The notes below the pieces were generated by a model that was not told the origin of the DNA, did not search any database, and saw only the letters and a program-made list of their open reading frames with translations. Both the position numbers and the translations under genes were made by a program. 33,182 nt of DNA, from assembly GCA_043819555.1 (NCBI GenBank), contig JBDREQ010000071.1:1-33182 (forward strand). The letters run 5' to 3'. How positions within the stretch are numbered: the stretch's first letter is position 1; the number at the start of each line of letters is the position of its first letter. This document shows, piece by piece, positions 1 through 33,182 of this stretch. This DNA is from Candidatus Zixiibacteriota bacterium. Its GTDB lineage: Bacteria > Zixibacteria > MSB-5A5 > GN15 > JAAZOE01.

Positions 1-2
1 AC

Positions 3-254
3 CCTAATCCGTTCAATCCGGATACGCGAATCGAATATGCCCTACATAAGCCGTGTCACGTCAACATCAAGATTTACAATATCCTGGGACAAACAGTAAA
101 GATTCTCATAGATGAATACCAACAAGCAGGGGAAAAATCAATCATCTGGGATGGCACAAATTCTAAAGGCCACAATGTCGCCACTGGTGTCTATTTATAT
201 CGCCTTGAAGCCGGGGATTTCGTTAGATCGAAGAAGATGTTGCTGTTGAAATAG
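3..254 (+). CDS. 3' end of a secreted protein with FlgD-Ig/T9SS type A-like C-terminal sorting domain (5'-partial)
   Basis: Not in the ORF track. Frame from base 3 reads PNPFNPDTRIEYALHKPCHVNIKIYNILGQTVKIL...WDGTNSKGHNVATGVYLYRLEAGDFVRSKKMLLLK*, the typical PNPFN...IYNILGQ.V..L...WDG...GVYLYRL...KKMLLLK pattern. Confidence 0.9.
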   Translation, partial: PNPFNPDTRIEYALHKPCHVNIKIYNILGQTVKILIDEYQQAGEKSIIWDGTNSKGHNVATGVYLYRLEAGDFVRSKKMLLLK

Positions 255-283
255 AATGACCAACGGTTCGACAAACTGCTACG

Positions 284-311
284 AAAAGGGCCGGTTAGCC
301 TGGCCCTTTTT
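284..311. terminator. Bidirectional intrinsic terminator
   Basis: AAAAGGGCC-ggttagcct-GGCCCTTTTT between convergent genes. Confidence 0.85.
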
Positions 312-398
312 GTCGTAATTGGCTGAAATATTTTAGGTTATGTCGCTGGTTTGGTGGTCAACCAATTTGCGATATTGCTCAATGATTACTCTCTTCGG

Positions 399-728
399 TC
401 ACGCTGCAGTTCTAAAATAGTCTACTATTGCCAGAGCTTCGTCCATGGTAATGTCTTTGCGTCGCCGTTGTTCATCAGTCAAATTATCAAAGTCAGTATC
501 CGGATCCCATTTGGTTACATAAATAACATTGCTGCCGATTTTATCGATAGAAGATTCGGTATATTTTATAAACCCCTCCATAATGGTATTGACAATAATA
601 ACAGCTCCGATTCCAATCATGACTCCGAGAATGGTCATTCCTGAACGAAATTTGTTCGATCGCAGAGCATCAAATGCCAAATGAATGCCTTCCTGTACTT
701 CCGCTGGTAATTTCCAAATCTTACTCAT
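399..728 (-). pseudogene. Truncated MacB/FtsX-type ABC permease (N-terminal ~100 aa only)
   Basis: ALRSNKFRSGMTILGVMIGIGAVI parallels ALRANRLRSALTVLGMIMGVTSVI of the adjacent 408-aa permease, but the ORF stops at 109 aa with only ~90 bp before the terminator. Confidence 0.8.
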
Positions 729-1947
729 GGGTCAAAGCCTTTATTGGATCCAGCCGCGCCGCTTTTCGAGCCGGATATATTCCAAAAAATAGTCCCACTC
801 CGGTCGAAATGCCAAATCCCAAGACAATTGCCATAGTCGTTGGAGTAATAAATACATCCATCCAGTTGACCAGCATATATTGCCCCGTCTTAATTCCGAG
901 GAAGACGCCGATAAGTCCCCCGACCAGTGATAACATGACGGCCTCATAAAGGAATTGGATTAGAATATTATTTCGGCTGGCTCCCAGGGATTTCCGAATG
1001 CCAATCTCTCGCGTTCGCTCGGTCACCGAGACCATCATGATATTCATAATAACAATGCCGCCAATGACAATTGACAGGAGGGGCAGCGAGAGCATTATAA
1101 CTCGAGAAGCCCGGGTGATATCGTTGATGAAGGTCAATAAAGAAGTTGGCGAGTATATCTCAAAATCGTCAGCGTCGGCGAAGGGAACATGTCTGATGGC
1201 TCTAAGCGCCGACCGAACCTGTTCCATCGCCACATCTCGTTTCTCCAGCGTGGCGGCGCTTATCATCAGGCGTACCGGGTTACCCGGCTGTTTATATATT
1301 TTTTGATGGGTTGAAAGGGGAATAACGATTTCTTCATCCATACCCTGGACTATTTCCGAATCGAGTTTTTCCATCACGCCAATGACAAGAAATTCCTCAT
1401 TGCCGATTTTGAGCTTTTTCCCGATGGGATCGTTTTCTTCAAACAGCTTGGTGTATATCTTATATCCTATGACAGTAACGAGTCTTTTTCGATATTCATC
1501 TTCCCAGCTGATATAACGGCCTTTCAGGATATCATTGGAACGCATGGCCAGAACATTTGGAGTTTCGCCTCTGATTTCGAGCGATCTCATGGTCCGTGTT
1601 CCGTATTTGGCGTTTTGATAGGCAAAAGCTTCGGCTCCCACGTCATCGCAGTCCGGGCAAGATTCTTTAACCGGAACAATCAGACCCCGAGTGATTTTTT
1701 TTCGTTTGAGCATTTTTGCATAATCGGACCAGTTGTAATTAAAGCCGAATCGACTGACCACGAATGCTCGCGGGCCCATTGATTCGAAAGTATCCTCGAT
1801 TTGTGCCTGCCAGCCCTCCACCAAGGACACAACCGCGATTACCGAAGTCACTCCCATAATCATTCCCAGAACCGTCAATGCGGAGCGGAGACGATTGGCC
1901 CGCAATGCGGAAATGGCTTCTCCAATAATTGAAATTAAAACCCTCAT
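721..1947 (-). CDS. MacB-like ABC transporter permease (periplasmic core + FtsX domain)
   Basis: RSALTVLG TM1; GGIVIMNIMMVSVTERTREIGIRKSLGA; FFGIYPARKAARLDPIKAL. Confidence 0.93.
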   Translation of the reverse strand: MRVLISIIGEAISALRANRLRSALTVLGMIMGVTSVIAVVSLVEGWQAQIEDTFESMGPRAFVVSRFGFNYNWSDYAKMLKRKKITRGLIVPVKESCPDCDDVGAEAFAYQNAKYGTRTMRSLEIRGETPNVLAMRSNDILKGRYISWEDEYRKRLVTVIGYKIYTKLFEENDPIGKKLKIGNEEFLVIGVMEKLDSEIVQGMDEEIVIPLSTHQKIYKQPGNPVRLMISAATLEKRDVAMEQVRSALRAIRHVPFADADDFEIYSPTSLLTFINDITRASRVIMLSLPLLSIVIGGIVIMNIMMVSVTERTREIGIRKSLGASRNNILIQFLYEAVMLSLVGGLIGVFLGIKTGQYMLVNWMDVFITPTTMAIVLGFGISTGVGLFFGIYPARKAARLDPIKALTHE

Positions 1948-1962
1948 ATTGTCAGACTCTGC

Positions 1963-3297
1963 CTATAATTCACTTTCTTCTTTAATTCGCTCCAGCGAGG
2001 TTTCTTCGATTTTTACACTTTCCCCGTGCTTTAGTTTTCGGAGCGTTTGATACGAACCGGATACTATGGTATCTCCGGGAGTGACGCCGGATAATATGGC
2101 GATATGGCGGTCATCGGCAATCCCAGTCGCAGTTTCAACAAATTTGGTCAGGCCATTATTAATAATAAAAACGCCGGAACAGGTTATTTTATTTTTTCTC
2201 CCAATATCCGGTATGTAATTGGAGGGTTTTTCATCCAGTTTACTGGTCTGACGTCCCTCTGTATTTACTGAATCACGGTTGACTTCGAGAATCAGCCTAA
2301 GCGTATCAGGGTGAAATTCTCGCGTCACCACTGCAGCATATGGGATCAAAACAGCTTCGGATGCAAAATCGGTAGCAATGTCGACTGTGGCCGACATTCC
2401 TGGTTTGATATTTTCGATTGTATCATCAAAACGGACAATAACCTGAAAATTGGTAGAATAATCCTCGGTTCCTTCGCCGATTATCATCGCGCTATTGCCG
2501 ATCTCGACTACCGAACCCGCAAATGAGGTATCCCGAAAGGCGTCAATTCGTATTTCAGTTTTCTGTCCGACAGAAATTTTCCTGACCTCTGTTTCATCAA
2601 CGTTAACGTCCACTTCAAAAACTGATAAATCGGATATTGTCATTAGTCTCTTTCCTTGAGTATAAGATGTCTGGGCCTGTGCGATTTCTCCTTTTTCGGC
2701 GTTCAAATAGGTGACGACTCCTGACATTGGAGACATAATTACGGTATTGGCCAGATTATCCGCTTCTTTTTCAACTCTGGACCGGGCAATTCTTACCTGA
2801 GCCTGCATTGCATCATAATTTGCTTTTGAGTTTTCATATGCGAATGTTGCTTCGGAATAATCAGTTTCGGAGATTAGCTGCCGATTGAAAAGGCTGGACT
2901 GGCGTTCATAATTATTTTTATTTTTTTCATACAGAGCGCGAGCGGCCTCGGTACGGGCGGCCATTTCGTCATATGCGTATTGAGCCTGCATCAAATTGGC
3001 TCTTAATTGAATAGTGTCCAGCAAAATTAATCGGTCGCCTTTTGAAACCTGATCACCTTCATCGACAAAAAGATTGATGATCTCGGCTGACACTTCTGCC
3101 GTAATTTCAACTTTTGTCTGGGGTTGAATTCTGCCGGTCGCCGTCACAATTTCTGAAATATCATCAACATAGGCCAGGTTGGCCTGAACCAGAGTGCCCT
3201 CTTCGCCATTTGTCGTCGACCCGATAATTACTCCTATCACGACAATCAAAAGAGTGGCTAAGTATAAGTATCTTTTTGTTTTTTTTCGCATCGACAT
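1963..3297 (-). CDS. Efflux periplasmic adaptor / membrane fusion protein (MacA/HlyD family)
   Basis: N-terminal TM anchor; ATGRIQP; VDEGDQVSKGD lipoyl half; helical hairpin; SPMSGVV; KPGMSATVDI; RBS GAAGG upstream. Confidence 0.92.
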   Translation of the reverse strand: MSMRKKTKRYLYLATLLIVVIGVIIGSTTNGEEGTLVQANLAYVDDISEIVTATGRIQPQTKVEITAEVSAEIINLFVDEGDQVSKGDRLILLDTIQLRANLMQAQYAYDEMAARTEAARALYEKNKNNYERQSSLFNRQLISETDYSEATFAYENSKANYDAMQAQVRIARSRVEKEADNLANTVIMSPMSGVVTYLNAEKGEIAQAQTSYTQGKRLMTISDLSVFEVDVNVDETEVRKISVGQKTEIRIDAFRDTSFAGSVVEIGNSAMIIGEGTEDYSTNFQVIVRFDDTIENIKPGMSATVDIATDFASEAVLIPYAAVVTREFHPDTLRLILEVNRDSVNTEGRQTSKLDEKPSNYIPDIGRKNKITCSGVFIINNGLTKFVETATGIADDRHIAILSGVTPGDTIVSGSYQTLRKLKHGESVKIEETSLERIKEESEL

Positions 3298-4108
3298 AAC
3301 TATACCTTCAATCCTAAAATGTCTAATACCGCCAAACCGGCATTAATTTTTTATTGAGAAAGGCCTGACATCCGAAATTCATTTATATTAGACCGACATC
3401 GGCAGAAATTGTTGCAGCAATGTAAAAATCGTTTGATTGATTTTCCTGGTGGCTCCAACAACGCCATAAATTGGGCTAACAGTGTAAAATTATATGCGTA
3501 TAAAATATGGATATTGAACAGTTGTTTACTGCCTGCCTCCGCCGCCCAGTGCCTTTCATACTGATCCGTTATGCGGCGTATTAAGATTAAAAGCCGGGTT
3601 TTAATGCCTGAAAACAAAGGAAATGATGATACTGATTAATCATCTTCATATAGACGGAAAAGGATGAGTGATTCCAGTGTTCAATTCAAAGAAGAATCGG
3701 GCCGTTCATAACGTTGTCTACTTTTCACAAGATGAAGGCTGACGAATTCTATTTGGCATTTCTAAATTGAATTCGCTGCATTTTTAATGTTTGGAATGCG
3801 GTAAAGACTGAAGCAATTAGATTGGCGCTCAGTGCAGAAAGTTAAATAAATTATCAGTGTTAAAGTTTATTGTTTTTTGTTGACACTCTTACACTTAATT
3901 GCCAATTTTCTGATTGGGTAGATGTATGAAAAAAAGACATGGAAGGTCCTCTATCATGGATGAGAATTACATAATGTTTTTTATAAGCAAATATTGCCAA
4001 AAAACGCAAAGGATTGAAGGGAGGGATGTATCGAAAAATTAATGTTAAAGAACTTTCTTGGCAAAGTACTCATAATCTATACCAATGACAAAGGAGGAGT
4101 TTAAAAGC

Positions 4109-7100
4109 ATGAAGCCAAAAGTTTTTATCGTAGTGTGTTTTGTAGCATGCTTAATGGCGGCTCCGATTTGGGCGGGTGTCACCGGTGCCATAACCGGCAC
4201 AGTTGTTGACTCCCAAACCAAAGAGCCGTTGCCAGGTGTTTCGGTAAGTATTGCCGGAACGACCATGGGGGCAAAATCCGATTTGGAAGGGCGTTTCATT
4301 GTTTTGAATGTCCCCGTCGGATCATACACACTTGTATTTAGTTCCGTTGGATATTCCCGAGTGGAAGTTTCCGACGTAAGAGTTTCGGCCGACTTGGCGA
4401 CTTTCCAGAATCGGGAGATGAACCAGGAAACTGCGGAAACCGGACGAGTGATTACCGTTACCGCGGAACGTCCTATGGTTATCAAGGACAGAACAACAAC
4501 GGTTAGTATCGTTGGCCGGGAAGAACTGCTTGCCATGCCGACCCGCGGATTTGATCAAATAGTCGGTCTGCAAAACAGTGTCGTCCGGATGAATTCAAAC
4601 GTTGATACACGCCAAAGAGGTGCTCGAGAGGCGTCATCGGGAACAGCTCCGGAGATAAACCTCCGCGGTGGCCGCCGCTCTGAAGTTGCTTATTATGTTG
4701 ATGGCTTTTCGCAGCAGGATCCGTTATCGGGTATCTCAACCGCGAATATCAATAATAATGCGATTAAGGAGGTTTCGGTAACTTCCGGCGCCTTTTCAGC
4801 CGAGTATGGCCATGTTGCTTCAGGTATCGTTAACGTCACCACAAATTCAGGTACCGAAGAATATCACGGAACTATCGAATTGGTCAGTGATAATATTGCT
4901 ACCCCATTCGGTTACGACAGCTATGACCAAAACTGGTATTCCGGAGATATTGGCGGTCCGATACCGGGATTAGAAAGAGCTTATTTCTTCTTTTCCGGCG
5001 AACGCCGCTTTTTACGCGATCGCGCCCCATCTATAAATACGGGGACGATATTTGAAGAATTCGGGCTTAGTAAATTGTATAATGAGCCGCAAAGGTTGCC
5101 CAGTAATTATCTTAGTGGTTGGTCCTACCAAGGTAAAATCGACATTGATGTAACTTCTAACCTAAAACTGACCTTAAATGGAAACGGCTCGATTGACAAA
5201 TGGCAAGAATATCGCCACAACTATAACAATCCCGATTTTCCGCAGCAGGTTCGGCATTCACCTCAATACGATGATCGGAACCAGGGATTAAATGCGAAAA
5301 TAACGCATACACTGAGTCCGCAGACGTTTTATAATCTGAGTGCATCATACTTCCGTACTGAACGGTATCGGATGGATGGCATTTTGTTTGATGATTATGC
5401 CGGCTATTTTCAAACCATTGATATATCGTTGTTAGACCACCTGGGCGATACTACGGTGACTTTTTCCGACTTGGAAATACCACATCCGGAATGGGATTTT
5501 TATAATCTTTTCCGTGAACCGGATTCCATCTATTACAGCGATTTGGTTAATTTTGATGGCGATACATTGTACCAGATCGATGATTCTCTGGATGCATTAA
5601 TAGGCGTGGTTGAAGGCCGATGGTTTAATCACCTGAAAAGAAAAGCCACTTATTGGCAGGCCAAAGGTGATATTACTCACCAGGCAGGATCATACCATAC
5701 CTTGAAATTTGGATTTGATTTCCAACGTCATACGCTGCGTTATTTTGAGAATTTAAACGCGAATCAAAGCCAGGATACGGCCGACGTCGAATCCCGGTTA
5801 AATCGTTACGGCTATGACATTAATGGTGTCGAGACGGATGCTGAAGACTTTAAGAACAGTACCAAGAATCCTATTAATATCGGCATCTATTTGCAGGATC
5901 GTTTTGATTGGCGGGGTTTTATTGTAAACGCCGGCGTCAGGTTTGACTATTTTGATTATAAAGCCTTACGCATTAAGGAAGTGACATCTCCATTCGATTA
6001 TACCGGTGGAACCGACCAGGAACTTGATCGGGAAGATCTTGAGAATTCTGAAAAGTTCACTCGAGTTTCTCCTCGACTTGGTATTTCATTTCCGGTCTCG
6101 GATAAAACTCAACTCTATATGAACTATGGCCAATTCTACCAGCGTCCCGATCTTTTAAGACTGTACCTTAGTTATGATTTTCTTGAATCGCGCATCGTCA
6201 GGGCTGGATCATTTTATCCTTTCCCAAGTCCGAATTTGAAGCCTGAAAAAACAATTGCTTATGAGTTTGGATTGACGAATCAACTGAGTGACAACGTCGT
6301 GTTCTCAGTCGCCGGCTATTATAAAGATGTTTCCGATTTGACGCAGGTATTCAAACAAAGTCCGGCCATACCCAGGTCTTACGATTTTTATGGTAACACC
6401 GACTATGGAACGATTAAGGGGTTTGATTTCGCATTGATGATGAGACGGACACAGAATATTAGCCTTAATTTGAAATATACTCTCAGTTATGCCACGGGCA
6501 CCGGTTCATTCGCAAACTCCACGAGCAATATTGCTTGGAAAAAAGACAAAGACTCATTCCCCAAGATGACTGCGCCTCTTGATTATGATCAAAGACACAG
6601 CATCATCGGAATCTTTGATTATCGTAATTCCAAGGGTGAAGGTCCTAAGTTGGGCGATACATACATCCTCGAAAACTTCGGAGTCAATGCAATAATCCAG
6701 GCTGCCAGTGGAACACCATATACGCCAATGGAAGTTTATGATCCGGTGACGAGCATCTCTGTTGATCAAAATCCAACAGGTTCGGCCAATTCGGCTAACC
6801 TTCCCTGGACCTATGTGATCGATATGAAAGCCGAGAAATCATTTATTTTTGGCGAATATCGTTTGGTGCCGTTTATCTGGGTAAAGAACCTTCTGAACAC
6901 TGAAAATATAACTAATATTTACGAAGGTACCGGCGAAGCAAACGTTACGGGATATCTGGAATCACCTGAAGGCATGGGGAAAGCCAGCAATGAAACCGTA
7001 ATTGATGAGGATACCGGCTTGACCCGAGGTGAGCAATATGCCCATCGGCATAATTTATTGCAAAATAATCCGAAAAACTATTCCAACCCTCGGATGATTA

Positions 7101-7126
7101 TGGTTGGATTGAGGATGTCATTCTAA
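4109..7126 (+). CDS. TonB-dependent receptor with N-terminal carboxypeptidase-regulatory-like domain
   Basis: ATG at 4109 after AGGAGG; signal peptide; GAITGTVVDSQTKEPLPGVSV; plug motifs RGGR.SEVAYYVDG and GAFSAEYGHVASGIVNVTT; PNLKPEKT; C-terminal PRMIMVGLRMSF ending in Phe. Confidence 0.93.
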   Translation: MKPKVFIVVCFVACLMAAPIWAGVTGAITGTVVDSQTKEPLPGVSVSIAGTTMGAKSDLEGRFIVLNVPVGSYTLVFSSVGYSRVEVSDVRVSADLATFQNREMNQETAETGRVITVTAERPMVIKDRTTTVSIVGREELLAMPTRGFDQIVGLQNSVVRMNSNVDTRQRGAREASSGTAPEINLRGGRRSEVAYYVDGFSQQDPLSGISTANINNNAIKEVSVTSGAFSAEYGHVASGIVNVTTNSGTEEYHGTIELVSDNIATPFGYDSYDQNWYSGDIGGPIPGLERAYFFFSGERRFLRDRAPSINTGTIFEEFGLSKLYNEPQRLPSNYLSGWSYQGKIDIDVTSNLKLTLNGNGSIDKWQEYRHNYNNPDFPQQVRHSPQYDDRNQGLNAKITHTLSPQTFYNLSASYFRTERYRMDGILFDDYAGYFQTIDISLLDHLGDTTVTFSDLEIPHPEWDFYNLFREPDSIYYSDLVNFDGDTLYQIDDSLDALIGVVEGRWFNHLKRKATYWQAKGDITHQAGSYHTLKFGFDFQRHTLRYFENLNANQSQDTADVESRLNRYGYDINGVETDAEDFKNSTKNPINIGIYLQDRFDWRGFIVNAGVRFDYFDYKALRIKEVTSPFDYTGGTDQELDREDLENSEKFTRVSPRLGISFPVSDKTQLYMNYGQFYQRPDLLRLYLSYDFLESRIVRAGSFYPFPSPNLKPEKTIAYEFGLTNQLSDNVVFSVAGYYKDVSDLTQVFKQSPAIPRSYDFYGNTDYGTIKGFDFALMMRRTQNISLNLKYTLSYATGTGSFANSTSNIAWKKDKDSFPKMTAPLDYDQRHSIIGIFDYRNSKGEGPKLGDTYILENFGVNAIIQAASGTPYTPMEVYDPVTSISVDQNPTGSANSANLPWTYVIDMKAEKSFIFGEYRLVPFIWVKNLLNTENITNIYEGTGEANVTGYLESPEGMGKASNETVIDEDTGLTRGEQYAHRHNLLQNNPKNYSNPRMIMVGLRMSF

Positions 7127-7145
7127 GAAAGATGAGGACACTACA

Positions 7146-10100
7146 ATGAAAATAAGATTTTTCATATGCTTTCTGCTGGTATTTCTTTTTGCTGTCCCGT
7201 TACAGGCGGCTCCTCCAAAAGGATATATCGGCGATAAAGCGCTCATTGTTGATAATACTACCTGGATCGACGCCAATCGAATACTAATGTTTGTTACCAA
7301 TCAATGTAACTTTGGGCGTGATTTAGGTGGTTATTTCGGCTATGACTACGGAACTTTTTATCCGTATATAGGCGATCCTGATTTAATCAGCGACGGCGTC
7401 GCTCAGGCGGTTGCGTCGCCATATTATGCTGGGGGTCTCTGGGTCGCTGGATTAGTTAACGGAGTGGTTCATGCCGCGGTATCGGAGTATTCGAGTGAAT
7501 ATGTCCCGGGACCGATGGCAGACAACACCTTTTCTAAGGACAAATCCTATTATCGGGTATTTAAGATATATCGAGATTCTATGGCTACCAATCCAAACGA
7601 GGATTATCTTGATTATGTTGAGTATGCCATTCCCGATGGCGCCCCTTATCAAAAGGATAGTCTGGGTGATCCGGTTCTTGACGGTGATGGCAATTATATC
7701 CCCGAATTGTTTGGTGACCAGATGTGCTGGTCAATTTGCAATGATGCCGACCCGGCGCAACACTCAGGTATCCAGGGCGGTGAGACCGAACCACTCGGTA
7801 TTCAAGTAAAACAGACGATTTTTGCATTTACTCGAGAAGGAACTTTAGGAGATATGGTTTTCCTGCGCCTTCGAATCTATAATAAAGGCGTAAATACAAT
7901 TAATAACTGCTATTTCTCGATTTGGTCCGATCCTGATATTGGCGGTTCAGCAGACGATTTGGTCGGGTGTGATACGCTCCTGGGCCTGGGATATTGTTAC
8001 CAGAGTCCCGGCGAAGCAGATTCCCGGTACGATGGATCATCAGCCCCCTGGCCGCCTGTAGTCGGAATTGACTTTTTCCAGGGTCCATTCCGGGCGGCAA
8101 CGGCCGAAGATATTGCTAACGCGGATCCCGCTGATACTACCGACGATGGTGAATTGATTCTGGGCAGAATGTGGGGGAAAACATATTCCGACTCCGTAAA
8201 TATCGGAATGGTATCATTCAATAAGTATATTAACGGCACCGACCCGGATAACGTTACCGAAACTTACCGTTATATGCGGGGCTTGAATAAAGATGGCACG
8301 CCTTATGTTTATAATGGGGGTACATTGCTCTACCAGGTATCGGGTGATCCGGTAAATGATCCTCAGGGCTTGGTTTCAGATGTGGATAACGCTTCGGCCG
8401 ACAGGCGCATGATGCAAACAACCGGTCCGGTTACATTTGTGCCGGGCGACTCAACCGAAATTTTGGCCGCTATGATTTTTGCCCGAGGCTCAGAGGATGT
8501 GAAACAGGCGATTACATTAGTTAAGGACCTTGATGCCTTTGCCCAGCAGCTATATGATGACGGGTTTAATCCTCCGCGTCCTCCAACGCCGCCAAATATC
8601 GATGTTCGTGTTCTTAAAGACCGTATTACACTGCTTTGGGATGATACATCACAGGTCAATCCTGGTGACTTTGAGTTTGAAGGTTATTCAGTATGGCAAA
8701 CTGCGGATCCCTCTTCCGGGAACTGGAAACTGTTGAAAACATGGGATATTATAAATGACCGCAATGTTGCACTTGTAGATTCCGTGCCCAATACGATTTT
8801 GAATGCTATTTTGCCGGTTATCAAGAGGCAAATTTCAAATAGCGGTTTGAATTATAGCTATACCACGAATATTAACCAGATTACCGGAGAAGCTATTCAC
8901 GCCCTTACTGAATATTATTTCCGGGTTACGGCTTTCTCATTTGCTTATGAATATGAGCGAGCTGGTGAGATAATTGTGGTTAACAATGGTGACCGGTTCC
9001 TGGAAAGTCAAACCTTTGTGAGTGTAATACCACAAGCAATTCCAACTGGAACACATATTACATATGACGCTAAGGATACGCTTATTGTCGAGCATACTGC
9101 CGGTATTTCAATGGGATCTGTTTCGGTAGAAGTTGTCGATCCCCTGGCGCTCACCGGGCATACCTACCAGGTCCTATTCAAGGATACGATAATGGAGGTC
9201 AATGGCATTCCTGCCACGACCGTATGGCATCTTTACGATGTCACCGCCGATACTTTCCTCCTGGAAAATCAGGTAAACCAGGGCCTTGCCGAAGATGAAT
9301 TCTGGGTAGTTGATGGAATTAAGGTAATGGTCAATGGCCCGCCCGTTGAAATTACTAACTTCCAAATGGTTGCTAATGGCGCTGGGGTGATTGATCCACC
9401 GGAAGCGGCAGCTGCCGACTTTGGTGGTTTTCCAACAGGTGTGGATGCCGATGGAGTTCCATTACGTCCTGGTGATGGCCAGCAGGTTGGCGAAGGTCAT
9501 TGGTTCTTCCATACCGCTGATAACGGCGGAACAAGTGGCGGCGGGACGCGAGGCAGTTTCGATGCCTTTATGTCTCGTGCAACGCGCGATGGAGGTAACC
9601 TGGCTTACATTGGCTTTACCGATTATGAAATGCGTTTTACCGGTGATAATGGCACTCCCGGTGTGGGGGGCTCATACGCCATTGAAGCCTTCAATGATGA
9701 TAACGTATTCTGGGTGCCTTTTGAATTATGGCGTACCGGAATCGGAACTCCGGATGATCCCAGCGATGATGTCAGGCTGATTCCGCTTATCATCGATGAT
9801 GCCAATGTCGATTATTCGGGAGATGACATTTATGCCCTTGAAAGCTGGGGAGCAGACGGTACCACCTGTAGCGGAGATTGTGAACATTCGGTGTCAGGCG
9901 GCAATGATGATCCGTTCACCGACTGGGTTTATTGGTATACGCCTGCTGACATGAGTCCTGGGGAAGCCGGTTATATGGCTCATGAAACTCTATTGCTGGA
10001 CGCTGATCCAGGCAATGATTATGATGTTGTAATGGATGAAGTTTTTGCTCGGACAGTTCTGGTTAACTGGAACGGTGGAGAAGAACCGCCCTTTAACCAG

Positions 10101-10532
10101 GATGTTCCTGAGCAGGGTTCTGTTATACGCATTGTAACTTCGAAAGGTCACAGCCCCAGTGATATCTGGGAGTTTTCAACTGAGGCTCCAACTTTAACTT
10201 CGACAGAAGGTGATCTTGATGAGATTACGCCCGTTCCAAATCCGTTTTATCTCTTTGGCGGTTATGATCCATCGCCGGGCAGTAAGCGGATTGCGTTCCA
10301 TAATCTGCCTGATGTCTGCACGATTAAGATTTTCAATCTTGCGGGCGATTTGGTAAGAACGCTTGATAAGGAAGCGGACGGTACCAACTATACTTATTGG
10401 AATTTGCTTACGGATAATAGGCTACCGATTGCCTCCGGCATTTATATTTATGTTGTGGAAGCCAAAGAATTTGGTACTAAGATCGGTAAGATGGCTGTCT
10501 TTGTTGAAGCAGAAGTACTAACTATATATTAA
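7146..10532 (+). CDS. Large acidic secreted/surface protein with FN3-like segment and T9SS/FlgD-like C-terminal domain
   Basis: Signal peptide; PPRPPTPP linker then ITLLWDD...DFEFEGYSVW...EYYFRVTAF (FN3-like); C-terminus VPNPF...FHNLPDVCTIKIFNLAGDLVRTL...WNLLTDNRLPIASGIYIYVV...GKMAVF. Confidence 0.82.
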   Translation: MKIRFFICFLLVFLFAVPLQAAPPKGYIGDKALIVDNTTWIDANRILMFVTNQCNFGRDLGGYFGYDYGTFYPYIGDPDLISDGVAQAVASPYYAGGLWVAGLVNGVVHAAVSEYSSEYVPGPMADNTFSKDKSYYRVFKIYRDSMATNPNEDYLDYVEYAIPDGAPYQKDSLGDPVLDGDGNYIPELFGDQMCWSICNDADPAQHSGIQGGETEPLGIQVKQTIFAFTREGTLGDMVFLRLRIYNKGVNTINNCYFSIWSDPDIGGSADDLVGCDTLLGLGYCYQSPGEADSRYDGSSAPWPPVVGIDFFQGPFRAATAEDIANADPADTTDDGELILGRMWGKTYSDSVNIGMVSFNKYINGTDPDNVTETYRYMRGLNKDGTPYVYNGGTLLYQVSGDPVNDPQGLVSDVDNASADRRMMQTTGPVTFVPGDSTEILAAMIFARGSEDVKQAITLVKDLDAFAQQLYDDGFNPPRPPTPPNIDVRVLKDRITLLWDDTSQVNPGDFEFEGYSVWQTADPSSGNWKLLKTWDIINDRNVALVDSVPNTILNAILPVIKRQISNSGLNYSYTTNINQITGEAIHALTEYYFRVTAFSFAYEYERAGEIIVVNNGDRFLESQTFVSVIPQAIPTGTHITYDAKDTLIVEHTAGISMGSVSVEVVDPLALTGHTYQVLFKDTIMEVNGIPATTVWHLYDVTADTFLLENQVNQGLAEDEFWVVDGIKVMVNGPPVEITNFQMVANGAGVIDPPEAAAADFGGFPTGVDADGVPLRPGDGQQVGEGHWFFHTADNGGTSGGGTRGSFDAFMSRATRDGGNLAYIGFTDYEMRFTGDNGTPGVGGSYAIEAFNDDNVFWVPFELWRTGIGTPDDPSDDVRLIPLIIDDANVDYSGDDIYALESWGADGTTCSGDCEHSVSGGNDDPFTDWVYWYTPADMSPGEAGYMAHETLLLDADPGNDYDVVMDEVFARTVLVNWNGGEEPPFNQDVPEQGSVIRIVTSKGHSPSDIWEFSTEAPTLTSTEGDLDEITPVPNPFYLFGGYDPSPGSKRIAFHNLPDVCTIKIFNLAGDLVRTLDKEADGTNYTYWNLLTDNRLPIASGIYIYVVEAKEFGTKIGKMAVFVEAEVLTIY

Positions 10533-10550
10533 ACAAGGAGATTGTAGCAA

Positions 10551-11537
10551 ATGAAATATAAACTGTTCATATTAACCATGGTTCTCCTTGTTGTGAGCCT
10601 TAACCTGGCTTACGCGGGGAACAACCTGCGTTTAGGTACTGCAGGCGCTCAGGAGTTGCGGATTCCCGTCGGCTCTCGCGGAGTGGCCATGGGAGGAGCG
10701 GTGATTGCTGATGCGCGCGGGGTTGAGTCGGTCTTCTGGAATCCAGCCGGACTGGCGAATACTCCGGGGACGCAAGTGATGTTTATGCATCACCCCTATA
10801 TCGCGGATATTAATGTCAATTTCGTGGGTGTGGCAACCCGCATTGAAGATTTTGGCACAATCGCGGCGGCGGCAAAAATCGTATCAATAGGAGATATAAA
10901 GGAAACGACCGAAGATGCTCCATTCGGAACCGGTCGATTCTTCTCTCCTTCGCTATCGGTAATGTCGTTGTCATATTCTCGTTTATTGACCGGTCAGGTG
11001 GCTTTTGGCGCCAATGCTTTGTTCATCAGCGAGAAAATTGCCGATATGTCTGCCAGCGGCATGGCCTTTGATATTGGTATTATGTTTGATCCCAATTGGA
11101 ATGGCTTGACGATGGGCATGGTCATCAAGAACTATGGTCCGCAAATGAGCTTCTCGGGACATAAAATCAATATTGGCGATCGCCCCGGAGAGCCGACCAG
11201 CTCTAAGTTCGAACTTCCCAGTACGGTGGATTTTGGAATGTCATTAAAAGTGCTGGAGCAGGATCGAAATATAGCCAAACTAAACGGTAATTTCCGTTCA
11301 AATAACTTTGGCAATGATCAATTTCTTGGAGGCGCTGAATATGTCTTTGATGAGAAATATTCTCTGCGCGCCGGATATAGCTATTCCGATCAGGCCGATT
11401 ATTTATTTGGTTTCTCGGCCGGTGGGGGACTAACGTTCGATTTGGGCGAAACGGCTATGAGCTTTGAATTTGCTTGGGCTGAGACTGGTGATATTTTTGA
11501 TGCCAATCAATATTTCACTTTCACGCTCCAATTCTAA
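10551..11537 (+). CDS. PorV/PorQ-family outer-membrane beta-barrel (FadL-like)
   Basis: GAQELRIPVGSRGVAMGGA...SVFWNPAGLA signature; amphipathic beta strands; terminal Phe; RBS AGGAG. Confidence 0.88.
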   Translation: MKYKLFILTMVLLVVSLNLAYAGNNLRLGTAGAQELRIPVGSRGVAMGGAVIADARGVESVFWNPAGLANTPGTQVMFMHHPYIADINVNFVGVATRIEDFGTIAAAAKIVSIGDIKETTEDAPFGTGRFFSPSLSVMSLSYSRLLTGQVAFGANALFISEKIADMSASGMAFDIGIMFDPNWNGLTMGMVIKNYGPQMSFSGHKINIGDRPGEPTSSKFELPSTVDFGMSLKVLEQDRNIAKLNGNFRSNNFGNDQFLGGAEYVFDEKYSLRAGYSYSDQADYLFGFSAGGGLTFDLGETAMSFEFAWAETGDIFDANQYFTFTLQF

Positions 11538-11557
11538 ACGATTTAGGATTTGAATTG

Positions 11558-11590
11558 AAGCCGGGTATCATAACGATATCCGGCTTTTTT
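11558..11590 (+). terminator. Intrinsic terminator of the receptor/cargo/PorV operon
   Basis: AAGCCGGGTATC-ataac-GATATCCGGCTTTTTT. Confidence 0.85.
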
Positions 11591-11607
11591 ATATCCATAT
11601 TTTAATG

Positions 11608-11757
11608 AAAAAATTAACCCGGCCGAACCAATCGACCGGGTTAACTCACACTTTTGCCGTACTCAACAAAAGTAACAGCCCCAGGCTCCCCTTAGCGTTA
11701 GCCCTGTGTGTTCCCTGGGTAAATAAAACTATGCCCTTGCTCGCCCAACAGAGCGAT
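11608..11757 (-). ncRNA. Candidate orphan small RNA (~150 nt)
   Basis: Minus-strand TTGCGT-N17-TATTAT promoter (11791-11763), several internal helices, a strong terminator (11644-11608), and no ORF with an RBS. Confidence 0.5.
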
Positions 11758-11921
11758 ACTATATAATATCTTAAATTGGATGAAAACGCAATGAAATTCT
11801 GAAATGATTTCGCTAGACGCGTTTCGTATCACAGCTATTGAGTTGCAGGATAATGATTAAGAAAACTTTTGGCTAATCCATTTTTTATCGCCAATCCGGA
11901 AATTTGTATTATATTTTGGCA

Positions 11922-12599
11922 ATGCCAGATTATTATGCGGAAAAACTATCGGCCGAGAGATTAAAAAAATGTTACACTATTGCACCTCCAAGAGTCAGAC
12001 AATATCTTAAAGCTGAAATTGACTATGTCCTTGAATATGTTAAACCGGGTGACATCCTTCTTGAGCTGGGATGCGGATACGGGCGGGCGTTAACTTATTT
12101 GCACCCTCAAAGCACATCAATATTCGGAATAGATACTTCACTCGAAAGTCTAACGATGGTGAGGTCATTGGAATCGGAAAGGCGGTATTTTCATTTAGCA
12201 AATATGGATGCCGGTGCGCTCGGTTTTCTTGATAATGTTTTTGATATAGTTTTATGTATTCAAAATGGAATATCAGCCATCAAAATAAATCCCAAACGAA
12301 TTCTATCCGAAGTTCTTCGAGTTATAAAAGCGAAGGGAATAATCATGTTCTCCAGCTATTCCGAAAATTTCTGGGATGAGCGATTGAAATGGTTTGAATT
12401 GCAGTCCCAAGAAGGGCTTTTGGGAGAGATTGATTACGATGCCACTGGTGATGGTGTTATTGTTTGCAAAGACGGGTTTCGTGCAGATACATTTAGTGAA
12501 GATGATTTCACAAAACTTGGGAATAAATTTGGCTTGGACACTGAAGTAGAAGAGGTCGACAATTCCAGCTTATTTTGTAAATTCTATATCACTAAATGA
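11922..12599 (+). CDS. Class I SAM-dependent methyltransferase
   Basis: LELGCGYG motif I; GIDTS; MDA...FDIV. ATG 11922 preferred over TTG 11904. Confidence 0.9.
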   Translation: MPDYYAEKLSAERLKKCYTIAPPRVRQYLKAEIDYVLEYVKPGDILLELGCGYGRALTYLHPQSTSIFGIDTSLESLTMVRSLESERRYFHLANMDAGALGFLDNVFDIVLCIQNGISAIKINPKRILSEVLRVIKAKGIIMFSSYSENFWDERLKWFELQSQEGLLGEIDYDATGDGVIVCKDGFRADTFSEDDFTKLGNKFGLDTEVEEVDNSSLFCKFYITK

Positions 12600-12606
12600 G
12601 AAACTT

Positions 12607-12630
12607 GTGGGGCAGACAATACCATCTGCC
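12607..12630. repeat. GTGG-headed REP-like hairpin or terminator between convergent genes
   Basis: GTGG-GGCAGA-caatacca-TCTGCC; resembles GTGGGCGGCAGACG-tcct-CGTCTACC at 26302-26327. Confidence 0.45.
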
Positions 12631-12657
12631 TTGAATCGCACATATCAATAATTTCAA

Positions 12658-13053
12658 TTATTTTTTTTCAGGAAACGTAATAAATCCAACTACTGCGCCA
12701 GTGGGATCCTGGACCGTGCAAAATCTACCAACCCCGGGCATATCCATGGGACCGTGCAATACCTGACCACCCAACCCGGCGACTTTGCCCGCCAGAGTAT
12801 CAACATCATCTACGGTAATATAAGCCATCCAGTGTGATGGTACTTCGGCCGGAACCTCAGCCGGCATATCCATCATTCCGGCAGCTTCCTTTTCTCCGGC
12901 CTTTAAAATAGTATATTTCATCCCCGGCATTTTGCTGCCGGCGAAATCCCAGCCGACAAGCTCGCCGTAAAATTTCTGAGCCGCAGCCGAATCGCGCGTC
13001 ATTAGTTCATTCCAGCAAAAAGTTCCGTGAACCGGTTTCTCATTAGCCATCAT
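12658..13053 (-). CDS. VOC/glyoxalase (bleomycin-resistance-like) family protein
   Basis: FCWNELMTRD...FYGELVGW...HWMAYITVDDVD...GG...GRF...DPTGA; RBS AAAGGAG. Confidence 0.92.
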   Translation of the reverse strand: MMANEKPVHGTFCWNELMTRDSAAAQKFYGELVGWDFAGSKMPGMKYTILKAGEKEAAGMMDMPAEVPAEVPSHWMAYITVDDVDTLAGKVAGLGGQVLHGPMDMPGVGRFCTVQDPTGAVVGFITFPEKK

Positions 13054-13209
13054 GTTCTCCTTTATGAATTATATAGGTTTTGCTCACGCATCAAGGTAAT
13101 AATTAGTTACGAATATTATATCACATTGTATGGGATAATCTAAAAATGTGATAAGGTGAAGCGGGGCTGGAGCCGAGGAAATACAATTACTCAACTCACG
13201 CCAAAGTAT

Positions 13210-14409
13210 CTAATCTTCCAGGTATCCGTAACCAATCAACTCATAGGTCACTTTTGTCATCGGTCCGAGATTATACTCACGGACTGTCCGTGACATGACG
13301 CCGATATTGGGAACCAGTAAACTTTCCACGCCACGATAATAATTAAATCCCTGATGCGAATAGTAATGTTTAAACGCCGTGAATTCGCCACCGTGGCGGT
13401 AAGTCACGGGGACTTTTTCAAATACATCCGGAATCGGAACAAAAAACATAATTCCCCAATAACGCCCCACCGTCAGGGGGAATTCATAATAGTAATCGCG
13501 AATGGGATTGTATTCTCCAATAATTGTTCGGGGGAGAGGATAAACTTCAATGCGATTATTAACAATGGCAACATATTCGGTGTCTTGATGGTTGCCGTAG
13601 TCATACACCCAAACCTTGCCGATTACATCACCGATAACAGTCGGAACCGTGACTGTGTCAGTTACCATAACAAGCAATGTGTCATAGGTATTGTTGATAC
13701 TGTCATGCGATTCATATTTCCAGAAAAAGGCGATATCATTGGGAAACTGCTCGATATAAAAAGTCGTCAAATCAAAATTCAATAACTCCCAGGTTTCATT
13801 GACCGATGTATAAAGCTGTGCGCCGTCGGAATATTGAGAAAGCTGATGACGGCTGACCATTCCGACGCTATCAGCGATCCAGGTTGTACTGTAATTGCCG
13901 CCTCCCTCAAAATCATGTAGCCAAACCCTTTCAACTTTGGCAGCTGAGACAAACATTCCGGCAGAAACGGAAATGGTTCCACGCTCGGTCACACGACTTG
14001 TATCATCATGTACATTAGGCCCGGTCCACATTTTGTTCAGGTCAAGGGGAAACACAAACCATTCGCCGCCCCCCATCATCAGGCTATCATTGGAGATCAT
14101 TAACGTATCACCTTTAAGAGTATAATAGCGGCTGATGACGTTATTGATATAATTGACATTCCATTTCATGGTCAAGAGGGGGTCGCCAATCGTCAAAGTA
14201 TCAACTATCGATACTTCGACGGTATCGGTTTCACCGGTCAGGCTATCATAAACGGCATACTCCCAGTACATTCCAACCTGTTTGGGGAAATTATTCTGGG
14301 ATGTCACTATAATCCCAGTTTTCCTGCTTGAGACAAGATCATCATCGCACCCGGATATTAAGAACGCGGCCAAGGCGGTAAAGATTGAATTCCAAAGTAA
14401 TAATTTCAC
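13210..14409 (-). CDS. Lipoprotein with two tandem homologous beta-rich domains, function unknown
   Basis: GTG at 14409 after AGAGGAG; lipobox LISG-C; internal duplication (FP...W.Y..xDS..., FPL....W, GM/VxSR). Confidence 0.8.
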   Translation of the reverse strand: MKLLLWNSIFTALAAFLISGCDDDLVSSRKTGIIVTSQNNFPKQVGMYWEYAVYDSLTGETDTVEVSIVDTLTIGDPLLTMKWNVNYINNVISRYYTLKGDTLMISNDSLMMGGGEWFVFPLDLNKMWTGPNVHDDTSRVTERGTISVSAGMFVSAAKVERVWLHDFEGGGNYSTTWIADSVGMVSRHQLSQYSDGAQLYTSVNETWELLNFDLTTFYIEQFPNDIAFFWKYESHDSINNTYDTLLVMVTDTVTVPTVIGDVIGKVWVYDYGNHQDTEYVAIVNNRIEVYPLPRTIIGEYNPIRDYYYEFPLTVGRYWGIMFFVPIPDVFEKVPVTYRHGGEFTAFKHYYSHQGFNYYRGVESLLVPNIGVMSRTVREYNLGPMTKVTYELIGYGYLED

Positions 14410-14535
14410 AGCATCTCCTCTTCGAACATATCTCCCATAAAATATTAAGCAAGAATTATGCCTTAAACTAACCAATTAATAACGTCAAACCGGACAGTGA
14501 ATTATGAAATTACTGACTGGCTATTGCACTATCAT

Positions 14536-14557
14536 ATTTGTACCGAATGGTACAAAT
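14536..14557. promoter_or_regulatory. Perfect 9-bp inverted repeat, candidate operator
   Basis: ATTTGTACC-gaat-GGTACAAAT upstream of the minus-strand lipoprotein gene. Confidence 0.4.
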
Positions 14558-14699
14558 GTACAAATGAAGATTCATTGAAGTTCAAATTGAATCCTGAATC
14601 ATAATCTCAATTTTCATTCATAAAAAGAAATTATTTCTTTTTTCCACGCACAGCGGATAAAAGTAATAACAATCCCGCGACTATCAATAGTATTACCGT

Positions 14700-15926
14700 C
14701 TACGGTATATTATGGTCTTTTTTCTTTTGCTTTTTAGAACCTTTATAAATCTCAAACTTCAATAGCCTGCATTCAAGGGGTCCGTTGTAAAGCTTGATGC
14801 GCCGGGTGGCTCTTAGTCCGATATTCTTGGCCGCATCCAAATTGGAAGTCAATATATACGCGTCATATCCGATAAATGTCTGTTTCAGAGCATCACCGAT
14901 TTTTTTATACAACTCATTGATTTCCGAAACCGGCATTCTTTCGCCGTAGGGAGGATTAATAATCACAATTCCCCTACTCGCATGCGGTTTTTGTCTTTCC
15001 AGGGATTTACATTCGATTTTAATATCCTTTGATAATCCCGCAAGCTTGGTATTTGCCATAGCCTGGCTCACCTGGACCGGATCGATATCAGAACCCACAA
15101 TTATACAATTCAATTTGGAAGAAATGGCCGCCTTTGCTCCTCTTTTAATATCGTCCCAGAGTTTTTGATCAAAGTTTTTCCAATTGAAAAATCCAAAACC
15201 CTTGCGGTTTAATCCGGGGGCGATATTTTTGGCCAAAAGCCCGGCTTCGATTACAAAGGTACCCGAGCCGCACATAAAATCAATAAAAGCGGACGATCCA
15301 TCCCATTCGGAAATTCTGATTATTCCTGCCGCCAGGACTTCGCTCAAAGGCGCTTTTCCGCTTTCTTTGCGGTATCCGCGATGCGAAAGCGGACCGCCGG
15401 AACTATCAAGCGATAAAGTCGCGGTCTTCTTTTTTATATGAACGTTGATTCTAATATCGGGATCGGTGGCATCGACCGAAGGACGTTTTCCATGCCTCTC
15501 GCGAAACCAGTCAACTATGGCATCCTTGGCCTTCTGAGCCACAAACATAGAATTTGAGAACTCGGAATAATTGATAACGGCATCAATCGCGATTGTCTGA
15601 TTGACATCCATATAATCCGCCCAGTTGATTTGTGAGACATTATGATATAATTCACCGGCCGACCCGGCTTGAAAGCGCTTTAATGGTTTTAAAATTCGGG
15701 TAGCGGTGCGGCACAGCAGATTTGATTTGTATAATATTGATTTATCTCCGAAAAAACGAACTGATCTTTTCATCGGGGTGATGCCGGTCGCGCCGATTTC
15801 CAATAACTCATTGGCCAATACCTCTTCGAGACCAGACAGAGTTTTGGCGATCAGTTCACCGCCAATATTTTTTGTTTGTGGAGTTGTCAATTTTCGGATA
15901 TTTCCTTCCCGGTAATATTCACTCAA
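14700..15926 (-). CDS. rlmL: THUMP-domain RNA methyltransferase (RlmL-like, probable 23S rRNA m2G methylase)
   Basis: GLEEVLANEL; SLDSSGGPLSHRGYR; APLSEVLAAG; DFMCGSGTFVIEA; INPPYGER; LYNGPLECRL. Confidence 0.85.
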   Translation of the reverse strand: MSEYYREGNIRKLTTPQTKNIGGELIAKTLSGLEEVLANELLEIGATGITPMKRSVRFFGDKSILYKSNLLCRTATRILKPLKRFQAGSAGELYHNVSQINWADYMDVNQTIAIDAVINYSEFSNSMFVAQKAKDAIVDWFRERHGKRPSVDATDPDIRINVHIKKKTATLSLDSSGGPLSHRGYRKESGKAPLSEVLAAGIIRISEWDGSSAFIDFMCGSGTFVIEAGLLAKNIAPGLNRKGFGFFNWKNFDQKLWDDIKRGAKAAISSKLNCIIVGSDIDPVQVSQAMANTKLAGLSKDIKIECKSLERQKPHASRGIVIINPPYGERMPVSEINELYKKIGDALKQTFIGYDAYILTSNLDAAKNIGLRATRRIKLYNGPLECRLLKFEIYKGSKKQKKKDHNIP

Positions 15927-16458
15927 TGTTATATTGGTGCATCGCCATTTTTTTTATAATTGTCTTTTGTATTTTTTCTCGGCTTAATTCATCACCGGTA
16001 TTTCTATCTAATTTTACAAGATCAAACTTCAACTCAATGGCTTCATACTTATCGGGAAGATAAACCGGTTCGGCTTCGACCTGATCGCACAGCCGGTTTT
16101 CGAATATGGAAGATTTGAGATGCGCATCTCCGAAATTCCAGGGGATAAGTTTAGGATAAATCGCGTTTTCATTATCGGGCAAAACCAGGCGCAATGAGTC
16201 AATTCTCAATAATGGCGTTTCATTCTGCTCAAGTGATGGCGAGATAGTTTCTCGGGCGGTGACTTTTAGTTTCACGTCAAATGAATCCACTCCCAATACA
16301 TTACCGATTTGGAAAGCACGCATAATCATCTCAATATCATACTCGTCAATTTGCGTTCTCCAATCAGAGTCAGAAAATTCATAAAATTTCACCAAAGTAT
16401 TAGAGCAAGCGCAAAGGAGAATTAAAAAACAAAAAACAAGTATACCGCGAAAACGCAT
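15919..16458 (-). CDS. Hypothetical lipoprotein
   Basis: MRFRG + hydrophobic stretch + LCA-C lipobox; overlaps the rlmL-like start by 8 bp. Confidence 0.75.
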   Translation of the reverse strand: MRFRGILVFCFLILLCACSNTLVKFYEFSDSDWRTQIDEYDIEMIMRAFQIGNVLGVDSFDVKLKVTARETISPSLEQNETPLLRIDSLRLVLPDNENAIYPKLIPWNFGDAHLKSSIFENRLCDQVEAEPVYLPDKYEAIELKFDLVKLDRNTGDELSREKIQKTIIKKMAMHQYNIE

Positions 16459-16542
16459 ACGAATCCCTTTTAATTTATTTAAGTAGTATGGATTTACATT
16501 ATAATGAGATACGATTTTTCGTCAAGGTTTTCAATAGCAATA

Positions 16543-17379
16543 TCAATCATTTTTATCGCGACGAGAGATTCCTATGACATTGGGCAATTGAGACACCAAA
16601 CCCTCGTTATTATTAATTGTAAGACCTGTCGAGAATCCACCTGAAAGATTGATCTCATATTCATCCATTTTAAGAAACATCTGGGCTTGAATACCGCCTT
16701 CCAGATGTTGAGCGGCAACCAAATCAATCGGCAGGGCTAAAAGGCGTTTATTGAAATCATACATAGGCACTTGCTCGCTGCAAAAAATAAACAAGGCATT
16801 ACCATGGGAATCTTCGGCAAGGGCCGCTTCCGCCCATTTTCTGGTTTGCGGTTCCCATCGATTTTCTCGTTTATTTTTGATTAGTCGCAGGTTTTGAATG
16901 ACACAGGCATAGTCCGACATAATTGAGTCAAGACTGATTTCATCAAGATCAAATATTTTAAACTTCGGCAAATCATTATCAAACGGTTCAAAGGCCGCTA
17001 CAGATAAATATTTATTGCGACGGGAAGAATTTACATGCTCGAAGGATTTCAAATAGCCAATATGGGTTTTATAGTCAATATCAAACATGCCGCCATTGAT
17101 CGCGGCCGTTAAATTATATTTTTCGCACCATTCGCGGGCGGTGGAACCTTTCGTTTGGCCGATCTCGGAGATAGAAAGTACTTTGAAATTCCAATTTTGG
17201 GGATTTATTCGGATGATCGTAATAGATGAATCGGTTTCGCCTTCGATCATTGAAAAATTGGCGACTTCCAATCCTTCATCAATTTTCTCCCAAATAGTTT
17301 CGGACGCAATTGGAGTAGTTCCACAAGCAAATGAGAGAATGCAGAACAGGAAAAGGTAATGATAAAAGTTTACTCTCAA
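16543..17379 (-). CDS. Exported phosphodiester glycosidase (NAGPA/DUF2233)-like protein
   Basis: AAINGGMF and HLEGG motifs; signal-like N-terminus. The TTG at 17379, just after the glmS stop, is preferred over the overlapping start at 17442. Confidence 0.7.
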   Translation of the reverse strand: MRVNFYHYLFLFCILSFACGTTPIASETIWEKIDEGLEVANFSMIEGETDSSITIIRINPQNWNFKVLSISEIGQTKGSTAREWCEKYNLTAAINGGMFDIDYKTHIGYLKSFEHVNSSRRNKYLSVAAFEPFDNDLPKFKIFDLDEISLDSIMSDYACVIQNLRLIKNKRENRWEPQTRKWAEAALAEDSHGNALFIFCSEQVPMYDFNKRLLALPIDLVAAQHLEGGIQAQMFLKMDEYEINLSGGFSTGLTINNNEGLVSQLPNVIGISRRDKND

Positions 17380-17386
17380 GTTGAGC

Positions 17387-19213
17387 CTATTCCACTGTAA
17401 CGGATTTTGCCAGGTTACGCGGCTGATCGACATTACAACCACGCAGGACAGCCATGTGGTAGGCCAAAAGCTGCAACGGAATTACGGCCAAAAGCGGCGT
17501 GAAACACTGCCTGATCTCCGGGATATATATGACATGATTCACCCTTTCGGCGATTTCGGTATCGCCCTCGGTGGCGATCGCGATTACCTCGCCGTTGCGG
17601 GCTCGAACCTGGGCGATATTGGACATTACTTTATCGTAGATTGAGTCTTTGGTGGCGATGACCACGGCAGGCATATTTTTATCAATCAAGGCGATCGGAC
17701 CATGCTTCATTTCCGCGGCTGGATAACCTTCGGCATGGATGTATGAGATTTCTTTCAATTTCAAGGCGCCTTCAAGAGCCACAGGAAAATTCGCGCCACG
17801 ACCCAGATACAAAAAGTTGGAGTGCTTGTAATACGTTTTCGCAATTTTTTGGATTTCGTTTTCATTAGATAGTATTTTTTGTATTTTTTCCGGGATAGAT
17901 TCCAGCCCTTTGATCATTTCCCGTCCGGTATGAACCGACAAATTACGCATCCGCCCCAGCAGGATTGTAATCAGAGACAGAACCATTATCTGGGATGTGA
18001 AGGCTTTGGTTGATGCCACGCCAATTTCTGGCCCGGCATGAATATAAACACCGCCGTCTGATTCCCGCGCGATGGTTGAGCCGACGACATTGACTATTCC
18101 GAGGGCTTTGGCGCCTTTGCGCTGAGCCTCCCGCATTGCCGCCAGCGTATCGGCCGTTTCTCCCGACTGGGAAATTACCAGAACCATTGTTCCCTCATCA
18201 ATAATGGGAGCGCGATAACGGAATTCCGAGGCGTACTCGACTTCTACCGGGATACGAGCGTATTCCTCAATTAAATACTCTCCTATCAACGCGGCGTGCC
18301 AGGAAGTTCCACAGGCGGTGATAATTATTCTCTTAATTTTGGAGAGATCGTCAAGATGATCGGTCAACCCGCGCAATCTTGAAATTCCTTCCTCAAAATT
18401 CAGGCGGCCGCGCATGGCGTTTCGGAGCGTTTCCGGCTGTTCATGTATTTCCTTATGCATGAAATATTCAAATCCGGCCTTTTCAATCATCTCAAGCGAC
18501 CAGCCAATTTCTTCGGCCTTCCTCGTTATTTCAACATTTTCAACGGTTGAGATATGATAATTACTGGCGGTTAATGTGACGATTTCTTTATCCTCAAGAT
18601 AGACAACTTTCTTTGTATGGCGAAGCAGCGCCGCGGCATCGGACGCGACAAAATTCTCGCCTTCGCTGATGCCTAATAAGAGCGGCGCTCCGTTTCGGGC
18701 GGCGACAATTTTTTCCGGGGTGCGGGCGTCAATAACCGCGATGGCGTAAGTACCTTCGACATGGGTCAAAGCCATCCGGACGGCATCGGTCAAATTACCG
18801 TTATAATAAAGACTGATAAGATGAGCGATTATTTCCGTGTCTGTCTCGGAAATAATTTTATGGCCTTCTCCTTCGAGAGCTTTGCGCAAAGCCCGATAAT
18901 TTTCAATTATGCCGTTATGAACAACGGCAATGTTTCCGGTATCATCAAGCTGCGGGTGGGCGTTGATATCACTCGGCTCGCCGTGCGTTGCCCATCGGGT
19001 ATGCGCGATTCCGGTTTTTCCGGTAAATGATTTATCACGCAATAAATTTTCCAGCATTTCGACTTTGCCGGCCGTTTTTTCATTGATTAACCCGGTTCCT
19101 TCAATTAAAGCGATTCCAGCTGAATCATATCCCCGATATTCAAGGCGTTTTAATCCATCAATGAGAATCGGTGTTGCTATTTTATCTCCGACATAACCGA
19201 CGATTCCGCACAT
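17387..19213 (-). CDS. glmS: Glutamine--fructose-6-phosphate transaminase
   Basis: MCGIVG; LEYRGYDSAG; HTRWATHG; SQSGETADT; GPEIGVASTKAF; PRNLAKSVTVE. Confidence 0.99.
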   Translation of the reverse strand: MCGIVGYVGDKIATPILIDGLKRLEYRGYDSAGIALIEGTGLINEKTAGKVEMLENLLRDKSFTGKTGIAHTRWATHGEPSDINAHPQLDDTGNIAVVHNGIIENYRALRKALEGEGHKIISETDTEIIAHLISLYYNGNLTDAVRMALTHVEGTYAIAVIDARTPEKIVAARNGAPLLLGISEGENFVASDAAALLRHTKKVVYLEDKEIVTLTASNYHISTVENVEITRKAEEIGWSLEMIEKAGFEYFMHKEIHEQPETLRNAMRGRLNFEEGISRLRGLTDHLDDLSKIKRIIITACGTSWHAALIGEYLIEEYARIPVEVEYASEFRYRAPIIDEGTMVLVISQSGETADTLAAMREAQRKGAKALGIVNVVGSTIARESDGGVYIHAGPEIGVASTKAFTSQIMVLSLITILLGRMRNLSVHTGREMIKGLESIPEKIQKILSNENEIQKIAKTYYKHSNFLYLGRGANFPVALEGALKLKEISYIHAEGYPAAEMKHGPIALIDKNMPAVVIATKDSIYDKVMSNIAQVRARNGEVIAIATEGDTEIAERVNHVIYIPEIRQCFTPLLAVIPLQLLAYHMAVLRGCNVDQPRNLAKSVTVE

Positions 19214-19223
19214 GCCGTCACCT

Positions 19224-20585
19224 TTATTTTAATATTTTCCTTACCGATGCGACTAATTTACGCGCCAATGCCGGCGTTCTGGCTTCGGCTATCAATCTAT
19301 ATATCGGCTCCGTGTTGGATTTTCTAATCTGAACCCAGCCGCCTTCCAAATCAAATCGGAGGCCGTCCCTGCGGTCAATTTTGAGCTTTCCAAAAGATAA
19401 TCTTAATTCTTTTTCAACTCTTAATATTTTACGCTCAAATAAAGGCGGAAGTGGAGCTTTCTTTTTTATATTTTGATAGGCAGGAATAGTTCCTGCCAGT
19501 ACGCTCAGTCTTTTTCCTGATTCTGCCAGGTAAGAACAAATTATTGCCGCCGCCACGAGGGCATCCCGGCCGTAATGACATTCCGGCAGGATAACCCCGC
19601 CATTGCCTTCTCCGCCAATAACCGCCTTCCTCCGCCGCATTTCCGCGATAACATTGGCTTCGCCGACCGGACTCATATATACCTTATTGCCCATCATTCG
19701 CGCGATGTCCACCGTCGCCAAAGAGGTCGAGAGATTGATTGCCACCGAACCCTTCTTTTTTCTTAAATAATAAGCAACCGCCAGAGATAGAGTCAATTCT
19801 TCGCCAATTGGCTTTCCATTTTCATCAACCAGGGCCAATCTGTCGGCATCAGGATCACAGGCCAGCCCAACATCGGCCTTATACTTTTTCACCCATTTCC
19901 CCAACTGAGATAAACTCTCGGGAACAGGCTCCGGCTTGCGGAAGAAATCACCATCACCCTTGCAATTAAGCCTGATAACCTGAACTCCCAATTTCTCCAA
20001 TAACCTGGGGAGAGCTTCGGATCCGGCTCCGTTAATAGCATCGACGACGACTTTCAACCGAGCCTTTTTTATCTTTGGCTGATTAATCGATTTAATTTTC
20101 AGTACTTTTGATATATGTCTCTTAATCGCCTCACTATCGAAAACTATCTTGCCAATATTATCATGAGCGGCAAGTGGTATTTCTTTTCCTGACCTTAATA
20201 TCTTCTCGAGACGATTATATTGGGCCTTGGTGATAAATTCACCCAGATTGTTGAAAAACTTAAGCGCATTCCACTCGGCCGGATTGTGGCTGGCCGTAAT
20301 CGCAATTCCGCCCGCGGCTTTATGGTGAACCACTTCCAATTCAACAGTCGGCGTCGGGACTATGCCCAAATCGACAACGTTACAACCGGTCATCGCCAAA
20401 GTGGAACATACAAGTTGAGAGAAATACTGCCCGGATGGGCGACTGTCACGTCCGACAACCACTTTTCCTTTTTTTAAAAAATAACCGAAGGCGGCAACAT
20501 ATTTAACCACCGTAAACGGTGTTAAAGATTGTCCAACAATACCCCTGATTCCCGAAGTCGATTTCATCAAAGGCGCTTTTTTCAA
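19224..20585 (-). CDS. glmM: Phosphoglucosamine mutase (alpha-D-phosphohexomutase family)
   Basis: ITASHNP phosphoserine loop; DPDADR metal loop; GGEGNGG; RKSNTEP; TTG start after AGGAGG; directly upstream of glmS. Confidence 0.88.
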   Translation of the reverse strand: MKKAPLMKSTSGIRGIVGQSLTPFTVVKYVAAFGYFLKKGKVVVGRDSRPSGQYFSQLVCSTLAMTGCNVVDLGIVPTPTVELEVVHHKAAGGIAITASHNPAEWNALKFFNNLGEFITKAQYNRLEKILRSGKEIPLAAHDNIGKIVFDSEAIKRHISKVLKIKSINQPKIKKARLKVVVDAINGAGSEALPRLLEKLGVQVIRLNCKGDGDFFRKPEPVPESLSQLGKWVKKYKADVGLACDPDADRLALVDENGKPIGEELTLSLAVAYYLRKKKGSVAINLSTSLATVDIARMMGNKVYMSPVGEANVIAEMRRRKAVIGGEGNGGVILPECHYGRDALVAAAIICSYLAESGKRLSVLAGTIPAYQNIKKKAPLPPLFERKILRVEKELRLSFGKLKIDRRDGLRFDLEGGWVQIRKSNTEPIYRLIAEARTPALARKLVASVRKILK

Positions 20586-20819
20586 ATGTCCTCCTTGAGT
20601 CGAACCCTAAAAATAAAGATTCCCCTGTAATTAGCCAACTATAATATACTCCGACAGGAATAAATATATCAAAACAAGAATACGCATTTTTTTGCATATT
20701 TCACATATTAAAATCTCATTTCCGTTGCTATTAAGAATTCCCAATGAGTTGTACCAGCTTTACTTAGTTATTTAAGGAAAGCCGGGCATAACCCTTGCGA
20801 TTATCGCCCGGAGGCAAAA

Positions 20820-21254
20820 ATGAAGAAATGTTTAGTATATTTGATAGCAGTATTTGGAATGTCAATCTTTTGTGGGACAGTAATGGCCAAATCATATCCG
20901 AGGGACGCGAGATTCAAAGAACTGTCCTTTCATAAGGACAAGTGGTATTTTATCGATCACAAGAACTGGTATATAAAGGCTCCCGATAAATGGACTCATT
21001 TTATGGGCAGTCGGGCCGTGGCGGAGGTTACAGCCGCCGCTATTAACGATAAAACCTGGGGCAGCGTAATTGCCCTTGGCTTTGGACTTCTCAAGGAAGT
21101 TGATGACGGCTACCGAGAAGGCTGGTCAAAACGCGATATATATATGGATGTTGGGGGAATAACGTCGTTTTTATTGATGCCGGAAAAGATTGAATTCCTG
21201 GCATATTACGACAATTCCGCTATCATGTTTAAAATGAGTTTTATCATAGATTAA
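20820..21254 (+). CDS. YfiM/DUF2279-like exported or membrane protein
   Basis: Signal peptide; DKWTHF; GLLKEVDD; GWSKRD...D..G; RBS GGAGG. Confidence 0.7.
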   Translation: MKKCLVYLIAVFGMSIFCGTVMAKSYPRDARFKELSFHKDKWYFIDHKNWYIKAPDKWTHFMGSRAVAEVTAAAINDKTWGSVIALGFGLLKEVDDGYREGWSKRDIYMDVGGITSFLLMPEKIEFLAYYDNSAIMFKMSFIID

Positions 21255-21278
21255 AAATCAGAATATAATCAAAAAATA

Positions 21279-21310
21279 AAAAACCGGCTTATTCATCAGC
21301 CGGTCTTTTG
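21279..21310. terminator. Bidirectional intrinsic terminator
   Basis: A-run-ACCGGCT-tattcatc-AGCCGGT-CTTTT. Confidence 0.8.
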
Positions 21311-21422
21311 TGTATGCGGTATCAGGCGATACAGATGGGGTTTGATTTTACAATAAATCCTTTTTAATAATTCCCTTGTCTCCATTTAACAAAGCCACAC
21401 CATCCAAAATTGCCGATAGCGT

Positions 21423-21542
21423 TTACTTTTTATTCTCGGAACTCTGTTTATTTTTCCTTTTCAATATTATAGGAACTGGAATCAAAAAAAACAAAGCTAC
21501 CAGTCCGACCGCTATTATATTGTTTGTAGATCCGATATCCAT
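21423..21542 (-). CDS. 39-aa single-TM peptide with basic tail (below the ORF-track cutoff)
   Basis: MDIGSTNNIIAVGLVALFFLIPVPIILKRKNKQSSENKK*; RBS AGGAG-agaat-ATG. Confidence 0.65.
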   Translation of the reverse strand: MDIGSTNNIIAVGLVALFFLIPVPIILKRKNKQSSENKK

Positions 21543-21734
21543 ATTCTCTCCTGCCTGTTCAGTATACATTAGACAGGAGAACTTTATTCAAAGTTGCCGA
21601 AAAAATTCTTAAAAAATGTTAAAAAGGGATGGATTGATAATATGCGATAGATAAAAGAGCGATCTTATTTACTAAGATATTCGCCTGAAAATCGCTCCTA
21701 TTCCAAGAGAATCAACTATGCGCAAATAGAAGCA

Positions 21735-22547
21735 TTACTTCGATTTCATCTTCTGAGCCAGCTCCCAGAGATTGACGTATGATGAATCAATGGTGAAGAT
21801 TTCATGAATCATTGAACCGTCGCCGTTAAATTCTCCGGTTGCCCCATAATTGAATTTCTGGACAAACACGAGGTAATCGTTAACAATCGGTGTCTGCAAT
21901 TGACAAAGCCCCTCGACAAATGTCTCTTTGGCGGGATAACGAGCCGATTCAAAATCATAAATTGTTTCCCATTGGCAATCGCCCTTATCCAGGATATACA
22001 TGTAACGGCGCCAGACTTTTTCCATATCGCCGCCGCCGGAACGGGCCATGATAAACCGGGATGAATCGGGGAAAAGGTAACTGCCATCGAGATTGACCGC
22101 GGCGTCGAGATTCGGGAAATTCTCTCCAACGCACATAAGGCGAATGTTCTCTCCTTCAACTTTCCATTTGGTCATAATAGCGCTGACTTTTTGCCTGCTT
22201 TTGACATCGACCAATGATGCATAAATGATTCCTTCGTCGGAAATCTCCAGTGTTGCCTGGGCCATATAGGTGTACCATGGAGGTAAGCCGAAAAATTTCC
22301 CCTGCTCATCCGGAAACTCGCCGATTTTATTGATATACTCCATCGGTTCGAGTTCGTTCCAGCCGGAGATATCGAACGCGGTGAATGATCCTGATACTTC
22401 ATCAAACGTGCCAATGAAATATTTGAGGCTCTCTTTGGCGATGACAATTTCGGCACCAGCTGTGGTACCCGAATCGGTTTTCTGATCCGATCCGCAGGCA
22501 GCTAAAAGAAGGATAGCCGCCAACCCTGCAAAAATAATTTTTCTCAT
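21735..22547 (-). CDS. Hypothetical lipoprotein
   Basis: MRK + hydrophobic stretch + LAA-C lipobox; TTTACA-N17-TATATT-N6-ATG upstream. Confidence 0.82.
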   Translation of the reverse strand: MRKIIFAGLAAILLLAACGSDQKTDSGTTAGAEIVIAKESLKYFIGTFDEVSGSFTAFDISGWNELEPMEYINKIGEFPDEQGKFFGLPPWYTYMAQATLEISDEGIIYASLVDVKSRQKVSAIMTKWKVEGENIRLMCVGENFPNLDAAVNLDGSYLFPDSSRFIMARSGGGDMEKVWRRYMYILDKGDCQWETIYDFESARYPAKETFVEGLCQLQTPIVNDYLVFVQKFNYGATGEFNGDGSMIHEIFTIDSSYVNLWELAQKMKSK

Positions 22548-22645
22548 GGGGATAATATATGCTATGGGTTCAATTTTGTAAAGAGAGACGTTAATAACAA
22601 ATTTAGCTCTCTTGACTTGAAAAACAATTGCCCTATATTCTATTC
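22548..22645. promoter_or_regulatory. Divergent sigma70-type promoters, both apparently leaderless
   Basis: Plus: TTGACT(22612)-N16-TATATT(22634)-N6-ATG(22646). Minus: TTTACA(22582)-N17-TATATT(22559)-N6-ATG(22547). Confidence 0.65.
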
Positions 22646-23413
22646 ATGCTTTTGGCAATCGACATAGGCAATACCAACACCGTTGTCGGGGTGTTTGAAA
22701 ACGGGAATCTCATTGGAGATTTTCGGGTGGCATCGGCTCTAAACCTGACAATCGATGAAGCGGGGCTTTTTATATCATCGCTTTTTCACCATCATATTGA
22801 TGCCGAATTAAGCCAGGTCAGGCGTGTCGCTATCTGTTCGGTGGTGCCACATTTGACTGATATATATCATAAAATGATTCTCAAGTATTTCAATCTCGAA
22901 CCGCTGGTGATATCGTCTAAAATAAAATTGCCAATCAAAATCGATTATCCAAAACCGGACGAAATCGGGGCCGACCGGCTGGCCAATGCCGCCGCCGGAT
23001 TTGCGCGCTTCAAAACCGGACTGATTGTTGTCGATTTGGGGACGGCCACGACTTTTGATGTTATTTCTGAAGATGGCTCATATATAGGAGGCATAATAGC
23101 TCCGGGACCGGAAACGGCCGGCGCGAATCTAGCCAAAAAAGCGGCGCAACTGTTTGAAGTCGATCTCACAAAACCGGATTCGGTTATCGGGAAATCGACC
23201 GCCCACGCCATTAAATCAGGCCTGCATTTCGGCACCGTCGGGATGATTGATTATATAGTGGAAAAGATATTTGAGGAGACCGGAAATCAATACGCAGTCG
23301 TTGCCACTGGCGGGGCTGCAAATTCGTATGTGTCTGATAGTAAATATCTTAGTGAATATTTACCGACTCTGACACTGGAGGGAATTCAAATCATCGCCAA
23401 TTGTAATTCCTAA
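22646..23413 (+). CDS. coaX: Type III pantothenate kinase
   Basis: LAIDIGNTN; ICSVVP; IGADR; VVDLGTATTFD; GGIIAPG; ATGG; LTLEG. Confidence 0.96.
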   Translation: MLLAIDIGNTNTVVGVFENGNLIGDFRVASALNLTIDEAGLFISSLFHHHIDAELSQVRRVAICSVVPHLTDIYHKMILKYFNLEPLVISSKIKLPIKIDYPKPDEIGADRLANAAAGFARFKTGLIVVDLGTATTFDVISEDGSYIGGIIAPGPETAGANLAKKAAQLFEVDLTKPDSVIGKSTAHAIKSGLHFGTVGMIDYIVEKIFEETGNQYAVVATGGAANSYVSDSKYLSEYLPTLTLEGIQIIANCNS

Positions 23414-23509
23414 CAAAAATTTAAGGAACTTTTGGCAAAACTCACAGTTTAAAGAACTTATCAGAAATCGCTTGACAATAATTAGGCGATTCTTTTTATT
23501 GCTCATCTG

Positions 23510-23536
23510 TTAGCACTCACCTACGACGAGTGCTAA
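23510..23536 (+). promoter_or_regulatory. CIRCE element (HrcA operator)
   Basis: Exact TTAGCACTC-N9-GAGTGCTAA; TTGACA at 23472-23477 upstream. Confidence 0.97.
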
Positions 23537-23587
23537 AAGGATAAAATAAAATTAAAGAGAGCTAGTACCTATAAAGGAGGATGTAAC

Positions 23588-23875
23588 ATGGCAGTAAAAC
23601 CGTTGGCCGATAGGGTTTTGATTAAACCGATCGAAGCGGCAGAAGAAAAAAAGGGCGGAATTATAATTCCTGATACCGCCAAGGAAAAGCCGGTGCGGGG
23701 CGAAGTTATAGAAGTCGGCACTGGTCGCCAGACTGAAGAGGGTAAAGTCATCCCGATGACAGTCAAAAAAGGCGACAAAATTTTGTATGGTAAGTATTCC
23801 GGAACGGAAATCTCAATCGATAATGAAGAGATGCTTATCATGCGTGAATCTGATGTTCTGGCCATTATTAATTAA
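23588..23875 (+). CDS. groES: Co-chaperonin GroES
   Basis: [50 protein letters not shown]. Confidence 0.99.
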
Positions 23876-23891
23876 ATAAGGAGTGATAGAA

Positions 23892-25538
23892 ATGGCAAAA
23901 ATTATAGAATATGATGCGAAAGCCCGCGAAAAATTGCTCAAAGGTATCGACCAGCTGGCTAACGCCGTTAAGATTACTCTGGGACCGCGCGGCCGCAATG
24001 TCAGCATAGATAAAAAATTCGGCTCTCCGACGATTACCAAAGACGGCGTTACCGTCGCCAAGGAAATCGAACTGGAAGATCCGTTTGAAAACATGGGTGC
24101 CCAGATGGTCAAGGAAGTTGCTTCCAAGACTTCCGATGTTGCCGGTGATGGCACCACGACCGCGACCGTTCTGGCCCAGGCCATCTACAAAGAAGGCGTC
24201 AAACATATCACGGCCGGAGCCAATGCTATGGCTGTCAAGCGCGGAATCGACAAAGCCGTTGAGGCCGCCGTTGAGAGTATAAAAAGCCAATCCAAGCCGG
24301 TTTCTGGCAAGGAAGAAATAAGCCAGGTCGGCGCGATTTCGGCTAACAATGATAAATTCATTGGCGACAAAATTGCCGAAGCGATGGAAAAAGTCGGCAA
24401 AGACGGCGTAATCACCATCGAGGAATCCAAAACCGCCGAAACTTATATGGATGTCGTTGAAGGGATGCAGTTCGACCGCGGTTACCTGTCACCTTATTTC
24501 GTGACCAATCCCGATGCGATGGAAGCGGTGCTTGAAGATGCTTTGGTTCTCATTCATGACAAGAAAATCTCGAACATGAAAGACCTTCTGCCGGTTCTTG
24601 AAAAAATCGCTCAGTTGGGCAAACCCCTTTTGATTATTGCTGAGGATGTCGAAGGCGAAGCCCTGGCGACTCTGGTCGTCAACAAACTGCGCAATACCAT
24701 CAAAGTCTGCGCCGTCAAGGCTCCCGGATTTGGCGATCGCCGCAAGGCAATGCTTGATGATATCGCGATTCTGACGGGCGGCCGGGTAATCTCCGAAGAA
24801 GTCGGATTCAAACTCGAAAACGCCGTCGTCGAAGATCTTGGTAACGCCAAGAAAATCGCCGTCGACAAAGATAACACAACGATTGTTGAAGGTGCCGGAT
24901 CGACCGATGAAATCAAGGCTCGCATCGATAATATCCGCAAACAGATTGAAGACACTACCTCCGATTACGACTGCGAGAAATTGCAGGAACGCCTGGCCAA
25001 GCTGGCTGGCGGTGTGGCCGTTATCAATGTCGGCGCGGCGACTGAAACCGAAATGAAGGAAAAGAAAGCCCGCGTCGAAGACGCCCTGAACGCTACTCGC
25101 GCCGCAGTTGAGGAAGGCATCGTTCCCGGTGGCGGTGTCGTTATGCTTCGCGCTATCAAGGCGGTGGAAGCCTGTGACAAATGCGAAGGCGATGAGAATA
25201 TCGGCAAATTGATTATCAAACGCGCTCTCGAAGAGCCGCTTCGCCAGATCGCTCATAATGCCGGTGTCGAGCAGTCAATCGTTGTCAGCAAAGTTCGCGA
25301 CCAAAAAGGCGGCTTCGGTTACAACGCTCAAACCGACGTTTATGAAGATCTCTTCAAAGCAGGTGTCATCGACCCGACTAAGGTCGCACGCTCCGCTTTG
25401 GAAAACGCTTCCTCCATTGCCGGTTTGCTTCTGACCACCGACTGCATCGTGGCCGACAAACCGGAAAAAGATAAACCGGGTATGCCCGATATGAGCGGCA
25501 TGGGCGGCATGGGTGGCATGGGCGGCGGCATGTACTAA
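23892..25538 (+). CDS. groEL: Chaperonin GroEL
   Basis: [34 protein letters not shown]-repeat tail. ATG 23892 preferred. Confidence 0.99.
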
Positions 25539-25587
25539 GCTGTCTCCTGAATTACTCAGGACGACTTACATTGATTGTACATCTTGG

Positions 25588-25623
25588 AAGGGGATGGCAT
25601 TGCAAAGTGCCATCCCCTTTTTT
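25588..25623 (+). terminator. groESL terminator
   Basis: AAGGGGATGGCA-ttgcaaag-TGCCATCCCCTTTTTT. Confidence 0.9.
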
Positions 25624-25652
25624 CTGAGTAACAAGGATTTAAAGGAGAAAAG

Positions 25653-26060
25653 ATGGATATTTTTAAATCAATTGAAAAGGCTGGAAAGTTAGCAATCGAG
25701 TCTAAGCGCATGGATTTGCATGAAGAACTTCTTGATGTTAGGAAAGAATTCAATGAGATACAGGATAAGAATCTTAAATTGATTGAAGAGAATAATTCGC
25801 TCAAAGAAAAATTGGAAATACAAGCAAATGTTATTTTTGAAAACGGATTGTGTTGGCTGGAAGGCGATTCCAATACTAAGGAGGATAAAGCACTATTATG
25901 TAGTAACTGCTATCAAAGTGATGGGAAAATAATGCGACTATCTATTAAGCCTCGTAAAAATGGCAGGGTGTCTGCGCAATGTACAGAGTGTAAGAACCAT
26001 TATGTTTTAAATGAAGGCAAGCCTTTTTCAGGTTTTGAAGTTGATCCATATGGCGGGTAA
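25653..26060 (+). CDS. Hypothetical protein: coiled coil plus C4 zinc ribbon
   Basis: RBS AAGGAG; heptad-rich N-terminal half; CSNC...CTEC. Confidence 0.75.
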   Translation: MDIFKSIEKAGKLAIESKRMDLHEELLDVRKEFNEIQDKNLKLIEENNSLKEKLEIQANVIFENGLCWLEGDSNTKEDKALLCSNCYQSDGKIMRLSIKPRKNGRVSAQCTECKNHYVLNEGKPFSGFEVDPYGG

Positions 26061-26067
26061 TCCCCCT

Positions 26068-26229
26068 GGGTGCGGAAACCGTGCCACACTATTTTTATTG
26101 CATTTGTCATTGCGAGCGAACGCAGTGAGCGTGGCAATCTATGGGCTTGGGATAATAAAGAACAGATCGCCACGTCGGCCTTTGGCCTCCTCGCGATGAC
26201 GAGTATTATTTTCTGGATTCCCGACTCGT
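26068..26229 (+). repeat. 162-bp direct repeat copy 1 (REP/RPE-like composite)
   Basis: Matches 26449-26610 with 2 mismatches; contains GTCATTGCGAG...CTCGCGATGAC palindromic ends. Confidence 0.92.
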
Positions 26230-26336
26230 TCCATTAAAACGGAACTCTCGAGAATGACAAGGATGAATGCTGCGTCTGCAATAATGGTCATTGGATAAAT
26301 TGTGGGCGGCAGACGTCCTCGTCTACCTCATTTTTA

Positions 26337-26422
26337 GTAGGGATGAAGCCCGCCGGGTTTCATCGAGAAAATTAATATCCCCGCAAAGCGGGGATGGCAG
26401 GAGCCCTATGGGCTCCATCCCT
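26337..26422. repeat. GTAG-type REP doublet (REPIN-like)
   Basis: GTAGGGATGAAGCCC-gcc-GGGTTTCATC ... ATCCCCGC-aaa-GCGGGGAT ... GGAGCCC-tat-GGGCTCCATCCCT. Confidence 0.6.
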
Positions 26423-26448
26423 CTGTTTTCACTAATGTAATTCTATCC

Positions 26449-26610
26449 GGGTGCGGAAACCGTGCCACAGTATTTTTATTGCATTTGTCATTGCGAGCGA
26501 ACGCAGTGAGCGTGGCAATCTATGGGCTTGGGATAATAAAGAACAGATCGCCACATCGGCCTTTGGCCTCCTCGCGATGACGAGTATTATTTTCTGGATT
26601 CCCGACTCGT
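26449..26610 (+). repeat. 162-bp direct repeat copy 2
   Basis: Offset 381 bp from copy 1; followed by a half element closing in GGGAATGAC. Confidence 0.92.
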
Positions 26611-26707
26611 CTCCCGCTGGGCGGAACGCTCTCGGGAATGACAATAACAAACGCTTGTTTTCAATAGGGATCGCTGAATAGATATTTTCCGGCGTAATGC
26701 AACAAAT

Positions 26708-26742
26708 AAAAATACCCCTTCAATTGCTGAAGGGATTTTTTT
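26708..26742. terminator. Intrinsic terminator
   Basis: A-run...CCCTTCA-attgc-TGAAGGG-ATTTTTTT downstream of the minus-strand Cys-rich gene. Confidence 0.7.
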
Positions 26743-26768
26743 ATTATACTTGATTATTATTTCAATTT

Positions 26769-27806
26769 CTAATTAGGGGGATTTTGATTTATTTTCTTGG
26801 TGACGCCTGCATCATCGTTAAACACATTTAATGCGGGAGGAGCCGAACAAACGCCGGAATTACATAAATATCCCGGAGGACATTGATAACCACACATCCC
26901 ACAGTTATTTTCATCAGAATTTGTATTGACACATTGCCCGGCACAATTGGTCAATCCTGTTTGGCAATTCAAAACACAATTACCATTTTGGCATATATAC
27001 CCCGGAGGACATGAGTTACCGCAATTACCGCAGTTATCTTCATCATCCACAAGATCCACGCACTGGCCGCCGCAATTAACCATACCAGTAGGGCAATTCA
27101 ATTCACAGTTACCACTGACGCAGATATAGCCCGGAGGACATGAGCTGCCGCAAGAGCCACAGTTATCCTCATCGTTAAGAATATCAACGCATTGACCGCC
27201 GCAATTAACCATACCAGTAGAGCAATTCAAAACGCATGCTCCGTTTTGACAAATATATCCCGGAGGACATTGTTGGCCGCACAAACCGCAATTATTTTCA
27301 TCAGATGCCAGATCCACGCACTGGCCGCCGCAATTAACCATACCAGTAGGGCAATTCAATTCACAGTTACCACTGACGCAGATATAGCCCGGAGGACATG
27401 GGCTGCCGCAAGAGCCACAGTTGTCCTCATCGTTAAGAATATCCACGCATTGGCCGCCGCAATTAACCATTCCCGCGGGGCAATTCAAAACGCATTGGCC
27501 GTTACTGCAAATCTGTCCCGGAGGGCATTGGTGACCGCAGGAACCGCAGTTGTAAATATCGTTTGCCAGATTGACACAGATTCCCGCACAATCAATGTAT
27601 CCCATAGGGCAGGCGTTACAGTTTGGGCTGGGGTCGGGACCGCCCTTAAATACAAGGTTGATTAGATATACGGCATCACCGATATTGGTGTCGCCGTCGC
27701 CGTTGGCGTCACCGCAAGTGGTATCGCCAAGCACGCAGACCGGAACACACAAAACCCAAAATACGATTAATAGAAAATAATTTCTTGGATGTAAATACTT
27801 AGTCAT
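26769..27806 (-). CDS. Secreted protein: dockerin-like motif plus six 43-aa Cys-rich (Stig1/myxobacterial-type) repeats
   Basis: ATG 27806 after GGAGG; signal peptide; CGDANGDGDTNIGDAVYLINLVFKGGP; six units of C..G...C.G.CV....D..NCG.CG..CPPG..C..G.C. Confidence 0.88.
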   Translation of the reverse strand: MTKYLHPRNYFLLIVFWVLCVPVCVLGDTTCGDANGDGDTNIGDAVYLINLVFKGGPDPSPNCNACPMGYIDCAGICVNLANDIYNCGSCGHQCPPGQICSNGQCVLNCPAGMVNCGGQCVDILNDEDNCGSCGSPCPPGYICVSGNCELNCPTGMVNCGGQCVDLASDENNCGLCGQQCPPGYICQNGACVLNCSTGMVNCGGQCVDILNDEDNCGSCGSSCPPGYICVSGNCELNCPTGMVNCGGQCVDLVDDEDNCGNCGNSCPPGYICQNGNCVLNCQTGLTNCAGQCVNTNSDENNCGMCGYQCPPGYLCNSGVCSAPPALNVFNDDAGVTKKINQNPPN

Positions 27807-28036
27807 GGCTTCCTCCAAAGTATGATTAGCATTTTTAGCCCCGCAATGAAAAAGTAATAAACAGGTGTATGAGGACAAGATAAGTCTTTATTACAATACG
27901 TCAAGGATTAATTATTGAGCGAAGACAAGAAACAACGTCACCATCAAATACATCAATTTATTTCTTTGATAATCCGGCAACATCATATATAATATTTCAT
28001 GTAAATATATGGGGGCGCAAATTTGGGGAGGATGCT

Positions 28037-29212
28037 TTGAGATATTTCTTTATTGTTTTCATATCATTTTTTATTTTGGCAGGATTCGGCCAAAATAAAA
28101 AAATTGCAAACATCAAAGAACAACCGGCGGGAAATAAACAAGAAAAAGCTGGGGAGACTCCATCTGCGGAATCGGAGGCAATCCCTGATTCGGCAGATTT
28201 TATCAATGTCGGAAAATACCCGGAACAAATTTATGAAGAGGTTCCTGAATTTCCAGAGAGAGGATTAAATGCTAACATAAATGCCAAAATTATTATTGAG
28301 GCATATATTGATGAAACTGGAAAGGTGTTGAAAGCCCACGCACTCAAATGCACATCACCGGGTTATGGATTTGAGGAAGCTTCTACGACGGCCGCATACA
28401 AATGTACATACAAACCTGCTCGGAAAAACGGCAAACCAATAGGTTGCTGGATCAGTTATGTTGTTCATTTTATTGGAGATCCCAATAAGCCGTCGGCAAC
28501 ATTGAATTTTGAGCATCTATCCAATATGCCTACTCATCAAAACGTGGTTCCTTCAACAAACTGGCCGCCTCCGCCGGATTCTATTCCAGTCGATGAGCTT
28601 CCACAACCATTCCAACTTGTTAAACCGGAATACCCACAATCGGCATCCCCGGATAAACCAGATGCCACGGTTACTCTGGCGGTATATATAAGTTCATTGG
28701 GACATGTAAAAAAAATCGAAATAATCACGTCCGATAATCCTTCTAATAGTTTTAGTGACAATGCATCGGAAGCTGCCAAGAAAACTCAATTTTCTCCAGC
28801 CAAAAGAAATGGAATAAAAATAGGCACTTGGGTGTATTATGATGTGATCTTCAATAAACTATCGGGAGTGAGTGTGGGGGAAATCAAGCAATTATTCTCC
28901 AATACAAAAGAGGAATTGACTGCCTCTAAAGATGGTATTATTTCTCCGGATGAATTTGTTGCAGTTGATGTAGTGCCCGAACAGATTTATGAGGAAATTC
29001 CCGAGTATCCATCAAAAGCATTGGAAAAGAAAATTACAGGATTTGTTATTGTTGAAGTTTTTGTAGACGAGAATGGAAACGTTAAAAAAGGACAGGTTAA
29101 ATCTTGTCAGCCTAAGAATTGGGGTTTTGAACAAGCAGCGACAAATTCGGCTTATAAATGCAAATATAAACCGGCGTTGCGCGATGGGAAACCGGTTGGC
29201 GTTTGGATTTAA
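28037..29212 (+). CDS. TonB-family protein with three TonB C-terminal domains (third cut short by TAA)
   Basis: Three units of P.[FY]P..[AG]......V....I/VD..G.V........F...A..AA....[YF].PA...G..[IV]G.W; N-terminal hydrophobic segment; TTG start after GGAGG. Confidence 0.85.
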   Translation: MRYFFIVFISFFILAGFGQNKKIANIKEQPAGNKQEKAGETPSAESEAIPDSADFINVGKYPEQIYEEVPEFPERGLNANINAKIIIEAYIDETGKVLKAHALKCTSPGYGFEEASTTAAYKCTYKPARKNGKPIGCWISYVVHFIGDPNKPSATLNFEHLSNMPTHQNVVPSTNWPPPPDSIPVDELPQPFQLVKPEYPQSASPDKPDATVTLAVYISSLGHVKKIEIITSDNPSNSFSDNASEAAKKTQFSPAKRNGIKIGTWVYYDVIFNKLSGVSVGEIKQLFSNTKEELTASKDGIISPDEFVAVDVVPEQIYEEIPEYPSKALEKKITGFVIVEVFVDENGNVKKGQVKSCQPKNWGFEQAATNSAYKCKYKPALRDGKPVGVWI

Positions 29213-29254
29213 TATAGATTAAGCTTTAAAATTTGACTGTCATAACTTTCCCCC

Positions 29255-29289
29255 CAAAAAAAATACCCCGGCCGAACTCGACCGGGGTG
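29255..29289 (-). terminator. Terminator of the cold-shock gene
   Basis: Minus strand ACCCCGGTCGA-g-TTCGGCCGGGGT-ATTTTTTTT. Confidence 0.85.
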
Positions 29290-29313
29290 TGGTTATTTTT
29301 CTGTCACTGTATG

Positions 29314-29517
29314 CTACATAGGTTTGACATTGACAGCTTCGGGGCCATTACGTCCCTCGCCAAGTTCAAACTCTACCTTCTGGCCGTCTTCCAGCGTCCG
29401 GTAGCCATCGCCGGTGATGTTAGAAAAATGAACAAACAGATCTTCCCCCCCTCCTTCGGGAACAATAAAACCGTAACCCTTGGAGGTGTTAAACCACTTC
29501 ACAGTACCTTGATTCAC
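29314..29517 (-). CDS. cspA: Cold-shock protein (CspA family)
   Basis: GTVKWFN; KGYGFI (RNP1); LFVHFS (RNP2); GTG start after AAGGAG. Paralog identity within the family is uncertain. Confidence 0.95.
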
Positions 29518-29761
29518 AGGTAACTCCTTGAGGCCCGCAGTAACCCGCAGACCAATACATTATTCTTCCCTCAAAATAACTGATGCATGTCCTTGAGGGC
29601 GTAAGGGACCACACATATTCTTAACTAACAAGAAAATATATTTTTCGAATATGTCAAGCAGACATTTTAACAAAATCAAATATATTTCGTTGCCGCAACA
29701 TGTTAGGGGAGTCAAAAATGCTCGAATTATACCACCATATTATGTCCAATAAATTGCTTTA

Positions 29762-30505
29762 TCAGGGTTTTTGGACTACTGCAGCTATACGCATACTATT
29801 CCGCTTCGGTTTTGAAAACTTCAGGCAATCATAGAGATTGATTAGTTTGAACCCCGATGCCCAGCTAACTGCTCTGACCTCGGTGGCTGTATAACCTCGT
29901 TCGGCGTGAATCTCGTCAAATCTCTCCCAGATATTTCCTTTGCGGACAAAAAATGTTGCTTTGACTTCGGCCTGTTTGGCTCTCGGGTAATAGCAGTTTT
30001 TCCAGATCCACGCGACATCATTGGTTTCATCGGCGTAGATTTCGGACCCCCAGAGAACCTTCATGGCCTCGGGCGTATTGACATCGAAAATAAAGTATCC
30101 GCCGGGATAAAGAGCGCGGTGAACGCAGGTGAATACTTTTTTTAATTCACCAAGGGAAAGGACATAATTGAGCGAGTCAAAATAGCAAGTTACCAGATCG
30201 ACCTGTTGGGGAATTGAAAAAGATGTCATTGGTGATTGTGACAATATAAGTTTCACTTTTTCCCTTTTTTCTTTTTGGCCGGCCATTGTTAGCATATCAG
30301 CCGAGGCGTCGATTCCGAAGACCTGCATATTTTCCTTCGCCCACATAACTGCGGCGGTTCCGGTACCGCACGCCAATTCGAGAATCGATTTTGGGCGATA
30401 GTGAAGACGGGATAGGATGCGCTTCGTATAATAAAACATTTTGACCGAAAAATTATCCCATTCGATTTTATCGTAAATATGAGCGAATTTACTATACGTT
30501 GACAT
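29762..30505 (-). CDS. Class I SAM-dependent methyltransferase
   Basis: YSKFAHIYD; LELACGTG; GIDAS; CYFDSLNY; LYPGGYFIFD; ATG 30505 after GGAGGAG. Confidence 0.92.
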   Translation of the reverse strand: MSTYSKFAHIYDKIEWDNFSVKMFYYTKRILSRLHYRPKSILELACGTGTAAVMWAKENMQVFGIDASADMLTMAGQKEKREKVKLILSQSPMTSFSIPQQVDLVTCYFDSLNYVLSLGELKKVFTCVHRALYPGGYFIFDVNTPEAMKVLWGSEIYADETNDVAWIWKNCYYPRAKQAEVKATFFVRKGNIWERFDEIHAERGYTATEVRAVSWASGFKLINLYDCLKFSKPKRNSMRIAAVVQKP

Positions 30506-30684
30506 TATCTCCTCCACCTGAACCATTAATACACTATCGCATCATGGGAAAATATCTGACTGAGGGAAGAAAAGCAATCATTGTTGTGTCCAATTCGGAT
30601 TTTGATTCATAAGGCCGAGTCCGCGAACTGTGCAAATGTTACACAGGGCCGATTATTGGCGTGAAATTTTTTAAACGATTGACA

Positions 30685-30711
30685 TAAAGGATATTAAGAA
30701 ATCACCGATAA
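30685..30711 (+). promoter_or_regulatory. sigma28 (FliA/WhiG/SigD)-type promoter
   Basis: TAAAGGAT-N11-ACCGATAA versus the consensus TAAAGTTT-N11-GCCGATAA. Confidence 0.55.
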
Positions 30712-30802
30712 ATTTATCAGATTATAAAATAATCAAAAGGAGAGGTCGTGCATCTTTTTTGTATGGCCAAACTTTTTTCACAACTCATGAAAGGAGTTAC
30801 AC

Positions 30803-31156
30803 ATGGCGACACGGCGTAAAACTAGAAAGGTTCGCCCAATGGTTCGCAGAACTCGCGTCAAGAAGGTTGCTCGAGTTTGGACTCGCGAAGAAATTTCATT
30901 CCTGCGCAAATACTATCGCTTCCACGATACTTCATGGTGCGCGCGTCAGCTTGGACGTACAGTGTATTCCGTACGTTACAAAGCCTGTGATTTAAGCATT
31001 CGCAAGGCTAATCCATCCAATTGGAAAAACCCACCTAAAGTCAAGATGGCTTTCGGTCACAAAGTCACACCGACCACCCGTCGGAAAACGACTCGCGCCA
31101 AGAAAAACACTCGTTGGGCTGCCACACGGAAAAACAATCGTCGTTCCCGCTGGTAA
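30803..31156 (+). CDS. Very basic protein with Myb/HTH-like core and Arg/Lys-rich tails; putative nucleoid protein
   Basis: RBS AAGGAG; 38 of 117 residues R/K and 4 acidic; WTREEISFLRKYY...CARQLGRTVYSVRYKA..L core; own terminator. Confidence 0.8.
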   Translation: MATRRKTRKVRPMVRRTRVKKVARVWTREEISFLRKYYRFHDTSWCARQLGRTVYSVRYKACDLSIRKANPSNWKNPPKVKMAFGHKVTPTTRRKTTRAKKNTRWAATRKNNRRSRW

Positions 31157-31177
31157 ACCGATATAGGGTTTTGCAAT

Positions 31178-31210
31178 AAAAGCGGCCCGATAATGGGTCG
31201 CTTTTTTTTT
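31178..31210 (+). terminator. Intrinsic terminator
   Basis: AAAAGCGGCCC-gataat-GGGTCGCTTTTTTTTT. Confidence 0.88.
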
Positions 31211-31297
31211 GAATATTTTTCGCAATAACATGTACATTAAATAACTAAACTGCAACTTTTGTGATACTTATTCGTTAAAAGCGATTGCCGGGCATTA

Positions 31298-31325
31298 TTG
31301 ACTTTGTAAATTAATTGCGTATCAT
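31298..31325 (+). promoter_or_regulatory. sigma70-type promoter of ssrA
   Basis: TTGACT-N16-TATCAT about 70 nt upstream of the mature 5' end. Confidence 0.6.
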
Positions 31326-31394
31326 TTAGGGCAGGATATTATTGGTTCTTTGAAAATTGAATCTGTGTTCTCACGCAGATTCGTTTCGAAATTT

Positions 31395-31752
31395 GGGGGT
31401 GACCATGTTTCGACGGATCAGGTGGGGAATTGTCAGCGCGCCGAGATTGTCGGATACTCTCGTAAACTATCTGGCAACCTTTAATAATTGGCGAATATGA
31501 TTATGCCATGGCTGCCTAGTTAAATAGCGCAGCTCGTCTTACCGGAAGTTATGCCTTCTACGTCCGGCTAAGGCGTCGAAAAAGAAGGCTCGGCTTTGCA
31601 AAGTCCGGATGCAGGGCTTAAATTTTCGGACTGGTTTATGGTCTTAGCCTGCCGTTTGGCTTGGCTGTAAATAAGATTTAATAGAACGGACACGCGCGTA
31701 GAAGATGATTTGACGCCTTTTTCGGACGGGGGTTCGATTCCCCCCACCTCCA
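31395..31752 (+). ncRNA. ssrA: tmRNA; tag peptide (A)GEYDYAMAA
   Basis: GGGGGTG/CACCTCC-A acceptor stem with the G3.U alanine identity pair; TTCGAC 5' motif; GGAC-GGGGG-TTCGATT-CCCCC T arm; tag frame 31490-31519 ending AA-stop; CCA not encoded. Confidence 0.96.
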
Positions 31753-31940
31753 ATTTATGTAATTCATTACAACACAGTAAGTTAGGGAATACGAGAAGAG
31801 GGGTGGTTATCCAATTCCCCCATCCCTAGCAAAAATCTAGGCTATAACCTCAATAACTTAGAATAACTTAAAACCTCAGATGTCACGATTTTGTCACGGG
31901 ATTGGCCTAGTAATTTTCCATGAGTTCGGCTAAAAAAAGC

Positions 31941-32003
31941 TTGTGCCAGTTAATTTTTATCAGTATAATATGTCGGTAATAATTTATATTTACCGACATA
32001 TTA
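31941..32003 (+). promoter_or_regulatory. abiE promoter with 14-bp inverted-repeat operator
   Basis: TTGTGC-N17-TATAAT; TAATATGTCGGTAA-N10-TTACCGACATATTA (31966-32003) overlaps the -10 and start site. Confidence 0.8.
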
Positions 32004-32022
32004 GGATAATGCGGATATAATT

Positions 32023-32625
32023 ATGAAAATGGAAATTAGAAAAAAGATCATCCAGATTGTTAAGCAGCTTGGTATCGTTCGGCCAAGAGATATGGATGAA
32101 TATGGCATACATCGTAAGTATATCCATATGCTATATAATCAGGGTGTACTAAATCGAATTGGACGAAGCCTCTATACCCTTTCTGAGACAGAGCCGTCTG
32201 AAAATAGAAGTATCGCCGAAGCCTGTAAACGGATGCCATCAGGAGTAGTCTGCCTGCTCTCGGCTCTCAGGTTTCATGATCTGACAACTCAATCGCCTTA
32301 TGAGATCTGGATGGCTATTGACAATAAGGCTCGAAGCCCTAAAGAACTTGGTATTCCTATACGGATTGCGAGATTTTCCGGTAAAGTACTTACGTCCGGA
32401 ATCGAACAACATAATATTGAAGGCGTTACCATCCGCGTTTATAATCCGGCGAAAACAGTTGCCGATTGTTTTAAATTCAGAAACAAGATTGGACTAGATG
32501 TTGCTCTCGAAGCTCTACGCGACTGTCACCAGTCTCGAAAATGTACGATGGATGATCTTTGGAAATATGCTAAAATCTGCAGGGTTGCCAATATCATAAA
32601 ACCGTATCTCGAGTCACTGGTATGA
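32023..32625 (+). CDS. abiEi: Type IV TA antitoxin / transcriptional regulator, AbiEi family
   Basis: N-terminal wHTH (RIGRSLY); GVVCLLSALRFHDLT; YNPAKTVADCFKFRNKIGLDVALEAL. Confidence 0.9.
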   Translation: MKMEIRKKIIQIVKQLGIVRPRDMDEYGIHRKYIHMLYNQGVLNRIGRSLYTLSETEPSENRSIAEACKRMPSGVVCLLSALRFHDLTTQSPYEIWMAIDNKARSPKELGIPIRIARFSGKVLTSGIEQHNIEGVTIRVYNPAKTVADCFKFRNKIGLDVALEALRDCHQSRKCTMDDLWKYAKICRVANIIKPYLESLV

Positions 32626-33182
32626 GTAAAAAGAATTCTCATAATCTCGAGGTTTCGGTTCGTCAGCGCCTGCTAAATCTCAGCCGAGAACGTAATGAAG
32701 ATTTTAATCTAATTCTGACACGTTATGCGGTGGAAAGATTCCTATATCGGCTATCAAAATCTAAACATGTAGACAGATTTATTCTTAAAGGTGCGATGCT
32801 AACCACCATTTGGATAGGCGAAGTGCATCGTCCAACTCGTGATCTGGATTTGCTCGGTTTTGGCGATCCGGAAGCAGAAGTTCTCAAAACAATTATGGCA
32901 GAAATATGTCTGGGAGATGTCGAAAGAGATGGACTTGAATACGAAGCTGACAGTGTTGAGATAGGGGAGATTCGTGAAAATCAGGCATACCCCGGACAGC
33001 GAGTGAAGATAAAGGCGAAACTCGGTAATGCCAGGATAAGAATCCAAATTGATGTCGGTTTTGGTGATGCAGTAACACCAAAGGCAAAAATCATTACTTA
33101 TCCGGTATTGCTTGATTATCCGGCTCCGCGAATCCGAGCTTATCCCAAAGAGACCCAGATTGCGGAGAAATTACAATCAATG
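32622..33182 (+). CDS. abiEii: AbiEii/AbiGii nucleotidyltransferase toxin (3'-partial)
   Basis: Not in the ORF track. ATGA overlap with abiEi; reads SVRQRLLN...YAVERFLYRLS...FILKGAML...RPTRDLDLL...IDVGFGD...IAEKLQSM and runs off the window. Confidence 0.92.
   Translation, partial: MSKKNSHNLEVSVRQRLLNLSRERNEDFNLILTRYAVERFLYRLSKSKHVDRFILKGAMLTTIWIGEVHRPTRDLDLLGFGDPEAEVLKTIMAEICLGDVERDGLEYEADSVEIGEIRENQAYPGQRVKIKAKLGNARIRIQIDVGFGDAVTPKAKIITYPVLLDYPAPRIRAYPKETQIAEKLQSM

What the first reader, a model, noticed from the sequence alone, without database searches (positions are those of the whole stretch)
4109..11590. TonB-dependent receptor + CTD-bearing surface protein + dedicated PorV-like barrel: candidate SusD-independent capture/uptake system
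Seen: three co-oriented genes with 19- and 18-bp gaps and one shared terminator; no SusD-like lipoprotein and no T9SS core genes in the window. Known: in the Bacteroidota T9SS, PorV binds and shuttles cargo via type A C-terminal domains, and SusC-type receptors normally pair with SusD. Inference: here a private PorV paralog retains the 1128-aa cargo at the surface through its CTD, where it acts as lid, binding protein or enzyme for the co-encoded receptor. I know of no experimental description of this module, but could not search the literature.
Basis: partly seen in the sequence, partly recalled or inferred. Interest (0 to 1): 0.75.

Follow-up and report, generated by a model that had tools for sequence, protein, structure and literature searches.

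The report
Receptor, surface protein, dedicated anchor triad
Three neighbouring genes, kept together across several bacterial phyla, encode a nutrient-uptake channel, a large secreted protein and a dedicated membrane anchor for it, and probably form an undescribed way of capturing large nutrients at the cell surface.

Summary
The triad is real and conserved. A TonB-dependent transporter (4109-7126), a 1128-aa secreted protein and a PorV/PorQ-family barrel lie 19 and 18 bp apart, followed by a terminator. The organism is probably a Zixibacterium. In 80 genome loci, 44 of 48 relatives that carry this protein's C-terminal tail sit in the same triad. The other 4 are cut by contig ends. None of 18 stand-alone relatives (ordinary CTD, dockerin or other ends) has either partner adjacent, and 8 of 8 independent tree pairs agree. 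Cultured Rhodothermus marinus carries the triad, without the tail. The middle protein has a carbohydrate-enzyme-type beta-supersandwich with no catalytic barrel, a triad-specific FN3-like domain, a variable insert and a PorZ/PorU-like CTD. That CTD misses the type A and type B cut-offs, and the barrel is not a PorV orthologue. Best reading: a T9SS-exported protein stays on its own carrier barrel and feeds the transporter, doing the job of SusD and surface lipoproteins. Physical contact, substrate and SprA presence are untested. Ten literature searches found no description.

The parts
4109..7126 (+). TonB-dependent transporter, 1005 aa: signal peptide, CarboxypepD_reg-like N-terminal domain, TonB-box-like VITVTAE, plug, barrel ending in ...LRMSF. 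Not a SusC by the curated cut-off.
   Evidence: The TonB-box likeness is recalled, not from a call.
7146..10532 (+). 1128-aa secreted 'cargo' protein with a Sec-type signal peptide and no lipoprotein cysteine at the cleavage site
   Evidence: Sequence; AlphaFold2 model pLDDT 88.6
7227..8570 (+). Cargo residues 28-475: beta-supersandwich plus linker helix, like the N-terminal domains of GH15/GH65/GH94/GH116 and the GH174 fucanase fold. No (alpha/alpha)6 barrel follows. Many near-invariant Asp, Trp and Tyr residues.
   Evidence: (1lf6 Z 19.1, rmsd 2.7, 228 aligned; 9k1g Z 15.3, rmsd 3.8, 233 aligned)
8580..9035 (+). Cargo residues 479-630: FN3-like domain with long beta-hairpins, nearly confined to triad-type cargos
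   Evidence: 34 of 34 tailed representatives vs 1 of 52 with an ordinary CTD; also in the R. marinus cargo. The FN3 label is from the strand pattern and weak Foldseek and titin hits.
9063..10190 (+). Cargo residues 640-1015: FlgK-D2-like beta domain carrying an acidic insert (736-990) with no fold match; the insert is the most variable part
   Evidence: 4ut1 Z 8.7, rmsd 2.7, 86 aligned; 45 of 116 relatives under 20% identity in the insert
10215..10502 (+). Cargo CTD: T9SS-type Ig fold, PorZ/PorU-like, with invariant K1115
   Evidence: (PorZ 5m11 Z 11.8, rmsd 2.4, 93 aligned)
10503..10532 (+). Conserved 9-residue tail xExExLxx[FYL] past the last CTD strand; disordered in the monomer model
   Evidence: K/R exactly 14 from the end in 47 of 48
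10551..11537 (+). PorV/PorQ-family (FadL-like) outer-membrane barrel, 328 aa
   Evidence: NF033709 168.9 vs cut-off 90; family profile hits F. johnsoniae PorV 6h3i at E 9e-22
11557..11595 (+). Intrinsic-terminator-like hairpin and T-run closing the operon

Best explanation
A three-part surface capture and import unit. (1) The cargo crosses the inner membrane by Sec, then the outer membrane through the T9SS translocon SprA, using its CTD (inferred). (2) It is collected by the co-encoded PorV/PorQ-family barrel rather than the general PorV, and stays bound uncleaved, as PorZ does on PorQ and type B cargos do on PorP/SprF (inferred; about 0.85 that barrel and cargo are a cognate pair). The tail is a subfamily-specific signature, probably for carrier recognition or retention. 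(3) Held there, the cargo binds and perhaps clips a polymeric nutrient, most likely a glycan, with its supersandwich and variable insert, and hands it to the co-encoded TonB-dependent transporter for import (inferred; about 0.7 for functional coupling, 0.4 for a direct SusD-like contact, 0.45 for a glycan). It works like a Bacteroidota utilisome, with the surface partner held by a protein barrel instead of a lipid anchor. Shown here: gene order, its conservation, domain anatomy and family memberships. Not shown: any binding, location or substrate.
For: 44 of 48 tailed cargos in full triads, the other 4 cut by contig ends; 0 of 18 stand-alone relatives with either partner adjacent; 8 of 8 independent pairs concordant, sign test p 0.008. 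Trees of the three genes share 16-21 of 33 splits vs at most 3 in 500 shuffles. Median gaps 7 and 16 bp in 35 triads. Same triad in R. marinus. CTD closest to PorZ/PorU, whose CTDs are uncleaved, and an 8-His C-terminal extension does not block T9SS export (PMC11285876, passages). Dedicated carriers retain linked cargos (PMC9143113, PMC12635249, passages). The supersandwich recurs in stand-alone secreted proteins with ordinary CTDs or dockerins, so it acts outside the cell in its own right. Top fold matches are carbohydrate-active enzymes.
Against: The R. marinus triad cargo ends ...GKFAVIK with no tail, so the tail is not required for the triad. L030 has the transporter with a 491-aa cargo and no barrel within 7.6 kb. 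Tree congruence is expected from plain linkage and vertical descent. No recurring glycan-enzyme, regulator or tonB/exbBD gene was seen beside the triads (ORF calls there were crude). In most top fold matches the supersandwich is the non-catalytic N-terminal domain (established knowledge), and a shared fold shows no function. No SprA or PorKLMN gene was seen among the 35 flanking proteins scanned, and whole genomes could not be checked.
Confidence: 0.6

Rival explanations
1. The cargo is a surface enzyme of an unknown glycoside hydrolase or lyase family, anchored on its barrel but not touching the transporter, which simply imports the products (a minimal polysaccharide-utilisation locus).
For: Near-invariant D200, D262, D264, D270, D271, D276, D292, D414, D419, R421, W99, W260 in both triad and stand-alone versions. 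GH174 fucanases share the fold, and the key residues listed for Fun174A (D119, E120, E218; PMC11943901, passages) fall in the aligned range 65-377, if numbering agrees. The domain left the triad repeatedly (8 changes on the tree).
Against: A free enzyme would not need invariant order and tight gaps with one transporter family. The FN3-hairpin domain is almost confined to triad cargos. The acidic motifs could be calcium sites.
Confidence: 0.2
2. The transporter works in reverse, like Myxococcus Oar, exporting the cargo, which is then caught by the barrel: a self-contained, SprA-independent display system.
For: Oar secretes the 51-kDa PopC (PMC11658791, passages; PMC6434023, search listing only). 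3 of 120 transporter relatives carry PF25183, recalled as the Oar-like barrel family. No T9SS core gene was seen in the flanks scanned.
Against: The cargo is about 120 kDa and multi-domain. It keeps the T9SS CTD fold and lysine. Zixibacteria encode ordinary type A cargos (L013 neighbour, TIGR04183 48 vs cut-off 23). SprA is reported in all FCB phyla sampled except Chlorobiota (PMC12611786, passages; Zixibacteria were not among the organisms found in its supplement).
Confidence: 0.08
3. The barrel is a general carrier or a FadL-type small-molecule channel, and the three genes are only co-regulated.
For: Weak FadL/TodX hits; co-phylogeny follows from linkage alone.
Against: The barrel is next to the cargo in 47 of 48 tailed cases (the other is cut 249 bp downstream) and next to none of 18 stand-alone ones. 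It is far closer to PorV (E 9e-22) than to TodX (E 1e-4).
Confidence: 0.07

Closest known systems
Type B T9SS cargo with cognate PorP/SprF carrier (SprB-SprF, PG1035-PorP)
   Same: Cargo gene directly linked to a dedicated FadL-like barrel, which keeps the uncleaved cargo on the surface (PMC9143113, PMC12618676).
   Different: Here the barrel is PorV/PorQ family with no PorP/SprF family hit, the CTD is below the PF13585 cut-off, and a TonB-dependent transporter is a fixed third member.
T9SS attachment complex pairs PorZ-PorQ and PorU-PorV
   Same: Long, uncleaved, type-A-fold CTD kept on a PorV-family barrel; the best CTD matches are PorZ and PorU, and the best barrel equivalog is PorQ.
   Different: No beta-propellers or sortase domain; PorQ cut-off missed (99.8 vs 220); a 9-residue tail in this subfamily; linked to a transporter.
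SusC/SusD utilisome of Bacteroidota
   Same: A TonB-dependent transporter with a CarboxypepD-like N-terminal domain, co-encoded with a large surface partner that has carbohydrate-enzyme-like folds.
   Different: Not SusC by TIGR04056; no SusD; the partner is not a lipoprotein and is apparently anchored through a third protein.
Myxococcus Oar/PopC export
   Same: A large TonB-dependent transporter linked to a secreted protein; a trace of PF25183 in relatives.
   Different: No adjacent tonB/exbBD seen; the passenger bears a T9SS-type CTD and has its own carrier.
GH15/GH65/GH94/GH116 N-terminal supersandwich and GH174 fucanase
   Same: Fold of cargo residues 28-475 (Z 15-19).
   Different: 6-14% identity in the top matches; no (alpha/alpha)6 catalytic barrel; different conserved residues.

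Membership tests
TonB-dependent transporter | Plug plus beta-barrel domains | tested here: met
   PF07715 36.4 (cut-off 23.9), PF00593 91.3 (cut-off 27); strand count not modelled
TonB-dependent transporter | TonB box and TonB-dependent import | tested here: inconclusive
   VITVTAER-type strand conserved before the plug; likeness to TonB boxes is recalled; direction of transport not testable
SusC/RagA | TIGR04056 above cut-off | tested here: not met
   86.3 vs 368.25
SusC/RagA | Adjacent SusD lipoprotein gene | tested here: not met
   The downstream gene is the cargo in the window and in every evaluable triad
PorV/PorQ family | NF033709 above cut-off; kinship with solved PorV | tested here: met
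   168.9 vs 90; 6h3i E 9e-22
PorV or PorQ orthologue | NF033710 or NF033711 above cut-off | tested here: not met
   59.2 vs 250; 99.8 vs 220
PorP/SprF carriers | PorP/SprF family profile | tested here: not met
   No such family among the hits at E<=0.01
T9SS type A CTD | Ig-like CTD fold with conserved Lys in the last strand | tested here: met
   PorZ CTD Z 11.8, rmsd 2.4, 93 aligned; K1115 invariant in 117 sequences; Lys role from PMC10994853
T9SS type A CTD | PF18962/TIGR04183 above cut-off; Lys close to the C-terminus | tested here: not met
   No hit for the window protein; 3 of 46 relatives weak, none at cut-off; Lys is 14 from the end
T9SS type B CTD | PF13585 above cut-off | tested here: not met
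   8 of 46 relatives weak (at most 22 bits vs 27)
T9SS substrate | SprA and PorKLMN in the genome; export depends on them | not testable with these tools
   Only the window and 8-kb flanks were available; no SprA query came from any call
GH15/65/94/116 | Catalytic (alpha/alpha)6 barrel after the supersandwich | tested here: not met
   The confident model has an all-beta FN3-like domain after the linker helix
GH174 | Fold and catalytic residues | tested here: inconclusive
   Fold Z 14-15 at 8-10% identity; residue equivalence could not be read out
Oar-type exporter | PF25183 barrel, linked tonB/exbBD, export activity | tested here: inconclusive
   PF25183 on 3 of 120 relatives, not on the window protein; no linked exbBD seen

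The most novel reading that the evidence does not exclude
The three proteins form one stable complex in which a T9SS-secreted protein, locked onto a private barrel through a third class of retained CTD, arches over the TonB-dependent transporter as its lid and is itself a new carbohydrate-active family. That would be a lipoprotein-free counterpart of SusCD, joining the T9SS and TonB import in one machine across deep FCB phyla.
Probability: 0.35. Interest if true: 0.85.

Novelty: new variant of a known kind. Interest (0 to 1): 0.67.

Why it matters
SusCD utilisomes explain how Bacteroidota capture polymers, but how Zixibacteria, Eisenbacteria, Latescibacterota and related sediment and soil lineages do so is little studied. 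A fixed transporter-cargo-carrier cassette would give them a capture route built from T9SS parts, add a CTD class that fits neither type A nor type B, and tie type IX secretion directly to TonB-driven import. The cargo's first domain belongs to a family of about 5,000 clusters at 50% identity with no Pfam model. The copy in cultured R. marinus (RMAR_RS14120, RS14115, RS14110) makes the idea directly testable.

Tried and rejected
Complex prediction of transporter residues 158-1013 (1013-aa numbering) with cargo residues 485-628 gave 'no answer' (score 0.00 in two runs, partner fold uncertain). It is no evidence either way. The 1000-residue limit kept the cargo's first domain out, and the barrel-CTD pair was not folded. 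Mutual-information coevolution on 73, 44 and 36 paired rows gave clade-marker noise, with top z 8.4 vs 7.0 shuffled; 33 of the 73 pairs were matched only by equal contig length. A search for longer, fused forms of the barrel found none (weak evidence). No solved structure matched the cargo by sequence, and the insert 736-990 had no fold match. ESM Atlas gave only unnamed clusters at the top. No riboswitch or other Rfam family lies upstream. No conserved fourth gene was seen. The Fisher test printed used hand-entered counts and is not used. The tail as a universal triad signal is rejected by R. marinus. The taxa of ten distant cargo representatives could not be looked up. The metagenome and viral contig collections stayed unchecked.
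Full report
Observation. The three genes are as described: 4109-7126, 7146-10532 and 10551-11537 on the + strand, with gaps of 19 and 18 bp and a terminator-like hairpin at 11557-11587. Gene 1 is a TonB-dependent transporter but scores far below the SusC cut-off (86 vs 368). Gene 3 passes the PorV/PorQ family cut-off (169 vs 90) but neither the PorV (59 vs 250) nor the PorQ (100 vs 220) equivalog. Gene 2 matches nothing. Of the 15 cargo relatives that name a taxon, 14 say Zixibacteria, so the window is probably from that phylum.

Anatomy of the middle protein. The AlphaFold2 model is confident (pLDDT 88.6, pTM 0.78). Residues 28-475 form a beta-supersandwich plus linker helix like the N-terminal domains of GH15, GH65, GH94 and GH116 enzymes (best Z 19.1, rmsd 2.7, 228 aligned) and like GH174 fucanases (Z 15.3), but no catalytic barrel follows. 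Next come an FN3-like domain with long hairpins, a FlgK-D2-like domain (Z 8.7) carrying a 255-residue acidic insert with no fold match, and a CTD that superposes on PorZ's (Z 11.8, rmsd 2.4, 93 aligned). The insert is the variable part: 45 of 116 close relatives are under 20% identical there. By sequence the CTD is nearest PorU and PorZ (weak E-values), and 0 of 46 relatives reach the type A or type B Pfam cut-off. It keeps the T9SS lysine (K1115) and carries a 9-residue tail, xExExLxx[FYL], in 118 of the 120 best hits, the query included.

The first domain is a large family: 4,977 clusters at 50% identity with E<=0.001. Among 144 representatives it occurs in tailed proteins (34), in proteins with an ordinary CTD (52) and in others, including dockerin-ended proteins and fragments (58). 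The FN3-like domain is in 34 of 34, 1 of 52 and 13 of 58 of these; most of the 13 look like fragments of triad-type proteins, and two are true dockerin proteins.

Synteny. I scanned the genome collection with a motif from the first domain, which is neutral to architecture. 79 held a homologue, 80 genes in all. 48 were tailed: 44 had the transporter upstream and the barrel downstream, 3 had the barrel with the upstream side cut at the contig end, and 1 was cut on both sides. 18 complete genes with other ends had neither partner within 600 bp (14 had at least 300 bp on both sides; L015's lies about 700 bp upstream of a triad). 11 were truncated, 9 of them with the transporter upstream. L008 is a triad with a variant tail. 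L047 and L030 have the transporter and a short cargo; L030 has no barrel within 7.6 kb and is a real exception or a decayed locus. On a tree of the first domain (55 rows; truncated, frameshifted, edge-cut and the three odd loci left out), tail state changes 8 times and triad membership follows in 8 of 8 independent pairs (p 0.008). Record titles include Zixiibacteriota, Eisenbacteria, Latescibacterota and Calditrichaeota; several 'Ignavibacteria', 'Bacteroidota' and 'Saccharimonadaceae' titles nest inside those clades and may be mislabelled. For 35 complete triads (of 45 loci with both neighbours) plus the window, the three trees share 16, 21 and 18 of 33 splits against at most 3 in shuffles; linkage alone predicts this. 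Median gaps are 7 and 16 bp, and 21 of 33 have a hairpin plus T-run after the barrel, with no shuffle control.

A cultured example. In the plasmid collection the only cargo hit, and the best barrel and transporter hits, all fall on Rhodothermus marinus pRMAR01, in the same order: RMAR_RS14120, RS14115, RS14110. Its cargo has the same four domains but ends ...GKFAVIK with no tail. The triad is therefore wider than the tail, and my motif scan sampled only one subfamily.

Mechanism. In Bacteroidota, type A cargos leave SprA on the shared PorV, whereas type B cargos stay on dedicated, usually linked carriers (PMC12635249, PMC9143113, PMC10202324, passages; PMC12618676, abstract and passages). PorZ and PorU keep their longer CTDs, and an 8-His extension does not block export (PMC11285876, passages). 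The cargo and barrel here fit that retained-pair pattern (about 0.85). The fixed transporter, the triad-specific FN3 domain and the carbohydrate-enzyme-like fold suggest capture and hand-over of a polymer. I put the whole model at 0.6, direct lid contact at 0.4 and a glycan substrate at 0.45. Rivals: an anchored enzyme with no contact (0.2), Oar-like export (0.08), mere co-regulation (0.07). SprA could not be checked in this genome. Ordinary type A cargos occur in Zixibacteria. SprA is reported in all FCB phyla sampled except Chlorobiota (PMC12611786, passages); its distribution table is not held as text, one supplement file was unreadable, and Zixibacteria were not found in the others.

Novelty. 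Ten full-text searches (only the top 4 to 40 listings of each were seen) showed no paper describing this gene trio, and none of the 40 listed held 'T9SS' with these phyla. I also read passages of PMC10994853, PMC11658791, PMC11943901, PMC5317091 and PMC7409140; none describes it. The library lacks most subscription papers, and bioRxiv supplements were closed. Each part has a known counterpart, so I rate it a new variant of a known kind, with unusually clean genomic support and an open mechanism. Interest 0.67.

Noticed in passing
window 28037-29212 (+): Protein with three TonB C-terminal domains (PF03544); a possible energiser for the transporter, unlinked to the triad.
   Followed up: no
window 26769-27878 (-): Secreted protein with a dockerin-like N-terminal segment (by eye) followed by cysteine-rich MXAN_6577/STIG1-like repeats.
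   Followed up: no
window 31395-33182 (+): tmRNA followed by an AbiEi/AbiEii toxin-antitoxin pair; possibly the edge of an element integrated at the tmRNA.
   Followed up: no
window 399-3297 (-); L013 3-1824: MacAB-like efflux genes run divergently from the triad here and in the closest relative L013, but were not seen beside other triads.
   Followed up: partly
L035 1828-4683, L040 6008-8965; P0092, P0256: The cargo's first domain often ends in a dockerin instead of a CTD, and one relative has cohesins plus a CTD: a hint of cohesin-dockerin surface display in Zixibacteria.
   Followed up: partly
L120 6639-9165 and 16386-19118 (R. marinus pRMAR01): The triad is flanked by an amidase/peptidoglycan-recognition protein, a serine hydrolase and an FG-GAP protein with a CTD, hinting at peptidoglycan as a substrate there.
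   Followed up: no
L030 7601-11954: Transporter plus a cargo ending after the first domain, with no barrel within 7.6 kb.
   Followed up: partly
window 11611-11647: A second strong hairpin with a T-run on the - strand just past the operon's terminator.
   Followed up: no

What the first reader, a model, noticed from the sequence alone, without database searches (positions are those of the whole stretch)
4109..11590. TonB-dependent receptor + CTD-bearing surface protein + dedicated PorV-like barrel: candidate SusD-independent capture/uptake system
Seen: three co-oriented genes with 19- and 18-bp gaps and one shared terminator; no SusD-like lipoprotein and no T9SS core genes in the window. Known: in the Bacteroidota T9SS, PorV binds and shuttles cargo via type A C-terminal domains, and SusC-type receptors normally pair with SusD. 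Inference: here a private PorV paralog retains the 1128-aa cargo at the surface through its CTD, where it acts as lid, binding protein or enzyme for the co-encoded receptor. I know of no experimental description of this module, but could not search the literature.
Basis: partly seen in the sequence, partly recalled or inferred. Interest (0 to 1): 0.75.

Follow-up and report, generated by a model that had tools for sequence, protein, structure and literature searches.

The report
TonB importer triad with swappable domain
Three tightly linked outer-membrane genes (a TonB-powered importer, a large secreted surface protein and a small barrel that probably anchors it) stay together across several uncultured bacterial phyla, and the surface protein carries one domain that relatives repeatedly exchange for a different version; this looks like an undescribed nutrient-capture unit, but its substrate and contacts are inferred.

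Summary
The genes encode a TonB-dependent receptor, a 1128-aa secreted protein and a PorV/PorQ-family barrel; homologue names point to Zixibacteria. The order is conserved: 30 of 30 fetched relatives' loci carry the barrel, and 27 of 27 assessable ones carry the receptor. The genome has SprA and PorU. SusD was found in 0 of 101 phylum genomes. The scan has reported this triad before on other DNA.

New here:
(1) The cargo's CTD is not canonical type A. It ends in a conserved ExEx[LI]xx[YF] tail found only in triad cargos.
(2) The cargo model shows a glycosidase-type beta-supersandwich without the catalytic barrel, plus a nested ~255-aa domain.
(3) That domain is repeatedly swapped. One pair of genomes is 95-98% identical in receptor, barrel, N-domain and CTD but 23% identical in the insert. 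A paralogous triad does not swap.

Best reading (0.55): a SusD-free capture unit anchored as PorZ is on PorQ, with a variable exposed tip. Contacts and substrate are inferred. I found no description in nine literature searches.

The parts
4092..4097 (+). Shine-Dalgarno-like AGGAGG before the 4109 ATG
   Evidence: sequence
4109..7126 (+). TonB-dependent receptor (1005 aa): signal peptide, CarboxypepD_reg-like domain, TonB-box-like stretch (by eye, recalled consensus), plug, beta-barrel, C-terminal Phe
   Evidence: Pfam; SusC model TIGR04056 86 against cut-off 368
7146..10532 (+). 1128-aa secreted T9SS-type cargo; signal peptide without a lipoprotein Cys
   Evidence: AF2 model pLDDT 87.8, pTM 0.78
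7251..8570 (+). Cargo N-domain (aa 36-475): beta-supersandwich like the N-terminal domains of GH15/GH65/GH94 enzymes and galactose mutarotase; conserved W260, D262, D264, D271, Y361, N363, D419
   Evidence: VIA-align Z 19.2, rmsd 3.0, 237 aligned to 1ulv_A; invariant columns
8571..9041 (+). FN3-like linker domain (aa 476-632)
   Evidence: strand pattern; weak titin match E 0.55; FN3-rich Foldseek rows
9042..9350 (+). Host domain D3, first part (aa 633-735), completed by aa ~991-1012; resembles a FlgK/FlgL beta domain
   Evidence: Z 9.2, rmsd 2.5, 86 aligned to 4ut1_A
9351..10115 (+). Nested, exchangeable insert domain (aa ~736-990); one distant family with about 10 classes; no clear fold match
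   Evidence: model pLDDT 93
10203..10499 (+). T9SS-type CTD, seven predicted strands, Lys in the last strand
   Evidence: TIGR04183 15.6 against 23
10500..10529 (+). Conserved C-terminal tail F-x-E-x-E-x-[LI]-x-x-[YF]; low confidence in the monomer model
10551..11537 (+). Dedicated PorV/PorQ-family (FadL-type) outer-membrane barrel, 328 aa
   Evidence: NF033709 168.9 against 90; 6h3i_F E 1.7e-6
11557..11587 (+). Intrinsic-terminator-like hairpin (13 pairs) with T run

Best explanation
The operon builds a SusD-free outer-membrane capture and import unit. Shown here: the three genes are co-inherited; the genome has the SprA translocon, PorU, TonB and ExbB; the cargo has a T9SS-type CTD with a triad-specific tail, a sugar-enzyme-type beta-supersandwich without a catalytic barrel, and an exchangeable nested domain. 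Inferred steps: (1) the cargo crosses the outer membrane through SprA; (2) its own PorV/PorQ-family barrel, not the general PorV, collects it and keeps it with the CTD uncleaved, and the tail acts as the address, as for PorZ on PorQ and type B cargos on SprF/PorP; (3) the small barrel sits beside the receptor so that the conserved N-domain binds a polymer or oligomer, most likely a glycan or glycopeptide, and passes it to the TonB-gated pore; (4) the nested domain is the exposed tip, is not tied to the receptor's specificity, and is replaced by recombination with other copies, including free paralogues, under diversifying pressure (attachment target, or phage or predator recognition).
For: Synteny: barrel downstream in 30 of 30 relatives' loci and receptor upstream in 27 of 27 not cut by a contig end. 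Among the 79 loci, all 59 tail-bearing cargos have the barrel and 57 of 57 assessable have the receptor; 7 complete tail-less homologues have neither (two script misses, L135 and L138, corrected). Tail: Glu at -8 in 60 of 61, Glu at -6 in 60 of 61, Leu/Ile at -4 in 61 of 61, Tyr/Phe at -1 in 59 of 61; 1 of 5954 own ORFs carries it. Cognate sorting: the two paralogous triad types were never found mixed. Receptor and barrel trees: 0 of 48 supported receptor splits conflict. N-domain and CTD follow the receptor (rho 0.71 and 0.76); the insert does not (0.016; 16 of 21 supported splits conflict). SprA is over cut-off in 101 of 101 phylum genomes; SusD in 0 of 101 with a positive control. Fold. Precedents in print: PorQ-PorZ, type B cargo-shuttle pairs, BamG holding a surface canopy beside BamA.
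Against: No substrate marker is constant: no neighbouring gene family exceeds 14 of 62 loci, and this window's neighbours are a MacAB-type efflux operon and a methyltransferase. The supersandwich fold also occurs in non-glycan proteins such as the YidC periplasmic domain. The same N-domain, and the insert, occur in free proteins with dockerin-like or ordinary CTD ends and no receptor, so the domain does not need a receptor. Congruent trees are expected for any linked genes. Two paralogous receptor-barrel units were found in all 40 relatives, which looks more like housekeeping than substrate-specific uptake. No motor genes were found, so how cargo leaves SprA is unexplained.
Confidence: 0.55

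Rival explanations
1. Cargo and barrel form an anchored adhesin or surface-display pair (SprB-SprF-like). The receptor is only co-regulated and works without touching them; the variable tip is the business end.
For: The insert is hypervariable, sits nested in a FlgK/FlgL-like domain and occurs in many ordinary T9SS cargos. Other cargo-plus-barrel pairs without a receptor exist in this genome.
Against: The receptor is upstream in every assessable tail-bearing locus across several phyla, and its tree is more congruent with the barrel's than with the cargo's. A third cassette links receptor and barrel directly with no CTD cargo between them.
Confidence: 0.17
2. The receptor is a PorF-like part of the secretion system: TonB/ExbBD pulling on it supplies energy or a handling step for a T9SS that lacks the PorKLMN motor.
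For: SprA 101 of 101 but GldM 0 of 101; GldK, GldL and GldN not found in this genome. Two receptor-barrel units occur in all 40 relatives. PorF of P. gingivalis is a predicted TonB-receptor-type protein needed for normal T9SS output.
Against: The motor searches had no positive control, so divergent motors may be missed. This window's triad type was not seen in 10 of 40 relatives (listing). Each receptor is paired with one dedicated cargo, whereas 45 type A CTD matches exist in the genome. The PorF authors themselves suggest glycan import.
Confidence: 0.12
3. The cargo is a surface enzyme (the supersandwich is catalytic, as in mutarotases or some lyases) whose products the receptor imports; one specific version is cell-wall (muropeptide) salvage.
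For: Invariant Asp, Asn, Trp and Tyr residues in the N-domain; mutarotase and lyase rows at Z 12-14. Murein-peptide recycling genes (NlpC/P60-SH3, S66 LD-carboxypeptidase, enolase-superfamily epimerase-like, Amidase_3) lie beside the triad in 19 of 62 loci, NlpC/P60 within 55-116 bp downstream in 8.
Against: No family hit and no helical catalytic barrel in the model. Transketolase or aminotransferase genes are linked in 12 of 62 loci, so old gene order alone can explain the linkage; in this genome the recycling genes lie on another contig.
Confidence: 0.14
4. Chance neighbourhood or assembly artefact.
For: All genomes are metagenome assemblies.
Against: 69 distinct complete triads in other genomes. 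Swaps keep the frame, start and end inside the same host domain, and recur in independent pairs.
Confidence: 0.02

Closest known systems
PorQ-PorZ pair of the P. gingivalis T9SS attachment complex (PMC10947112, passages read)
   Same: [quoted passage not shown]
   Different: Gene 3 scores 99.8 against the PorQ cut-off of 220; the cargo is not PorZ (a separate PorZ-like gene scores 127 against 260); no TonB receptor is part of that pair.
Type B CTD cargos with cognate PorP/SprF shuttles (PMC12618676, first ninth of the text; PMC9143113, passages)
   Same: The shuttle gene lies directly downstream of its cargo; the pairing is cognate; the cargo stays anchored on the barrel.
   Different: Here the barrel is PorV/PorQ family, not PorP/SprF, the CTD is a seven-strand type-A-like fold with a tail, and a TonB receptor leads the operon.
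SusC/SusD (RagA/RagB) pairs
   Same: A TonB-dependent importer co-encoded with a surface partner; N-terminal CarboxypepD_reg-like domain.
   Different: The receptor is far below the SusC cut-off; the partner is an all-beta secreted protein without a lipid anchor; SusD was found in 0 of 101 phylum genomes.
BamG-BamH-BamA of the Bacteroidota BAM complex (PMC12611786, passages)
   Same: A 14-stranded FadL-family barrel packs against a larger barrel and anchors an extracellular partner over it: a structural precedent for the inferred layout.
   Different: The partner is a lipoprotein, the large barrel is BamA, and the job is protein insertion.
PorF (PG0534) of P. gingivalis (PMC12704123, passages)
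   Same: A predicted TonB-receptor-type protein tied to T9SS function.
   Different: No dedicated cargo-barrel operon in the passages read; orthology to gene 1 was not tested.

Membership tests
TonB-dependent receptor | Plug plus beta-barrel domains | tested here: met
   PF07715 36.4 > 23.9 and PF00593 91.3 > 27
TonB-dependent receptor | TonB and ExbB in the genome | tested here: met
   3 MotA_ExbB matches; TonB_C proteins on C5 and in the window
TonB-dependent receptor | Imports a substrate | not testable with these tools
   needs an uptake assay
SusC/SusD pair | SusC/RagA subfamily score | tested here: not met
   TIGR04056 86.3 against 368.25
SusC/SusD pair | Adjacent SusD lipoprotein | tested here: not met
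   PF07980 in 0 of 1 own and 0 of 101 phylum genomes; control B. thetaiotaomicron rang
PorV/PorQ family | NF033709 cut-off | tested here: met
   168.9 against 90; PorV structure match E 1.7e-6
Canonical PorV | NF033710 equivalog cut-off | tested here: not met
   59.2 against 250; the barrel beside porU scores higher, 170.8
Canonical PorQ | NF033711 equivalog cut-off | tested here: not met
   99.8 against 220
PorV/PorQ family | 14-stranded FadL fold | not tested
   gene 3 was not folded; inferred from sequence similarity only
Type A CTD | TIGR04183 cut-off | tested here: not met
   15.6 against 23
Type A CTD | Seven-strand Ig-like sandwich with a Lys in the last strand (PMC11285876) | tested here: met
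   seven predicted strands in aa 1028-1118; K1115 invariant
Type A CTD | Cleaved by PorU and shuttled by the general PorV | not testable with these tools
   needs proteomics in a cultured carrier
Type B CTD with PorP/SprF | TIGR04131 match on the cargo and a PorP/SprF-family shuttle | tested here: not met
   neither model listed for gene 2 or 3 at E <= 0.1; the genome-wide search had no ringing control
Type B CTD with PorP/SprF | Cognate barrel gene directly downstream | tested here: met
   59 of 59 tail-bearing loci
T9SS (host genome) | SprA translocon and PorU sortase | tested here: met
   601.6 > 200 and 622.6 > 420
T9SS (host genome) | PorK/L/M/N ring and motor | tested here: inconclusive
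   not found, but no positive control rang over cut-off
GH15/GH65/GH94 glycosidases and phosphorylases | Helical catalytic barrel after the supersandwich (recalled family architecture) | tested here: not met
   the model is nearly all beta after aa 475; matches cover model residues 28-526

The most novel reading that the evidence does not exclude
These phyla run a type IX secretion system without the PorKLMN motor, and the receptor-barrel units are what couples it to TonB/ExbBD, so that the receptor both energises or completes cargo handling and holds a surface protein whose tip domain is exchanged like a cassette. This would be a second way to power T9SS and a new antigenic- or target-variation system.
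Probability: 0.12. Interest if true: 0.9.

Novelty: new variant of a known kind. Interest (0 to 1): 0.6.

Why it matters
It suggests how SusD-less FCB-related phyla (Zixibacteria, Eisenbacteria, Latescibacterota and others by record title) could equip TonB importers with a surface partner by borrowing T9SS anchoring. It defines a testable address code (cargo tail with cognate barrel). The exchangeable domain gives a natural experiment for separating scaffold from specificity. The phylum-wide SprA without a detectable motor makes the energy source of these T9SSs a concrete question.

Tried and rejected
Complex prediction: the window's receptor plus cargo N-domain exceeds the size limit, so I sent the paralogous triad's barrel (without plug) and N-domain. 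Verdict: no answer, score 0.00; not evidence either way. The barrel-CTD pair was not folded.

Sequencing runs: none was listed, so expression and within-population variation of the insert were not examined.

Fusion search among proteins of 1975-5000 aa: 2 hits among 5829 candidates, multi-domain proteins with no TonB barrel among their Pfam domains; weak evidence.

Insert fold: Foldseek gave no match at E <= 0.001; the VIA rows at Z >= 5 align only 85-92 residues, the size of the host domain. This does not show a new fold. Atlas searches gave no usable hit. PDB sequence search with the cargo profile gave only titin at E 0.55.

Promoter scan: chance level (27 against 21.8 +/- 4.8).

A positive control for GldM among 16 triad-bearing genomes failed: 0 of 16.

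Barrel residues specific to the tailed type (E35, P39, K109, K193, N251, D256) cannot be placed without coordinates.

A constant substrate gene near the triad: rejected.

PMC11969387 passages held nothing on this module.
Full report
OBSERVATION. The three ORFs, the 19- and 18-bp gaps and the hairpin at 11557-11587 are as described. A ribosome-binding motif supports the 4109 start. Gene 1 is a TonB-dependent receptor, far below the SusC cut-off. Gene 3 passes the PorV/PorQ family model but neither equivalog and matches solved PorV. Gene 2 has no Pfam hit and a sub-threshold T9SS CTD. Most named homologues of gene 2 are from Zixibacteria.

HOST GENOME (97% complete). SprA and PorU pass their cut-offs; a PorV-type barrel with a large insertion follows porU; a PorZ-like gene is below cut-off. 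There are 45 type A CTD matches and 8 ORF-level PorV-family matches over cut-off besides partial ones (one search lists 9 over-cut-off rows plus one split frame). GldL, GldM and GldN were not found and GldK gave only a sub-cut-off match. In 101 phylum genomes SprA passes in 101, GldM in 0 (no control rang) and SusD in 0 (control rang). TonB and ExbB homologues are present. The genome has a second triad on C20, and a receptor-barrel-lipoprotein cassette on C24.

SYNTENY. I fetched the cargo locus from the 30 of 40 relatives in which an orthologue was visible (413 matches were not listed there). The barrel follows in 30 of 30 and the receptor precedes in 27 of 27 not cut by a contig end. Of the 79, 59 end in the tail motif: all 59 have the barrel and 57 of 57 assessable have the receptor. 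Seven complete tail-less homologues have neither, one lacks the barrel with its upstream cut, and 12 are cut (L135 and L138 were script misses corrected). The C20-type triad is present in all 40 relatives, complete in 38 and cut in 2. The C24 receptor has a high-scoring match in 40 of 40; of 7 loci fetched, 7 have the barrel next and 6 the lipoprotein, one being cut by my region. The types were not found mixed.

CARGO ANATOMY. The AF2 model is confident (pLDDT 87.8, pTM 0.78). The N-domain is a beta-supersandwich like the N-terminal domain of glucodextranase and related enzymes (Z 19.2, rmsd 3.0, 237 residues), but no helical catalytic barrel follows. An FN3-like domain follows (weak evidence), then a small host domain like that of FlgK/FlgL (Z 9.2) with a ~255-aa domain nested in it, then a seven-strand CTD. 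Other CTD proteins of the genome end at or within a few residues of the last strand; this one continues for about nine residues. The tail is low-confidence in the monomer but conserved in 61 triad cargos (one frameshifted locus, L127, dropped). Tags added after a CTD are tolerated in P. gingivalis (PMC11285876, passages), so a tail need not block export; its conservation suggests a binding partner (inference).

EXCHANGEABLE DOMAIN. On 70 triads (L127 dropped), 0 of 48 supported receptor splits conflict with the barrel tree but 21 of 48 conflict with the cargo tree. On the 62 triads of this type the conflict maps to the insert: rho with the receptor 0.016 and 16 of 21 splits in conflict, against 0.71 and 2 of 27 for the N-domain and 0.76 and 2 of 12 for the CTD. 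L027 and L041 are 98% identical in receptor, 97% in barrel and N-domain, 95% in CTD and 23% in the insert; L094 and L125 show 94, 95, 83, 80 and 24%. DNA identity of the first pair falls from 85-96% over most of the operon to 33-39% across the insert. Of 63 pairs with receptors at least 65% identical, 29 have inserts under 35%, and none has an N-domain or CTD under 50%. In the C20-type control (37 triads) the insert follows the receptor (rho 0.68) and none of 16 close pairs is swapped. Pairs are not independent. Ten insert classes need at least 28 changes on the receptor tree, against a minimum of 9 (classes from BLAST clusters, singleton L089 assigned by me). The classes are distant homologues of one family. 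A donor pool exists: the closest match to this window's insert among 120 hits is a free, dockerin-ended paralogue in the same genome (78% protein, 73.5% DNA over 778 bp). G024's triad insert is 69% identical to a free paralogue of G039, whose own triad insert is 24% identical. Direction of transfer was not tested. The insert family also occurs in ordinary type A cargos of other phyla. Because the receptor barely changes when the insert is replaced, the insert is unlikely to set the imported substrate (inference).

SUBSTRATE. No neighbour family is constant (at most 14 of 62 loci). Murein-peptide recycling genes lie beside the triad in 19 of 62 loci, in Zixibacteria and Eisenbacteria, but transketolase or aminotransferase genes do so in 12 of 62, and this genome has the recycling genes elsewhere. 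I treat this as a lead only. Earlier scan notes report other triads inside glycan loci; I did not check them.

MECHANISM AND RIVALS. Best reading (0.55): export through SprA, retention on the cognate barrel through an uncleaved CTD and tail, capture by the N-domain, TonB-driven import, variable exposed tip. All protein contacts are inferred from gene order, co-inheritance and analogy. Rivals: anchored adhesin with an independent receptor (0.17), surface enzyme or cell-wall salvage (0.14), PorF-like energising role in a motorless T9SS (0.12), artefact (0.02).

LITERATURE. Nine searches listed no paper describing this triad; I saw listings and abstract starts for most. Read further: PMC12618676 (part 1 of 9); passages of PMC9143113, PMC12704123, PMC11969387, PMC12635249, PMC10947112, PMC11285876 and PMC12611786. 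The last states that SprA occurs across FCB phyla, so SprA outside Bacteroidota is known; its Extended Data Table 2, which may cover these phyla, I did not see. No supplements were read and most subscription papers are outside the library. The PorQ-PorZ comparison came to me from earlier scan notes and was then checked in print.

VERDICT. Real, widely conserved and apparently undescribed in the searched literature, but already noted repeatedly by this scan; two word look-ups for a swappable domain returned nothing. It is built from known parts on a known anchoring principle, so a new variant of a known kind. Interest 0.6.

Noticed in passing
G000 whole genome and 101 phylum genomes: SprA in 101 of 101 but GldM in 0 of 101, and no GldK/L/N over cut-off in G000: an apparently motorless T9SS; no positive control.
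   Followed up: partly
L143:4771-7458 (G000 C25:7771-10461): The PorV-type barrel next to porU is 896 aa, with several hundred residues inserted after its N-terminal tail.
   Followed up: no
L140:1102-7703 (G000 C24:17102-23706): Receptor with a large acidic insertion, PorV-family barrel and lipoprotein; the receptor has a match in 40 of 40 relatives.
   Followed up: partly
L142 and G000 C3:3512, C31:16247, C25:74192: Six stand-alone 835-865-aa proteins with a related N-domain and a CTD ending K[LI]VIMK; in L097 and L116 a homologue is directly followed by its own PorV-family gene.
   Followed up: partly
L144:526-3153 (G000 C63:14523-17153): Free paralogue in which the host-plus-insert module sits inside a loop of the N-domain and a Dockerin_1 domain replaces the CTD.
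   Followed up: yes
L063:11237-17098: Three tandem N-domain genes with dockerin-like ends on the opposite strand right after a triad.
   Followed up: no
L147 and L148: Two further cargo-plus-barrel pairs without a receptor: a 1447-aa CTD protein with a 606-aa barrel fusion, and an 841-aa protein followed by two barrels.
   Followed up: no
L021, L030, L031, L032, L047, L094, L100, L125: NlpC/P60-SH3 gene 55-116 bp after the barrel, followed by epimerase-like, LD-carboxypeptidase or amidase genes.
   Followed up: partly
window 28037-29212: Protein with three TonB_C domains.
   Followed up: no
window 26769-27878 (-): 369-aa protein with six stretches matching the plant-type Stig1 family.
   Followed up: no
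window 32023-33182: AbiEi-type antitoxin gene overlapping a downstream ORF that runs off the window; probably a toxin-antitoxin pair.
   Followed up: no
window 13210-14475 and 21735-22547 (-): ORFs of 421 and 270 aa with no Pfam match.
   Followed up: no
window 3-254: C-terminal end of an ordinary type A CTD protein cut by the contig start.
   Followed up: no
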